Of a stretch of 64,000 nucleotides of DNA, positions 1 through 64,000 are shown one piece after another. Numbering within the stretch: position 1 is the first letter of the stretch; every line of letters begins with the position of its first letter. A program made the position numbers and the translations under genes. The notes under the pieces are model-generated. The model saw only the letters and a program-made list of their open reading frames with translations. It was not told the DNA's origin and searched no databases. Source of the DNA: Candidatus Eiseniibacteriota bacterium (lineage in GTDB: Bacteria; Eisenbacteria; RBG-16-71-46; CAVPCR01); assembly GCA_963823555.1 (NCBI GenBank), contig CAWGMA010000002.1, positions 64,001-128,000 of the forward strand, written 5' to 3'.

Positions 1-2334
1 GATCTGGCGTGCATCCGCTTCACCCTTCCCGGCGCGGTCACCCTGCTCGAGAATGACGGCAGGGGTCGCTTCTCCTTCTTCACCGAGTTCACCACCGGGG
101 ATGTCGGCACCTCGATCCTGGCCGGCGACATCGACGAGGATGGACATGCCGATCTGGTCTCGACCGGCTGGCTCCAGGGCGAGACGGGAACGATCGGCCT
201 CCACCGCGGCGACGGGCAAGGCGGATTCACGACCACCTTTCTCCCCTTTCCCGGCGCCAATCCCTTCCGCGTGAACGGCGCCGATCTCGACGGTGACGGC
301 CATCTCGATCTCGTCGCCGGCGGCAGCGGGGATGGCTTCGTCCGCGTGCTCAAGGGCGATGGCAACGGGCAGTTCACGCTCTCGCGCACGCTCCCGGGAG
401 GCGCCGTACCGATCTATGTCGCGATCGGCGATATCGACGCCGACGGCGATCGCGATCTCGCCGTGGCCGATCAGGATGGCGAGGTCCTCGTCTATCTCGG
501 CGATGGGACCGGCGACTTCGCCCCGGCCGTCATCCTCGAGGTCGCGGCGTCCCCGCGCTGGATCGATATCCGCACCATGGGCGATCCCGATCGCCCCTAC
601 CTGGCGGTGGCCCAGTGGAACACGGCCGAGGGCGAGGACGGAGTGGATGTCTTCCGCTGGGATCCCGGGCCCGGCGCGCTCGCTCTCGTGAGCCGGCTCG
701 ACACGCCCGGAGATCCCAACTCGGTGGCCTTCGTCGAGCCTGTCTTCTTCCATGATGTCGCCCGCTCGGGTGAGCGCCTGCCCGGGCTCGCGGTCGCCTG
801 CCAGGGCTCTTCCGAGCTCTGGCTCTATCGCTCCATACCCTACGAGCCGCTGGTCCTCGTGACGCAGGAATGGCCGACCGCGGTGCGCATCGCCGACTGG
901 ACCGGGGACGGCATCCCGGACTTCGCGCTCCCGGGCTGGAACACGGAGTCCTTGAGCCTGTTCGCGGGCTCGGGAGCGCTCGCCGACCACGCGCCGGCGA
1001 TCGACGTGAGCGGCGATCCCCTCCACGTGCGCGCGATCGACATGGATGGGAACCCCCGCCCCGACCTCGCCATCTTGCGCCGTAGCGCGAGTCGCTTGAC
1101 CGTGCTCCTCGGCGGTCCGCTCGTGCTCGGAGTTCCGACCTTCACCGAGATGGATATCGGCGATCCCTTCCCCGACATACCCAATGGCCTTGCTGTCTTC
1201 GATGCCGGCGACGACGGGGCCCCGGACTTCGCCGTGGGCCGGGCGGTCGGGAGCCAGTTCTGGGTGCTGCGCTCGAGCACGGGCTATGCCCGCGAGGAGA
1301 TCGCGATGACCGGGGCTGTGCCCGCCGCCATCGAGGCCGCTGATCTCGATGGCGACACCCATGACGACCTGGCGGTCGCCCTCTACATGACCGACAACCT
1401 CTCCGTGCATTTTGGCAGCGGCAGCGGGTTCGAGACGCCGATCACCGTCGTGGCCGGCGATGCACCGATCGCGCTCGCCGTCGCCGATCTCGACGGCAAT
1501 GGGCTCTCGGATCTGGTGACGGCGAACGATCTCGGCGGCTCGATCGCACTGGCGCTGCAGGAGCCCGCACGAGTCTTCTCTCCGCAGCCCGAGGCGCCGA
1601 TCCAGGTCGGGCGGCCCGGCGGGATCGCCGCCGGCCATCTCGATGACGATGACTTCCCGGATGTGGTGATCGCCGGCATCCTGGGCATCGAGATCCTGGC
1701 CGGCGACGGCGCGGGCGGGATCGAGTCGGTGGACTTCATTTCTACCGCGGCCGAGTTCGGAACGCTGCGCCTCGCCGACCTCGATGGCGACGGGGCCGCC
1801 GAGATCGTGGCCGCGGACCTGCTCGGAGATGCGATGGTCGTCTTTGCCCGTTCGCCGGCGGGCGAGTGGAGGGAGTCGATCGGGTATCCGCCGCTCAGCT
1901 TCGGCGTCGATCGCAATCCGGTCGACTTCGCCGTCATCGATCTCGACACCGATGCCCGTCCCGATCTCGCCGTGGTTGGGCGCAGCGCCAACCGGCTCAC
2001 CATGCTTCTGACGGGCGGCATCCCGGCTCCGGCCCGGGATGGCGAGCGCTCCGGAACTCCCCCATCACTCCAGGTCGAGTGGAGCCCGAATCCCTTCACG
2101 GAGGAGACGGGGTGGCGCGTCGACCTCGCCGCGCCGGCTCCCGTCATCCTCCGTTTGTTCGATGCTGCGGGGCGCCGCGTGGCCACGCCGTTCACGGGAC
2201 TTCTACCGGCGGGGCCGCAGGTGCTCACCTTCGACGGGCGCGACGACGAGGGCCGCATGCTGCCGCGCGGGGTCTATTTCTATCGCCTGGAAGCGGGTGA
2301 TCAGCGCGCGCGCGGCAAGCTCGTCCGGCACTGA
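1..2334 (+). CDS. FG-GAP/VCBS-repeat secreted protein with C-terminal FlgD-Ig/T9SS-type-A-like domain (5' truncated by window)
   Basis: Frame is open from base 1. Many DxDGDGxxDL repeats; C-terminus PNPF...FDAAGRRV...FDGRD..G..LPRGVYFYRL...KLV. Confidence 0.85.
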   Translation, partial: DLACIRFTLPGAVTLLENDGRGRFSFFTEFTTGDVGTSILAGDIDEDGHADLVSTGWLQGETGTIGLHRGDGQGGFTTTFLPFPGANPFRVNGADLDGDGHLDLVAGGSGDGFVRVLKGDGNGQFTLSRTLPGGAVPIYVAIGDIDADGDRDLAVADQDGEVLVYLGDGTGDFAPAVILEVAASPRWIDIRTMGDPDRPYLAVAQWNTAEGEDGVDVFRWDPGPGALALVSRLDTPGDPNSVAFVEPVFFHDVARSGERLPGLAVACQGSSELWLYRSIPYEPLVLVTQEWPTAVRIADWTGDGIPDFALPGWNTESLSLFAGSGALADHAPAIDVSGDPLHVRAIDMDGNPRPDLAILRRSASRLTVLLGGPLVLGVPTFTEMDIGDPFPDIPNGLAVFDAGDDGAPDFAVGRAVGSQFWVLRSSTGYAREEIAMTGAVPAAIEAADLDGDTHDDLAVALYMTDNLSVHFGSGSGFETPITVVAGDAPIALAVADLDGNGLSDLVTANDLGGSIALALQEPARVFSPQPEAPIQVGRPGGIAAGHLDDDDFPDVVIAGILGIEILAGDGAGGIESVDFISTAAEFGTLRLADLDGDGAAEIVAADLLGDAMVVFARSPAGEWRESIGYPPLSFGVDRNPVDFAVIDLDTDARPDLAVVGRSANRLTMLLTGGIPAPARDGERSGTPPSLQVEWSPNPFTEETGWRVDLAAPAPVILRLFDAAGRRVATPFTGLLPAGPQVLTFDGRDDEGRMLPRGVYFYRLEAGDQRARGKLVRH

Positions 2335-2341
2335 CGTCGCG

Positions 2342-2950
2342 CTAGCTGGAGAAGGGATGCGCTACATCCCGCTCCAGCGCCTCGCTGCTCGATGGTGCAG
2401 GAGCCGTCCTCTCCTCGGCCGGAGGCGCCAGCTCGACCGGCCACATGAGATCGCGGAAGAAGGGACTCGCCTGCGGGATCTGGCCGCTCACGATGACGGC
2501 GTTCTCTGCCACCCAGCGCAGATCCGGCAGGAGGGTGGCGGCGCTTGCCGGGGGGAAGGCGATCAGGTACGAGCTGCCGAAGGCGATCACGCCACCCGCC
2601 CCGAGGAGATGGGCGATCTGTGCCAGGCGAATCTCGGGGTTGGCCGGGGCGGCCAGGCCCGGGGCGGCCAGGAGACGCGGGATCGGGATCTGGTCGGTGT
2701 TCCGGGACGGCGGGACCGCGTTCGCGAAATGACGTCCGGCCCCGTCGACGACCGATAGCGTGTCGCCACGAGCGGTGAGCGTGTAGGGCGGGTTGAGCTC
2801 GTTCCCGTGGGCGATGATGAGTCCGCCGGGGACGGTCACCGAGTGTGGCAGGCTCGCCTCGGCTCCCTCGACAGGATGGGCCGTCGCCCCTCCCCCGAGG
2901 AGGATGAGAGCCAGCGTCATCAGGGCCAACGTCGAAGTCCGTGCAGACAT
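2342..2950 (-). CDS. Hypothetical secreted protein
   Basis: GGAGG RBS before ATG 2950; signal peptide MSARTSTLALMTLALILLGGGATA. Confidence 0.65.
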   Translation of the reverse strand: MSARTSTLALMTLALILLGGGATAHPVEGAEASLPHSVTVPGGLIIAHGNELNPPYTLTARGDTLSVVDGAGRHFANAVPPSRNTDQIPIPRLLAAPGLAAPANPEIRLAQIAHLLGAGGVIAFGSSYLIAFPPASAATLLPDLRWVAENAVIVSGQIPQASPFFRDLMWPVELAPPAEERTAPAPSSSEALERDVAHPFSS

Positions 2951-3349
2951 GCTCAGCCTCCAGATTTCGCGCGCCGATCGAGCGATGAACGCTCGGCGCC
3001 GAGTCAGGCGATGCAAGGAGCGCGCCGCCGCCCGCGGGGACGTATGGGCTGCAACCTGCAGTGATGGTGCGTGCTTTTCCACAACACGCGTCGAATGCAG
3101 AACGGGTTGACGCCGCCACGACAGCTCGGCAGGGGGGGAGATGTCGGCCCATCATGGTGTCTGCGGATCACCCTGCGGCGGATGACGCAGGCGGCGGGGC
3201 AGATGGCGCTGCACTTCACTTCGGCCTGTGTTAGTCTCCAACCGGGTAGCGTCGTTCGCGGGGATTTCGAGGCGCTACGGGGGCATTGCCTCCTTCTCAG
3301 TCCATGCCGTGATGGTGCACGGACAGCCCGTCTGGGAGGTTAAGGAGTC

Positions 3350-3970
3350 ATGCGCATAACGTCGTTTCTCTATGTTGCCATCGCAGTCTGCACCTTGACC
3401 GGACTCGGCTGCGGCAAGGGGCCGGCCGAAGAGGCCCTCAAGGCTGCGGATGAGGCCATCGCGGCTGCTCAGTCCGAGGTCGAGAAGTATGTGCCGGAGC
3501 AGTTCCGCCTGCTCACCGAGGCTGCAGACGCCGCCCACGCTGACTTCGATGCCGGCAACTATCGGTCCGCGCAGAATCAGGCCAAGGCGATTCTGGACCG
3601 TGTCGAGGAGGTCAAGGGGGCGGCGGAGACCCGAAAGGGCGAGCTCACCATCGTCTGGAGCCAGATGAGCACGATGATTCCGCAGATGATGACGGCCCTC
3701 ACCGGCAAGGTGAACGAGATCACCGCGTCGAAGAAGATGCCGGCGGGAATGACGAAAGAGGAGTTCGAGGCGGCCAAGACGGAGATGTCCGATCTGGTCA
3801 AGCTGTGGGGTGATGCGCAGACTGCACATCAGAACGGGCAGATCGCCGATGCCGTCGATTGGGCCGCCCAGGTCGGCAACCGGGGAGAGGCCTTGCTGAA
3901 CCGGTTCGGCGTTCCGACCACCGCTGCGGCGCAGAGCGCGACGCCCCCGGCTGCGGGCGGCACGCCGTAA
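3350..3970 (+). CDS. Helical lipoprotein (DUF4398-like, tentative)
   Basis: AAGGAG RBS; lipobox LTGLGC; Ala/Glu/Lys-rich helical body. Confidence 0.75.
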   Translation: MRITSFLYVAIAVCTLTGLGCGKGPAEEALKAADEAIAAAQSEVEKYVPEQFRLLTEAADAAHADFDAGNYRSAQNQAKAILDRVEEVKGAAETRKGELTIVWSQMSTMIPQMMTALTGKVNEITASKKMPAGMTKEEFEAAKTEMSDLVKLWGDAQTAHQNGQIADAVDWAAQVGNRGEALLNRFGVPTTAAAQSATPPAAGGTP

Positions 3971-4000
3971 CGCGCGACCCGGAGTGGCCGTCAGGACGTG

Positions 4001-4033
4001 AGGGGCCCCTGAGTCATCGGGGGCCCCTGTTTC
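4001..4033 (+). terminator. Putative intrinsic terminator hairpin
   Basis: AGGGGCCCCTGA-gtca-TCGGGGGCCCCT followed by GTTTC, just after stop 3970. Confidence 0.55.
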
Positions 4034-4062
4034 ATGCCGGTCATCCGGTCATCCGGGCCGCC

Positions 4063-4091
4063 TTGACATGGCCCCGGTCCGGCGCGACCAT
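4063..4091 (+). promoter_or_regulatory. Putative sigma70 promoter
   Basis: TTGACA-17nt-GACCAT upstream of CDS 4198. Confidence 0.5.
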
Positions 4092-4197
4092 TGAGATACC
4101 CATCCAAAGAGGGCTCTCTGGGCGCTCGTTGTCGCGCGATCGATGGCGCCAGCTCGAGATGTGCGCAAGGGGCACGGGCGCTCGCGGAGGTGGTGCC

Positions 4198-4770
4198 ATG
4201 CGGTGGCAAACCATCGGCGTTGCGGCGCCCGTCGCGATCGGCCTGCTCCTCCTGTCTTGCATTCCCGCCCATGGCCAGACCGAGACGGCCGAACCCAACC
4301 TCAATTTCGAGATCGATGTCGCTCCTCAGGACGAGAAGCCGGACGGATGGGTCGTTCTCGTCAAGAACGGAGCTGCATTCGAGTACAAGCGCGGGAGCGC
4401 CGCTTCCGGTCGCTGGTGTGTCGTGCTCAAGAACGCGAAGCCCGAGCAGACATCAGGTGTCGGGATCGCCCTGGGTCCGTTGATCAAGCCCAATTCGTGG
4501 TACAAGATCAACTACTGGGTGCTGGTCAGGGGGGATTCCGTGCGCTGCGGCTGGCGTCTCGGGACTTCCGACCTGACCGAGCTGAGCGGCGATCTGGGAG
4601 CCATGGAGGCGCCGACCAAGGGAGATGGCAAGTGGCATCTCCGGCAGAGTCCCGCCTTCAAGGTCACTCAGGCGCAGGTCGAGCGCTATCCGCTGCTCGC
4701 TTTCTGCCTCGACGGCCCGGGGAGCGTCGATCTCGACGACATCCGCATCGTGCGCAGCGCCCCGGACTAG
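4198..4770 (+). CDS. Secreted protein with CBM4/9-like beta-sandwich
   Basis: GGAGG RBS, signal peptide; NLNFE...PDGW start and GSVDLDDIRI end typical of CBM-like folds. Confidence 0.6.
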   Translation: MRWQTIGVAAPVAIGLLLLSCIPAHGQTETAEPNLNFEIDVAPQDEKPDGWVVLVKNGAAFEYKRGSAASGRWCVVLKNAKPEQTSGVGIALGPLIKPNSWYKINYWVLVRGDSVRCGWRLGTSDLTELSGDLGAMEAPTKGDGKWHLRQSPAFKVTQAQVERYPLLAFCLDGPGSVDLDDIRIVRSAPD

Positions 4771-4792
4771 GCGTCGCGATCTGGAGCCGGTC

Positions 4793-7168
4793 CTATCCCC
4801 GCCCGTTCGTCGCGGCGTCGAGGCCGGCGCGGAGCCGCCCGAGACGCGTCTCTCTCTCGCGTACGAAACGTTCGATCCCCTTGAGGATCCACTCCGGCGA
4901 CAGCCGGGCCTCGGCGTAGACCTCGTCGACCGCGCCGCCGGTGCGCCAGCGGTTGTCGAAATCGGAGGTCATCGCGTACTCGGCGGCGAGCGGGTTCAAG
5001 AGCCAGTCGATCATGGTCCGCCGGGCGCGGTTCGAGATCACGGTCGAATCGACGCGATCGGCCGGGGTCAGGACCTTCTCGCGGTAGGCCTCCGGTTGCG
5101 CCGCGAACAGCTGCGGGCTGATGGCGGCGACGATCTTGACGTTCAACCCCGCCTTGTCGATCTCGGGCAGGACCTGGACGAGGTTCGCCGTGGGCATCGT
5201 GCCCTGCACGATGATCGTCCCCATGCGCGGTTTGCCCGGACGAAAGTCGCGGAGGATGTAGGCCCCCTTCGCCGCATCGAAGTGCGAGCCGAGACCGAGC
5301 GCTGCGCGATCGGGCACCGTGATCGCGGGCCGCGTCAGATGGAGCGCGACGATCGGCGGACCCAGCTTGAACGCGGCCCCGAGCACCACCGGCACCTCGT
5401 TCGGCTCCCAGGGATGGACGTCGATGACGTGGCCGTCGGGGAAGAGCTGGGTCACTCCGGGCGCGAAGATGCCGAAGTGCGTGCGCGAGTCCTCGGCCGT
5501 CTCCGGTCCCGAGTGGCCCACGACCCACAGGGCCTTCCCCAGCTTGAGCGGGCAATCCTGAGCGAGCTGCGAGAAGAGACGCATGAGTCCGTACTTGAGA
5601 TACGAGAACGAGCCGTAGGTCGAGCACCCGGCATAGAAGCCAAGGAAGTCCTTCTCCGGCTCCGGATGCATGTTGACCGTGGCCATGCCCACGGTGATCC
5701 CGGCGTTCGTGAACTCGGTGATCTGCTGCGGCAGGAGCACCCCGTCGGGGTTCTTGTCCCACAGGTACCAGCCGTGGCCGGGGAAGTCGCCGTGCTTCTT
5801 GGCGAAGCCCGAGATGTTGGTCGAATCGGCGAGATCGGCGGCCATCGCCATGAACAGCGGCCGGCCGTACTTCTCGGCGCAGTAGGCGTTCACCCACGCG
5901 CCCCAGCTCGCCAGCGAGGCGCGGTTGGGCTTCTTCTCTCCCGGCTTGAAATAGAGCTCGGCCGGGTAGTTCTCGTAGTCGTAGAGCGCCGGATCGTGGA
6001 TCGGGTTGCGCTTGGGATCGAGCTTGAAGCCGCGGACCTCGGCCGGCACCGAGTCGCCGATCTCGACCAGGCGGTCGGAGACGTATTCCAGGACCTTCCT
6101 GTTCTCGCGCAAGCACGCTCGAGGGCGATGTTGAAGTTGTTCGCCGCCTGCTGCATGAGCGCCGCCCTGTCGGCGGGGGCCGGCTGGCCGAAGCCGTCCC
6201 ACTTGACGCCGTACTTGTCGGCGAAGACGCGCTTGGTCTCCCAGAACTTCTCGGAGTTCATGGGATGCGGCGTGCCGTGGCTCTTGTTGTCGTAGACCCC
6301 GTACTCGCGCCCCTTCCGCGTCTTCATGAAGGTGACGCCGGGGCGGCCGGCCGGGTTGTCGCCGTGCACCATCTCGATCAGGGCGCGGGTGATGTCGGGC
6401 CAGTGGCTCCCGTTCTTCGCCTCGTGGACATGCCAGCCGTAGGGCGCGAACCAGTCGTGCGGCGTGCCGTGAACCACGGTCGAGATCGGATTGTCATCGA
6501 TACCGAAGTCGTTCCAGTCGAGGACGTAGGAGAGATTGTCGAGGCCGAGGCCGTAGGCCGAGTTCTTGGTCTCGTGAGCGGCGCCGGCGGTGTGCCCGCC
6601 CTCGCCCTCGAAGGCGAACACCCTGACCTCCCCGGCCCCGGCGCGCTTGAGCGCGAAGGCCTCGCCGGCGGCCGCGGGCGAGCCGTGCCCCGAGGGGCCG
6701 GTGTTGAACTTGATGAAGAGGATCTTCCCCTCCATCTCCACGTGTCCCGGGAGGCCGCCGTGGCGGCGGAACACCAGCAGATCCTCCCAGGTGAGCTGGC
6801 GCTCGGCGGCGTTCGGCACCTCGTAGCGGCGATCCCCCGTTTCCTTGAGGCGCACCCGGAGCGCTTCGTTGAATGTGGCGAGCGTGGCGTAGATGAGCGG
6901 CGCTGTGTGCCCGGCCACGAGCACGAAGCGATCGCCGAAGCGCTTCTCTGGATGGCGGATGTCCCAGCGCATGACGCCCGCCGAGGAGCGTGGCGACGAG
7001 GGCGTGCACCTTGGAGCGGCTGCCGCCCGGATGCCCCGACTGGCGGTAGTTGAGCATCAGGTCGATGAGCTGATCGATGACATCCTTGACGACCTCCCAC
7101 TCGGTGAAGTGAGCGGCCTGCTCATCGTAGAGGCGCACGGCAACCCTATTCTCTGTCTTCACTTCCAC
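4793..7168 (-). CDS. tkt: Transketolase (long form), split by two frameshifts near 6978 and 6115
   Basis: AAGGAG-7nt-GTG 7168; SGHPGG, DRFVLVAGH, TGPSGHG, ADLADST and GPETAEDSRTH motifs across three consecutive frames. Confidence 0.8.
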
Positions 7169-7361
7169 TTGAATGCTCCTTGGCCGCGGGGAAGGATCGA
7201 ATGACCGGAACCGGCCGGCGAGGGACCGGGACTCATGGCGGCTCACGCGGCGGTTGATTCTAGCCCACGGCGGCGGTGGCCGCCAGCCTGGGCATCGCGC
7301 CGGCGGGGAACCGGGATGCCGCCAAACGAGCCACGCGCCCACCTCTGCTACCATCTGGCCC

Positions 7362-9368
7362 GTGCTTTCCCTCACTCACATCGGCCTCTCCTTCGGCGCC
7401 CGCGCCCTCTTCCGCGACCTCGACTGGACGCTCGGGGACGGCGAGCGGGTGGCGCTCGTGGGTCCCAATGGCGCCGGCAAGACGACACTGCTCCGGATCG
7501 CGCTCGGCGAGACCGAGCCCGATGACGGGCAGGTCGCGCGCTCGCGCCATGTGCGCACCGGCTACCTGCCGCAGGAGGAGATCCCGCTCGAGGGCGCAAC
7601 CGCGCTCGACTGCGCCCTCGGCGCCTTCGAGGCCGCGCTCGATGCCGAGCGCGAGCAGACCGAGCTCAACGAGCTCATCGCGACCCTGCCCGAGGGGCAT
7701 CCCGATCTCCCGGCGCTCCTGCGCCGCCTCGGCGATCTGCAGCATCTCTTCGAGCAGTCGGATGGCTACCGCATGCGCGCCGAGGCCGAGCGCGTGCTCT
7801 CGGGGCTGGGCTTGAGCCCACGGCAGATCGCCGGACCGCTCTCGGCGCTCTCCGGCGGCTGGCGCATGCGTGTCGCGCTCGCGCGCCTCCTCCTCGCCCG
7901 CCCGACGCATCTCTTTCTCGACGAGCCGACCAATCACCTCGATCTGCCCTCGCTCGCCTGGCTCGAGGAGTATCTGGAGGAGTTCTCGGGCACCCTCGTC
8001 ATCATCTCGCACGATCGCATCTTCCTCGATCGCACCGTGAATCACGTCTACGAGCTCGTCTCCGGGCGGCTCGAGAGCTATGCCGGCAACTACTCCTTCT
8101 TCGCCGTCGAACGCGAGCGCCGGCGCGCTGCCCTCCTCGCCGCGCAGGAGAACCAGGCCAAGCGGATCGCCGAGCTCGAGCGCTTCGTCGAACGTTTCCG
8201 CGCCAAGAACTCGAAGGCGCGGCAGGTGAAGAGCAAGGAGAAGATGCTCGAGCGCATGGAGCGGATCGAGGTCCGCGGCGATGACAAGAAGATCCGCTTC
8301 ACCTTCGCTCCGGCGCCGCGCGCCGGCCGGGTCATGATCGAGCTCAAGGGGATCCACAAGACCTACGGCGGGCCGGAGCCGGTCTTCTCCGGGCTCGACT
8401 TCAAGATCGAGCGCGGCGAGAAGGTGGCGCTCGTCGGTCCCAACGGCGCCGGGAAGTCGACTCTCCTGCGCATCCTCGGTGGCGACGAGCCGATCCAGGC
8501 CGGGGCGCGCCTCGCCGACGAGCGCGCCCAGATCGCCATCTTCGCCCAGCACACGACCGACGGCCTCGATCTCGAGCACACCGTGATCGAGGAGGTCGCG
8601 GAAGCAGGACCCGCCGAGCCTCAGGAGCGGCTGCGCGGGTTCCTCGGCTCCTTCCTCTTCCGCGGCGACGATGTCTTCAAGCAGGTGCGCGTGCTCTCCG
8701 GCGGCGAGAAGGCGCGGCTCGCGATCGCCAAGACGTTGCTCAGGCCCGTCAACTTCCTCCTCCTCGATGAGCCGACCAACCACCTCGACATGGCGGGCAA
8801 GGAGGTGTTGCAGGATGCGCTCGAGCGTTACGACGGCACGCTCGTCGTCGTCACCCACGACCGTCATCTCATCGATGCCGTGGCCAACCGCGTGATCGAG
8901 GTCAGCATGGGCGGCGTGGTGCGTGACTTCCCCGGGAACTTCAGCGACTACGCCGAGCGGCTGTGGCGCGAAGGGCGCCCGCTCCCTGGTTACCGCGAGG
9001 ATCCGGCGCAGGTGCTGGCGAGACGCAAGGAGGATGCGGACCCGGCCGGCCGGCCGGGCGCTGCCAGGGGAGCGGCATCCAAGACCGCGGCCGCCAAACC
9101 GGCCAAGCCACCGCGACCGGGCGCCGAGAAACGCGAGCGCGAGCGGGTGGAGCGCGAACGGGCCCGCGAGGAGAGCCGGGTCATGAAAACGCTCGAGGCC
9201 CTGGAGGCGCGCCAGACCGAGATCGAGACCGAACTCGCCACCCCCGAGGTCTACGCGAACGGCGAGAAGTCGCGCGATCTCATGCGCGAGTACGAGCGCG
9301 TGCGAGCCGAGATCGCTTCCCTCTGGGACCGCTTGGGTACCCTGAGCGGCGCCGCCCCGGCCGACTGA
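7362..9368 (+). CDS. ABC-F family ATPase (ribosome-associated)
   Basis: Two NBDs (GPNGAGKT/S, LSGG, LDEPTNHLD), no TM segments, C-terminal coiled coil; probable GTG start 7362. Confidence 0.92.
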   Translation: MLSLTHIGLSFGARALFRDLDWTLGDGERVALVGPNGAGKTTLLRIALGETEPDDGQVARSRHVRTGYLPQEEIPLEGATALDCALGAFEAALDAEREQTELNELIATLPEGHPDLPALLRRLGDLQHLFEQSDGYRMRAEAERVLSGLGLSPRQIAGPLSALSGGWRMRVALARLLLARPTHLFLDEPTNHLDLPSLAWLEEYLEEFSGTLVIISHDRIFLDRTVNHVYELVSGRLESYAGNYSFFAVERERRRAALLAAQENQAKRIAELERFVERFRAKNSKARQVKSKEKMLERMERIEVRGDDKKIRFTFAPAPRAGRVMIELKGIHKTYGGPEPVFSGLDFKIERGEKVALVGPNGAGKSTLLRILGGDEPIQAGARLADERAQIAIFAQHTTDGLDLEHTVIEEVAEAGPAEPQERLRGFLGSFLFRGDDVFKQVRVLSGGEKARLAIAKTLLRPVNFLLLDEPTNHLDMAGKEVLQDALERYDGTLVVVTHDRHLIDAVANRVIEVSMGGVVRDFPGNFSDYAERLWREGRPLPGYREDPAQVLARRKEDADPAGRPGAARGAASKTAAAKPAKPPRPGAEKRERERVERERAREESRVMKTLEALEARQTEIETELATPEVYANGEKSRDLMREYERVRAEIASLWDRLGTLSGAAPAD

Positions 9369-9577
9369 TGGCGAGCGCCCCGCAGGTGGCGGTCTGCCTG
9401 CCCGGAGCCAACTTCGGCTTCTTCGCCATGATGTGAGCGAGCGGATTTTCCCTGGCCGACCAGGACGCGGCATGCTGTGATCGGCGCCCATTTTGCCGTC
9501 GTTCATCGCGCCCGCTCGTTCCCGCGAGCGGGCGCCGGCATTTCTGCTGGTTGCACACCTGGTGTTAGACTCGCGTC

Positions 9578-11098
9578 ATGCGGTCATTGATGATCCCACT
9601 TCTCATCGCGTGTGCCGGCGCATGGGCCTTGAGCTGCGGTTCCCGCAGCGAGACCGACAGGACCGGAGCGCCGGCGGCGATCGATTCTGCCGAGACTCCT
9701 CAGCCATCCATCGACCCCGAGGTGGCGAGCTGGTTCGGACTCGATGAGCAGCACCTCGGCGACCTCGATGCCATGCGCGAGCGGCGCCTCATTCGCGCCC
9801 TGGTCACCTACAACCACACCCATTACTTCTTCGATGGGATGACCCAGCGCGGCCTGAGCTACGAGGCGCTGAGAATCCTCGAGGAGCACCTGAACCGGAA
9901 GTTCAAGACCGGCCGGCTCAAGATCCACGTCGTCTTGATCCCGGTCACGCGTGACGAGCTCATCCCCCGCCTGGTCGAGGGCTACGGCGATATCGCCTTG
10001 GGCGGGCTCACCGTCACTCCGGAGCGTGAGGCCCTGGTGGACTTCGTGCCCTCGGGAGCCGTCGTGCGCGAGGTCGTGGTCACCGGTCCGGCCGATTCGA
10101 CCGCGCTCACGTCCCAGGAGGATCTCGCCGGCCGCGAGGTCTGGGTCCGGCTATCGAGCAGCTACCGGGAGAGCCTGGAGGCGTTGAACGCGCGGCTCGC
10201 CGCCGCCGGCAAGCCCCCGGTGCGCATCCACGCCGCGGATGAGGTGCTCGAGGCCGAAGATCTGCTCGAGATGGTGAACGCGGGCCTCATCGAGGCGACG
10301 GTGGTGGATGACTACCTGGCCGAGTTCTGGGCGCAGATCTTCCCGCAGATCCGCATCCATGACGGCTTCGCCCTGCGCGAGGAGGGGCGGCTGGGCTGGG
10401 CCGTGCGGCGCGAATGCCCCCAGCTCAAGGCTCTCATCGAGGAGACTCTGACCCAGAATCAGGTCGGGACCAAGACGGCGAACATCCTCATCCAGCGCTA
10501 TCTCAAGGACACGAAATGGGCGCGCGCCGCCTACAGTAACGAGGATCTCGAGCGCTTCCGGCAGATGATCGAGATCTTCCGTCGCTACGCCGGCCGTTAC
10601 TCGTTCGACTGGCTCCTGTGCGCCGCCCAGGGTTACCAGGAGTCGCAGCTCAATCAGGCCCGACGCAGCAAGGCCGGCGCGATCGGTGTCATGCAGATCC
10701 TGCCCTCGACCGCCCGCTCGAGGGAGGTCGGCATCCCGGATATCGAGAACCTCGAACCCAACATCCATGCCGGGATCAAATACATGCGCGTGCTGGCGGA
10801 CACCTACTTTCCGGACCTCGCCTCGGATCCGCGACAGCAGATGCTCTTCACCCTGGCGGCCTACAACGCCGGCCCCAACCGGATCGCCCGGCTGCGCCGG
10901 GAGGCGGCGGCGGCCGGTCTCGATCCCGATCGCTGGTTCCGCAACGTGGAGATCGTCGTGGCGCGGCGGGTCGGCAGCGAACCCGTGCGCTACGTGAGCA
11001 ACATCTACAAGTACCACCTGGCCTACAAGGTCGTCGCCGATCGGCTGGAACGCGAAGGCCCGGCGGGAGCAGCGGTCAGGAGCGCACCCGGGCGCTGA
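9578..11098 (+). CDS. mltF: MltF-like lytic transglycosylase lipoprotein (substrate-binding + SLT domains)
   Basis: Lipobox ALSC; SBP-like N-half; SLT motifs QES, GAIGVMQI, AAYNAG. Confidence 0.85.
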   Translation: MRSLMIPLLIACAGAWALSCGSRSETDRTGAPAAIDSAETPQPSIDPEVASWFGLDEQHLGDLDAMRERRLIRALVTYNHTHYFFDGMTQRGLSYEALRILEEHLNRKFKTGRLKIHVVLIPVTRDELIPRLVEGYGDIALGGLTVTPEREALVDFVPSGAVVREVVVTGPADSTALTSQEDLAGREVWVRLSSSYRESLEALNARLAAAGKPPVRIHAADEVLEAEDLLEMVNAGLIEATVVDDYLAEFWAQIFPQIRIHDGFALREEGRLGWAVRRECPQLKALIEETLTQNQVGTKTANILIQRYLKDTKWARAAYSNEDLERFRQMIEIFRRYAGRYSFDWLLCAAQGYQESQLNQARRSKAGAIGVMQILPSTARSREVGIPDIENLEPNIHAGIKYMRVLADTYFPDLASDPRQQMLFTLAAYNAGPNRIARLRREAAAAGLDPDRWFRNVEIVVARRVGSEPVRYVSNIYKYHLAYKVVADRLEREGPAGAAVRSAPGR

Positions 11099-11205
11099 GC
11101 CCCTGGCGAGGTCCGCTCCAGCGCCTGAAGGTCGCCTCGCGCTCGGCGACCGCTTCCCCGTTGATGCTTCGGAGCTCTGACTTCCATCGAGGAGGACGGT
11201 CGCCG

Positions 11206-14052
11206 CTACCGCGCGGCGACGAGCGTCCCCTCTTCATTGAGAATGACGACCTCACCGAGTCCGAGCGCGCGCAGACCGGGCTCGATCTTGGCGCGATCGC
11301 CGAGCAGGAGGTAGGTCGCCTGGGCCGGCACGGCGTACTTGCGGGCCGCCGCGTTCACCGCCTCGAGCGATGTCTCCGCGACCGCCGCCGGTTCGTGCTG
11401 GATCTCGCTCATGGGTAGCCCCGCCGCCCACAGGCCGGCAATCTGTCCCGCGACCCGCCCGTAGGTCTCGAACTGCTGGGCATAGCCGCGGATCCAGACC
11501 ACGCGTGACTTCTCCAGCTCCTCCGCCGTGATCGGCCGCCGGCCGGCGAGTCCCTCGAGCTCCTTGGCGAACTCGATCATCGATTCCTTGGTCTTGTCGG
11601 ACTGGACACCGCCTCCGGAGCGCCAGATACCGGACTCGCTGAACAGGACGGCCACCGAGAAGGCGCCGTAGGTGTAGCCCTTGTCCTCACGCAGGTTCAG
11701 GTTCAGGCGGGTGCCGAAGCCGCCGCCGCCCCAGACCGCGTCGGCGAGGCGGAGCGCATAGTAGTCCTCGGTCTTGCGCTTGGGCGCGGGCAGGAACTGC
11801 GAGATCACGGTCTGGGGCGCCCCCGGGCGATCGACGAGATAGATCTTGCCCGGTCCCGCCGGGTTCGGTGCCGGGATCGGGATCTCGGGCGCGCTGCCCC
11901 CGCTCCAGCCGCCGAGCTCCTTCGCGGCCAGCTCCTTGGCTTCATCGAGGTTCACGTCGCCGACGAGGATGAGCACCGAGCTGCCCGGCTTCCAGTACGT
12001 GTCATGGAACGCCGCGAGATCCTCCCGCGAGATGGCCTCCACCGTCGGCGGCAAGCCCTGCATCGGCCGGCCATAGGGGTGCTCGGCGCCGAAAGCGAGG
12101 ATCCCCCTCAAGCGCGAGGAGAGCCGGTAGGGATCCTTCTCTTCCTGCGCCAGGGCATCGAGGAGCAGGTTCTTCTCGCGAGCGACCTCCTCCTCCGGGA
12201 ACGTGGGGTTCTTGACGACGTCGGCCATGATGGCGAGTGCCGGACCCAGGTTCCGCTTGAGCACGTCGAGATCGAGAGTGGCCAGCTCGCGCTGGGCCGA
12301 ACCCGAGATCGCCGTTCCGAGCGTGCCCAGGTCCTCCTCGATGGCGAGCGATTTCCGCGTCTTGGTCCCGTACTGCATCGTCCCCGCGACGAGGTGAGCG
12401 ACGCCTTCCTTGCCGGCCGGGTCGGCCACGGCGCCGGCGCGTGTGGCCAGCGTCACCGCCACCTTGGGGAGCTCGGAACGCTCGACCACATAGAGCTCGA
12501 GGCCGTTGTCGAGGGTTGCCGACTTCACCTCCGGGGCATTGAACGGCCGGTCGGTCCCCAGGGGCGGTGCCGCCTTGCGATCGAGGGTTCCCGCCACCTC
12601 CGGGGAAGCCGTCTCGGGCCGGAAATGAAGGAGCAGGCGGTTGCGGTTGTCGAGCCAGCGGGACACTGCATCGCGCACGCCGGTGGTCGTGACGGCGCGA
12701 TAGCGGGCGATCTCTTCATCGAACATGCCGGGATCGCCCGAGTACGTGTTGTACATATTGAGAAGATCAGCCTTCCCGCCGAAGCCTCCGATCGACTCGA
12801 GGCCGTTCACGAAGGCGTACTCGCGCTTGGCCATGGCGCGATCGACTTCCTCCTGCGTGGGCGGCGACTTGGCCAGACGCGCGATCTCGGCCGTGATGAT
12901 GTCCTCGATCTCGGAGAGCGACTGCTCGGGGCGCGCTGTGGCGCTGACGACGAACATGCCCGAGATCTCGAGCGTTACATTGAAGACCGTGACATCGCTG
13001 CACAGCTGCTTGTCGTAGACCAGGACCTTGTTGAGGCGCGAGGAGAGTCCATCCCCCATGATGGCGCTGGCGATGTCGAGCGCGAACTGGTCCTGGCCAA
13101 AGTACTGGGGCGCAGGCCACACCATGTAGGTCCGCTCCTGCGGCACCCGGTCCTTCACTTCGACGACGCGCTCGCCATCGAGGCGTGGAATCCACAGCTG
13201 CGGGCGGTCGAGCGCGGGGCCCGGAGGGATCGGACCGAAGTACTTCTCGACCAGCCGCTTGGCCTCCACTGGATCGAAATCGCCGGCGATGACGAGCGAC
13301 AGGTTGTTGGGCGTGTAGTGGGTGCGGAAGAACTCCTTCACGTCATCGAGGGTGGCCGCCTCCAGATCCTCGTGGCTTCCGATGGGAGCGTGGTCGTAGG
13401 GATGGCCGGACGGATGCAGGCTCTCGAGCATCAGGGTCCAGAAGCGACCGTAGGGCTGATTCTCGAGCCCTTCGCGTCGCTCGTTGCGCACCACTTCCCG
13501 CTGGTTGTCGAGCTTGGCCTGGGTCGTGGCGTCCGCCAGTGTGGCGAGGCGGTCCGATTCCAGCCACAACAGCCTCTCCAGATTGCCGGAGGGGACCGTG
13601 GCGAAGTAGTTGGTGCGGTCGTTGCTCGTCGTACCGTTGACTCCGCCCTCGCGCAGGTTCGCCCCCAGCTCCTCGGCGACTGCGAAGTACTCGCCCGGGA
13701 CGTTCGCCGATCCCTGGAACATCAGATGCTCGAAGAGATGAGCGAAGCCGGTGCGTCCCCGCCGTTCGTTCTTCGACCCGACGTGATACCACTGGTTGAC
13801 ATGGACCATCGGCAGCTTCTTGTCCTGGTGCAGGATCAGCTGGAGGCCGTTGGGGAGCGTGATCTTCTCGAATTCGATGTGCGGGTCGCCTGGTTTGCTG
13901 GCTGCCATGGTCCTCTCGGTTTGCGGGGTCGCGCTTTCCGCCTCGGGCGCCGCTTCCTTCTTGCTGGCTTCGCCGCAGCCGGCGGCGATCAAGAGGGCTA
14001 GGCAAGCGGGCAGGGCGGCGTGGCGGCGGTTCGAGCGCAGTCTCGGGTTCAT
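11206..14052 (-). CDS. M16 (pitrilysin/PqqL-like) zinc peptidase, lipoprotein
   Basis: GFAHLFEH (HxxEH) motif, duplicated M16 halves, lipobox IAAGC, AAGGA RBS. Confidence 0.92.
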   Translation of the reverse strand: MNPRLRSNRRHAALPACLALLIAAGCGEASKKEAAPEAESATPQTERTMAASKPGDPHIEFEKITLPNGLQLILHQDKKLPMVHVNQWYHVGSKNERRGRTGFAHLFEHLMFQGSANVPGEYFAVAEELGANLREGGVNGTTSNDRTNYFATVPSGNLERLLWLESDRLATLADATTQAKLDNQREVVRNERREGLENQPYGRFWTLMLESLHPSGHPYDHAPIGSHEDLEAATLDDVKEFFRTHYTPNNLSLVIAGDFDPVEAKRLVEKYFGPIPPGPALDRPQLWIPRLDGERVVEVKDRVPQERTYMVWPAPQYFGQDQFALDIASAIMGDGLSSRLNKVLVYDKQLCSDVTVFNVTLEISGMFVVSATARPEQSLSEIEDIITAEIARLAKSPPTQEEVDRAMAKREYAFVNGLESIGGFGGKADLLNMYNTYSGDPGMFDEEIARYRAVTTTGVRDAVSRWLDNRNRLLLHFRPETASPEVAGTLDRKAAPPLGTDRPFNAPEVKSATLDNGLELYVVERSELPKVAVTLATRAGAVADPAGKEGVAHLVAGTMQYGTKTRKSLAIEEDLGTLGTAISGSAQRELATLDLDVLKRNLGPALAIMADVVKNPTFPEEEVAREKNLLLDALAQEEKDPYRLSSRLRGILAFGAEHPYGRPMQGLPPTVEAISREDLAAFHDTYWKPGSSVLILVGDVNLDEAKELAAKELGGWSGGSAPEIPIPAPNPAGPGKIYLVDRPGAPQTVISQFLPAPKRKTEDYYALRLADAVWGGGGFGTRLNLNLREDKGYTYGAFSVAVLFSESGIWRSGGGVQSDKTKESMIEFAKELEGLAGRRPITAEELEKSRVVWIRGYAQQFETYGRVAGQIAGLWAAGLPMSEIQHEPAAVAETSLEAVNAAARKYAVPAQATYLLLGDRAKIEPGLRALGLGEVVILNEEGTLVAAR

Positions 14053-14159
14053 GATCTTCCTTGAGTTCCCAGCGCCAGGGGCAGTGGGTGGGAGTTGGAG
14101 CGCGAGCAGCGATTTCAGAGAGCCTGCGCGCCGGCAACGGATGGGGGGACGCGGGCTGG

Positions 14160-14188
14160 ATCGTGCCGCCTCGCTCGCGGTCTGTCAA
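14160..14188 (-). promoter_or_regulatory. Putative sigma70 promoter for M16 peptidase
   Basis: Minus strand TTGACA-17nt-CACGAT. Confidence 0.5.
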
Positions 14189-14384
14189 CGCTCCGGGCTC
14201 GGGGCTGCCGCCACCCGGTCCGGGCGGGGTGGGCACCCCGGGGTATCCGGGTGCAAGGACGCAGCACGGGAGGGTGAGGTTTCCCGGTGCCCAGAACGGC
14301 GACACTTGGCGCGGGTGAGGAGCCCCAGGCGGGCTGTGTGATGTTCGCCCGCGTCTCGATCGCGGGCGCGCCGTGGTGCCTTTC

Positions 14385-14414
14385 TTGACCCGCAACTCCG
14401 CTTCTTGCTATGCT
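14385..14414 (+). promoter_or_regulatory. Putative sigma70 promoter for uxs
   Basis: TTGACC-18nt-TATGCT with extended -10 TG. Confidence 0.5.
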
Positions 14415-14586
14415 GTTACGTGATACGCGCGAGTTGCCGCGGTTTCCTTGCTGCGGTCGCTCCCCGATCCGGGAGCGTGAGATCTCCTCGGCAGTCCTGT
14501 GCCCCGGCCGGATCCAACGGGCGGCACCCGCAGCCGCCCCGGCTGCCCGCGAGGGCGAGTTCGAGTCGACGTTTCCATTGAGCATT

Positions 14587-14612
14587 CTCGATCCCCGGAT
14601 CCGGGGATCGAG
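14587..14612. repeat. Perfect 26-bp palindrome
   Basis: CTCGATCCCCGGATCCGGGGATCGAG equals its own reverse complement. Confidence 0.9.
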
Positions 14613-14654
14613 CCCAGCCCGGGTCTCGGCCCGGGTCCTTTCGGAGGCTCTGTC

Positions 14655-15752
14655 ATGCGGATCTTGGTGACTGGCGGTGCCGGGTTCATCGGTTCCCATC
14701 TCTGCGAGCGGCTGGTCGGCGCCGGCTACGAGGTCATCTGTCTCGACAACTACTTCACCGGCAGCAAGCACAACGTCCAGAAGCTGCTCGACAATCCCCA
14801 CTTCGAGCTGATCCGTCATGATGTGATCAACTACCTCGATATCGAGTGCGACCAGATCTACAACCTGGCGTGCCCGGCCTCTCCGATCCATTACCAGCAC
14901 GACCCGGTTCGCACCATTCACGCCAACGTCCTCGGCGTGACCAACATGCTCGAGCTCGCCAAGCGCACGCGGGCCCGCATCCTCCAGGCTTCGACATCGG
15001 AAATCTACGGCGATCCCCACGTACACCCGCAGCCGGAGACCTACTGGGGCCATGTCAATCCGATCGGCCCGCGCTCCTGCTATGACGAAGGCAAGCGTGT
15101 GGCCGAGACGCTGATGATGGACTACCACCGGCAGCACGGGGTCGACATCCGCATCGCCCGCATCTTCAACACCTATGGTCCGCGGATGGCGATTCACGAC
15201 GGCCGGGTGGTGAGTTCGTTCATCGTCCAGGCCCTGCAGGGCAAGCCGATCACGGTCTTCGGGGAGGGGAATCAGACCCGCTCCTTCTGCTACGTCTCCG
15301 ACATGATCGACGGGCTCATCGCCCTCATGAACACCGAGGGTGTGCAGCAGCCGGTGAACCTCGGCAATCCCGAGGAGTTCACCATCCTCGATCTGGCCCG
15401 GGCCGTGCTCGATCTGACCGGATCGACATCCACCATCGAACGGCACCCGCTGCCGCAGGACGATCCGGTGCAGCGCCAGCCGGACATCTCCCTTGCACGG
15501 CAGGCCCTCGGCTGGTGGCCTCGGGTGCCGCTCAAGGAGGGGCTCCTGCCGACGGTCAGCTTCTTCGAGCAGCTCGTCCACAAGATCCGGACGACGGGCA
15601 CCGGGAAGAGCGCCCTGCACGCGCGAATGAGCCGGACAGCCCCCGAGCGGCTCAAGGCGCTCGATGTGGAGAGCAAGGCCCCCGGCGGCGATGGCGGGCA
15701 GCCGGAGGAGCGAAAGGTCGGCGCCGAACGCCGCACCACCACCCGCCAGTGA
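14655..15752 (+). CDS. uxs: UDP-glucuronate decarboxylase (UDP-xylose synthase)
   Basis: [43 protein letters not shown]. Confidence 0.92.
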
Positions 15753-15830
15753 TACCATTCAGTTCCGCTACGGCCTGGGTACCGCCCATGGATGTCGGCC
15801 CAGGCGGCGGACGCGTTTCAAGGAGGAAAC

Positions 15831-16670
15831 ATGCTGGGTGTGGGAATCGTGGGGGCAGGACGCGCCGGCCGGGCGCGGATGCGGGCCATCGAGGGACGCG
15901 ACGATGTCAAGCTGATCGGAGTCGCTTCGTCCCAGGCTGATGTCGGCACCCACCAGTTTGCGGAGCTCACGGCGAGTCCCGATGTCGATGCCATCTTCGT
16001 CTGCTCGGTCAATGCCGCCCATGCCGAGCAGGTGGGCGCGGCGCTCGCAGCCGGCAAGCATGTGCTCTGTGAGTACCCCCTCGCTCTCTCCCACGACGAT
16101 GCGGTCCGCCTCTTCGACCTGGCGCAAGACCGTGGGCGCGTCCTTCATGTCGAACACATCGAGCTCCTGAGCGGCTCGCAGACAGCGCTCCGGCAGGCGG
16201 CGCGGGGGCTCGGCCGGCCCGTCGACGGCCGCTATCACACCGAGGCCAATTCGGAGGGCTGGATCGCCGACATGCGCCTCGCCGGGTTCCCTTCGTTCTC
16301 CGGCATCTCGCGGCTGAGCCGGCTGGTAGATCTCTTCGGCCCGGCCGGAGTGGAGGACGCCCACCTCGATGAGTTGGAGGACGAGCAGCGGCTCGTGGTC
16401 GACCTGAGCTTCGTGCATGGCGGGCGCTGCCGGCTCGACTACCGGCGCGGGCGGGGGCTGCCGCGACGCGAGGACTGGGATATCCGCTGCGAGCGTGGCG
16501 CGCTCCGCACCTTGCCGCCGGTTCCGACCAAGCCGCTCTTTGCCACCGATCTCGACTTCTTCGTCGGACGCGTGACCGCCGGCGAGGAGAGCTACATCTC
16601 GGATGAGCAGATTCTCGACGTGATGAGCCTCGCCGAGGAGATCGAGATCCGATGTCGCGGCGTGCGCTGA
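15831..16670 (+). CDS. Gfo/Idh/MocA oxidoreductase, biliverdin reductase A-like
   Basis: AAGGAGG RBS; GAGRAG, GKHVLCEYP, LHVEHIELL, GFPSFSGISRL. Confidence 0.8.
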   Translation: MLGVGIVGAGRAGRARMRAIEGRDDVKLIGVASSQADVGTHQFAELTASPDVDAIFVCSVNAAHAEQVGAALAAGKHVLCEYPLALSHDDAVRLFDLAQDRGRVLHVEHIELLSGSQTALRQAARGLGRPVDGRYHTEANSEGWIADMRLAGFPSFSGISRLSRLVDLFGPAGVEDAHLDELEDEQRLVVDLSFVHGGRCRLDYRRGRGLPRREDWDIRCERGALRTLPPVPTKPLFATDLDFFVGRVTAGEESYISDEQILDVMSLAEEIEIRCRGVR

Positions 16671-16933
16671 GATCCGGAACACCCGTGGCCGGGGGGCGGT
16701 AGACCCGCGGGCCGGGCGGGCGGCACTCGCTTCTGGCGGGACATCCTCTCCGCCATCGCGATCGACATGGGGCGGGTGGCGCCGACAAGAGACCTGACCC
16801 CGCTCCCGCCTGCTCGCGCTTCAGGAAGAGCGACTCGATTCCCTCCTGGCCGCGTTCTGCCGGAGCTCCGCGCTTCTACCGTCGCCGCTGGGGCGTCGCC
16901 CCGGAAGCGGTACCCACGCGGGGGGAGAGCGAA

Positions 16934-17461
16934 ATGAACGTGAAGGAGAAGATCGCACGCCAGTACCACGCGGCGTTCGAGATGCTCGAGCGTGCCGTGA
17001 TCGCGTGCCCCGAAACGGCCTGGGATAGCCCGGCGCACGCGAATCGGTTCTGGCGGGTGGCGTATCACGCGCTCTTCTACACCCATCTCTATCTCCAGGA
17101 ATCCGAGGAGCACTTCACGCCCTGGAGCGGCCATCGCGGTGAGGCGCACTTTCTCGGCCGCCGCCCCTGGCCACCGCACGACCCGCCGGAGCTGGGCGCG
17201 CCCTACACCAGAGCCGAGGTTCTCGACTATCTCGGCTGCGTGAGGCGGCAGGTCGCCACGTGGCTCGAACCGCTCGATCTGGAGGGTTCATCGGGATTCC
17301 AGTGGTTGCCGCTCACCAAGTTCGAGCTCCAGCTGTACAACATCCGACACGTGCAGCATCATGCCGGCCAGCTCACCGACCGCCTGCGCAACGCGGCCGG
17401 TATCGGCATCGAATGGGTGGGCGCTCACCCCGGTCCGGCGCCGGAGGATTCGATATGCTGA
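16934..17461 (+). CDS. DinB/DUF664-like protein
   Basis: FWRVAYHALFY and YNIRHVQHHAGQL His motifs of the DinB superfamily. Confidence 0.8.
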   Translation: MNVKEKIARQYHAAFEMLERAVIACPETAWDSPAHANRFWRVAYHALFYTHLYLQESEEHFTPWSGHRGEAHFLGRRPWPPHDPPELGAPYTRAEVLDYLGCVRRQVATWLEPLDLEGSSGFQWLPLTKFELQLYNIRHVQHHAGQLTDRLRNAAGIGIEWVGAHPGPAPEDSIC

Positions 17462-18258
17462 GCGGTGAAGGCGAGTCCCGCGCGCCGATCACGGTCGAGC
17501 GGCTCGACGCCGGCCGGCGCGCCGACTTCTTCGCCCTGCACGGTCATCCGCCCTTCGACTGGTGCTTCTGTGTCGCCTGGAACGTCGAGTCATGGGAAGG
17601 TTGGGGCGAACGCAGCGCCGCAGAGAACCGCGCTCTTCGCGAGGAGATGCTGGCTCGAGGCCGTTGCGATGGCTACCTGCTCTATGTCGGAGACGAGGTC
17701 GCTGGCTGGTGCCAGTGCGGTCCGCGCGACGACTGGCCGAAGCTCAGGCTCGAGTTCGACCTGCCGCCGCGTCCCGACACCTGGGCCGTGACCTGCTTCT
17801 GCGTCCGGCCCGAGTATCGCCGGCGAGGATTGGCGCACGCGCTCCTGGCTGGGGTGCTCGCTGACCTGCGACGCCGGGAAGTCGCGCGAGTGGAGGCCTT
17901 CCCCCGCCCCGGCCGGCACCAGGACGACGAGGTGTGGACGGGACCAGAGAATCTCTTTCTTCGCGCCGGGTTCCGACCCGTGATGGCGGGCCGGCGGCGC
18001 TCGGTGATGTCACTCGAGCTTTCGTCGCGAGCGGCCAACCCGATCGAGGTGACCATGAGTCCTGAATCGACCGTGCTGCGGCGGTCCCGCGACAAGATGA
18101 TCGCCGGGGTTTGTGCCGGGATCGCCGAGAGGCTCGGCTGGCCTGCGAATCGCGTGCGCATTGCGTATGGGGTGCTGTCCATTCTGAGCGCGGCCTTCCC
18201 CGGCATCCTGGTCTACGTGGTGCTGTGGATCGCCATGCCGGGGCCGGAGGAGCCGTGA
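17455..18258 (+). CDS. GNAT acetyltransferase with in-frame C-terminal PspC domain (PspC from 18055)
   Basis: WCFCVAW, VAGWCQCGPR, TCFCVRPEYRRRGLA; then LRRSRDKMIAGVCAGIA PspC motif after internal GAGGTG-ATG. Confidence 0.75.
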   Translation: MLSGEGESRAPITVERLDAGRRADFFALHGHPPFDWCFCVAWNVESWEGWGERSAAENRALREEMLARGRCDGYLLYVGDEVAGWCQCGPRDDWPKLRLEFDLPPRPDTWAVTCFCVRPEYRRRGLAHALLAGVLADLRRREVARVEAFPRPGRHQDDEVWTGPENLFLRAGFRPVMAGRRRSVMSLELSSRAANPIEVTMSPESTVLRRSRDKMIAGVCAGIAERLGWPANRVRIAYGVLSILSAAFPGILVYVVLWIAMPGPEEP

Positions 18259-19322
18259 ACGAACCGGACATGGAGAGCTTGCTCAGGGACTGGGATGGCG
18301 AAGCGTTGATCACCCGCTTCGATCGTCCCGCCGCGAGCTGGATCTTCATCGCCATTCACTCCACTCGGCTCGGCCCGGCGGCGGGCGGCACGCGCCTCAA
18401 GGTCTATCCGTATCCCCGGCTCGCCCTGGCCGATGCCTTGAAGCTCGCCGCGAGCATGACCTACAAGTACGCGGTCGCCGGGTTTCCCCGCGGCGGGGGC
18501 AAGGCGGTGATCGCGGTTCCTCCCGGCCTCGAGCCCGCGTCACGATCGGATCTCCTGCGCCGCTACGGCTCCTTGATCAAGGAGCTCGGCGGTCTCTACT
18601 TCACCGGGCCGGATGTCGGCACGGTGCCCGCGGACATGGACGTGATCGCCGAGACCGGAGATCCCTACGTGCACTGCCGGACCGAGGCCAGGGGCGGGGC
18701 GGGAGGATCGGGTCCGGCTACAGCGCTCGGGGTCTTCACGGCGATCGAGACCGCGTGCTGCTTTCTGTTCGGTACGGAAGCGCTCAGCGATCGCACCGTG
18801 CTGGTCCAGGGCGCGGGCAGCGTCGGCGCGCCGCTCATCGAGCGCCTGCTCGCTGCCGGCGCCACGGTCGCCTTCAGCGATCTGGATGCGGACACGGTCC
18901 ACCGCTTTCGCGATCAGCATGGACTCGAGTTCGTGCCGCCGGATCAGGTCGCCGACTTCGCTTGCGATGTGTTCGCGCCATGTGCCATGGGCGGCATCCT
19001 CGACGCCGAGACGATCGCGCGCCTGCGCTGTCGCGCGATCGTCGGCGGGGCCAACAACCAGCTCGCCACACCGGCCGATGCCGGGAGGCTGCGCGATCGT
19101 GGAATCCTCTACGCACCGGATTTCGTCGTGAACGTCGGTGGCGCGATGGCTATCACCGGGATCGAGGCCATGGGCTGGTCGCCGGCTCGCGCCGAGGATG
19201 AAGTGCGGCGGGTCGGACCCACCTTGTCCCGGGTGTTCGAGGCGGCGCGAGCGCAGGGCATCACGACCGAGGCGGCGGCGCTCGACCTTGCCGCCGCACG
19301 GCTCGCCGCCACGGGTTCCTGA
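18255..19322 (+). CDS. Glu/Leu/Phe/Val dehydrogenase (leucine dehydrogenase-like)
   Basis: IHSTRLGPAAGGTR, MTYK, GGGKAVI, QGAGSVG, GGANNQL; GTGA overlap with upstream stop. Confidence 0.9.
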   Translation: MNEPDMESLLRDWDGEALITRFDRPAASWIFIAIHSTRLGPAAGGTRLKVYPYPRLALADALKLAASMTYKYAVAGFPRGGGKAVIAVPPGLEPASRSDLLRRYGSLIKELGGLYFTGPDVGTVPADMDVIAETGDPYVHCRTEARGGAGGSGPATALGVFTAIETACCFLFGTEALSDRTVLVQGAGSVGAPLIERLLAAGATVAFSDLDADTVHRFRDQHGLEFVPPDQVADFACDVFAPCAMGGILDAETIARLRCRAIVGGANNQLATPADAGRLRDRGILYAPDFVVNVGGAMAITGIEAMGWSPARAEDEVRRVGPTLSRVFEAARAQGITTEAAALDLAAARLAATGS

Positions 19323-19542
19323 TGGGGTGCGCGCCATGTGATCCTGCGGGTAGCTTCGGAGGAGGCCGGCCCGCCGTCTCATGAGCGCGGATCCAGCGGT
19401 GCAGCATGGCGTGATGACCGCGGTGCTCCATCCCTTTCGCGTCGCGCTCCGCGCCGATCGCTGGGATGATGATCCTGCCTGATGGGAAGAAGATCGTCGC
19501 GAGACAGGTGCCGCTCGCCGGCCACGAGGAGGGAATGCGGGA

Positions 19543-20328
19543 GTGAAGATCTACACCGTCGATGCGTTCACGGCGGAACCTTTCCGCGGCAATCCGGCCG
19601 GGGTGTGCATGCTCTCCGCGGCGAAGGATGAACGCTGGATGCAACAGGTGGCGCGCGAGATGAACCTCTCCGAGACAGCGTTCCTCCGGCGCCGCGCCGA
19701 CGGGTTCGACCTCCGCTGGTTCACGCCGGTGGCCGAGGTCGAGCTTTGCGGCCATGCCACCCTGGCCAGCGCGCACATTCTCTGGGAGAGCGGTCACCTG
19801 GCCGGCGAAGCCGAGGCGCGCTTTCACACCCTCAGCGGTCTCCTCCGCGCCAACCGCAGGGGAGACGCGATCGAGCTCGATTTTCCCGCCACGCCGGCCG
19901 AGCCGGCGGAGATCCCGAACGCCGTGCTCGCCGCCCTCGGCGCCGAACCGACCTTCGTCGGGCGGAGCCGCTTCGACTACCTCGTCGAGGTCGGATCGGA
20001 GGACGAGGTGCGCCGGCTCGCGCCCGATTTCACCCGCCTCAAGGCCTGTGCCGTTCGTGGCATCATGGTCACGAGCCGGGCCGAGACCGCAGGCTACGAT
20101 TTCGTGTCGCGCTTCTTCGCTCCGGCTTTCGGGGTCGACGAGGATCCGGTCACCGGATCCGCTCACTGTTGCCTCGCGCCGCACTGGAGCCGGCGGCTGT
20201 CCAGGGCGGAAATGACGGCCTACCAGGCCTCCGCGCGTGGTGGAGAGATCCGCGTTCGCGTGGCCGGTGACCGGGTTCATCTCGCCGGCAACGCGATCAC
20301 CGTGATCCGCGGGGAGTTGTTCCACTAG
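19543..20328 (+). CDS. PhzF family isomerase/epimerase
   Basis: VDAFT..PFRGNPA, EMNLSETAF, EVELCGHATL, EDPVTGSAH. Confidence 0.92.
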   Translation: MKIYTVDAFTAEPFRGNPAGVCMLSAAKDERWMQQVAREMNLSETAFLRRRADGFDLRWFTPVAEVELCGHATLASAHILWESGHLAGEAEARFHTLSGLLRANRRGDAIELDFPATPAEPAEIPNAVLAALGAEPTFVGRSRFDYLVEVGSEDEVRRLAPDFTRLKACAVRGIMVTSRAETAGYDFVSRFFAPAFGVDEDPVTGSAHCCLAPHWSRRLSRAEMTAYQASARGGEIRVRVAGDRVHLAGNAITVIRGELFH

Positions 20329-20820
20329 ATGAACGATCGCGAGATGAACGATCATGCCTTTCAGGATCTGATTCCCAATAATCTGTGTTTCGGTTGTGGG
20401 CCGCAGAACCCGGCCGGCTTGAAGATCAAGAGCTACTGGGAAGGCGAAGCATCGGTCTGCACGTACGAGCCGCAGCCGCATCAAGCCGCGGGTCCGGACC
20501 AGGTCCTGAACGGCGGGGTGATCGCCACCCTCATCGACTGCCATTGCATCTGCACCGCCATCGCCCGGGCCTACCGCAGCGAGGGTCGCGCCATCGGTTC
20601 GGTCCCCGGCCTCTGGTATGCGACCGGCAAGCTCGAGGTCCGCTATCTGCGCCCGACGCCGATGTCCCGGCCGGTCGTGTTGCGCGCCCGGGTCGTCGCC
20701 GAGTCGCCCCGGAAGACGGTTCTTGCCTGCACGCTTTCGTCGGGCGGTGCGATCTGTGCCGAGGCCGAGGTGGTGGCCGTGAGGGTCGATGCGGAGTGGA
20801 TGGCGGGGGTGTCGCCATGA
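20329..20820 (+). CDS. PaaI/hotdog-fold thioesterase
   Basis: CFGCG..NP.GL and LNGGVIATLIDC motifs. Confidence 0.85.
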   Translation: MNDREMNDHAFQDLIPNNLCFGCGPQNPAGLKIKSYWEGEASVCTYEPQPHQAAGPDQVLNGGVIATLIDCHCICTAIARAYRSEGRAIGSVPGLWYATGKLEVRYLRPTPMSRPVVLRARVVAESPRKTVLACTLSSGGAICAEAEVVAVRVDAEWMAGVSP

Positions 20821-20852
20821 CGGCCCAGGCGTGAACGCCAGGAAGGTGAGCG

Positions 20853-21275
20853 ATGGACGATCCACCGGTCGGAGCCGATGAATTCGCGCGGCGACTCAAG
20901 ACCCTGTGCTCGAGCGGGCTCGGTCCGGGCCTCCCTCGCAGGCGACGCGATGCGCACATCCTCCTCTACAGCATCGCTCTCGTGTTCGTGCCCCAGCGGA
21001 GCTACGATGAGCCAGCGGTGGGATGCCTGATCGAGGAGTGGCTCGACGCCGCCGGTCCATTCGTCGGCTTCGACCGTGTGACTCTCCGCCGGAGTCTCGT
21101 CGACGAGGGATACCTGGTGCGTGACACCGCGGGCAAGGCCTACACGGTGCGGCGCACCGGCCGCGGTCAGATGAGCTTCGAGCCGGCGGTGAACCAGCTT
21201 GATCCGAAATCGATTCTCCGTGCGGCTCGCAGCCGCTCGAGGATCTCTCGCGAGGAGGAATCGGGGCATGACTGA
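20853..21275 (+). CDS. DUF2087-domain protein
   Basis: YDEPAV...DRVTLRRSLVDEGYLVRD winged-helix-like motif. Confidence 0.65.
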   Translation: MDDPPVGADEFARRLKTLCSSGLGPGLPRRRRDAHILLYSIALVFVPQRSYDEPAVGCLIEEWLDAAGPFVGFDRVTLRRSLVDEGYLVRDTAGKAYTVRRTGRGQMSFEPAVNQLDPKSILRAARSRSRISREEESGHD

Positions 21276-22173
21276 ACCAGAGCGCTTCCGTGGCTGTTTG
21301 CTTGGCTTGGCCGTGGGCGACGCGCTGGGAGTGACTCTCGAGTTCTCCACGCGTGGATTCGCCCAGCTGACGGACATGGTCGGCGGCGGACCGTTCGATC
21401 TCCGTCCTGGTCAGTGGACGGATGACACCTCGATGGCGCTGTGCCTGGCGGTGAGCCTGCTCGAGAAGAACGGCTTCAATGCCGAGGATCAGATGCAGCG
21501 CTACTGCCGGTGGTGGGAAGGCGGGTACCTGAGCTCGACCGGCACCTGCTTCGACATCGGCGCCACGGTGACGGCCGCTCTCCGTCGCTACCTGGACACC
21601 GGTGAGGCCTTCGCCGGGTCGAGCGAGAAACGATCCGCCGGCAACGGCTCCATCATGCGTCTGGCACCCGTTCCCATGTTCTACTACCCGGATGAGGACG
21701 CAGCCGTCGCTCATGCCGCGGAGAGCTCGCGTACCACGCACGCTCATCCCGAGTGCCTGGATGCGTGCCGTCTCCTCGCCGGGATCATCCTCCGCGCGCT
21801 GGCCGGTCGCAGCAAGGAAGAAGTCCTTCTCGGAGCCGCCGGCACCTTCAGTGGGGCACCGAAGATCGTTGGCCTGGCCCGCGGCGAGTACCGGGACAAG
21901 GCCTACGAGCGGATCAACGGTTCGGGTTACGTGGTCGAGAGCCTGGAGGCGGCGCTGTGGTGCTTCGCGCACGCGGATCACTTCGAGGACGCGGTGCTCG
22001 CCGCGGTGAACCTGGCCGACGACTCCGATACGACAGGAGCGGTTTGCGGGCAGATCGCCGGGGCGTTCTACGGCGAGGCGGAAATTCCTGCGAAATGGCT
22101 CGAGCGCCTGGCGATGCGGGAGCTGATCGCCGACCTCGCGGATCGCCTCCATGCCGCGCATCCGGGCGGGTGA
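21268..22173 (+). CDS. ADP-ribosylglycohydrolase (DraG/ARH family)
   Basis: GLAVGDALG, WTDDTSMA, AGNGSIMR, DDSDTTGAV. Confidence 0.92.
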   Translation: MTEPERFRGCLLGLAVGDALGVTLEFSTRGFAQLTDMVGGGPFDLRPGQWTDDTSMALCLAVSLLEKNGFNAEDQMQRYCRWWEGGYLSSTGTCFDIGATVTAALRRYLDTGEAFAGSSEKRSAGNGSIMRLAPVPMFYYPDEDAAVAHAAESSRTTHAHPECLDACRLLAGIILRALAGRSKEEVLLGAAGTFSGAPKIVGLARGEYRDKAYERINGSGYVVESLEAALWCFAHADHFEDAVLAAVNLADDSDTTGAVCGQIAGAFYGEAEIPAKWLERLAMRELIADLADRLHAAHPGG

Positions 22174-22228
22174 TCCCCGCCTCCCGGCGTCGGACAGACG
22201 CGGACGTGTGGAGCCCGGATACCCGGGC

Positions 22229-23026
22229 CTACTCCTTCTTGTTCTCGGCGTTCCGCACCAGCATCTCCGCCTGCTGGACCATGGCCCCCGGAAGCACGTG
22301 CAGCGAGTCGAGGGACTCGACCTGGGGAACCACGATGTCCACCGTCGCCGGCGGCAGCCCGGCATAGGGGTCCGCGGCCTGGGCGAGCGAGGCCCGGGCG
22401 CGGGCCTGCTTGTCCGGCGGCATCGTGGCGATGATCGACGTGTCGGCGAGCACATGGGAGATCATGTTGGCTCTTCGCCAGCGCCGGAGGACATCCTCGA
22501 CCGTGGCGCTGACCTCCTGGTAGCGGGTGAGCTCCATGTCGGCCGCCTCCGCCCCGGCAGCTTGCCGCGCCGGCGTGTCCCGCAGCTGCGTCAGGACAGC
22601 CCGGCCCGCGTCCATGTCCGGGGCCGACATCAGATCACTCATCAGGGATTCGGCGTGGGCGATCTCGGCGCTCTGGCCGCGCCGGTAGGCTTCGACATCG
22701 GATCGGGTGATCGCGATCGGGGCCGCCGGCGTCGGGCTCTCGCCGGTCGTCGCGGCATCCGGGGCCGCATCGGATGCCGCGGTGCCGCCTGCGGCAGCGG
22801 GGTCGGCCGGCTCCCCCGCTGCGGGCTGGATCAGGTCCGCCTCGCTGCCGGCGTTCGCGGTGGTTTCCGGCGCCTGGCCGGCGTGGGAGGTGGCCTGAGC
22901 GTCTTCCCCCGCCGTTCCTGGAGCGGTGTCATCCTTCTTGCCACAGCCGTCCATCGCCAGAATCGAGATCAGAATCACAGCTCCCACGACCGCGCGCGGT
23001 CGCCGGCCGAACCGGATCGTCATCAT
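22229..23026 (-). CDS. Hypothetical lipoprotein with Ala/Pro-rich linker
   Basis: ATGA overlap with pfk stop, GGAGG RBS, hydrophobic stretch ending in GC-GKK. Confidence 0.65.
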   Translation of the reverse strand: MMTIRFGRRPRAVVGAVILISILAMDGCGKKDDTAPGTAGEDAQATSHAGQAPETTANAGSEADLIQPAAGEPADPAAAGGTAASDAAPDAATTGESPTPAAPIAITRSDVEAYRRGQSAEIAHAESLMSDLMSAPDMDAGRAVLTQLRDTPARQAAGAEAADMELTRYQEVSATVEDVLRRWRRANMISHVLADTSIIATMPPDKQARARASLAQAADPYAGLPPATVDIVVPQVESLDSLHVLPGAMVQQAEMLVRNAENKKE

Positions 23027-24357
23027 TCCCTCCATACCCCACGATACTCGCCGATCGGGTCCACGCGCGTTTCGAGGAAGCGAGCGAGCCGGTAGAAATC
23101 GCTTCCCGGACGGATGAAACGCACCTGGGTGACCAGAGTCTCCGGGTTCACCAGCTTGTTGAATGGGACGTAGACCAGGTCGAGCTGCCCGGCCACGCTC
23201 ACCATGTGGCCATCGAGGTTCTCCTCGATGAGAGCCCGGTAGGCGCCGATTCCGAGCTGGCTCCCCAGCATGACGTCGAAGGCATGGGGTAGGGCACAGC
23301 GCGCCTCGTAGCCCAGCTGCATGCCGTTGATCTTCCGCTTCTTGCCCGTTCGCTTCTCGTATTCCTCGGTGACCAGGCGGGCCACCAGCTTGCCGAGGTC
23401 GAGCTTGCCAATCGAGATGTGTCCGTGCTCATCGCGCGCCAGGCCCTTGACGAGGCTCTCGGGCATCAGCTCGCCGAGACCCTCGGCGAGGACGACCACG
23501 CCGTAGTGCTTGCCCTCATTCCGCTCACGGCTCAGGATGAGCGCGATGATGCGATCGACGAGCGCCTCGAGGCGGAGCCGCCGCTCGCGGCGTTTCGTTC
23601 CGCTCTGCGGATCGATGATCTCTTCCTCATAGATCCAGTCGTTCTCGATGTCCTCGACGCTGATGATGAGATTGGCCTCCCCGGCGATCCCCACGCCGTA
23701 GGACAGCCAGCCCGCCTTGCGCCCCATGGATTCGACAATGAAGTAGGAGGATGTCGCTGCGGCATCGGCCCGGAGGTTCTTGAGCTCCTTGGCCATGACA
23801 TCGACGGCGGTGAAGAAACCGAAGGTGAAATCGATGCCCTCGTAGTCGTTGTCGATGGTCTTCGGCAGGTGAATGATGTGCACCCGGCGGGCGCTGGGCG
23901 GGAATCGGCGCTGGTATTCGTGGAAGTAATTGGCGGTCTTCAGGGTGTCGTCACCGCCGATGGTGATGACGGCGTCGACATGGAGATCGACGAATGCCTG
24001 ATAGATGTTGTGAACGAGGGCTGTCTTCTGCGGGTCGGCGAGGTCTCCGGGGTTCTTGATCTGCTTGCCGGGATTGGCGCGCGAGGTGCCGATGATGACG
24101 CCCTGCGTGTTGCGGATGCCGGTGACGTCCCCGAGAGTGAAATGCCGATAGTGCTCGTCGCGAACGAGCGGGTTGTGGGCCGGGTGGTAGTGCTGGAGAT
24201 TCTCGAAACCGTTCAGGATGCCCAGGACGTCGCGCCCGTCATCGAGAAAGCTGATGGCGCTCGATGAGATGACGGCGTTTGCGGCCGGTGCCGGACCGCC
24301 GGAGAAGACGATGGCGACGCGGCGGATGCGGTCGCCTTTCTTGAGCGGCTGCTCCAT
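23023..24357 (-). CDS. pfp: 6-phosphofructokinase, probably PPi-dependent
   Basis: GGPAPAAN, GGDDT, PKTIDND, MGRKAG; GGDD + K signature of PPi-type enzymes. Confidence 0.85.
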   Translation of the reverse strand: MEQPLKKGDRIRRVAIVFSGGPAPAANAVISSSAISFLDDGRDVLGILNGFENLQHYHPAHNPLVRDEHYRHFTLGDVTGIRNTQGVIIGTSRANPGKQIKNPGDLADPQKTALVHNIYQAFVDLHVDAVITIGGDDTLKTANYFHEYQRRFPPSARRVHIIHLPKTIDNDYEGIDFTFGFFTAVDVMAKELKNLRADAAATSSYFIVESMGRKAGWLSYGVGIAGEANLIISVEDIENDWIYEEEIIDPQSGTKRRERRLRLEALVDRIIALILSRERNEGKHYGVVVLAEGLGELMPESLVKGLARDEHGHISIGKLDLGKLVARLVTEEYEKRTGKKRKINGMQLGYEARCALPHAFDVMLGSQLGIGAYRALIEENLDGHMVSVAGQLDLVYVPFNKLVNPETLVTQVRFIRPGSDFYRLARFLETRVDPIGEYRGVWRE

Positions 24358-24404
24358 ACGGAAGGGAACTCCTTTCCACCATCCAGGGGCAGGGTCGGCC
24401 AGCG

Positions 24405-24707
24405 CTAGGTCCGCTGGCGGATCTCATCCTTCTTGCCTTCGGCTCGTTCGCGGATACGGCGCACCTCGACGGCTAGTTCGTCACGCAGCCGCACCGCATC
24501 CTCGGCATTGCCCGCCGCGAGCGCGGCCTGAATGCGTGATTTGGACAGGATCTCCTGTTCGGCGATCTTGGCCTGCATCTCGCGATCGATGGCCGCTATC
24601 TCTTGCTTCTGCTCTTCGGTGAGCGGCGGCCCGGCGCTGTCAGATTGGGCAAAGCGCTCCATGGCCAGCTCGTAGGCGCTCTTCATCGGCTTCTCGTCGC
24701 CCGCCAT
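24405..24707 (-). CDS. Small conserved hypothetical coiled-coil protein
   Basis: AAGGAG RBS; MKSAYELAMER...LTEEQKQEIA. Confidence 0.7.
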   Translation of the reverse strand: MAGDEKPMKSAYELAMERFAQSDSAGPPLTEEQKQEIAAIDREMQAKIAEQEILSKSRIQAALAAGNAEDAVRLRDELAVEVRRIRERAEGKKDEIRQRT

Positions 24708-24849
24708 TCCTAGTCTCCTTGGTCGCGATCTCGGCGGCTGCCGCCGGCGCGTTCGCCCGCGCCCCGCGCCGCCGCTCCATCCAGGATTCGGATGCTACTA
24801 TAGCGCGTTGGCCGCCGCCGTCGCGCGGTACTCCATCCTGGCGGGAGGA

Positions 24850-26538
24850 ATGATGCCTGGTCATCCACGCTACCATCCGGACCGCTTCTATCGCTACGCC
24901 GAGCTCGTCCAGTTTCTGCGCGCCGTCCACCGGGCTCACCCCCGACTCACCCGTCTCAGCTCGATCGGCAAGAGCTATCAGGGGCGGGATCTCCATGTCA
25001 TCGAGATCTCCCAGCGGGACCGCGGACGTCCCGAGGAGAAACCGGCCTACTGGATCGACGCCAATATCCACGCCACGGAGCTGACCGGCTCGGCGACCGC
25101 GCTCTATACCATCGACTACTTGACCCGCCGCTATGGTGCCGATCCCGAGATCACCGAGCTCCTCGATACGCGCACGATCTACATCCTGCCCCGTCTTTCG
25201 CCCGACGGTGCCGAGCACTGCCTCACCACCGGGGAGTACGTTCGCTCGAGCGTGAGACCGTTTCCCTACGATGACATGCCCGAGGGGCTTCGTCCTGCCG
25301 ATATCGACGGTGATGGCGAGATCGTGCAGATGCGGGTCCCCGATCCCCTTGGCGAATGGACGGTCTCGGCCAAGGACCCACGGCTCATGCGCCGCCGTCG
25401 CCCGGGCGAGTCGAACGGGGAATTCTACCGCCTCCTCCGCGAGGGAGTGTTCGAGCGCTTCGACGGTTTCCACCAGCCCGTGCCCGCTTCGCGCTACGGG
25501 CTGGACCTCAATCGCAACTGGCCCTACAACTGGGCGCCATCACACCGGCAGCGCGGGGCCGGCCCGATGCCGCTTTCAGAGCCGGAAACGCGCGCGGTGG
25601 CCGATTTCATCGTCGCTCATCGCAACATCACGGGGGTCACGACCTTTCATACCTTCTCGGGCGTGATCATCCGACCTTACTCCGATCGGCCCGACAAGGA
25701 AATGCCAGTCCATGACCGGCTGGCCTTCGAGGCCATCGCCCAGCGCGGCGCCCGCCTCTCCGGCTACCCGCTGGTCTCCTGCTACCACAAGTTCACGTAC
25801 GAAGAGGGGAAGCCGATCGTCGGAGTCTTCGACGACTGGGCCTACGACCATCGCGGTGTCTTCACCTACACGATCGAGCTCTGGAGCCCGGCCCATGCGG
25901 CCGGAGTCGAGGTCAAGGACTACATCGCCTTCCTGAAAGAGCTCCCGGAAGACGACATGCTCAAGTTCCTCAAGTGGAACGACGAAACGCTCGCCGGCGA
26001 GGGATTCCGGGACTGGAGGCCCTTCCGCCACCCGCAGCTCGGACCTGTGGAGATCGGCGGCTGGCGCTGGCTCCATGTCTGGTCGAATCCGCCGCGGCAA
26101 ATGCTCGAGGAGGTCTGCCGCGCCAACATGTACTTCACGCTGGTGCACGCCGCTTCCTCGCCCTGCCTCCGCATCGCCGAGTTCACGGCGATGGAGCTGG
26201 CGCCCGGACTGCGTAAGGTCACCGTGGTCGTCGAGAACACCGGATACCTGCCCACCCATGTGAGCCAGATCGCGCTCGACCGCCATCTGGTGCGGCCGGT
26301 CGTCGTGGATCTCGCGCTGGCGCGCGGCGCGGAGCTCCTGATCGGCAAGCAGCGAACCGAGATCGGTCACCTCGCCGGGACCGGCCTCATCGACGAGTGG
26401 GAATCCTCACGCTTCACCGATGGCATCTCGCGGGGGAATCGCGCCCGCGTCGAATGGCTCGTGCGCGGGGACGGACCGCTCGCGGTCGAGGTGAAGAGCG
26501 AGCGGGCCGGCGTCATGCGCGCTCTGATCGGCGGCTGA
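24850..26538 (+). CDS. M14 family zinc carboxypeptidase
   Basis: GGAGG RBS; IHATE (HxxE), PDGAE, DLNRNWP, SEPETRA, FHTFSG, YTIELW. Confidence 0.9.
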   Translation: MMPGHPRYHPDRFYRYAELVQFLRAVHRAHPRLTRLSSIGKSYQGRDLHVIEISQRDRGRPEEKPAYWIDANIHATELTGSATALYTIDYLTRRYGADPEITELLDTRTIYILPRLSPDGAEHCLTTGEYVRSSVRPFPYDDMPEGLRPADIDGDGEIVQMRVPDPLGEWTVSAKDPRLMRRRRPGESNGEFYRLLREGVFERFDGFHQPVPASRYGLDLNRNWPYNWAPSHRQRGAGPMPLSEPETRAVADFIVAHRNITGVTTFHTFSGVIIRPYSDRPDKEMPVHDRLAFEAIAQRGARLSGYPLVSCYHKFTYEEGKPIVGVFDDWAYDHRGVFTYTIELWSPAHAAGVEVKDYIAFLKELPEDDMLKFLKWNDETLAGEGFRDWRPFRHPQLGPVEIGGWRWLHVWSNPPRQMLEEVCRANMYFTLVHAASSPCLRIAEFTAMELAPGLRKVTVVVENTGYLPTHVSQIALDRHLVRPVVVDLALARGAELLIGKQRTEIGHLAGTGLIDEWESSRFTDGISRGNRARVEWLVRGDGPLAVEVKSERAGVMRALIGG

Positions 26539-26545
26539 GGGCGGG

Positions 26546-26920
26546 CTATGCCAGCCGCACCTTGATCCGGCCGACCGCCGCGACCACCCGGAGCAGGGTC
26601 GGGTCATCGACGAGGCGACCGACCGGGTTGACCTCACTGGCCGGGACCGGGCGGTCTCCCCCGCTTGCCGGCGTCGGTCCGTAGAAGATCGCGAGCGCCT
26701 TTCCCTCCGGCCAGTAGCCGAGATCGCCGACGCTCACCGTGAGCGTGCTGGTCTCGTCGATCGGCATGTCGACGGCAATCGGGAAGTAGTACTCATCTCC
26801 CCAGGTGGAGAATTCGCAGTCGATCGGCAATGCCTTGGCGATGGCCTTGGCGGTCGGCGTGTCCGAGAGCTCGGCCCTGAGCTTGAGGTTCCCGACCTCG
26901 ATGACGATGGGCGTGGACAT
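26546..26920 (-). CDS. Cyclophilin-like fold protein (TM1367-like)
   Basis: TPTA..I..ALP, WGDEYYF, GDLGYWPEG.ALAIFYGPTP. Confidence 0.85.
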   Translation of the reverse strand: MSTPIVIEVGNLKLRAELSDTPTAKAIAKALPIDCEFSTWGDEYYFPIAVDMPIDETSTLTVSVGDLGYWPEGKALAIFYGPTPASGGDRPVPASEVNPVGRLVDDPTLLRVVAAVGRIKVRLA

Positions 26921-27157
26921 GGCTGCATCGTATCAGGGGCTCACGGTCGTGTCATGCCGTTCCCCCCCGGGACTCGTGCACGGAAGCGCGCGTTGCAGAA
27001 TGCGCGCCGTGCCGCCTGGAGGTCCCAAGGCCTTCGGAGCGCGGCACTTGAAAGCGGGCAACAAGCCATGTCCGCCGGTACGCGTCTTGCACGAGTTGCT
27101 GCGTCGGCCCGCATCCGGTCACGATACGGCCGGTTTCATCACGCCGGTGAGTTTCCC

Positions 27158-27685
27158 ATGCCCCATTCCTCATCACGCATCACGAGTCGAACCTGCGCGA
27201 CGGGTCACGCACGTCGAGCGGGGCTCGATGCCGGTCGACTCGCTCTCGCTGCCCTGAGCCTGGTCGCGCTGGGCTGCGCTTCGCCACCTGAGGGTGCGAC
27301 CTCCACCCGCGAGGCGGGAACACAGACTCCGGCGAACTGGGACCCGCCATCCTCGGCGCCGCCGCATGGTTATGGTGCCGTCCGGGGCCGGGTGCTTCCG
27401 GAAGGAGTGGAGGCGATCGTCCATCTTCGCCCCGAAGGCGACTCCGCCCGGGGGCGCACCCAGACCTTCTCGGACCCGACGACCGGCGAGTTTGCCGCCG
27501 ATGATCTCCCGACGAGCGTCTATCACGTCGAGGTTCGTCCTCTCGATCCCGTGTTCGAGGCGCGCTTCTTCAGTGGTGTCGTGGTGCCCTGGGACGGTGT
27601 CAGCGATCTGGGGACGGTCGATTTCAGACGGGGGGCCGCCGAACCGGCGGGAGACTCGTCGGATGCGGCTCGACCCGACCCCTAG
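27158..27685 (+). CDS. Lipoprotein with carboxypeptidase-regulatory-like beta domain
   Basis: LVALGC lipobox; GAVRGRVLP...GEF...LP...Y.V; start uncertain. Confidence 0.55.
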   Translation: MPHSSSRITSRTCATGHARRAGLDAGRLALAALSLVALGCASPPEGATSTREAGTQTPANWDPPSSAPPHGYGAVRGRVLPEGVEAIVHLRPEGDSARGRTQTFSDPTTGEFAADDLPTSVYHVEVRPLDPVFEARFFSGVVVPWDGVSDLGTVDFRRGAAEPAGDSSDAARPDP

Positions 27686-27749
27686 CCTTCTTCCTCCGTT
27701 CCCGCTCGGGGCCCTTCCATCCCGCCACGCGCCGACGTACGCTCCCGGC

Positions 27750-28100
27750 ATGAAGGAACACGGTCACGGGGACGAGCCCGCTCCGGGTGAGCCGGATGCC
27801 ATGGATGAAGGGCCCGGGACACTGGACGATGCCGTCGAGATCCCGATCGAGGACGCTCTCGATCTTCATCTGTTCAGTCCACGAGATGTGAAGCCCGTCG
27901 TCGAGGAGTATCTCTACCAGTGCCGGGCGCGTGGCCTTGCCGAGGTGAGGATCATCCACGGGCGCGGGACCGGCACGCAGCGCGAGATCGTGCGCGCCAC
28001 GCTGTCGCGGAGCGCTCACGTGGTGTCGTTTGCCGATGCCCCCGCCGAGCGCGGCGGCTGGGGGGCCACCGTCGTCAGGCTGCGAGCGGGATCTCCGTGA
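27750..28100 (+). CDS. Stand-alone Smr-domain protein
   Basis: LDLH.F, VRIIHGRGTG, GGWGATVV. Confidence 0.88.
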   Translation: MKEHGHGDEPAPGEPDAMDEGPGTLDDAVEIPIEDALDLHLFSPRDVKPVVEEYLYQCRARGLAEVRIIHGRGTGTQREIVRATLSRSAHVVSFADAPAERGGWGATVVRLRAGSP

Positions 28101-28164
28101 AGCCCTGCGGTCGATCCGGAGGCGCCGTCGGCTCGATTCCAGTGCCGCGCTCTAGGGGGCTTGG

Positions 28165-29514
28165 ATGAGCGCACGTTCCATTCTCTATGCGGCCGTGATC
28201 GTGCTCGCGCTGGCCACGGCCGGGATGCTGGCGCGGATCGAGCCGTTCGGGAGCTGGTACTACCTCTTCGCCTGGTACGCGACGATCGTGATCGCCGATG
28301 CCTGGACGCATCAGCGCCAGCGGCGCGAGCCGCTCTTGATCGTCCGTCCGGCGGTCATGATCTCCCTCTTCGCCTGGTCGGCTGTCATCTGGTTCAGCTT
28401 CGAGCTGTGGAATCTGCGGCTCGAGAACTGGTACTACGTGAATGTCCCCGACGCCCGCTGGCTGCGCTGGGCGGGCACCATCCTCGCTTTCGCCACGGTC
28501 CTTCCCGGGCTCTTCTTCGTGACCCGCCTCCTCGGTACCTTCGGTGTCGGCGCTGGCGTCCGCACCCGACCCTTCCGCTTGAAGCCCGTGCACCTCTGGA
28601 TGCTCGTCGGTCTGGGCGCGATCTCGGTCCTTCTCGTTCTCGTCTGGCCGCGCACGTATTTCCCCCTGGTATGGGGCATCGCCTTCTTTCTCATCGCGCC
28701 GCTCAATCATCGCTTCAGTCAGCGCGGTCTCTTGCGGGAGATCGCGGCCGGCAAGTGGGGTCTGCCGCTCCGCCTCCTCCTCGCCGGCGCCATCTGCGGG
28801 TTCCTGTGGGAGCTCTTCAACATCAGTGCCCGGGCCAAGTGGATCTACACGGTGCCCGGCTTCGAGGAACTCAAGCTGTTCGAGATGCCGGTGCTGGGAT
28901 TCCTGGGGTTCCCGCCCTTTGCCCTGGAGTGCTACGAGATGTATCGCGCGGTGGTGATGGTCGGTCTGGCCCGGGACTGGGAGTCGGGCCCGCCGGCTGA
29001 TCGCTCTCCCCTGGGGTCAGCTCCCACCCGCACGCATCCAGTCGCCGCGGTGCTCATCGCGCCGGCGATGATCGCATTCTGCATCTTGAGCCTCGGACTC
29101 ATGGACCAGAGGACCGTGGACTCGATGATTCCCCGTCCCGCTGATCTCACCCTGGTCGCGGCCCGACCCGAGCTCGGCGCGCGTATCGCCGAGCTCGGTA
29201 TCCGTGATGTGGCGAAGCTGGAGAAGTTGCTCGAGCAAGGCGACTCGGCGGAGCGCCTGGGCGTCTCTCCCGAGATGCGGGCGCGACTCGACGCGCAGGT
29301 GGAGCTCGTGTTGCTCCGTGGTATCGGGACGGCGAACGCAAGTCGTCTGGCCGCGGTCGGGGTCAATGACGTCGCCGAGCTGGCGCGCACCGATGCCGCG
29401 GGGCTCGAGGGCTGGATGCGGGCGGCGGATCCGCAATTCGAGCCGCGTCCGGCCCGGCTCCGCGTCTGGATCCGGGCCGCCCAGGAACGGATGGCGGCGA
29501 GCGGCGTCCGCTAG
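28165..29514 (+). CDS. Multi-pass membrane protein with C-terminal DUF4332/HhH-like domain
   Basis: About 9 hydrophobic segments; C-terminal LRGIG...A.RL...GV..V.ELA. Confidence 0.7.
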   Translation: MSARSILYAAVIVLALATAGMLARIEPFGSWYYLFAWYATIVIADAWTHQRQRREPLLIVRPAVMISLFAWSAVIWFSFELWNLRLENWYYVNVPDARWLRWAGTILAFATVLPGLFFVTRLLGTFGVGAGVRTRPFRLKPVHLWMLVGLGAISVLLVLVWPRTYFPLVWGIAFFLIAPLNHRFSQRGLLREIAAGKWGLPLRLLLAGAICGFLWELFNISARAKWIYTVPGFEELKLFEMPVLGFLGFPPFALECYEMYRAVVMVGLARDWESGPPADRSPLGSAPTRTHPVAAVLIAPAMIAFCILSLGLMDQRTVDSMIPRPADLTLVAARPELGARIAELGIRDVAKLEKLLEQGDSAERLGVSPEMRARLDAQVELVLLRGIGTANASRLAAVGVNDVAELARTDAAGLEGWMRAADPQFEPRPARLRVWIRAAQERMAASGVR

Positions 29515-29535
29515 CATCCATCGCGGGCAAGAAGG

Positions 29536-29566
29536 AGGGGGTGATACGCATCGCGTATCACCCCCT
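29536..29566. terminator. Hairpin between convergent genes (bidirectional terminator candidate)
   Basis: 14-bp stem AGGGGGTGATACGC-atc-GCGTATCACCCCCT. Confidence 0.7.
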
Positions 29567-29591
29567 TCGATTCGTTCGTTGCCGGCAGCTG

Positions 29592-31433
29592 CTAGCGTAC
29601 GATGGCGAGGCGCGTGACCTCGCCCGCGGTCGCTCCGTCCACGCTCAGGCGCAGGAAGTAGACGCCGTTCGGGGCCAGCTCTCCCGCGGCCGTGCGACCA
29701 TCCCACGACAGGGCGTGCTCGCCGCCGGTCTGGACGCCGCGGTCGAGACGGCGGACGAGCCGGCCGTCCGGCGCGTAGATCGCAATCTCGACGTCGGCGC
29801 TCTGCGGCAGCTCGTAGCGCAGCATGGCCGGGCCCAGCGTCGGATTGGGGCTGGCCTGGAGGCCGGCGAGTCGTGGCATGGGTGCTGAGGGCTCGACCGG
29901 AATCGGACCGGCCGACTCCGTGATGTCGTCGACGCTGATATGGGCGGCCGGATCGCGGTCGACGATTTCCAGATAGGCACGCACGCCGACGTACGCGTTC
30001 AGACCCGTCCAGGTGCGCTCGGTCATCACCTCGCTGCCCGAGCCGGTTGCCGTGCGGAGCGGGGTCCCGGTCGTCGAGTCGACGAGGGCGACGTAGCAGG
30101 TGGGCGAGATCGGGCCGCCCACCCACAGGATCATGTCCCCGCCCCCGATCGTGAACGACTTCGAGCGCAGCACTCCGGTGTAGCTCTCGTCGGGGCTACA
30201 GGTGGGGCAGCCCCCCCCATACGGGCCGCTGTCGTTCTCGGATGTGTTCACCCAGAACAGCCCGTCCACGTTGGAGCGCGGCCCGCCGCGCCCTGCCGGC
30301 CGATCGCGATAGGTGGGCATGGCGCCCAGCTGGCCCTCGACGATCGTCCAGTTGAGATAGAAGCGGTTGAAGGGCAGGACGAGCGGGCCGTTCTGCGTCC
30401 ACGACAGGTCGTCGATGATCACCGCCCTGGCCTCGAGGTTGGCCTGGGTGATGAAGTCGACGGCATGCGAGTAGAGGTAGGAGCTGCCGAGGTCGGTGAT
30501 CTCGCTGGAGATGGCATTCTGGTCGAAGACGGTATCGGTCGTGATCGTCCAGCCCTGGTCGATCTGGCTCGAGGTCAGGCGGTGCACGCCGCCGGGCTCG
30601 ATCTGCCGGGCATAGAACAGGTTCCAGAGGTTGGTCACCGGGTTCCGGTTCATGTGGCTCGATGCCATCAGGCTCGAGTGGTTGTTCATGACCAGGGGGC
30701 GACCGATGTCGGTCCAGTTGAGGCCATCGGTGGAGGTGGCCATGGCGATGGCCCCCTTGGCTTCTTGACCCAGGTATCCGGAGCGCGTGCTGGCGCTCGC
30801 CAGCATCACGAACTGAGCCCCGTTCTTGAAGATGAACGGGTCACGGCAGTTCTGCCAGGTCGAGTCGGGGTGCCATGCCGCCCACACCGTGCTCGGCCGG
30901 AAGGCGCCATCGGTCACCGAGATATCCGTCCAGGCGTAGAGGTCGGACGATACCGCGAGCCCGACCTGCTGATTGCGGAGCGAATCCACGCCGGTGTACG
31001 CCATGATATAGGGCCAGGTCGTCTGACCGACGGTGACATCGGCGCGGAGGACGTGGGGCGCCCACACGTTGCGGGCCTTCCATCCGTTCGGGATGTCGAT
31101 GGGCAGGATGCGAGGCTCGGTCGTCCAGTGGATGAGATCGGTCGACGTGGCGTGTCCGAGGTCGATCTCGTTGCCGGGGAGGTTCCACCCCTCGCCGGCG
31201 AAACCCACCGAGTAGAACAGATGGTACACGCCGTCGGTGTGGCGGATCAGCGAGTGATCCTTGGCGTAGAGCTCGGGGGCCTCGGCGAAGACCCGCATCT
31301 CGAAATCATCCTTGAAGACGGCTCCTGCCGGTAGCGGCAGCAGCATGCCTGCGGCGACAAGGAGGCTGGCGCCGACGATCATGGTGCGGATGGACCTGTT
31401 CGCTCCGAGAAGGCTGAAACGCGCGGTGCGCAT
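29592..31433 (-). CDS. Secreted clan GH-J (GH32-like) beta-propeller + beta-sandwich + FlgD-Ig/T9SS-like CTD
   Basis: KDHS..YHLFY, GHATSTDLIHW, WAPHV, RDPF; TGVLRSKSFTI...HISVDDI module; CTD PNP...WDGR...GVYFLRL. Confidence 0.75.
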   Translation of the reverse strand: MRTARFSLLGANRSIRTMIVGASLLVAAGMLLPLPAGAVFKDDFEMRVFAEAPELYAKDHSLIRHTDGVYHLFYSVGFAGEGWNLPGNEIDLGHATSTDLIHWTTEPRILPIDIPNGWKARNVWAPHVLRADVTVGQTTWPYIMAYTGVDSLRNQQVGLAVSSDLYAWTDISVTDGAFRPSTVWAAWHPDSTWQNCRDPFIFKNGAQFVMLASASTRSGYLGQEAKGAIAMATSTDGLNWTDIGRPLVMNNHSSLMASSHMNRNPVTNLWNLFYARQIEPGGVHRLTSSQIDQGWTITTDTVFDQNAISSEITDLGSSYLYSHAVDFITQANLEARAVIIDDLSWTQNGPLVLPFNRFYLNWTIVEGQLGAMPTYRDRPAGRGGPRSNVDGLFWVNTSENDSGPYGGGCPTCSPDESYTGVLRSKSFTIGGGDMILWVGGPISPTCYVALVDSTTGTPLRTATGSGSEVMTERTWTGLNAYVGVRAYLEIVDRDPAAHISVDDITESAGPIPVEPSAPMPRLAGLQASPNPTLGPAMLRYELPQSADVEIAIYAPDGRLVRRLDRGVQTGGEHALSWDGRTAAGELAPNGVYFLRLSVDGATAGEVTRLAIVR

Positions 31434-31673
31434 GAATTCGATTCCCTGGTGGTCTGGTGTTCTACCCCGGGTGGGGAGAGATTGGCGGCCTGCGCTCATC
31501 CAGGTGGGGTGATGAGCGCGAGCAGTGTCGAGTGCCTGCGGTGTACCTTGGCGAGGGTCAGGTGCGAGCGGTCGATCGTGTGGTCTCGCACCTTACGGGA
31601 TCGAAACCTGAGGGTTCCGGGGCTGCGGGCGGGACTGGCACCGCGGCCTTCGGCACCCTTCACGTACCTCATA

Positions 31674-31702
31674 AGACTAAGCTCAGCGGGGGTGGTCGTC
31701 AA
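31674..31702 (-). promoter_or_regulatory. Putative sigma70 promoter for the GH32-like gene
   Basis: Minus strand TTGACG-17nt-TAGTCT. Confidence 0.55.
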
Positions 31703-31900
31703 GAGAGGGGCGCCGCTACTCGAGTCCGCCGCGCGTCGTGGGGAAATTCACCCCGTCCTCTGTCTCGGTCCGGGTCTCTCCAGCATCCGGAATGGGACAG
31801 ATTGTCTGCCCTGATCGGTCCCATGAGCGGCAACCAGGGTGCCGCAGGAACCAGAATGGCACCGGCCGGGCAGGGTCCAGCGGCCAAATCCGAGAGCGAA

Positions 31901-33091
<1,191 letters not shown>

Positions 33092-33167
33092 CGCATCACC
33101 TCGGGGATCGTACCCCCATTTCACCACTCGATGGTATCACGTCGCTGCGTGGTTCATGCGCGGCGCT

Positions 33168-33821
33168 TCATGCGAACAGCTCCCGGAGCTCCGAGAAGCG
33201 GGAGATCGTGTGGTCGGGGCGGGCTGCGGCCAGGATCGCCGCGCTCGTGAAGCCGTAGGTCACGGCGCAAGTGCGAATATGGGCGCGTTGGCCGGCCTCG
33301 ATGTCGGTGATCCCGTCGCCGACGATGACAGCGCGCGACGGGGATGCGCCGAGCTGCTCGAGGGCATGGAGAAGGGGTGCCGGGTCCGGCTTGAGCACGT
33401 TTCCCGGCCCGAGCGAGCCGCCGCCGACGATGACCGGGATGGGGTTGGCAAGGCCGATGCCGGTGATGATCTGACGGGCGAAGTCCTCGGGCTTGTTGGT
33501 GACGACGGCGAGGGCCTTCTCGTGGAAGTGGTCGAGCGTCTCCCGCACTCCAGGGTAGAGCGAGGTCTGGTCGAGGCAGTGGGCACGGTAGTGGCTGCGA
33601 AAGGCCGCGGTCGCCGGCCCGATGATGGCGGGATCCGTGGTCTCGAAAGAGCGGTGGAGGAGCGTCGCCACGCCATGGCCCACATAGCCCGTGATGACCG
33701 CGGCCGGCTTCGGCGGCCGGCCGGCGGCGGTGAGGGCGGCGTTCACCGCCGCCGCGAGGTCGAGCCGCGAGTCGACCAGGGTGCCGTCGAGATCGAAGAG
33801 GAAGGCATCGAGCGCAATCAC
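33168..33821 (-). CDS. gph: HAD-IA hydrolase (phosphoglycolate phosphatase-like)
   Basis: FDLDGTLVDS, VTNKP, KPDP, VGDGITDIEAG. Confidence 0.85.
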   Translation of the reverse strand: MIALDAFLFDLDGTLVDSRLDLAAAVNAALTAAGRPPKPAAVITGYVGHGVATLLHRSFETTDPAIIGPATAAFRSHYRAHCLDQTSLYPGVRETLDHFHEKALAVVTNKPEDFARQIITGIGLANPIPVIVGGGSLGPGNVLKPDPAPLLHALEQLGASPSRAVIVGDGITDIEAGQRAHIRTCAVTYGFTSAAILAAARPDHTISRFSELRELFA

Positions 33822-33828
33822 GCGGAGG

Positions 33829-33907
33829 AGGCTAACGAGCGGTGATCCAGGGGTCAATGCCACCGCACCGGATCGGACTTGCAACACGCGAGTGCTCTCC
33901 ATAGGGT
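33829..33907. promoter_or_regulatory. Back-to-back sigma70 promoters for two leaderless genes
   Basis: Minus TTGACC-17-TAGCCT-7nt-GTG(33821); plus TTGCAA-17-TAGGGT-8nt-ATG(33916). Confidence 0.6.
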
Positions 33908-33915
33908 GCGATTCG

Positions 33916-34860
33916 ATGGATCAGGATGCGAGAAGAACCTGGCTTGGCCTGGGGGCTCTGGTCCTCCTCGTCTGGGCGCACGGCGCCTGGATCGCGGCCC
34001 GCGGATCGGGAATCACCGCGGCCACGGGGGCCGACATCCCGGCTCCGGCTGCCGCCCTCCTCGGCGCCACCAGCGCCGCCGTGGCCCTGGCGAGCGTGAC
34101 CGCCCTGGCGGCCGGCATCGAGGGATTCCGCCCCCTCGCGCTCGTGCCCGCTCTTCTCACCGCCTCTTCTCCCCTGTTCGCCGGGAGCCTGTTCGCCGGC
34201 GGTGTCGAAACGCTGGTGGCAGCCCTGTTCCTCCTCGGTGCGCAGTGCTCCTTCAGCGAGACTCACGTCTCGGGGCGGTTTCCCCTGTCCGCCCTTCTCT
34301 TCGGCGTGGGTGCTGCGCTCTGGTCCGGTGGTCCGGCCGTCCTCGTCGCGGTGGCGGCACAGAAAGTGGTTTTTACTCGCAAGTTTCGGCTGGGACGGGC
34401 AAGCCTGATCTTCGCCGGGGTGTGGCTCCTGCTCGGGCTCGGGGTATGGTGTGCTCTTCGTCTGGGTATGGATATCGTTCCGCATGGCGCTGCGCCCCCG
34501 GCCGGGGTCTGGACCGTCCTTCGTGAGTTCTGGCGGCAGGTGGACGGCCTGGCGGCCCTTCCCCTGGTGCTCGTCCTGGCTGCCGGCTGGAAGTCGAAGG
34601 CGGTCTTCTTCCGCTTGAGCCTCGCCGCTTTCGTCCTGGCTGGCTGCCTGGTCGCGGCGGCCACCGCTCACGAGCTGCCTCGTGCGCTGGTTCCGGCGCT
34701 GCCGTTCGCCTTCCTCGTGGTCGGCGACGCGCTGGCCGCCGTCCTCGGCCTCGGAGAGGCGGCCGGCCTGCGCGGCCGGATGCGAGCCGTAACGGCCACG
34801 GCGCTGGCCGCGGCGTTCGCCCTCGGTCAGCTGTGGCCGACGCTGGCGGGTCTCGGCTGA
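33916..34860 (+). CDS. Hypothetical multi-pass membrane protein
   Basis: Strongly hydrophobic, about 9-10 TM segments. Confidence 0.65.
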   Translation: MDQDARRTWLGLGALVLLVWAHGAWIAARGSGITAATGADIPAPAAALLGATSAAVALASVTALAAGIEGFRPLALVPALLTASSPLFAGSLFAGGVETLVAALFLLGAQCSFSETHVSGRFPLSALLFGVGAALWSGGPAVLVAVAAQKVVFTRKFRLGRASLIFAGVWLLLGLGVWCALRLGMDIVPHGAAPPAGVWTVLREFWRQVDGLAALPLVLVLAAGWKSKAVFFRLSLAAFVLAGCLVAAATAHELPRALVPALPFAFLVVGDALAAVLGLGEAAGLRGRMRAVTATALAAAFALGQLWPTLAGLG

Positions 34861-34894
34861 GCGCGGTGGAGGAACATCTCCGAGCTGATACGCG

Positions 34895-35491
34895 ATGAAC
34901 GAAGAACACATCATCATCGACGGCTACAACGCGATCTTCCGCCATCCCGCCTTGCGTGCGGTGGCTACCGCCGATCTGGAGCGGGCTCGCACCGAACTCG
35001 CGCGTCGCGTCGCCGAGGCCTTTCCCGGCCACACGACCCTCCTGGTCATCGTCTTCGATGGCCACCGTGACGTGGCGCTGGCAGGCCGGACACGACGTTT
35101 CGGTCGAGTACGAGTCATCTTCTCGCGCCCGCCGGAGTCGGCCGATCAGCGCATCCAGAAGCTCATCGAGGAGGCGCGCCGGGTGAAGCAGGGGCGCCGC
35201 CGGCTCGATTTCCGCGTCGTGAGCTCCGACCGCGAGGTTTCCGGGCGGGCTCGTCTCTGGGGGGCCCGCGCGGTCAGCAGCGACGAGTTCCTGAAGGAGG
35301 TCGAGGAGCGGCGCGGGGTCGCCGCCCGCACGCGAGAAGCCGCCGCGGCGCGGCAGCCGGCCCACGAGCCGCGGGTGGCGAAGGATGGAGTTCCGGATGT
35401 GATCCCGACGCCGAGTGAAGTGGATCAGTGGGAGAAGCTCTTCCGCACGCGGTCCCCACGGCCGGAAGATGACGAGGAGGACGCCGGCTGA
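34895..35491 (+). CDS. NYN-domain (YacP/Rae1-like) ribonuclease
   Basis: IIDGYN, VFDG, SADQRI, VVSSDREV. Confidence 0.85.
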   Translation: MNEEHIIIDGYNAIFRHPALRAVATADLERARTELARRVAEAFPGHTTLLVIVFDGHRDVALAGRTRRFGRVRVIFSRPPESADQRIQKLIEEARRVKQGRRRLDFRVVSSDREVSGRARLWGARAVSSDEFLKEVEERRGVAARTREAAAARQPAHEPRVAKDGVPDVIPTPSEVDQWEKLFRTRSPRPEDDEEDAG

Positions 35492-35520
35492 GAACCCGGC
35501 GCGGCAGATTGGAGCGGGTC

Positions 35521-35874
35521 CTACTCGTCGTCGTCAGCGGGTCTCTTCTTGAAAAGGGCCTCCAGCCGGGCCCGGGCCTCGCTGGCCCGTGCTTCGCTCG
35601 GCGGCGATCCTGACCGGCGCGGCTCGCTGCGTGCCGCCTCGCTCTTTCCCCCGGCTCTCGCGCCGGCAAGGGCGAAGAACTCGCAGAAGTTCGCCTTGTC
35701 ACGGTCGCGTACCGGCTCGGCCTCCGGTTCCAGGCATTGGTTGTGAAGCGTGGGCTCATGAAACCGGCACTGGAGGCAGACGTGGAGGTGAGCGTCGCAG
35801 CGCGGGCAAAGCGTGTTGCGCATGACCTTGAAGTCGGCAGGGAGCTCCGCTTCGCAGAAGACGCAGTACGGCAT
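35521..35874 (-). CDS. Small Cys-rich zinc-binding protein
   Basis: AAGGAG RBS; CxxC, CxxC, CxxC, NFCEFF; TTGACA-17-GATCCT upstream at 36035-36063. Confidence 0.75.
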   Translation of the reverse strand: MPYCVFCEAELPADFKVMRNTLCPRCDAHLHVCLQCRFHEPTLHNQCLEPEAEPVRDRDKANFCEFFALAGARAGGKSEAARSEPRRSGSPPSEARASEARARLEALFKKRPADDDE

Positions 35875-36175
35875 CTCATCTCCTTCCGACCAGCGGCCGT
35901 CCCCGGGGGCCGGACTTCCGGTCCCGCGCCGGGACCGCAGAGGAACGGCGCCGCGGCTCGCGCCGGCTCCGCGACCCCCCGCAGCGATGTTCTGCCCGGG
36001 TGGGCACCTCCGGCGCCACTTCCCGCCCCACCTGAGGATCGCAGCCGCCAGGCGGGCTGTCAAACCCCTCGCTCGAATCCACCGCCCCCCGCGCCTCCCG
36101 CTCGCGCGAACTCTGAAAATGGTTTAGCCTCGGCGCGCCATTCGCGTCAGGGGACGCCAGCGTGGCCACAATCCA

Positions 36176-37300
36176 ATGACTGACGATCTCACCCTTTCAA
36201 GCATCGAGAGCGGCGATTCCTCGGTGCTCGCCCTGGGCGGGGCGCTCGACACCACGACGTCGCCCCGCCTGGCGAACCTGCTCGCCGAGGTCGTTGCGCG
36301 CGGGATTCGCGGGCAGCGGCTGGTGCTCGACCTGAGCGATCTCAGCTATGTCGACTCGACCGGCGTCGCCGTCATCCTCGATATCCGCGAGCGCCTCGGT
36401 GCGGACGGCATCGATCTCCGGCTGCGCGGTGCCAGCGAACGGGTGCGCAAGGTGTTCGCGCTCACGCTGGCGCGGGCCGGCGAGCTCGAGGAGGAGGCGC
36501 CGGCGCAGTTCTGGAACCCGCTGGCCGCCGCAGGGGAAGCGGCCATGCGGTTCAAGGAAAGGGCCCTCGACACCGTGGTCCAGGTCGGGGAGATCGCCTA
36601 CGCCCTGCTCGTGGCTCCGTGGCGCGGGCAGCCCGTTCGCTTCCAGGACACCGTGCAGCAGCTCGGCGTCTTCGGAGTCGACGCGGTGCCGATCATCGCC
36701 CTGATCGCGCTCCTCATGGGTCTCATCCTGGGGATGCAGGCGGCGCACCAGCTCCGCCAGTTCGGCGCGTCGATCTTTGTCGCCGATCTGGTGGGCGTGG
36801 CGACGACCCGGGAGCTGGGACCGCTCATCACGGCCATCGTGGTGGCCGGGCGCTCAGGCTCGGCGATCGCCGCCGAGATCGGCACCATGGTGGTGACCGA
36901 GGAGATCGACGCCCTGCGTACCATGGGCCTGCATCCGACCCGCTACCTCTTCGTGCCGCGCATCCTGGCCGTCACCCTCGCGGTGCCGATGCTCTCCGTC
37001 ATCGCCAACAGCATCGCGATCCTCGGCGGGATGATCATCGGCGTCCTCCATCTCGGGATCGGTCCGCACGCCTATTTCGACCGCACGATCCAGGCCCTGG
37101 TCATGGGCGATGTGGTCACCGGGTTGGTCAAGGCCCTGGTCTTCGGGCTCATCATCGGCAATGTCGGCGTGTTCGAAGGGTTCCACGTCCGCGGCGGGGC
37201 CGAGGGTGTGGGGCGGGCCACCACGCAGTCGGTGGTGGCTGCGATCTTCCTCATCATCGTGGCGGATGCTGTGTTCACCGCGATCTTCTACTTCGTATGA
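36176..37300 (+). CDS. mlaE: MlaE-family lipid ABC permease with N-terminal STAS domain
   Basis: DLSDLSYVDSTG (STAS); RELGPLITAIVVAGRSGSAIAAEIGTM..TEEIDAL. Confidence 0.92.
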   Translation: MTDDLTLSSIESGDSSVLALGGALDTTTSPRLANLLAEVVARGIRGQRLVLDLSDLSYVDSTGVAVILDIRERLGADGIDLRLRGASERVRKVFALTLARAGELEEEAPAQFWNPLAAAGEAAMRFKERALDTVVQVGEIAYALLVAPWRGQPVRFQDTVQQLGVFGVDAVPIIALIALLMGLILGMQAAHQLRQFGASIFVADLVGVATTRELGPLITAIVVAGRSGSAIAAEIGTMVVTEEIDALRTMGLHPTRYLFVPRILAVTLAVPMLSVIANSIAILGGMIIGVLHLGIGPHAYFDRTIQALVMGDVVTGLVKALVFGLIIGNVGVFEGFHVRGGAEGVGRATTQSVVAAIFLIIVADAVFTAIFYFV

Positions 37301-38115
37301 ACGGGGAGCGGTTGGGCGTGCCAGCGGCGAGCGCGACAGCGGTGGTCGAAGTCAGGGACCTCACGAGCTCCTATGGCGATCGTCAGGTGCTGCACGGGGT
37401 GTCGCTCGAGGTCGAGCCCGCCGAGGTCCATGTCATCCTCGGGCCATCGGGCTGCGGGAAGTCGACGCTCCTCAAACACCTGGTGGGCCTGCTGGAGGCC
37501 GACAGCGGCTCGATCCGGCTCTTCCGCGAGGAGATCGTCGGGCGCGACGAGGAAGCCCTGGCTCCCCTTCTCGCTCGCACCGGGGTTCTGTTCCAGGGTG
37601 GTGCCTTGATCCAGTCGATGACCGTGATCGAGAACGTCATGCTGCCGCTCCGCGAACACACCGCGCTCGCCCGCGCCGAGATCGAGCTCGTGGCGCAGCT
37701 CAAGCTGGCCACCGTCGGGCTGGCCGCCTTCCAGCATTTGCTGCCGGCTGAGCTCTCGGGGGGCATGCGGAAGCGGGCCGCGCTGGCCCGGGCCATCGCC
37801 CTCGATCCCGAACTCGTTCTCTGCGACGAGCCCAACGCCGGGCTCGATCCGGTCACGGCGGCCGGGATCGATCGCCTCATCCTCGACCTGCGTGATGCGC
37901 TGGGCATCACGATGATCGTCGTTTCGCACGAGCTGCAATCGATCCGCCGCACCGCGGATCACATCACCATGTTGCAGGAAGGAGCGGTGGTGGCCCGGGG
38001 GCCCATCGCCGATCTCGAACAGTCTTCCGATCCGCGGATCCGTAGTTTCTTCCAGGGCCTGCCGCCTGCGGAGTCGGTCCGGGATCGAACGCTCGCGGAG
38101 CTGTTTCTGGACTGA
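37297..38115 (+). CDS. mlaF: MlaF-family ABC ATPase
   Basis: GPSGCGKS, LSGGMRKRAALARA, CDEP; ATGA overlap. Confidence 0.92.
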   Translation: MNGERLGVPAASATAVVEVRDLTSSYGDRQVLHGVSLEVEPAEVHVILGPSGCGKSTLLKHLVGLLEADSGSIRLFREEIVGRDEEALAPLLARTGVLFQGGALIQSMTVIENVMLPLREHTALARAEIELVAQLKLATVGLAAFQHLLPAELSGGMRKRAALARAIALDPELVLCDEPNAGLDPVTAAGIDRLILDLRDALGITMIVVSHELQSIRRTADHITMLQEGAVVARGPIADLEQSSDPRIRSFFQGLPPAESVRDRTLAELFLD

Positions 38116-38148
38116 GCGCTCGGGCGCCTCGCCGCCAAGAGGTCTCTT

Positions 38149-39099
38149 ATGCCACGCAGCCAAAACTGGAAAGTCGGGCTCTTCGTACTCGTCGCGGTGG
38201 TCCTGCTCGTCGCGACGATCCTGCTCATGATCGGCGTCCAGCTCGCGCGCCCGCGCGATCGTTACAAGATCCGTTTCGAGGAGTCGGTCAGCGGGCTCGA
38301 GAACGGGAGCGCGGTGCGTTACCGCGGCGTGCCCGTGGGTACGGTCGAGAAGATCCTGATCCCCAAGGATGACATCGGCAAGGTCGAGGTGCACATCGCG
38401 GTCGAGCCCGACATGCCGATCAAGGCCGACACCAAGGCCGTTCTGAGCACGGTCGGACTCACCGGGCTCCAGTTCGTCGATCTGGTGGCCGGGACGCCCG
38501 AGGCGCCGCCGCTCGAGCCGGGTAGCTTCATTCCAGCGCAGATGTCGGTCTTGGGGGCCCTGACCGGCACCGCCCAGGGCGCCGCCGAAAAGCTCGATGT
38601 ACTGCTTGCCAACCTGCTCTACATCACCGATCGGCAGAAAGTGGACAAGCTGGTGGGAGAGATTGATGCCGTGCTCTCGTCTCTACGCAAGTCGTCGGGG
38701 CAGGCTTCGGACCTGATTGCCACGGCGACGGGCGCCGCGGCGCAGATGGACTCCCTCATGACCACCATGAACGGACTGCTGCGCCGCAACGAGGGCCATC
38801 TCGATTCGGTGCTGGTGAACCTCGATGGGACCCTGGCCGCGCTCAACCGCAGCCTGGCCGAGATCGAGCGCACCGAGCTCGTGGCCAACGCCGGCGCCAC
38901 ATCGGCGGCCGTGCGCGATGTCTCCGAGGATCTGCGCGAGATCATCGGCATCCATCGGCGCACGATCTCGGAGACCCTGGTCAACCTGCGCGAAACATCC
39001 GCCAACCTGAACGAGTTCTCGCGCCATGTCCGCGACCAGCCGTCGCTGCTCTTGAGGAGCACGCCGGAGAGTGGGCCTGATATTCCGGGGGTGAAGTGA
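38149..39099 (+). CDS. mlaD: MlaD/MCE-domain protein
   Basis: N-terminal TM; SVSGL..GS.VRYRGVPVG.V; helical tail. Confidence 0.9.
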   Translation: MPRSQNWKVGLFVLVAVVLLVATILLMIGVQLARPRDRYKIRFEESVSGLENGSAVRYRGVPVGTVEKILIPKDDIGKVEVHIAVEPDMPIKADTKAVLSTVGLTGLQFVDLVAGTPEAPPLEPGSFIPAQMSVLGALTGTAQGAAEKLDVLLANLLYITDRQKVDKLVGEIDAVLSSLRKSSGQASDLIATATGAAAQMDSLMTTMNGLLRRNEGHLDSVLVNLDGTLAALNRSLAEIERTELVANAGATSAAVRDVSEDLREIIGIHRRTISETLVNLRETSANLNEFSRHVRDQPSLLLRSTPESGPDIPGVK

Positions 39100-39710
39100 T
39101 GAGACGCATGTCTTGGCAGGCGGCACCCTTCCTGCTTGCGCTGCTCCTCGCCGGTTGCGGCGGCACCGTTCCGGCGGCGCGCTACTACGTGCTCGACTAC
39201 GAGATGCCCCCCGCGCCGCGGCAAACGCCCGCCGACCTGGTGCTCGGGATCGAGGGCTTCTCGACATCGCCGCTCTTGTCGGACCGGCGGATCGCCCATC
39301 GGGCCAGCGCCCACGAGGTGGTGTACTACCCGAATCACTACTGGGCGGCGTCTCCCGGCGCCCTGGTGGCCGAGCAGATCGCCCGCCGTGTGCGCCATGC
39401 CGGGGCCGTGCGCGCCGTCGAAGTGGCGCCCTACGGGCGCACGCCGGACTGGCTCCTCGGCGGCTCGATCGACGAGTTCGAGGAGGTCGAGCGCGGCGGG
39501 CAATCGGTGGCGCACATCGCGATGACCGTTCGCCTGGAGACCGTCGCCGACCGGCGCATCCTGCGCGAGGAGGAGATCGAGGTGGAGCGGCCGGTCACGC
39601 GGCGCAACCCGGAACAGGTGGCCGCGGCGATGAGCGCCGCGGTTGCCGAGGCGTCGGCCCAGGTGCTGGGGATCATCCAGCAGGAAGCGCTGGAGAGCGC
39701 GTCCCGCTAG
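39099..39710 (+). CDS. PqiC-like ABC transport auxiliary lipoprotein
   Basis: LLAGC lipobox; YYVL, YYPNHYWAASP; position after MCE gene. Confidence 0.8.
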   Translation: MRRMSWQAAPFLLALLLAGCGGTVPAARYYVLDYEMPPAPRQTPADLVLGIEGFSTSPLLSDRRIAHRASAHEVVYYPNHYWAASPGALVAEQIARRVRHAGAVRAVEVAPYGRTPDWLLGGSIDEFEEVERGGQSVAHIAMTVRLETVADRRILREEEIEVERPVTRRNPEQVAAAMSAAVAEASAQVLGIIQQEALESASR

Positions 39711-40972
39711 AGCGCCGCCGGGGTCACCAGCCCCTTCTTGAGCAGGTGACGCTCGTAGATGGCGTCGATCCGCGCCACCATGCGTTCCACCGGGAATTCG
39801 CGCTCGACTAGGGCGCGTCCCGTCGCGGCCATTCGCTGTCCAAGCCCGGGATCGTCCAGGAGATCGAGCACCCGCCGGGCAACCTGAGCGGAGTCGAGCG
39901 GGGGCACGAGAAACCCGGTCTGCCCGTCGGCGATCACTTCGGGGGCTCCATCGAGGGCGAAGGTCACCACGGGGCGTCCCACCGCCAGCGCTTGCGGCAG
40001 CACGCGCGCGATCCCCTCGCGCAGGGATGTGTGCACGACGATGTCCATGGCGGCGATCGCCGCCGGCACCTCGGCCGGGGGGAGCAATCCCGTGAAATGC
40101 ACGACGGGGGCCAGTCCCCGCTCACGGGCCTCGGCTTCCAGCTCCTGGCGCAGGATCCCGTTGCCGACGATCAGGAAATGCACCTCGGGGCGCGCGGCGT
40201 GGATGGCCGCGGCCGCCGCGAAGAACTGCGCGTGTCCCTTGAGCGGGAAGAGCCGCCCCACCTTGCCGATGACCGCGGCGTCGTCCGGAATGCCGAAGCG
40301 CCGGCGGAACGCCACGCGGTCGAAACGCTGATCCGCGTCGAGAAAGGGCTCGAGCTCCATCCCGCTGAAGACGGTCTCGTAGCGTCCGGGATGACCGATT
40401 CCGGCCGCCAGCGCGGCGCGCGCGGTGGTATCGCTCACCGTGATGAGCTGGTCGGCGAGCGGTTCGCAGGCGCGCTCGATAGCCACATAGAGACGGTTCA
40501 CATGGCGGCTCTGGTACTCGTGGAATGCCAGTCCATGCATGGTGTGGATGATGACCGGGGTGCCAGCGAGGCGAGCGGCGATGCGGCCGATGATCCCGGC
40601 CTTGGTGGCGTGGGTGTGCACGACGTGAAAGCGGCCGGCCCGGATGAAGCGGGTCAGCTCGATCAGCGCCCGGAGGTCCGTGAGCGGCTTGATGGGCCGG
40701 ACGAGATGCGGCGAGAAGACGATGTTGACGCCTTTCTCGTGGGCGACATCGTGCAGATTGCCTTCCGGGCCAAGATCGATCCCCGTGAGGAGAGTGACCT
40801 CGTAGCGCGGGTCGCGCATCTGCCCGAGCACGGTGTAGAGCGTGTTCTCCATCGCGCCGCCGATGATGAAGCGCGTGATGACATGGAGAACGCGGATCGG
40901 CTGGCCGTCTTGCGGCTCGGGGCGGACGCCGCCGGGGGGCGGACCCGGGCTCTCTTCGGCTGCGTGGCTCAT
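39707..40972 (-). CDS. GT4 family glycosyltransferase
   Basis: HVITRFIIGGA, HTHATKAG, GRLFPLKG, SLREGIARVLPQALA. Confidence 0.9.
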   Translation of the reverse strand: MSHAAEESPGPPPGGVRPEPQDGQPIRVLHVITRFIIGGAMENTLYTVLGQMRDPRYEVTLLTGIDLGPEGNLHDVAHEKGVNIVFSPHLVRPIKPLTDLRALIELTRFIRAGRFHVVHTHATKAGIIGRIAARLAGTPVIIHTMHGLAFHEYQSRHVNRLYVAIERACEPLADQLITVSDTTARAALAAGIGHPGRYETVFSGMELEPFLDADQRFDRVAFRRRFGIPDDAAVIGKVGRLFPLKGHAQFFAAAAAIHAARPEVHFLIVGNGILRQELEAEARERGLAPVVHFTGLLPPAEVPAAIAAMDIVVHTSLREGIARVLPQALAVGRPVVTFALDGAPEVIADGQTGFLVPPLDSAQVARRVLDLLDDPGLGQRMAATGRALVEREFPVERMVARIDAIYERHLLKKGLVTPAAL

Positions 40973-41361
40973 TCTCTTGAGGAGGGTGTTCTCTCGGCAG
41001 GCCAGGTGGTGCGGGCGAGCCAGGGGGTTCGCTCACGCGGCGGCAGGCGACGACTGCACTCTAGCGGAAGCCGGGAGTTCCGGGCAATCGAGCTGGACTC
41101 GGGCCAGGACAGCTTGGGAGCCCTGTCGAACCCCTGGGGCCCGGAAACTGACCACTCGCGGGGGGGTGATTGACCCCCGGCCGGCCCCCTGGTACCAACT
41201 CCAACAGGTTATCGAAACGAGAGATGTGGCGGCCTCCGGCCGGGTGCGGTCCCCGGCGGAAGAGAGCCCCGGCCCCAAGTCCCGAGTGCCTCCCCCGACC
41301 GCAGCGTTCTGGTCCCGGCCGGTCCGCCCCGTGGCGGCCCGGCGCGTTTTCCGCGGCCCCT

Positions 41362-42702
41362 ATGGGCAGCGAGATCCGGTTCGGCCCCCGAACCCCGTTC
41401 CGGATCGAGTTCCGGTCACAGCCCGACCGCGAAGGATCGCGGGCGAGGAGGACGTCCTTGACTGCTCCCGTTCATCCCGGCCCATCGCGACCGATCACGT
41501 TCCGCCCTCAGGGTCCCGTTCATGCCGGGAACGGGGGCCGCCCGGCGCCGCTACCGATCCAAGGGGCCGGCACGCCTCCAGGCGTCCCGGAGGAGCCGGA
41601 GACCGCGCTCAAGCCCCTCCGCCGGCAACCGGTGCTCCTGGCCAACGTCCGGAGGAAGCTCGGGCTCGTCCTCTCCTACATGCGGCAGCGACCGCTCTGG
41701 CTCACCTGGCAGGTCACCAATCGCTGCAACTTCGAGTGCTCGTTCTGCAACTACTGGAACGAGCCCTTCGACCTCGACGCTCAGCTCACTCCGGCCCAGT
41801 TCGCCGAGTCGGCCCGGAAGCTCTCTCGTATCGGCACCATGATGGTCTCGCTCGCCGGCGGCGAGCCGACCCTTCGCCGCGACCTCCCCGAGATCGTCGC
41901 CGCGGTCGGGCGCTGGCACTTTCCCTTCCTTACCACCAACGGCTGGGCGATCACCGAGAAGGTCGCTCGATCGCTGTGGGACGCGGGATTGTGGGGGGTG
42001 TCGATCTCGATCGACTACGCTACGGCTCATCGCCACGACGAGGAACGCGGGCGCGAAGGCGCCTTCAAGCACGCGGTCGAAGCGGTCGCGTTGCTCTCCC
42101 GGACTCGCACCAAACCCTATCAGCGCGTCAACATCAACGCCGTCCTCATGCAGGACAACCTCCACGAGATGGAAGGCCTGATCCGGATCGCGCGCGAGCA
42201 CAACGCGCTCTTCATGGTGCAGCCCTATGGCTTCCTGAAGACGGGTAGCCGCGACCCGATGCCGAAGGAGAGCATGTCGGCACATCTCCTCGAGCTCTCG
42301 CAGCGTTACGCCAACTTCAATTCCAATCCCGAATTCCTGCGAAGATTCGACGCCCACATCACCGAGGGGGTCGACGGCTGCCGGGCCGGGCGCAGCTTCT
42401 TCAACATCGATCAGTGGGGCAACATCTCCAAGTGCGTCGAGTACCGCGAGGACTCCCTCGGCCGCGTGCAGGACATGAGCGCCGAGGAGATCTGGCGCGT
42501 GCTCGCCCACGCCCACCGCACCAACGAGTGCACCGCCTGCTGGTACAACTGCCGCGGGGAGATCGAGTCCTTGTACACCCTCCGTGGCCTCAGGACCGGG
42601 TTGCCGAAGCTCTTCACCGTGCCGGGCGGGCACTGCGGCGGGCTCGGTGCCCCGGGGGCGGGGGCTTCTGAGGGCTTGTCGGCGATGCGCTCCGGCTCCT
42701 AG
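41362..42702 (+). CDS. Radical SAM enzyme with SPASM/twitch-like C-terminus (start uncertain)
   Basis: CNFECSFC, GGEP, TTNG, SISID; C..G...NID..G...KC and CTACWYNC. Confidence 0.85.
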   Translation: MGSEIRFGPRTPFRIEFRSQPDREGSRARRTSLTAPVHPGPSRPITFRPQGPVHAGNGGRPAPLPIQGAGTPPGVPEEPETALKPLRRQPVLLANVRRKLGLVLSYMRQRPLWLTWQVTNRCNFECSFCNYWNEPFDLDAQLTPAQFAESARKLSRIGTMMVSLAGGEPTLRRDLPEIVAAVGRWHFPFLTTNGWAITEKVARSLWDAGLWGVSISIDYATAHRHDEERGREGAFKHAVEAVALLSRTRTKPYQRVNINAVLMQDNLHEMEGLIRIAREHNALFMVQPYGFLKTGSRDPMPKESMSAHLLELSQRYANFNSNPEFLRRFDAHITEGVDGCRAGRSFFNIDQWGNISKCVEYREDSLGRVQDMSAEEIWRVLAHAHRTNECTACWYNCRGEIESLYTLRGLRTGLPKLFTVPGGHCGGLGAPGAGASEGLSAMRSGS

Positions 42703-42762
42703 AGTAGAGGTGATCAGAAACGCGGCGCCCACTGGGGGCGCCGCGGATCCCAAGGAGCCTCT

Positions 42763-43992
42763 GTGGAGCGCACGGTCCCGGCCGCCAGCACGTCCTCGCG
42801 ATCGTCCCGGCTCTGGGCATCGCGACGGCGGATCGCCCTCTTTGTCGCGCTCATCCTGTTCCTGGCCGTGATGTACCGCTTTCAGATCCTGCCGACCACG
42901 GCCGATGTCCTCCTCGACTACTTCCTCTACATGTCGGCGGCGACGACGTTCACGCCGTTGCCGACGCCTCCCGTCATCATTCATGCCGCGACCAAGGCGC
43001 CGGTCGCGCTGGTGGCCGTCGTCGGGGCGCTGGGGACGGTCGTCGCCTACCTCATCGAATACGCGGTTCTGGGGCGAGTGCTGGCGATCGACCGCCTGCG
43101 CGGCATCCGCGAGAATCGGATGTACCTGCGGCTCGCTTCGCTCTTCGACCGCCTGCCCTTCATCTCCCTGACCATCGCCGCCTTTCTACCCCTGCCGGTG
43201 GATGGTGTGCGCTTGATCGCCATTGCGCGCCGCTATGATCGATTTCGCTACGCGCTGGCCGCCTTCATCGGCCGCGTCCCGCGCTATGCCCTGATCGCCG
43301 GGCTGGGGTATGGCCTCCGCTTCGTGCTCCCGCTCGGTGCCGCCGCCGAGGAGCAACCTGCCCTCCCGGAGATGACAGCCGCGAGCACCGCGGACTCGCA
43401 TCTCGCGGCGAGCCTGACCCGACTCGATGCGGCGCTGGCCAAGCTCGAGGATGCCCACGGGCGTTTCCATCAGGAACGCTGGTCGCCGGCCTTTGCCGAT
43501 CCCGAACGGTCGAGCGGGGAGCTCTGGTTCCGCCGGCCGGGCGACCTGGTCCTTCGCTACCGCGAGCCCGAGTCCCAGGAGATGTACATCGATTCGGCCG
43601 GGGTCTGGATCTACCTCGTCAAGCAGAAGCAGGCGCAGCGGTATCCGTTCGAGAACGAAGCGCAGCGCGATGCCGCGCTGGCCGTGCTCTGGCAGCCTTC
43701 CACCGTGCTGAGTCGCCGCTACGATCTCGCGCGGAGTCCGACCCCGCCCGCCGGCGAGAAGGGAGGCGATTGGCTCCGTCTCACGCCGCATGACGAGAGG
43801 ATCGCCGAGGTCGTCACGGCGGTGCACCTGCGCCTGGCCGCCAAGACTGGACTCTCCGATTGCATCCTCGTCGAGCAGCAGGACGGGCAGCGGGCGCGGC
43901 TCGAGATCGACTCGATCGAGCGCAATCCGGGGTTGCCCGCCCACCGCTTTCGCTTCCAGCCCCCACCGGACGTCGAGGTCGTGCGCTTCTAG
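42763..43992 (+). CDS. DedA/VTT membrane domain fused to LolA-like carrier domain
   Basis: N-half PLP...GALG...AY...AAFLPLP...FIGRVPRY; C-half F.QE...SGELWFRRPG....Y.EP...VWIY...Q, NPGL...F.F.PP.DVEV. Confidence 0.75.
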   Translation: MERTVPAASTSSRSSRLWASRRRIALFVALILFLAVMYRFQILPTTADVLLDYFLYMSAATTFTPLPTPPVIIHAATKAPVALVAVVGALGTVVAYLIEYAVLGRVLAIDRLRGIRENRMYLRLASLFDRLPFISLTIAAFLPLPVDGVRLIAIARRYDRFRYALAAFIGRVPRYALIAGLGYGLRFVLPLGAAAEEQPALPEMTAASTADSHLAASLTRLDAALAKLEDAHGRFHQERWSPAFADPERSSGELWFRRPGDLVLRYREPESQEMYIDSAGVWIYLVKQKQAQRYPFENEAQRDAALAVLWQPSTVLSRRYDLARSPTPPAGEKGGDWLRLTPHDERIAEVVTAVHLRLAAKTGLSDCILVEQQDGQRARLEIDSIERNPGLPAHRFRFQPPPDVEVVRF

Positions 43993-44037
43993 CCGCACGG
44001 GATTCGGCTCGACCGCTCCTGCCGGCCGGGAGCCGGG

Positions 44038-44853
44038 TCAGGCGTCGGGGCCGAGGCTCCGGTAGAACTCGGGGCGGCGATCGGCGAGGACATCGTTGTG
44101 ATCGTTGATCCTCTTCCGTTGCGCCTCGCGCACGTCGATCTCGACGGCGAACTCCTCCTCCCGGTCGGATGAGGCCCGTCCCAGCACGCGCCCTTCGGGA
44201 TCGACGACCTGGCTCGTTCCCGTGAACTCCTCTCCGGCGCCATCGGGCCTCCGCTCGGTGCCGATGCGGTTGGCGGTCACGGCGAAGATTCGATTCTCGA
44301 TCGCGCGCGCGCGCATCACCTCCTGGCAGTAGGGCATGACCAGGTTCGCGGGATGGGCGATGACCTCGGCTCCGGCAAGCGCGAGCACCCTGGTCGCCTC
44401 GGGGAAGCGCCAGTCGAAGCAGATGATGACCCCCACGCGGAGGCCGGCGGCATCCAGCACCTCGAACGGGCGATCTCCCGGGGTGAACCAGCGCCTTTCA
44501 TCCTTGAAGAGGTGGATCTTGCGATAGACCCCGAGGAGTCCTCCCGGCGAGAAGACCGCGGCGCTGTTGAAGAAGCGATGGCCATCTCGCTCGCAGATGC
44601 CCGCCACCAGGGTCGTCTTTCGCTCGCGGGCCAGAGCCTGGAAGGTGCGGGAAGTCGTGCCCTCGGGTATCGTCTCGGCGAGACCCAGAACCTCTTGCCC
44701 ATCCCGGAACACGTAGCCCGAGTGACAGAGTTCCGGGAGCACGACGAGGTCCGCGTCGAGACGGCGCACCTGGGCGACCAGGCGTTCGCGGTTCCGCTCG
44801 GCGGCGCCGAACTCGGGATGGGACTGGACGAAACCGATCCGCTTGCCGGACAT
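44038..44853 (-). CDS. Nitrilase/carbon-nitrogen hydrolase family amidohydrolase
   Basis: Catalytic E (LPEL), K (YRKIHLF), C (ICFDWRFPE); AAAGGA RBS. Confidence 0.9.
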   Translation of the reverse strand: MSGKRIGFVQSHPEFGAAERNRERLVAQVRRLDADLVVLPELCHSGYVFRDGQEVLGLAETIPEGTTSRTFQALARERKTTLVAGICERDGHRFFNSAAVFSPGGLLGVYRKIHLFKDERRWFTPGDRPFEVLDAAGLRVGVIICFDWRFPEATRVLALAGAEVIAHPANLVMPYCQEVMRARAIENRIFAVTANRIGTERRPDGAGEEFTGTSQVVDPEGRVLGRASSDREEEFAVEIDVREAQRKRINDHNDVLADRRPEFYRSLGPDA

Positions 44854-44911
44854 GGACGGTCCTTTCTGGCTCGGCGGTGATATATCATACCCGCCGTTCC
44901 GGGAGGCCAGC

Positions 44912-45481
44912 ATGACGCATGATCCCCGTTCCAGTGATCCCCGTTCCAGTGAAGACTGGTCCGGCCCTTCCCCGCCTCACGCCACCGGGGAGTGGCCGAA
45001 GGCGGGCGCCGGATTCCCGACGGATCCCTATGCCCGCTTCCGGGCGCGAATGGTGGCCGCAGCGCGCGAGCTGGCGGGACCATGGGGCAAGGATGCCGCT
45101 GATCTCCTTCTCTTCGTTCCCGATTTGCTCATTCTCTTCGCCGGGATCGCCCGCGATTCCCGGGTGCCGCTGCGCCACAAGGCCGTGGCCACCGCCGTGA
45201 TGGCCTATGTCCTGTCCCCGGTGGATCTTCTCCCGGAGTTCCTGCTCGGCCCGCTGGGTTTTGCCGATGATCTGGTGATGGCGTTCATGGCTCTGGACCT
45301 CTTCCTCAACCGAGTCGACCCGGGTATCGTCCGGCAGCACTGGCGCGGGGAAGGGGACCTGCTCTCCTTCGCCCAGTCCGGTCTCCGGCGGGCGCGACTT
45401 CTGGTTCCGCCCCGACTCGACCGGCGCATCGCCCGATGGCTAGGAGAGAAGGAGCACCCCACCGCCCGACACGGCGGATGA
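44912..45481 (+). CDS. YkvA/DUF1232 family membrane protein
   Basis: D.RVP...K......AYVLSPVDLLPE...GPLG.ADD. Confidence 0.85.
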   Translation: MTHDPRSSDPRSSEDWSGPSPPHATGEWPKAGAGFPTDPYARFRARMVAAARELAGPWGKDAADLLLFVPDLLILFAGIARDSRVPLRHKAVATAVMAYVLSPVDLLPEFLLGPLGFADDLVMAFMALDLFLNRVDPGIVRQHWRGEGDLLSFAQSGLRRARLLVPPRLDRRIARWLGEKEHPTARHGG

Positions 45482-45512
45482 ACCCGGCCCGGGGCCGGAG
45501 CCAGCGAGGCTC

Positions 45513-45923
45513 ATGAAGATCGAGCTGAAATCGGAAGGCAAGCACGCCGTGGTCCTGGCCATCTCGGGGACGGTGGAAGGAGGCCCGGATGCTGAAGCCT
45601 TTCTTAAAGTTATCCACCAGCTCGTGGCCGAGGGGCGGCGGAACGTGCTCCTGGATCTGGCCGGGGTGAGCTGGATCAACTCCACCGGGCTCGGGGTCCT
45701 GATCGGGGGCCACGCTGCCCTCCGGCTGGTGGGGGGCACCATGAAGATCGTGCACCTGACCGAGCGGGTCGAGAGTCTCTTCGCTATCACCAAGCTACAT
45801 CTCATCTTCGATGTCTTCCGGGACGAGGTCGAGGCGCTGCGGAGCTTCCGCCCCGAAGCGCCGCCGCCAGATCCGGGTCCAAAGCCCCTGGAACGCCCGC
45901 CCGGGATCTATTCGGATGAGTAG
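45513..45923 (+). CDS. STAS-domain anti-sigma factor antagonist
   Basis: LLDLAGVSWINSTGLGVL with conserved Ser; F.ITKL..IF. Confidence 0.88.
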   Translation: MKIELKSEGKHAVVLAISGTVEGGPDAEAFLKVIHQLVAEGRRNVLLDLAGVSWINSTGLGVLIGGHAALRLVGGTMKIVHLTERVESLFAITKLHLIFDVFRDEVEALRSFRPEAPPPDPGPKPLERPPGIYSDE

Positions 45924-46305
45924 TATCGCCGCCCGCGTCCCGGTCACCTGGATGGGTCCAGAGACCCTCTTCCACACTGGCTTATCCGAAAGAGTTACCT
46001 TGACTTGGAGCGATCGGTCTGGTATCTTCTTCCCATGTGACGGGCATTCACCCCAGCGGTATCGGGTTCCCTGTCCGCCCTGTGGCTTCGTTCCGTGAGC
46101 AGTCTTCATTCACTGATCCGCATCCGGCGCACGGATACGGGGCCATTCGTTTCTACAGCGCATCGTTCGCCGAACGCCCGGCGGTACCCCTTGGTCACCG
46201 CGTCCGGAACCGCAGGGCCTCGGTGATGAGTTCATGATTCTCGGGTCGGCGCAGGTTTTTGCGACGATACGCGAGAGTCTGCCGTGACGCGGATGGAGGT
46301 CCTTC

Positions 46306-46992
46306 ATGAGGGGCATCACGGCTCTGGCCACCTTCGCCCTTCTTGTGGGGATGGTTGGGGTTTCGGTTGCGGAGCCCTATCTCCTGAACCTCTCGGGGAA
46401 CAACTTCTCCATCACCGAAGCCACGGCTATCGGTGGTGAGCTCGAGGTTGCCGCCCTTCTCTCACAGGTTCAGGACAACCCTCCGTTCCCACTGCCTGGC
46501 ATCCTTGACTGGAGCACCGAGTACACGGTGAGCATCCGCGAGCTGATCCTGGTCGATCCGCCCTCGAACCCGGTCAAGTCGTATTCCGGTGGCGTGATCG
46601 AACTGTGGTCGGACACGCCGCCCGACGCGCCCTGGACGCCGACCACGCCGGTTTCGAGCATTCCGGCGTACAACGCAACCCAGGTGCCGGCGACCCTGGT
46701 CGACGGCGCGGCGGTTCTCACCGGTGTCTTCACGCAGTTCGCGACGCTCTTCTTCGGCGGTCAGACCGGTTCGATCAGCGCAACGATCAACTGGACTGGC
46801 GGCTCGGAGTTCGCTGGACTGCAGGCGCTCGGCATCGAGAACGACTGGCACTGGAACGGCTGGTTCAACATTGGCGCACCGGTGCCTCCAGGCTATTTGC
46901 GCCTCTATGGTGGCAAGCTGGAGCGCGAGACTCCGGTGGCGGTTGAGCCCGCGACCTGGGGCGAGATCAAGAACCTCCTGCGGGCCCAATAG
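46306..46992 (+). CDS. Secreted beta-rich protein with C-terminal VEPATWGEIK tail (paralog 1)
   Basis: GGAGG RBS, signal peptide, shared motifs with next two genes. Confidence 0.8.
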   Translation: MRGITALATFALLVGMVGVSVAEPYLLNLSGNNFSITEATAIGGELEVAALLSQVQDNPPFPLPGILDWSTEYTVSIRELILVDPPSNPVKSYSGGVIELWSDTPPDAPWTPTTPVSSIPAYNATQVPATLVDGAAVLTGVFTQFATLFFGGQTGSISATINWTGGSEFAGLQALGIENDWHWNGWFNIGAPVPPGYLRLYGGKLERETPVAVEPATWGEIKNLLRAQ

Positions 46993-47104
46993 GCTGGCAG
47001 GTGTCGTTGCTTCGAAACTGACAGCGGCCGGTTCTCATTCCGGAGAATGGCTGCAGACCGGAAAAGAAACTGAAAAGCACAACTTTGGCACCGGAGGTGT
47101 CTCA

Positions 47105-47764
47105 ATGAAGCACGGCGCAGTGGCTCTCCTGGTTGGCTTGATCGCGTTGGCTCCTCTGGGGGCGAATGCGGCCAGCCTCATCGACTTCGTAGGGTACTCC
47201 TACGAGACGGGAGCCTTTCCTCCGTCCAATCCCGGTGATCAGCTGAACCTCGTCGCCACCGTCGACGGGTTGACCCTTCCGCTGTCCTGGGATCCTCTTG
47301 CCTACGAATACACGATGCACCTCAGCAACCTGGTCTCCCAGGGCGAGCAGCATCCCGACCCGAACAACATCGTCATCCAGTACACGGGCGGTGCGTTCGA
47401 TCTCTTCGAGGACAGCTCATTCAATGCCAGCGGGCCGGGCTCCTATGGAGTCAATCCGCCCAACGCGAACGTCCCGGCATTCTTCATCGATGGCACGCAC
47501 TACCTCGGCGGCGACCTGACTGCGTTCACGATCTTCTACAACACGCAGTTCAACTCGGGCGCTTTCGAGGCCAACGTCGCCTTCATGGACGGTGCCCATT
47601 ACGGTGAGCTCGGCCCCCAGACCACCGGCTATACCTTCGGCGGTGTCTTCATCTTCGGCACCCCCTCGGGGTATGACCTCCAGTGGGATGGCCAGATCCT
47701 GCTCGATCCGGTGGCGGTCGAAGCTTCGACCTGGGGCCATGTGAAGGGGATGTTCCAGCCCTAG
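47105..47764 (+). CDS. Secreted beta-rich protein with C-terminal VEASTWGHVK tail (paralog 2)
   Basis: GGAGGT RBS, signal peptide ending ANA. Confidence 0.8.
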   Translation: MKHGAVALLVGLIALAPLGANAASLIDFVGYSYETGAFPPSNPGDQLNLVATVDGLTLPLSWDPLAYEYTMHLSNLVSQGEQHPDPNNIVIQYTGGAFDLFEDSSFNASGPGSYGVNPPNANVPAFFIDGTHYLGGDLTAFTIFYNTQFNSGAFEANVAFMDGAHYGELGPQTTGYTFGGVFIFGTPSGYDLQWDGQILLDPVAVEASTWGHVKGMFQP

Positions 47765-47873
47765 GCTGGGTTGTCGGGCAGAGAAGCTCGAGTAGTCGGG
47801 AAGGCCGCCCCGGTAGGTTAGTTGAGCGACCCGAGGGCGCGCCAGCGCCTGCGCAGCAGTTGTGGTGCAGGAG

Positions 47874-48596
47874 ATGTTCAGAAAGATCACCGTTGTCATG
47901 CTTCTCCTGGTCGTCGTGGCAGGATCCACGCGAGCAGCAGAGGCGTGGTCAGGGGAGGGTGCGGGCGAGGCGATTCAGCAGTTCGACCACTGGGGCTTTT
48001 CCATTGCGCCGGAGCCCCAGCGGATCGGAGATGAGCTGGAGCTCGTCTGTGTTCTCAACCCGGTGACGACCTGGGTTCCCTTGCCCCTCGATTTCTCGGC
48101 CAACGAATATACCGTGCACGTTTACGGGCTCATCCTGAAGGAGCGGATCCAGGATGGGCCCTTTGTGCAGTCGACCTATTCGCAGGGCTTCGCCGACATC
48201 TACGCCGATCCTTCCTTCAACGCGCCCTTCACCCACAACACACCGGCACCCGATGTCCCGCCCCTCGATCCGGACCAGGTGCCGGCCAGCTTCACCGACG
48301 GCGAGCTGATCGTTCGGTTCACGGTCGGCGATGTGGTCACGATCTTCTATACGACCCCGGGAATCGGCACTGTCGCCTACACGAATTCGGACCTCCGCGT
48401 GATCGGCGGCTCGGCCCGGGATCTTCTCAACGAAGAGCACATGATCGTGGGCTGGCACATGGGGGGGGGATACACGGACGAGCCCGGCACCGTGCCTCAG
48501 GGCTACGGCTACCGCTACGACACGCTGTTCCGGTGGGAGAATCCGCTGCCTGTCGAACCCGCGACGTGGGGAGGAATCAAGTCGTCGTTCAAGTGA
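47874..48596 (+). CDS. Secreted beta-rich protein with C-terminal VEPATWGGIK tail (paralog 3)
   Basis: Signal peptide MFRKITVVMLLLVVVAGSTRA; start 47862 or 47874. Confidence 0.8.
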   Translation: MFRKITVVMLLLVVVAGSTRAAEAWSGEGAGEAIQQFDHWGFSIAPEPQRIGDELELVCVLNPVTTWVPLPLDFSANEYTVHVYGLILKERIQDGPFVQSTYSQGFADIYADPSFNAPFTHNTPAPDVPPLDPDQVPASFTDGELIVRFTVGDVVTIFYTTPGIGTVAYTNSDLRVIGGSARDLLNEEHMIVGWHMGGGYTDEPGTVPQGYGYRYDTLFRWENPLPVEPATWGGIKSSFK

Positions 48597-48740
48597 TGGC
48601 TCTCCGCTGACGCGGTGCGAGCCGGCCGCAAGAGACAAGCGCCGCTGCCAAAGGGAACGGCCCTGGAAAGTGAACCCGGGGCCGTTCGACGTTTCTGGGA
48701 GGGTCAGGAGCTGCCGCCGGAGCGTGGGCTCCCGGCCTCA

Positions 48741-50018
48741 TCAGGGCACCAGAGCCGGGGGCGGCGCGAAGCCTGCAACTCCCAAGCGCAGCATGATGTC
48801 TCCCCCCCCCGCTCCGGTGTCGACCCAGGACACCGCCACTCGCCCGGCCGTATCCGTGGCCACCATGACGCCCTCCACCGGGCCCACGCTCCCGATGCTG
48901 AGCGGCCGGGCAGGCGAAAACGCGCTCTCACCCGGAGACAAGCTCGCGACCATGACTCGCGGCAAGCCACCTTCGGAAGAGGGTTCGCCGCGCTCGATCC
49001 AGGCGACGTGAACGCCGCCCCACGGATCCACGGCCATGGATGGGTGCTCGGCCACGGTTCCCGCAGGCGAGACCGCCAGCGCGCGGTCGAATCCGCCTGC
49101 CCTGCGTCTCCGGGCCAGCACGCGTGCTTCGGTGCCGTCCGTTTCGCTCCAGACCACCCACACGTCCTCGCCCGCGGCCGCGAGAACCGGCGCCCCGGCG
49201 AACCAACCCGCCTCTCCCTGTGAGACCGTCTCCGGCATTCCGAAGCTGCCTCCCGGGTCCAGGGCCGCGTACATGACCGCATTTCCCCGGCTCTGCGCCC
49301 GCTGCCACGCCACGTGCACCGTCCCCTCGGCGGAGCAGGCGATGTCGGGACTGAAGGCGCTCTCGCCATTTCCCGTGGCGAGATTGCGGGTCGAGTCCCA
49401 GCCAGCAGGGGTGAAGCGACGGTAGACGAGTCCGGGCTTGGTGGACTCGATCACGGACCACACCACATGCAGGCGGCCTTCGAGGTCGAGAGCTGCGGCC
49501 GGGTCGGCCACGCTACGCGCCACAGGCGAAACCGCTTCGACTTCACTGCTGATCCCGGTGGTCAAATCGAGACGAAACGTCATCACCTGCCGGGAGTCGG
49601 CTGTCTGTTCCAGCCAGACCAGATGCAGGACGCGAGCGCGATCGAGCACCGCGGCCGGTTCCGTCGATGGCGCTCCCTCCCAGCGGCCGATCGGCGTGTA
49701 GGCCGAGTCCCATCCGGTGCCGGCGAGGTAGCGGCAGCTGGCGAGTTCATGGGCGATCCCCTCGGTGTGGGGGAGGTTCTCGACCCAGATCACGAACACG
49801 GAACCCGCCGGGTCGAGGACGAGGGACCGCGGGCTCACGCGAGCCGGGCGGGACACGCCAGGGGATCGCGACACGTTCACCGGTGTCCGGAAGAAGGCCC
49901 CGCTCCCACCGGTCTGAGCGTTGCCGGCGTTCGCCCGCGTGACCAGAACCAGCACGGTGGCAACGAGCAGGATGCGGAGGAGCACGATGAACGGTCGGGG
50001 CATGCGGGGGAAAGTCAT
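48741..50018 (-). CDS. Secreted beta-propeller-like repeat protein
   Basis: Signal peptide; repeated P...D..G..H[VL][VA]W blades. Confidence 0.7.
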   Translation of the reverse strand: MTFPRMPRPFIVLLRILLVATVLVLVTRANAGNAQTGGSGAFFRTPVNVSRSPGVSRPARVSPRSLVLDPAGSVFVIWVENLPHTEGIAHELASCRYLAGTGWDSAYTPIGRWEGAPSTEPAAVLDRARVLHLVWLEQTADSRQVMTFRLDLTTGISSEVEAVSPVARSVADPAAALDLEGRLHVVWSVIESTKPGLVYRRFTPAGWDSTRNLATGNGESAFSPDIACSAEGTVHVAWQRAQSRGNAVMYAALDPGGSFGMPETVSQGEAGWFAGAPVLAAAGEDVWVVWSETDGTEARVLARRRRAGGFDRALAVSPAGTVAEHPSMAVDPWGGVHVAWIERGEPSSEGGLPRVMVASLSPGESAFSPARPLSIGSVGPVEGVMVATDTAGRVAVSWVDTGAGGGDIMLRLGVAGFAPPPALVP

Positions 50019-50149
50019 GCTGTTCCGAGGATCATCGCAGGATCGTCCAGGAGCGAATTGAGGTGACTGGCGGCTGCAGTACCCGTGGATTCCGGACTGT
50101 AGCACGGGGCGGAGGAGGCCGAGAGCGGGAAGATGGCAGGCAGCGACCG

Positions 50150-51736
50150 TCAGGCTGCGGGGCGATTCTCGTCCACCGTGTCGCTCGGATCCGAACCTTC
50201 CGCTTCGCCGGCGGGCCCGGGCTGGCCGAGACCGGGGAGCGCACGGATCAGCGCGCCGCTGACCGGTTCGCGCAGGTAGAGACCTGACTGGCGGAAGGGA
50301 AGCCAGAGGAGTGTCGAGGTCGCTGTCTCCACACGTCCAGTGTCGAGGAGACGGGCGAATGTCTTGGCATCCGTGCTGGCCAGGGATCCCACGAAGACCC
50401 ACGCCAGGCGAGCGGCGTCTTCCCGGCTCAGGGTCACGCCGGGAATGACGAGGCCGGACTCGGCGGCCTGCCGTCGATCCAGGATCTCCGTCCCCGGCGC
50501 CGCGGTCTCGTATCCCGGGTGGGCCTTGGTCAGGTGAACGCCGAGATGACTCAGGCGCTCCACCTGTCTGGCTTCGAATGCCGGCACGTAGACGGTCAGG
50601 AACTGGTCGATGCCGTCCGGCGAGGCAGGGGTGGGCGGGATGCCAGCCAGCGGGCCGACGCCACGGGTGATCACTTCCAGACGCCAGAACGGGAGATAGG
50701 TGGATCCCGGTCCCGCGGCCTTGGTGTCGGCGACCAGCGTCTTCACCTCACGCAGAGCCTCGCCCGTCACTTCCCACGCCTTGCCGCAAGAAGTACAGTG
50801 GTGGACGGTGACATCCGGCTCCAGGTCGAGATCGTCTGAGCAGCCCGGGCAAAGGCGAGGCAGGAAGAGGCCGGTCGATCGGCCGCCCGGTGACTCCGGC
50901 GCCGTCTCCGGCTGGGCTCCGGCCGGCATCCGGTCCACGCTCGGTTCGCTGCGGGTTGTGGGTGCCGGGGAGGCATCGCGGTGCGCGATGACCTCGCCGA
51001 GCACACCGTCGACGATCACCTCCCGCGCCTCGTCACGGAAGCGGTAATCGAGGCAGAAGAACGGGAGGTAGACGAGCAGGAGCTCCTCGCCGACGAACGA
51101 CATCCGGCGCCGGACCACCGGCGTGTTGCGCGGGACTGAGCGGCCCTCGACCTCAGCCAGCGCGAAGTTGCGGGCGAGCTCGGAGTCGACGGTCACCGGC
51201 TCGACCTGTGCGCCCGTCGCCACCTGTGCGGTCAGCGGATAGGCGGTGAGAATGCCCGGGCGAGGCGGCAGATCATCGGGACTCAGAGAGGCCGTGGATG
51301 CCGGGATCAGGAGATCGAAGCTCTGCACGCGCAGATCCCTGAACTCATCGGCGCTGCTCCCGGGCAGCGAGTGGCGCCGACCGGCAATCCACTGGAACGT
51401 CTTGGCGCGGTAGCGCCAGTAGGGGAGGAGCAGCCAGCGCCCGTCACCGACCTGGGTGGCGCGGTGGGCGCCGCTGCGCAGGAAGCCACGGGCCTGGCGG
51501 CGGGCCTCGAGGGCGTCGATGAGCGGGGCCACGACGGCCGCGAAGGGAAATCTGCGGCGAGCCAAGAGGTAGCGCTCGTTGCAGTCGGCGCAGGTGGCGG
51601 CCGCCGCCCCCTCTTCGATGGCAAGCCAGGCCTGACAGAGAGGACAGCTGGCGATCAGCTTCAGATCGAGCCCGGTTCGCGTGCCGGGCCGTGGCCGCTC
51701 TTCCCGCCGGATTCTCATGTTCCCTTGATCGGCCAT
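50150..51736 (-). CDS. Zinc-ribbon protein with duplicated architecture
   Basis: CPLC/CADC and CPGC/CTSC pairs, each followed by LP[YF]W...LPF segments. Confidence 0.65.
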   Translation of the reverse strand: MADQGNMRIRREERPRPGTRTGLDLKLIASCPLCQAWLAIEEGAAAATCADCNERYLLARRRFPFAAVVAPLIDALEARRQARGFLRSGAHRATQVGDGRWLLLPYWRYRAKTFQWIAGRRHSLPGSSADEFRDLRVQSFDLLIPASTASLSPDDLPPRPGILTAYPLTAQVATGAQVEPVTVDSELARNFALAEVEGRSVPRNTPVVRRRMSFVGEELLLVYLPFFCLDYRFRDEAREVIVDGVLGEVIAHRDASPAPTTRSEPSVDRMPAGAQPETAPESPGGRSTGLFLPRLCPGCSDDLDLEPDVTVHHCTSCGKAWEVTGEALREVKTLVADTKAAGPGSTYLPFWRLEVITRGVGPLAGIPPTPASPDGIDQFLTVYVPAFEARQVERLSHLGVHLTKAHPGYETAAPGTEILDRRQAAESGLVIPGVTLSREDAARLAWVFVGSLASTDAKTFARLLDTGRVETATSTLLWLPFRQSGLYLREPVSGALIRALPGLGQPGPAGEAEGSDPSDTVDENRPAA

Positions 51737-51822
51737 TTGCCCCCGCGGCTTGAGGGGAGGGTGGCCTGGCGCTCGGCTCCCCGGCCTTCTTCTTCAGCGA
51801 CAAGCCGTTGGCGGGGCCTGGT

Positions 51823-51851
51823 TTGACCCGCTGCTGGGGGTTCCGTAGGAT
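51823..51851 (+). promoter_or_regulatory. sigma70 promoter, leaderless start
   Basis: TTGACC-17-TAGGAT-6nt-ATG(51858). Confidence 0.6.
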
Positions 51852-51857
51852 AACGCC

Positions 51858-53249
51858 ATGGAAGCCAGGGGCCTCGAGCCTGGAGCGGAGCGGGCAACCG
51901 TCCTCGTGGCGACGGCCCGGGACAAGGCGGAGGAGCGGCGGCTGGTCGAGCTCCTCACCGATCAGGGCTACGAGATCGTGACCGCCGCCGACGGGGAAGC
52001 CGCCCTCAATGCGCTCGACTCGGCCCACGTCGATGCGGTCATTGCCGACGCCAGGATGCATCGCATCGACGGCCTCAATCTCCTCGATCGCGTCATGCAC
52101 CGCGATCCGGAGATCTGTTTCATCCTGATCTCCGAGAAGGCCGACGTGGATCTCGCCACCGAGACCATCCGCCGCGGCGCTCACGACTTCCAGGTCACCC
52201 CGCTCGATCATGACCGGCTGCTCGCGGTACTGAAACGAGGCATTTCCCACCAGCGCCTGCGCCAGCGCATCACCAAGCTCGAGACTCGGCTCGAGCGCAA
52301 GTTCGGCTTCCAGAACCTGACCGGCAACTCGGGGGCCATGGCCGCGGTCTTCGACAAGATCCAGCAGATCGCTCCGACGCGTGCCACCGTGCTCATCACC
52401 GGCGAGACCGGCACGGGGAAGGAGCTGGTGGCCAGCGCCCTCCATTTCAACAGCCCGCGACGTAACGAACCCCTGGTCAAGCTCAACTGCGCGGCGCTCG
52501 CCGAGGGCGTGATCGAGTCCGAGCTCTTCGGACATGAGCAGGGCGCGTTCACGAGCGCGATCCGGACCCGGAAGGGACGTTTCGAGATCGCCGACGGCGG
52601 CACGTTCTTCCTGGACGAGATTACCGAGATCACGCCGCCCATTCAGGCCAAGCTCCTGCGCGTGCTGCAGGAGCGGGAGTTCGAGCGGGTCGGCGGCGCG
52701 CACACCTTCCGCGTCGATGTGCGGCTGATCGCCGCCACCAACCGCAACCTCGAGGCCGAGGTGAAGAGCGGTCGGTTTCGCGAGGATCTCTACTACCGGC
52801 TCAATGTCGTCACCATCAACCTGCCGCCTCTACGCAGCCGCCGCGATGACATCCCGCTCCTCGTCGAGGCGTTCATCCGCGAGTTCAACGAGGAACACGG
52901 AAAGCAGGTGCGCGGTGTGAGCAAGGGAGCGATGGATCTCCTCAGGCGCCATCCCTGGCCGGGGAATGTGCGCGAGCTCAAGAACGCCATCGAGGGCATG
53001 GTCCTGTTCGCCCAGCCGGGCCAGCTCCTCGGGGTGGACGATCTGCCCGAGTTCCTCCGCGAGGCGGAACCGACGGATCCCGGGGAGACGGTGCCGGTGC
53101 GGGTCGGGATGACGATCGGGGAAGCGGAGCGGCGGCTCATTGCCGCCACCTACCGCGCCGCGGGGGGCAACAAGCGCCGGGCCGCGGCCACTCTCGGCAT
53201 CGGGCTGCGCACGCTCTATCGCAAGCTCAAGGAGTACGATCTCGAATGA
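51858..53249 (+). CDS. sigma54-dependent response regulator (NtrC/AtoC family)
   Basis: Receiver domain; [34 protein letters not shown]; Fis-type HTH. Confidence 0.92.
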
Positions 53250-53287
53250 GGATGGGCGCGGAGGAACGCCGCGCCGGAGGGAGACAC

Positions 53288-53746
53288 ATGGCCAAGGCGC
53301 GCATCATCGTCGGCGCGGATCACCGCGGGGTGGAGCTCAAGGCCAGGATCGTGCCCTGGCTCCGCGAGCAGGGCTACCAAGTCGAGGACATCGGGACCGA
53401 TTCGACCGAATCGGTGGACTATCCACCCCTCGCCTTCCAGGTCGGCGAAGCCGTGGGGAGCGGGCGGGCGGATCGTGGCATCTTGATCTGTCATTCCGGG
53501 AACGGCATCGCCATCGCCGCCAACAAGGTGAAGGGAGTGCGAGCTGCGATCTGCATGAACCCCGAGCACGCCGAGATGTCCCGGCGCCACAACGACGCCA
53601 ACGTGCTCGTTCTCGGTCAGGACTACATCCAGCCCGCAAGCGAGCGGGCGATCCTCACCGCCTGGCTCGAAGGCCCCTTCGACGGCGGTCGCCACGCCCG
53701 TCGGGTCGGCCAGATCGCCGAGTACGAGGCCCAGCACGTGCGCTGA
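53288..53746 (+). CDS. rpiB: Ribose-5-phosphate isomerase B
   Basis: GADHRG, SVDYP, ICHSGNG, ANKVKGVRAA, RHNDANVL, FDGGRH. Confidence 0.93.
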   Translation: MAKARIIVGADHRGVELKARIVPWLREQGYQVEDIGTDSTESVDYPPLAFQVGEAVGSGRADRGILICHSGNGIAIAANKVKGVRAAICMNPEHAEMSRRHNDANVLVLGQDYIQPASERAILTAWLEGPFDGGRHARRVGQIAEYEAQHVR

Positions 53747-53769
53747 GGCGTGCCGGCAATGGCTGAGCG

Positions 53770-56394
53770 CTAGCGGTCGACGGCCACCTTGCGGATCCGG
53801 GCGATGCCATCCGCCTCGAGGCGCACCAGGTAGAGCCCGCGAGCGACCGCGACGCCGCTGGCGTTCCGCCCGTCCCAGCGTGCCTCGTGGTTCCCGGCGG
53901 CGAGCCGTCCTTGCACGAGCTCGCGCACGAAGCGTCCCTGGACGTCGTAGACGCAGACCCGGACCTCGGCATCCCGGGGCAGGTCGAAGCCGAGGCTCGT
54001 GCCTTCGCGCGCGGGATTGGGTACCGCCGGGAAGAGCCGCGGTGCCGCCGCCGGCGCACCGGCCGCCACCTCGATGCCGGCCGCCGCACCGAGATCGTAG
54101 GTGAACATCGACCGGCCGTAGGTCGCGGCCGTCAACACGCGTGTCGGCTGATGGAGCTTGAGCGCCGACACCACGACGTTGGGCAGGTCGGTGCCGAGAG
54201 CGGACCATGAACCACCGGTGTCGTTCGTCGAGTACACGCCGACATCGGTGGCGACATAGAGCGCTGCCGGGTCTTCGGGGTCGACGACCAGGTCGTTGAC
54301 CGGCGCCTCGGGCAGGTTCGAGCTGATCGGGTTCCAGGTCGCCCCGAAGTCGGTGGTGCGGTAGACGTGCGGCAGGGGATCATCATCCCGGAAGCCGGAG
54401 AGGGTGGCGTAGGCGATCGCCGCCGAAGTGGGGTCCACCGCCACCCGTGTCACCCAGCGCTCGGGAAGCACCGCGTCGATACGTGTCCAGTTCCCGCCGG
54501 CATTCTGCGTCACCCAGACGTTGGCGTCGTCGGTGCCGGCATAGAGGACGAGCGGATCGCTCGGTGCCACGGCGATCGTGGTGATCGTGGCATAGACGAC
54601 GCCGCCCTGCCCGGGCACGCCATCGGTCAGATCCGGAGAGATCGCCGACCACGAGACCGCGCGGTTCACGCTCCGATACACGCGCTGGGAACCGTAGTAG
54701 AGGATCGATGGGTCGTTCGGGTCGAGCACCACTGGAGTCGACCAGTTCTTGCGGTCGCCGCTGGGAATGCCGCTCGTGGCGCTCGTGAACGAGAGCCCGC
54801 CATTGGTCGAGCGTCCCAGGCCCCCGTACTGGTATTCGGCGTAGATGTAGTTGTTGTTCCCCGGGTCGACGTTCACGTAGAAGCCGTCGCCACCATAGAT
54901 CTGGGACCAGTCGGAGGCGGACCCGGTGAGGGTCCGGTTGGTGCCGTTGTCCTGCGTGCCGCCGTACCGCCGGTGCGGGAGCTGGTAGTCGACATCCAGC
55001 GTGTAGAACTGGGTGATCGGCAGACCGTTCAGCTCGGTCCAGGTGCCGGCGCCGTTCAGCGTCACATAGAGCCCCCCGTCGTTCCCCTCGTAGAAGACTT
55101 GCCCGGCATCGGTGGGGGCGAACTCCATCGCGTGGTGGTCCACGTGCATGTTGGAGCCGTTGATAGACCATGACGCGCCGCCGTTCGTCGAGCGATAGAA
55201 GTCGAGCCCGAGGACGTACACGCGATCGGGATTCGTGGGCTCGACCCGGATGTTCCCGAACCACCAACCGTAAGTGGCATAGGCGCTCGTGAGCGCGGAA
55301 TCGTTGGTGCGGGTCCAGCTGTCGCCGCCGTCCGTGGTCTTGTAGACGCCGGCGAAGTTACCGATCTGGTCGGCGTAGATGGCGTAGAGGACGAGGGGGT
55401 TGGCCGCGCACAGCGCCAGCCCGATGCGACCGTTGACCGCGGCCGGGGAGGGCAGACCGCCGCCGAGAATGGCCCAGCTGTCACCGCCGTCCGTCGAGCG
55501 GTAGATGGCGCTCGTGGGGCCGCCATAGCGGCGCATGTTCGGCCGGCGGATCCGCTCCCAGGTGGCGGCGTAGACCCTGAGTGGGTTCGCGGGGTCGATG
55601 ACGAGATCGATGGCTCCGGTCGAGTCCGTGACGGCGAGGACGTGCTGCCAGGTGGCGCCGGCATCGGACGAGCGAAAGATGCCGCGCTCGGGATTGGTCG
55701 AGAAGAGGCTGCCCAGGGCGGCGACGAAGACGCGATCCGGATTCGCCGGGTCGACGACCACGCGGCCGATGTAGCGGGTCGCCGCGAGGCCCATGTGAGT
55801 CCACGTGGCCCCGCCGTTCGTCGTCTTGTAGATGCCGTTGCCGCCGTAGGTGACGCTGCCGCCACCGCCGTTCGGTTCGCCGGTGCCGACATAGAGAATG
55901 TCGCCGTCATCGGGGTCGACGGCGAGGTCGCCGATCGAGAGGGTCTCTTGCTGGTCGAAGAGCGGAGTCCAGGAGACGCCGCCGTCGGTGGTCTTCAGCA
56001 CGCCGCCCTCGGCGGCGCCGACGTAGACCGTGAGCGGATCGTGCGGGTCGATGGCGAGGTCGGCGATGCGGCCGCCGATGTTGATCGGTCCGACCGGGTC
56101 CCAGGCCACTGCGTTATCCGGGACTTCGGCCTTGAGGCTGGCGGCCTCGGCCCGCATGCGAGCGAGGTCGGCGGGATCGATCTCCGCGTGCGGGTAGGCA
56201 CGCTGCGCGAAGAACCAGTCGCTGGGTGCGGTCCCTTCCTCCTCCTCTTCCTCTCCGGCGCGTTCGCCGGCATCGTCGCGGTCGAGTCGCCGATCGACCG
56301 GCATGAACCGCTCGGCGATCAGGATCCCGGCCACGGGGAGGAAGATGATGAGAAGCAGGAGGATGATTCGGCGAACGGTCTGCGGAGAGAGCAT
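53770..56394 (-). CDS. BNR/Asp-box (VPS10/GH74-like) repeat protein with FlgD-Ig/T9SS-like CTD
   Basis: GP.NIGGRI, many [ST]xDGGxxW repeats, GGTQDNG, ATYGRS; CTD PNP...YDVQGRFV...WDGRN...GLYLVRL. Confidence 0.85.
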   Translation of the reverse strand: MLSPQTVRRIILLLLIIFLPVAGILIAERFMPVDRRLDRDDAGERAGEEEEEEGTAPSDWFFAQRAYPHAEIDPADLARMRAEAASLKAEVPDNAVAWDPVGPINIGGRIADLAIDPHDPLTVYVGAAEGGVLKTTDGGVSWTPLFDQQETLSIGDLAVDPDDGDILYVGTGEPNGGGGSVTYGGNGIYKTTNGGATWTHMGLAATRYIGRVVVDPANPDRVFVAALGSLFSTNPERGIFRSSDAGATWQHVLAVTDSTGAIDLVIDPANPLRVYAATWERIRRPNMRRYGGPTSAIYRSTDGGDSWAILGGGLPSPAAVNGRIGLALCAANPLVLYAIYADQIGNFAGVYKTTDGGDSWTRTNDSALTSAYATYGWWFGNIRVEPTNPDRVYVLGLDFYRSTNGGASWSINGSNMHVDHHAMEFAPTDAGQVFYEGNDGGLYVTLNGAGTWTELNGLPITQFYTLDVDYQLPHRRYGGTQDNGTNRTLTGSASDWSQIYGGDGFYVNVDPGNNNYIYAEYQYGGLGRSTNGGLSFTSATSGIPSGDRKNWSTPVVLDPNDPSILYYGSQRVYRSVNRAVSWSAISPDLTDGVPGQGGVVYATITTIAVAPSDPLVLYAGTDDANVWVTQNAGGNWTRIDAVLPERWVTRVAVDPTSAAIAYATLSGFRDDDPLPHVYRTTDFGATWNPISSNLPEAPVNDLVVDPEDPAALYVATDVGVYSTNDTGGSWSALGTDLPNVVVSALKLHQPTRVLTAATYGRSMFTYDLGAAAGIEVAAGAPAAAPRLFPAVPNPAREGTSLGFDLPRDAEVRVCVYDVQGRFVRELVQGRLAAGNHEARWDGRNASGVAVARGLYLVRLEADGIARIRKVAVDR

Positions 56395-56506
56395 TGGGTG
56401 AGTCCTTCGCGAGGGTGATGCGGGTCAGCTCCCGTCCATTGTAGCGCGGATCCCCGTGGGGTGTCCAAAGCGGAGGCGCGCGCGCGATCGGTGCGCGGCA
56501 TCCCGT

Positions 56507-57427
56507 TCAATCGGCAGCGCGATCAGGCGGAGGGCGAAATCGCTCCTCGAGCTCTTCCAGCGTTCGCGGCCAGTCCCCCCGGAGCAAGCGCGAGAACGCC
56601 CGATCCGCGAGCAACCGGCCTCCGGTCTGGCAGGTGGCGCAGTAGTGGGCCTCGCTCGCGGCATAGGCGATCCGTTGCACCGGGGAGCCGCACACCGGGC
56701 AGGGCTTCCGGTAACGGCCGTGCACCGCCATCTGCGGGTGAAAGGCGGTGACCTTGTCCGGGAACCCATCGCCCACTTCCGACCCCAGGCGTTCGATCCA
56801 CTCGCGGAGAGTCTCCTGGGCAGCTCGGTGCAGCGCCGAGATCTCCTCCTCGTTCAGACGCTGCGTGAGCTTCACCGGGGAGAGGCGGGCCCGATGCAGG
56901 ATCTCGTCGGAGTAGGCGTTGCCGATGCCGCTGAACAGCCGGGGATCGGTGAGCGCGCGCTTGAGGGTGTGGTTCTCGGCGTGCAGCGCGGCGCCGAAGG
57001 CGTCCCGCTCGATCGTGAGCACGTCGAGTCCTCCTGGATCATGGGCGGCGAGCGCCGCCTCCCCGCGGACCAGGTGAATCGAGGCCCGCTTCTTCGTGCT
57101 CGCCTCGGTGATGAGGAGGGTGCCTCGCGGAAAGTCGAAGGCGGCGAGTCCCAGCTTGCGGTTGATGGTCGCGTCGGGAGGTTTCCAGCGCAATCGCCCC
57201 GCGATCATCAGGTGAATGACGACAAAGAGACTCTCCTCGCAGCCGATGACGATCCGCTTGCCGAGTCGGCGCAGTTCGCGCACCCGCTTGCCCGCGACCG
57301 CCTCGATCGGCGGGTCCACCGATTGCAGCACGAAGGGACTCGCGATCCGCACGCGGCAAAGCGGTTCCCCGACGATGCGGGACGCGAGCCGGTCCAGGTA
57401 CACGAGGATGTCGGGGAGTTCGGGCAC
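56507..57427 (-). CDS. Fpg/Nei family DNA glycosylase/AP lyase
   Basis: N-terminal PELP, HLM..GRL, H2TH GIGNAYSDEIL, Zn finger CPVC...CATC. Confidence 0.88.
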   Translation of the reverse strand: MPELPDILVYLDRLASRIVGEPLCRVRIASPFVLQSVDPPIEAVAGKRVRELRRLGKRIVIGCEESLFVVIHLMIAGRLRWKPPDATINRKLGLAAFDFPRGTLLITEASTKKRASIHLVRGEAALAAHDPGGLDVLTIERDAFGAALHAENHTLKRALTDPRLFSGIGNAYSDEILHRARLSPVKLTQRLNEEEISALHRAAQETLREWIERLGSEVGDGFPDKVTAFHPQMAVHGRYRKPCPVCGSPVQRIAYAASEAHYCATCQTGGRLLADRAFSRLLRGDWPRTLEELEERFRPPPDRAAD

Positions 57428-57436
57428 GGTGCGGTC

Positions 57437-58336
57437 CTAGTGCCGGGCCAGAAGGATGGCTACGCCCGCGACGGCGAGCGCGGTGCCAGCCATGGCGCGG
57501 ATGGACGGATGTTCGCCGAAGACGCGTGCCGACAGCGGAATGACGAGAATGGGTGTCATGGCCATGAGCGTGAGCGCCACGCCCGTCTCCGTGAGCTTGA
57601 TGCTGACGAGCGAGAGCCAGACGCCGAGATAGGGACCCAGGATACTCGCCGGAAGCGCCAGGCGGAGGAAACGTCGTTCGCGCATTCGGGGTAGGAGGCG
57701 AGGGAGATGTCCGGAGATGAGGATGGTCAGAGCGAGCGCGGCGGTGGCGCTCGCCATGCGGACCAGGGTCGCCGGCAGCGGGTCGATGGCCTGCATGCCG
57801 CGCTTGGCGAGGATGGCCCCGCCCGCCTGGCACGCCGCTGCCCCGAAGGCGAGCACGAGCCCCAGTCCCCGCCGTCGAGGATGGAAGTTCACGCCTGCGG
57901 GATGGCGCTCCTTGATGACCCAGACCACCCCGCCCAGGGTGGCTGCCATTCCGGCGATGGCCGTGCCCCCGAGTCGTTCACCGAGAAGCACCAGAGCGCC
58001 GACTGCGGACAGGGGTGGAGCCAGGGCCATCATGAGCGAGGCGATGCGGGGACCCAGCCATACGTAGCTCTGGAAGAGGAGGGTGTCGCCGATGGCGAGG
58101 CCGATGAGGCCGGACAGAGCCAGGTCGAGAACCGGGATCCGGCCGGCGCCGGTCGGCCACATCGCTCCGCTGGTCAGCTTGAGCGTGACCGCCAGAAGGG
58201 CGGTGGCGATGAGGGACCGAAAGAGATTGACCGCGAGGGCCGGAATCTGGCGCCCGGCGAGGGTGAAGAGCACGGAGGTCACCGCCCAGATGGCGGCTGT
58301 GGTCAGAGCGGCAACCTCGCCGGCATGTGGAATCAT
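57437..58336 (-). CDS. DMT/EamA family transporter
   Basis: Two EamA repeats, about 10 TMs; GE.AAL..A..WA, SG.IGL.IGD. Confidence 0.88.
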   Translation of the reverse strand: MIPHAGEVAALTTAAIWAVTSVLFTLAGRQIPALAVNLFRSLIATALLAVTLKLTSGAMWPTGAGRIPVLDLALSGLIGLAIGDTLLFQSYVWLGPRIASLMMALAPPLSAVGALVLLGERLGGTAIAGMAATLGGVVWVIKERHPAGVNFHPRRRGLGLVLAFGAAACQAGGAILAKRGMQAIDPLPATLVRMASATAALALTILISGHLPRLLPRMRERRFLRLALPASILGPYLGVWLSLVSIKLTETGVALTLMAMTPILVIPLSARVFGEHPSIRAMAGTALAVAGVAILLARH

Positions 58337-58590
58337 GGACGCTGGGTCGGGAGGGAGGTCCGTGGAAGTGCGAGAACTGCCATTATGGCACTAACGAGAC
58401 CTGGTCCACGTCTTGCTCGACGCCTTGTGAACGGCTTCACTTCCTACTCAATAAAAGACTTGCAAATACCAGTCGACTTTCTCCAGAATTGCCATTTGGG
58501 CGCCAATCGCCCAATCTGCGCCGCTCGCAGACGTGGCGGGTAGCGCTCATGTTCTGGTTTTGCAATATCTTAGGGCAGTGGCCGGGTCGC

Positions 58591-58606
58591 TGGTACGGAA
58601 GCTGCA
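58591..58606 (+). promoter_or_regulatory. Putative sigma54 (-24/-12) promoter upstream of groES
   Basis: TGGTACGGAAGCTGCA, GG-N10-GC spacing. Confidence 0.5.
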
Positions 58607-58785
58607 TTCTCGCTAAGAGACAGTTCGAAGACAATCTGCAGGGCTAGCACCGCCATCGGCTGCCAGGAGCTCCCGGAGGGAGCGCTCGAGCGGCACGGGC
58701 CGGCCGCGCCCCCTGCAGCTTGAAGGACCCCAAGACACCCCCGCCTCGTGCGGGGACTGGCGAGAATGGCACAAGGAGAAGCGAG

Positions 58786-59085
58786 ATGGCCATCAATGTC
58801 CATCCCCTGTCGGATCGGATCCTCGTCAAGCGCCTCGAGGAAGAGGAAATGAAGCGCGGCGGGATCATCATTCCCGACACCGCCAAGGAGAAGCCGCAGC
58901 AGGGTGAGGTCATCGCCGTCGGTCCCGGCCGTTTCGACGAGGACGGCAAGCGGATCCCGATGGAGGTCAAGAAGGGCGACCGCATCCTCATGGGCAAGTA
59001 CTCGGGCACCGAGGTCAAGATCGAAGGCGGCGAGTACGTGATCCTGCGCGAGGACGATGTCCTCGGCATCATCCAGAGCAAGTAA
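58786..59085 (+). CDS. groES: Co-chaperonin GroES
   Basis: AAGGAG RBS; PLSDRILV, GGIIIPDTAKEKP, AVGPG. Confidence 0.97.
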   Translation: MAINVHPLSDRILVKRLEEEEMKRGGIIIPDTAKEKPQQGEVIAVGPGRFDEDGKRIPMEVKKGDRILMGKYSGTEVKIEGGEYVILREDDVLGIIQSK

Positions 59086-59213
59086 GCAGGTAGAGGCGGC
59101 GTGCGCGGGAAGATCCCGCGCCTGACCGCTGGAAGAGGATCCGACCCCTGCGGGCTCCGGAAGGGGTCCGATACCCCGAACCAAGACGAAGACGGGGAAA
59201 GGAGATTCAGGAC

Positions 59214-60858
<1,645 letters not shown>

Positions 60859-60900
60859 AAAGCGACCGCGACCGCGTGCGGATCGCGTCTCAGGCGGAAA

Positions 60901-60940
60901 AGAAAGGCCGGGTCCGGTGACGGACCCGGCCTTCTCTGTT
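60901..60940. terminator. Terminator hairpin after groEL, probably bidirectional
   Basis: 13-bp stem AAGGCCGGGTCCG-gtga-CGGACCCGGCCTT with A-rich and T-rich flanks. Confidence 0.75.
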
Positions 60941-60967
60941 GGGGGTGGTACGCCGGGGGGCGCGATG

Positions 60968-62032
60968 CTAGCCGGCCGCCGGAACGTGACCCCAGCCGAC
61001 GAGGTCGGCGGCGGTCTCGAGGATGGTCGCGGCCAGGGGGCGGAACGTGAGCCCCAGCTCACGGCGGATCTTCGTCGCGTCGAAGCGAGGCGTCCGGCCC
61101 ACGTGGGTGCGCAGGTAGCTCCCGAGGCCGGATGGCTTGGTATATGAGAGGAGCCGCACCAGCCAGTCCCCGACCGGCGAATCGAGGCTGAGCCGCGGCA
61201 GCGGGTACGGCGAGTAGCCGTTCTGGCGCAGGAGTTCTCCCAGCTCGCGCATGGTCATGGTGGCGTTGGCGCAGAGGTAGCGGCCGGATGCGGCGGGCGT
61301 TGCCATGGCCAGGATGTGCGCCTGGGCCACGTCTCGTACATCGACGAAGCCCCATGCGAAGCGCATGATCGCCGGATAGATCCCCTTGAGCTGGTCGGCG
61401 ATGATCCGGTTCGACACATTGAGACCGGGGGTGAGCGCGGGGCCGATGACGGCGAATGGATTGATGACGACGAGATCGAATCCCGGACGATCCTCCGTGA
61501 CGATGCGCCAGGCCTCCCTCTCGGCCTGTGTCTTCGAGTAGTAGTAGGGATTCCGGGTCAAGGACGACTTCTCGTTCCAGTCGGCCTCGGTCAGCACATG
61601 GTCGTTCTCGGGCTCATCGGTCATGGCGGCCATGGATGACGTCAAGACCACGCGCTTCACGCTTCCGGCCCGGGTGCAGGCCAGAAGCACGTTCCGAGTC
61701 CCCTCGACCGCCGGAGCGACGAGATCCCGTGCCGGGTCGCGTACATCGAGCAGGTAGGGGCTGGCGGTGTGGATGACGAACTCGGCGCCGGCGACTGCGG
61801 CATCGAACGCCCCGGCGTCCAGGAGGTTGGCGGCGACGAGCTCGAGCCGTTCCCCGGCCCCGGGGAACGCGCGCAGCGGCGCGAGCGCAGAGGCGCGGTC
61901 GAGGCGGCGCACCGTTCCGCGGACCCGATAGCCCGCGGCGAGCAGGTCGCGCACGATGTGGGCGGCGATGAAGCCGGAGGCCCCGGTCACGCAGACCGGC
62001 TCGGCGGTGGCGAGTGACGCGACGCGATTCAT
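60968..62032 (-). CDS. Extended SDR, aldehyde reductase/dihydroflavonol-4-reductase-like
   Basis: VTGASGFIA, HTASP, TSSMAA, YYYSK, INP..VIGP, VDVRDVA.AH. Confidence 0.88.
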   Translation of the reverse strand: MNRVASLATAEPVCVTGASGFIAAHIVRDLLAAGYRVRGTVRRLDRASALAPLRAFPGAGERLELVAANLLDAGAFDAAVAGAEFVIHTASPYLLDVRDPARDLVAPAVEGTRNVLLACTRAGSVKRVVLTSSMAAMTDEPENDHVLTEADWNEKSSLTRNPYYYSKTQAEREAWRIVTEDRPGFDLVVINPFAVIGPALTPGLNVSNRIIADQLKGIYPAIMRFAWGFVDVRDVAQAHILAMATPAASGRYLCANATMTMRELGELLRQNGYSPYPLPRLSLDSPVGDWLVRLLSYTKPSGLGSYLRTHVGRTPRFDATKIRRELGLTFRPLAATILETAADLVGWGHVPAAG

Positions 62033-62140
62033 GACGCGCCATTGGAGCATCCCGCCGGCGCGACGACAACCCCGTTCCCCGCTGGTACGGGTAGGTTAGA
62101 ATCTCCACGTCCCCGCGCCAGCAAAGGAGGCGAGACCGCG

Positions 62141-63127
62141 ATGAGCCAGTGGTACTTCAGCTACGACGGCCAGCCCATCGGGCCACTCGATCAAGCGCGG
62201 GCGGCGGCCCAGGCGGCGGCCAGGCCCGATGGCCTCGTCTGGCGGGACGGCTTCGCCGAGTGGATGCCGATCGCCCAGGTCGCCGACCTCCGTGCGGCCT
62301 CGGTCCCGGGTGTGTTGCCGCCGTCGCTCTCCCTTCGAGTCGCCGACGACATCGACTTCACCATTCATGGGGCGGAGATGCAGTTCGTCGAGATCGAGCT
62401 CGATCCCGGCGAGAGCGCGATCGCCGAGGCCGGCGCCATGATGTACAAGGACATGAGCATCCAGCTCCAGACCATCTTCGGCGACGGCTCCCAGAATGGT
62501 GCCAGCTTTCTCGACCAGCTGGTGGGAGCGGGCAAGCGGGTCCTGACCGGCGAGAGCCTCTTCATCACCGTCTTCACCCATACCGGGGCCGGCAAGGCGC
62601 GGGTCGCCTTCGCCGCACCCTATCCCGGCACCATCATCCCGGTCACGCTCAAGAACCTGGGCGGCCGGCTCATCTGCCAGAAGGACAGCTTCCTCTGCGC
62701 CGCCAAGGGAGTGGCGATCGGCATCCACCTCCAGCGCCGGATCTTGACCGGACTGTTCGGCGGCGAGGGCTTCATCATGCAGAAGCTGGAGGGAGACGGG
62801 CTCGCCTTCTTGCATGCCGGGGGCATGGTGATCGAGCGCGAGCTCGGCCCCGGGGAGATGCTCCAGGTGGACACGGGCTGCCTGGTCGCCATCCAGGACA
62901 CGGTCGATCTCGACATCCAGCTGGTGGGAGGGATCAAGTCGATGATCTTCGGCGGCGAGGGTCTCTTCCTCGTCACCTTGCGCGGGCCCGGCAAGGTGTG
63001 GTTGCAGTCATTGCCCTTCTCCCGCCTCGCCGGTCGTATGCTGGCGGCCGCACCCGGGCGCGGGACACCGCGGGATGAGGGGTCGATCCTCGGTACTCTG
63101 GGCGACATCCTGCGCGGCGATCGCTGA
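62141..63127 (+). CDS. GYF_2(DUF4339) + AIM24 (TIGR00266) protein
   Basis: AAGGAGG RBS; WY...GP...LVWRDG..EW; AEAGAMMY, CQKDSFLC, FGGEGF, VDTGC. Confidence 0.88.
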   Translation: MSQWYFSYDGQPIGPLDQARAAAQAAARPDGLVWRDGFAEWMPIAQVADLRAASVPGVLPPSLSLRVADDIDFTIHGAEMQFVEIELDPGESAIAEAGAMMYKDMSIQLQTIFGDGSQNGASFLDQLVGAGKRVLTGESLFITVFTHTGAGKARVAFAAPYPGTIIPVTLKNLGGRLICQKDSFLCAAKGVAIGIHLQRRILTGLFGGEGFIMQKLEGDGLAFLHAGGMVIERELGPGEMLQVDTGCLVAIQDTVDLDIQLVGGIKSMIFGGEGLFLVTLRGPGKVWLQSLPFSRLAGRMLAAAPGRGTPRDEGSILGTLGDILRGDR

Positions 63128-63154
63128 CCGGGGCCGGATGATGTGGAGAAGACC

Positions 63155-64000
63155 ATGAAGCTCCTCGTTCTCGGCGGCACCATGTTTCTCGGGCGTCATT
63201 TCGTCACCGCCGCGCTCGCCCACGGCCATGAGCTCACGCTCTTCCACCGCGGCAAGACCAATCCCGATCTGTTTCCCGAGGTGGAGAAGCTCCACGGCGA
63301 TCGCAAGCAGAGCCTCGAGCCGCTCGCCGGACGTCGCTTCGATGCCGTCATCGATACGTGCGGCTACTTCCCGCGGGCCGTGCAGATGGTGGCCGATACT
63401 CTCGGGGATCGTGTCGGGCATTACACGTTCATCTCCTCGATCTCCGTCTACGCCGACATGCGGACCGTGGGCCAGGACGAGACGGCACCGCTCGCCCAGC
63501 TCGCGGATGAAACGACCGAGGAGATCACCGGGGAGACCTATGGCGGGCTCAAGGCGCTGTGCGAGGCGGCCGCCGCCGCTCGTTTTCCCGATCGAGCGCT
63601 CATCCTCCGTCCCGGGCTCATCACCGGCCCCAACGACCCCAGCGATCGCTTCACCTACTGGCCGGTGCGCATCGCGCGCGGTGGCGATGTGCTGGCGCCG
63701 CCCGCGGAAACGCTGGTGCAGCACATCGACGCCCGGGATCTGGCGGAATGGATGCTGGCCCTGATCGAGGCGCAGCAGACCGGTGTCTACAATGCGACGG
63801 GTCCCGAGCCGCCCCTCACCATGCGCGATGTGCTCGAGAACTGCCGTCAAGCGACCGGCAGCGATGCCCGGTTCATGTGGGCCAGCGAGGCCTTTCTCCT
63901 CCAGCACGAGGTTGCTCCCTTCAGCGAGCTTCCGCTGTGGGTCCCGGAGGAGGAGAGCGGCATGCTCGCCGTGAGCGTCGAACGCGCTGTGGCCGCCGGG
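63155..64000 (+). CDS. NAD-dependent epimerase/atypical SDR (3' truncated)
   Basis: GGAG RBS; MKLLVLGGTMFLGR, FISSISVY, YGGLK, RPGLI.GP. Confidence 0.88.
   Translation, partial: MKLLVLGGTMFLGRHFVTAALAHGHELTLFHRGKTNPDLFPEVEKLHGDRKQSLEPLAGRRFDAVIDTCGYFPRAVQMVADTLGDRVGHYTFISSISVYADMRTVGQDETAPLAQLADETTEEITGETYGGLKALCEAAAAARFPDRALILRPGLITGPNDPSDRFTYWPVRIARGGDVLAPPAETLVQHIDARDLAEWMLALIEAQQTGVYNATGPEPPLTMRDVLENCRQATGSDARFMWASEAFLLQHEVAPFSELPLWVPEEESGMLAVSVERAVAAG

Follow-up and report, generated by a model that had tools for sequence, protein, structure and literature searches.

Three tandem genes in the window, the whole stretch of 64,000 nucleotides analysed here from a Candidatus Eiseniibacteriota genome (G000), encode proteins that end in a short tail with the residues TWG, and this tail is a real, uncatalogued signal. 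With slightly better than even confidence we read it as a peptide-sized signal recognised by T9SS-type machinery, which would bring its cargo to the cell surface. Its terminal position, the unrelated bodies that carry it, the way in which the T9SS C-terminal domain (CTD) or PEP-CTERM can stand in its place, the missing membrane helix and the presence of SprA, PorU and PorV in the genome together argue for a sorting signal of this kind. To our knowledge, the only features by which T9SS cargo is now recognised are folded domains at the C-terminus. A T9SS signal of 17 residues, if true, would change the view of how the T9SS selects its cargo, and would reassign some 2-3% of this genome's proteins to the cell surface, together with many from other uncultured phyla.

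The tail in the trio and across the genome

The three co-oriented, secreted paralogs of about 220-245 aa described in the first-pass annotation were confirmed on the plus strand (228, 219 and 244 aa; Table 1). Their shared body was borne out by pairwise identities of 30-32% (E 1e-13 to 1e-21), all three pass a crude hydrophobicity test for a signal peptide, and the tail letters first given for them are exact, with 6, 5 and 4 residues following the Lys. In the third paralog an in-frame ATG lies four codons downstream of the GTG start. Contigs from RNA libraries (three sediment metatranscriptome runs) begin at 46056, 46057 and 46064, 28-36 bases past the promoter-like site, a weak hint that the trio is transcribed. 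They extend over paralogs 1 and 2 into the first part of paralog 3, and leave the flanking genes and most of 3 uncovered; such contigs permit no ranking of expression, and absence of cover proves nothing.

Table 1. Features of the trio (positions in the window) and the candidate tail reader (position in the genome).
Feature	Position	Strand	Basis
Sigma-70-like promoter match, TTGACT-17-TATCTT, upstream of the trio	46000..46028	+	1 found vs 0.3 expected
Paralog 1, 228 aa: predicted signal peptide, barrel-family body, TWG tail	46306..46992	+	reading frame, crude signal test, family comparison
Tail 1, PVAVEPATWGEIKNLLRAQ	46933..46989	+	motif scan
Paralog 2, 219 aa from ATG at 47105: predicted signal peptide, predicted beta-barrel (residues 24-200), linker, TWG tail	47105..47764	+	reading frame, AlphaFold2 model
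Tail 2, PVAVEASTWGHVKGMFQP	47708..47761	+	motif scan
Paralog 3, 244 aa from GTG: predicted signal peptide, barrel-family body, TWG tail	47862..48596	+	reading frame, crude signal test, family comparison
Tail 3, PLPVEPATWGGIKSSFK	48543..48593	+	motif scan
V6, orphan PorV paralog, candidate tail reader	G000 C1:1490698-1491834		

The neighbours of the trio in the window encode STAS and DUF1232 proteins and products without a family match. The trio family is present in 31 of 61 kin genomes (30 of 60 without the unpublished genome G015), mostly as tandem pairs that are two old subfamilies. In many kin genomes (L022, L024-L036; the L022 rows of the family comparisons include G015) a Ser/Thr kinase-TPR gene adjoins the pair, and none stands beside the trio in the window. 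Elsewhere in the window, a single ORF at 42763-43992 contains both a VTT/DedA-like membrane domain (below cut-off) and a LolA domain, and two CTD-bearing proteins are encoded, a sortilin/BNR propeller (53770-56394) and a GH32/GH43-like enzyme (29592-31433).

The tail consensus is [AP]-V-E-P-[AST]-T-W-G-x-I-K-[AS]-x-[YF]-R, with a shorter form [AP]VE[P]x[ST]WGx[IV]Kxx[YF], and spans about 17 residues. A six-frame scan of the genome for [ST]WGx[IVLM]K gave 109 matches, 104 of them 3-11 residues before a stop, and 91 of the 3650 called genes end in the motif, as against a mean of 0.0 in 30 proteome shuffles. The motif extends well beyond the trio, the bodies of the 104 tail frames falling into 64 BLAST clusters, and the proposed enrichment of signal peptides was found in 68 of the 91 tail genes as compared with 1112 of 3559 other genes, by a crude hydrophobicity criterion and not a dedicated predictor. 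Family matches on the bodies include beta-helix, PKD, LTD, PD40, DUF4397, DVUA0089 and c-type cytochrome, and the tail-bearing proteins are short (median 240 aa, longest 488, n=85) compared with CTD proteins (median 674, n=229). Two tail proteins, C3:702719-703441 and C2:452799-453368, hold 4 and 2 CxxCH heme motifs and are possible surface cytochromes; a third, C1:1651055-1652413 (L007), has an internal and a terminal tail copy and is apparently a tandem fusion.

No Pfam or NCBIfam model matched the tail in the 51 of 104 proteins scanned (the trio and 48 others; for two proteins the best 5 families were taken), and the T9SS type A CTD models TIGR04183/PF18962 matched none of these. The tail nevertheless shows the properties of tripartite signals, namely nearness to the C-terminus, many copies, invariant signature residues and unrelated bodies, as taken from bioRxiv 2023.06.07.544157, a paper in which 'TWG' is absent from the main text. 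A literature search, with most subscription journals and supplements outside its scope, found no description of the motif, and the matches listed for its letters were all unrelated 'TTWG'.

Structure of the tail and its exchange with other signals

An AlphaFold2 model of paralog 2 (53 sequences; mean pLDDT 87) predicts a beta body at residues 24-200, a linker with pLDDT 66 and a helix at 210-216. The best structural match of the body is 2q03 (Z 9.2, rmsd 3.4 over 119 residues, aligned at 20-201), which suggests a fold like that of the small antiparallel beta-barrels of the DUF3224, allene-oxide-cyclase and dirigent type; the identity is 11%, however, the Z score is barely over the usual best for unmatched models, and no function follows. 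Foldseek returned no match for the body at E 0.001, and the ESM Atlas gave unnamed clusters only. On the T9SS reading, the members of the trio would be displayed at the surface, each with a small beta-barrel as its body.

That the tail is instead a structural part of the fold of this family has hardly any probability left. All 50 homologs of paralog 2 listed keep the tail or a close variant (49 by pattern), as such a fold element should, but the spread of the tail over 64 clusters refutes this account, as does one family member (G013) that ends in PEP-CTERM instead, and in the model the tail follows the lower-confidence linker, outside the predicted barrel.

The first-pass annotation held that the tail is better conserved than the body, which applies to V (0.92), W (0.98) and K (1.0) against a body mean of 0.62 and not to every other tail position. 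Its lack of a basic cluster was upheld, no Arg cluster being present, and so was that of a transmembrane helix, none of 91 proteins showing one when a 19-residue window was applied past residue 45; with a 15-residue window close to the protein end, 6 of 102 tail proteins exceed 1.6, in the region of body strands. The short amphipathic helix that had been suggested agrees with the helix at 210-216 in the model, but the helical moment of 0.397 hardly departs from that of shuffles (mean 0.362, maximum 0.398). The strand-type moment of 0.558 is far over shuffles (mean 0.352, maximum 0.408).

These properties bear on a second account, in which the tail is a weak membrane-binding helix, or an end for a periplasmic protease or chaperone, and the proteins stay in the periplasm. 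The spacing of W, I and Y/F at i, i+3 and i+7 and the predicted helix would suit it, as would the TolB-like and cytochrome bodies. A few tail proteins that look periplasm-compatible (TolB-like proteins, c-type cytochromes) and the lack of a CTD fold in the tail count against the T9SS reading as well. We judge such an intra-envelope tag improbable, though, since the helical moment barely exceeds that of shuffles, the tail swaps with two surface-sorting signals, and the T-W-G-S-I-K-A-I-F-R sequence invariant in 40 Ignavibacteria rows suits a specific partner more than lipid.

The swap with the CTD is seen in 6 of the 64 tail clusters of the genome, in which a paralog can be aligned over the body up to its end and has a T9SS-type CTD from the same junction onward; the largest such cluster has 15 members with the tail and 14 with the CTD. 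The tail motif occurs in 0 of 237 terminal-CTD proteins, and the junction motif [AGP][VI][EDA] is present in 80 of 104 tails and 117 of 236 CTD linkers, with 30 in control segments. The T9SS type A CTD (TIGR04183/PF18962; FlgD_ig-like PF13860 in these phyla) is read by PorV and cut by PorU. Tail and CTD are alike in their place at the extreme C-terminus of Sec-type proteins with unrelated bodies, in the junction motif, in ending the same bodies, in a terminal Lys followed by alternating residues, and in their presence in genomes that carry SprA, PorV and PorU. They differ in that the CTD is an Ig fold of 70-80 residues and the tail has about 17 residues and no model match, in the smaller cargo and often missing PorU site of the tail, and in the persistence of the tail in Oligoflexales-order genomes with no T9SS core found. 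A TWG/TLG-like element directly before the CTD was found in 7 of the 140 CTD proteins closest to a Poribacteria one, only 1 of them with Trp, and one Poribacteria-type case of a tail element preceding a CTD is among the tail loci collected; in Poribacteria this arrangement is thus real but in the minority.

The swap with PEP-CTERM was found in a trio-family pair of G013, in which one gene has the tail and its neighbour carries a PEP-CTERM that scores above cut-off; the pair precedes a polysaccharide operon that includes an exosortase. The PEP-CTERM paralog is a long branch in the family tree, which gave no direction for the swap. Hence the earlier remark that the body recalls PepA-type PEP-CTERM proteins is right as to the ending of this paralog, but the trio itself has no PepA model match: flocculation-associated PepA (NF033554) did not match the trio, and the G013 paralog reached 24.6 bits against a cut-off of 80. 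The tail resembles PEP-CTERM/exosortase signals (TIGR02595, PF07589, PF09721), MYXO-CTERM and GlyGly-CTERM as a short terminal motif in many copies on proteins with signal peptides and diverse bodies, and shares with PEP-CTERM the swap within the trio family and the DVUA0089 cargo; it lacks the membrane helix, the Arg cluster and the exosortase dependence of such tripartite signals. A third account, in which the tail is a shortened signal of PEP-CTERM type and exosortase, or some other sorting protease within the membrane, processes it, we regard as very improbable; for exosortase it is largely refuted by the many tail-bearing genomes in which no match to the enzyme was found. The start of the tail, VE[P][AS]TW, is similar to that of PEP-CTERM-type motifs, and the G013 pair stands first in the operon for exosortase and polysaccharide, but no exosortase match was found in G000 (92.5% complete), in 10 of 10 Poribacteria and 3 of 3 Fermentibacteria, or in 28 of the 56 tail-bearing handles in all.

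Secretion machinery and a candidate reader

SprA (C1:1890241-1896771) and PorU are over cut-off in this genome, along with six PorV-family genes and 237 terminal CTDs. Among the 56 tail-bearing handles (53 distinct genomes) SprA was matched in 51 and over cut-off in 41, the Poribacteria matches lying below cut-off. The GldM motor model matched in 0 of 13 genomes, the SprA-bearing G000 being among the cases noted, and in no control either. The first-pass annotation had inferred a surface-sorting signal with no machinery that it could name; the sorting reading is supported, and the evidence now points to a T9SS-type system, though the link to the T9SS is by inference only. In the mechanism that we propose, tail proteins would cross the inner membrane by Sec export, the free tail would be recognised at the outer membrane by a PorV-family shuttle, for which V6 is the best candidate, and the cargo would pass through SprA and be displayed at the surface, often without PorU cleavage. 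Cleavage of many tails by PorU is doubtful: the site T/E/D/N | G/A/S before the signal (consensus from PMC10202324) fits 23 of 104 tails at the single position compared, which is Pro in 43. The tail also falls one residue short of the local CTD end spacing. A short signal has a parallel in the last 22 residues of one CTD, described in PMC10202324 as sufficient for secretion.

Most PorV paralogs of this genome adjoin a CTD protein or a large receptor gene, and V6 has no CTD gene beside it. The V6 clade spans four lineages, with V6 and one gene each of G090, G082 and G055 (support 98/99 and 100/99), in a tree that took in 4 of the roughly 14 paralogs of Poribacteria; V6 bears a distant resemblance to NCBIfam PorV2 (NF052325), below cut-off. 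With a V6 profile, all 31 kin genomes tested gave a match, and 10 Poribacteria gave 2-4 weaker ones each. In a sample of 201 genomes from the phylum of G090 (Ignavibacteriaceae), 47 bear the tail, and a strong V6 match was found in 41 of them. The other 6 have no strong match, and five of these none at 1e-35, though other PorV genes are present; 10 genomes with a strong V6 and 32 with a mid-score V6-like match are without the tail pattern. This co-occurrence follows lineage, the kin genomes not being independent.

The arrangement has some likeness to the T9SS type B CTD with its PorP/SprF shuttles, a second signal class with its own shuttle barrel and probably uncleaved. The type B signal is a domain of at least 100 residues, usually beside its shuttle gene, whereas the tail is short and its candidate reader is PorV-family and unlinked. 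An orphan shuttle, Fjoh_1677, is reported in PMC12618676 to serve orphan type B signals. Two other candidates for the reader were rejected: the genes next to the Ignavibacteria cargo, at 80 loci, are mostly housekeeping or small membrane genes, and for a PorV gene beside two Poribacteria tail genes an adjoining 2857-aa protein upstream is the likelier cargo. This genome also holds six peptidase C25 proteins in a row with CTDs (C1:490075-519129; 1580-1610 aa) and about 16 long C25 genes in total.

Taxonomic range and the Oligoflexales exception

The tail profile matches 61 of 61 kin genomes of the phylum, probably Ca. Eisenbacteria (60 of 60 without the unpublished G015), with 1 to 108 matches each, and the tail also occurs in Poribacteria, Krumholzibacteriia, Zixibacteria, Fermentibacteria and Ignavibacteria. 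When part of GTDB was scanned for the pattern, 124 loci were obtained, of which 112 pass a loose in-frame check; about 12 failed it and were set aside as chance matches. By title the 124 loci comprise 39 Poribacteria, 28 Eisenbacteria, 3 Zixibacteria, 3 Fermentibacteria, 2 Krumholzibacteriia, 2 Latescibacterota, 16 others and 31 untitled. The genome G130, also considered as a tail bearer, has no real tail.

Poribacteria-style tails were also found in 3 of 61 genomes of the order Oligoflexales (G093, G108 and G134). G093, one chromosome of 2.95 Mb, has the tail on many proteins with signal-peptide-like starts and no SprA, PorV, CTD or exosortase match on that chromosome, and G134 gave no PorV match. 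G108, one whole chromosome of 2.18 Mb, has 13 strict and 15 loose tails, most of them on one family of zincin-like ankyrin lipoproteins, with no SprA, PorV or PorU match over its length and a type II secretin over cut-off. As G093 and G108 bear tails and no T9SS was found in them, the tail can persist without a T9SS in the same cell, which counts against the T9SS reading. Two of the zincin-like ankyrin lipoproteins of G108 (L343, C1:1486522-1488171; L347, 1564826-1566463) end in a dockerin and a CTD in place of the tail. The grafted CTD is 62% identical to a Poribacteria CTD, and the GC content of the module is 0.59-0.61 as compared with 0.49-0.50 in the body. The CTD is likewise kept there without a T9SS, which fits a borrowing of both signals from a neighbour.

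The Oligoflexales help the possibility that the tail is a docking tag, which binds non-covalently to a surface polymer, a scaffold or a CTD-bearing carrier after export by another route or by piggy-back. We hold this, the main rival of the T9SS reading, to be possible, if rather unlikely. It would explain tails kept in Oligoflexales-order genomes with no T9SS core found, with the type II secretin of G108 as one route; furthermore, one protein of G000 has an internal as well as a terminal copy, the element stands ahead of a full CTD in some proteins, where a second export signal would be redundant, many tails lack the PorU site, and PEP-CTERM, the swap partner of the tail, is an anchoring signal. 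Against it, 104 of 109 copies are terminal, and G108 holds a grafted CTD, itself an export signal, so that its tails do not separate export from docking. In addition, neither a binding partner nor a common reader stood out among the listed envelope-type proteins shared by G108 and G000 (at least 165 of 176). A docking tag would still be an uncatalogued targeting module in several phyla.

The T9SS reading may be carried further, to a scheme that we put forward as speculative and unlikely in full: the tail would be a new class of T9SS signal, served by an orphan PorV-family shuttle that is conserved across Ignavibacteria, Eisenbacteria and Poribacteria, and the T9SS-less Oligoflexales would have grafted both Poribacteria signals on protease-ankyrin lipoproteins for the sorting machinery of a neighbour to capture or display.

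In the Ignavibacteria the tail is nearly invariant. Single copies are present in 46 of the 47 tail-bearing genomes of the sample, and the G090 protein, an Ig-like protein of 138 aa, keeps its tail in 120 of 120 homologs listed, the last ten residues being those invariant in the 40 aligned rows. Its body resembles an Ig domain found ahead of the CTDs of G000 (E 5e-8), and its tail is predicted alone with low confidence (pLDDT 54). Cultured Ignavibacteria members presumably carry this protein, and a single, nearly invariant copy makes a simple test case. Five genomes (G240, G244, G256, G300 and G320) have a single tail variant, TWGMIKE[LM]FR, with PorV-family genes present and no V6 match.
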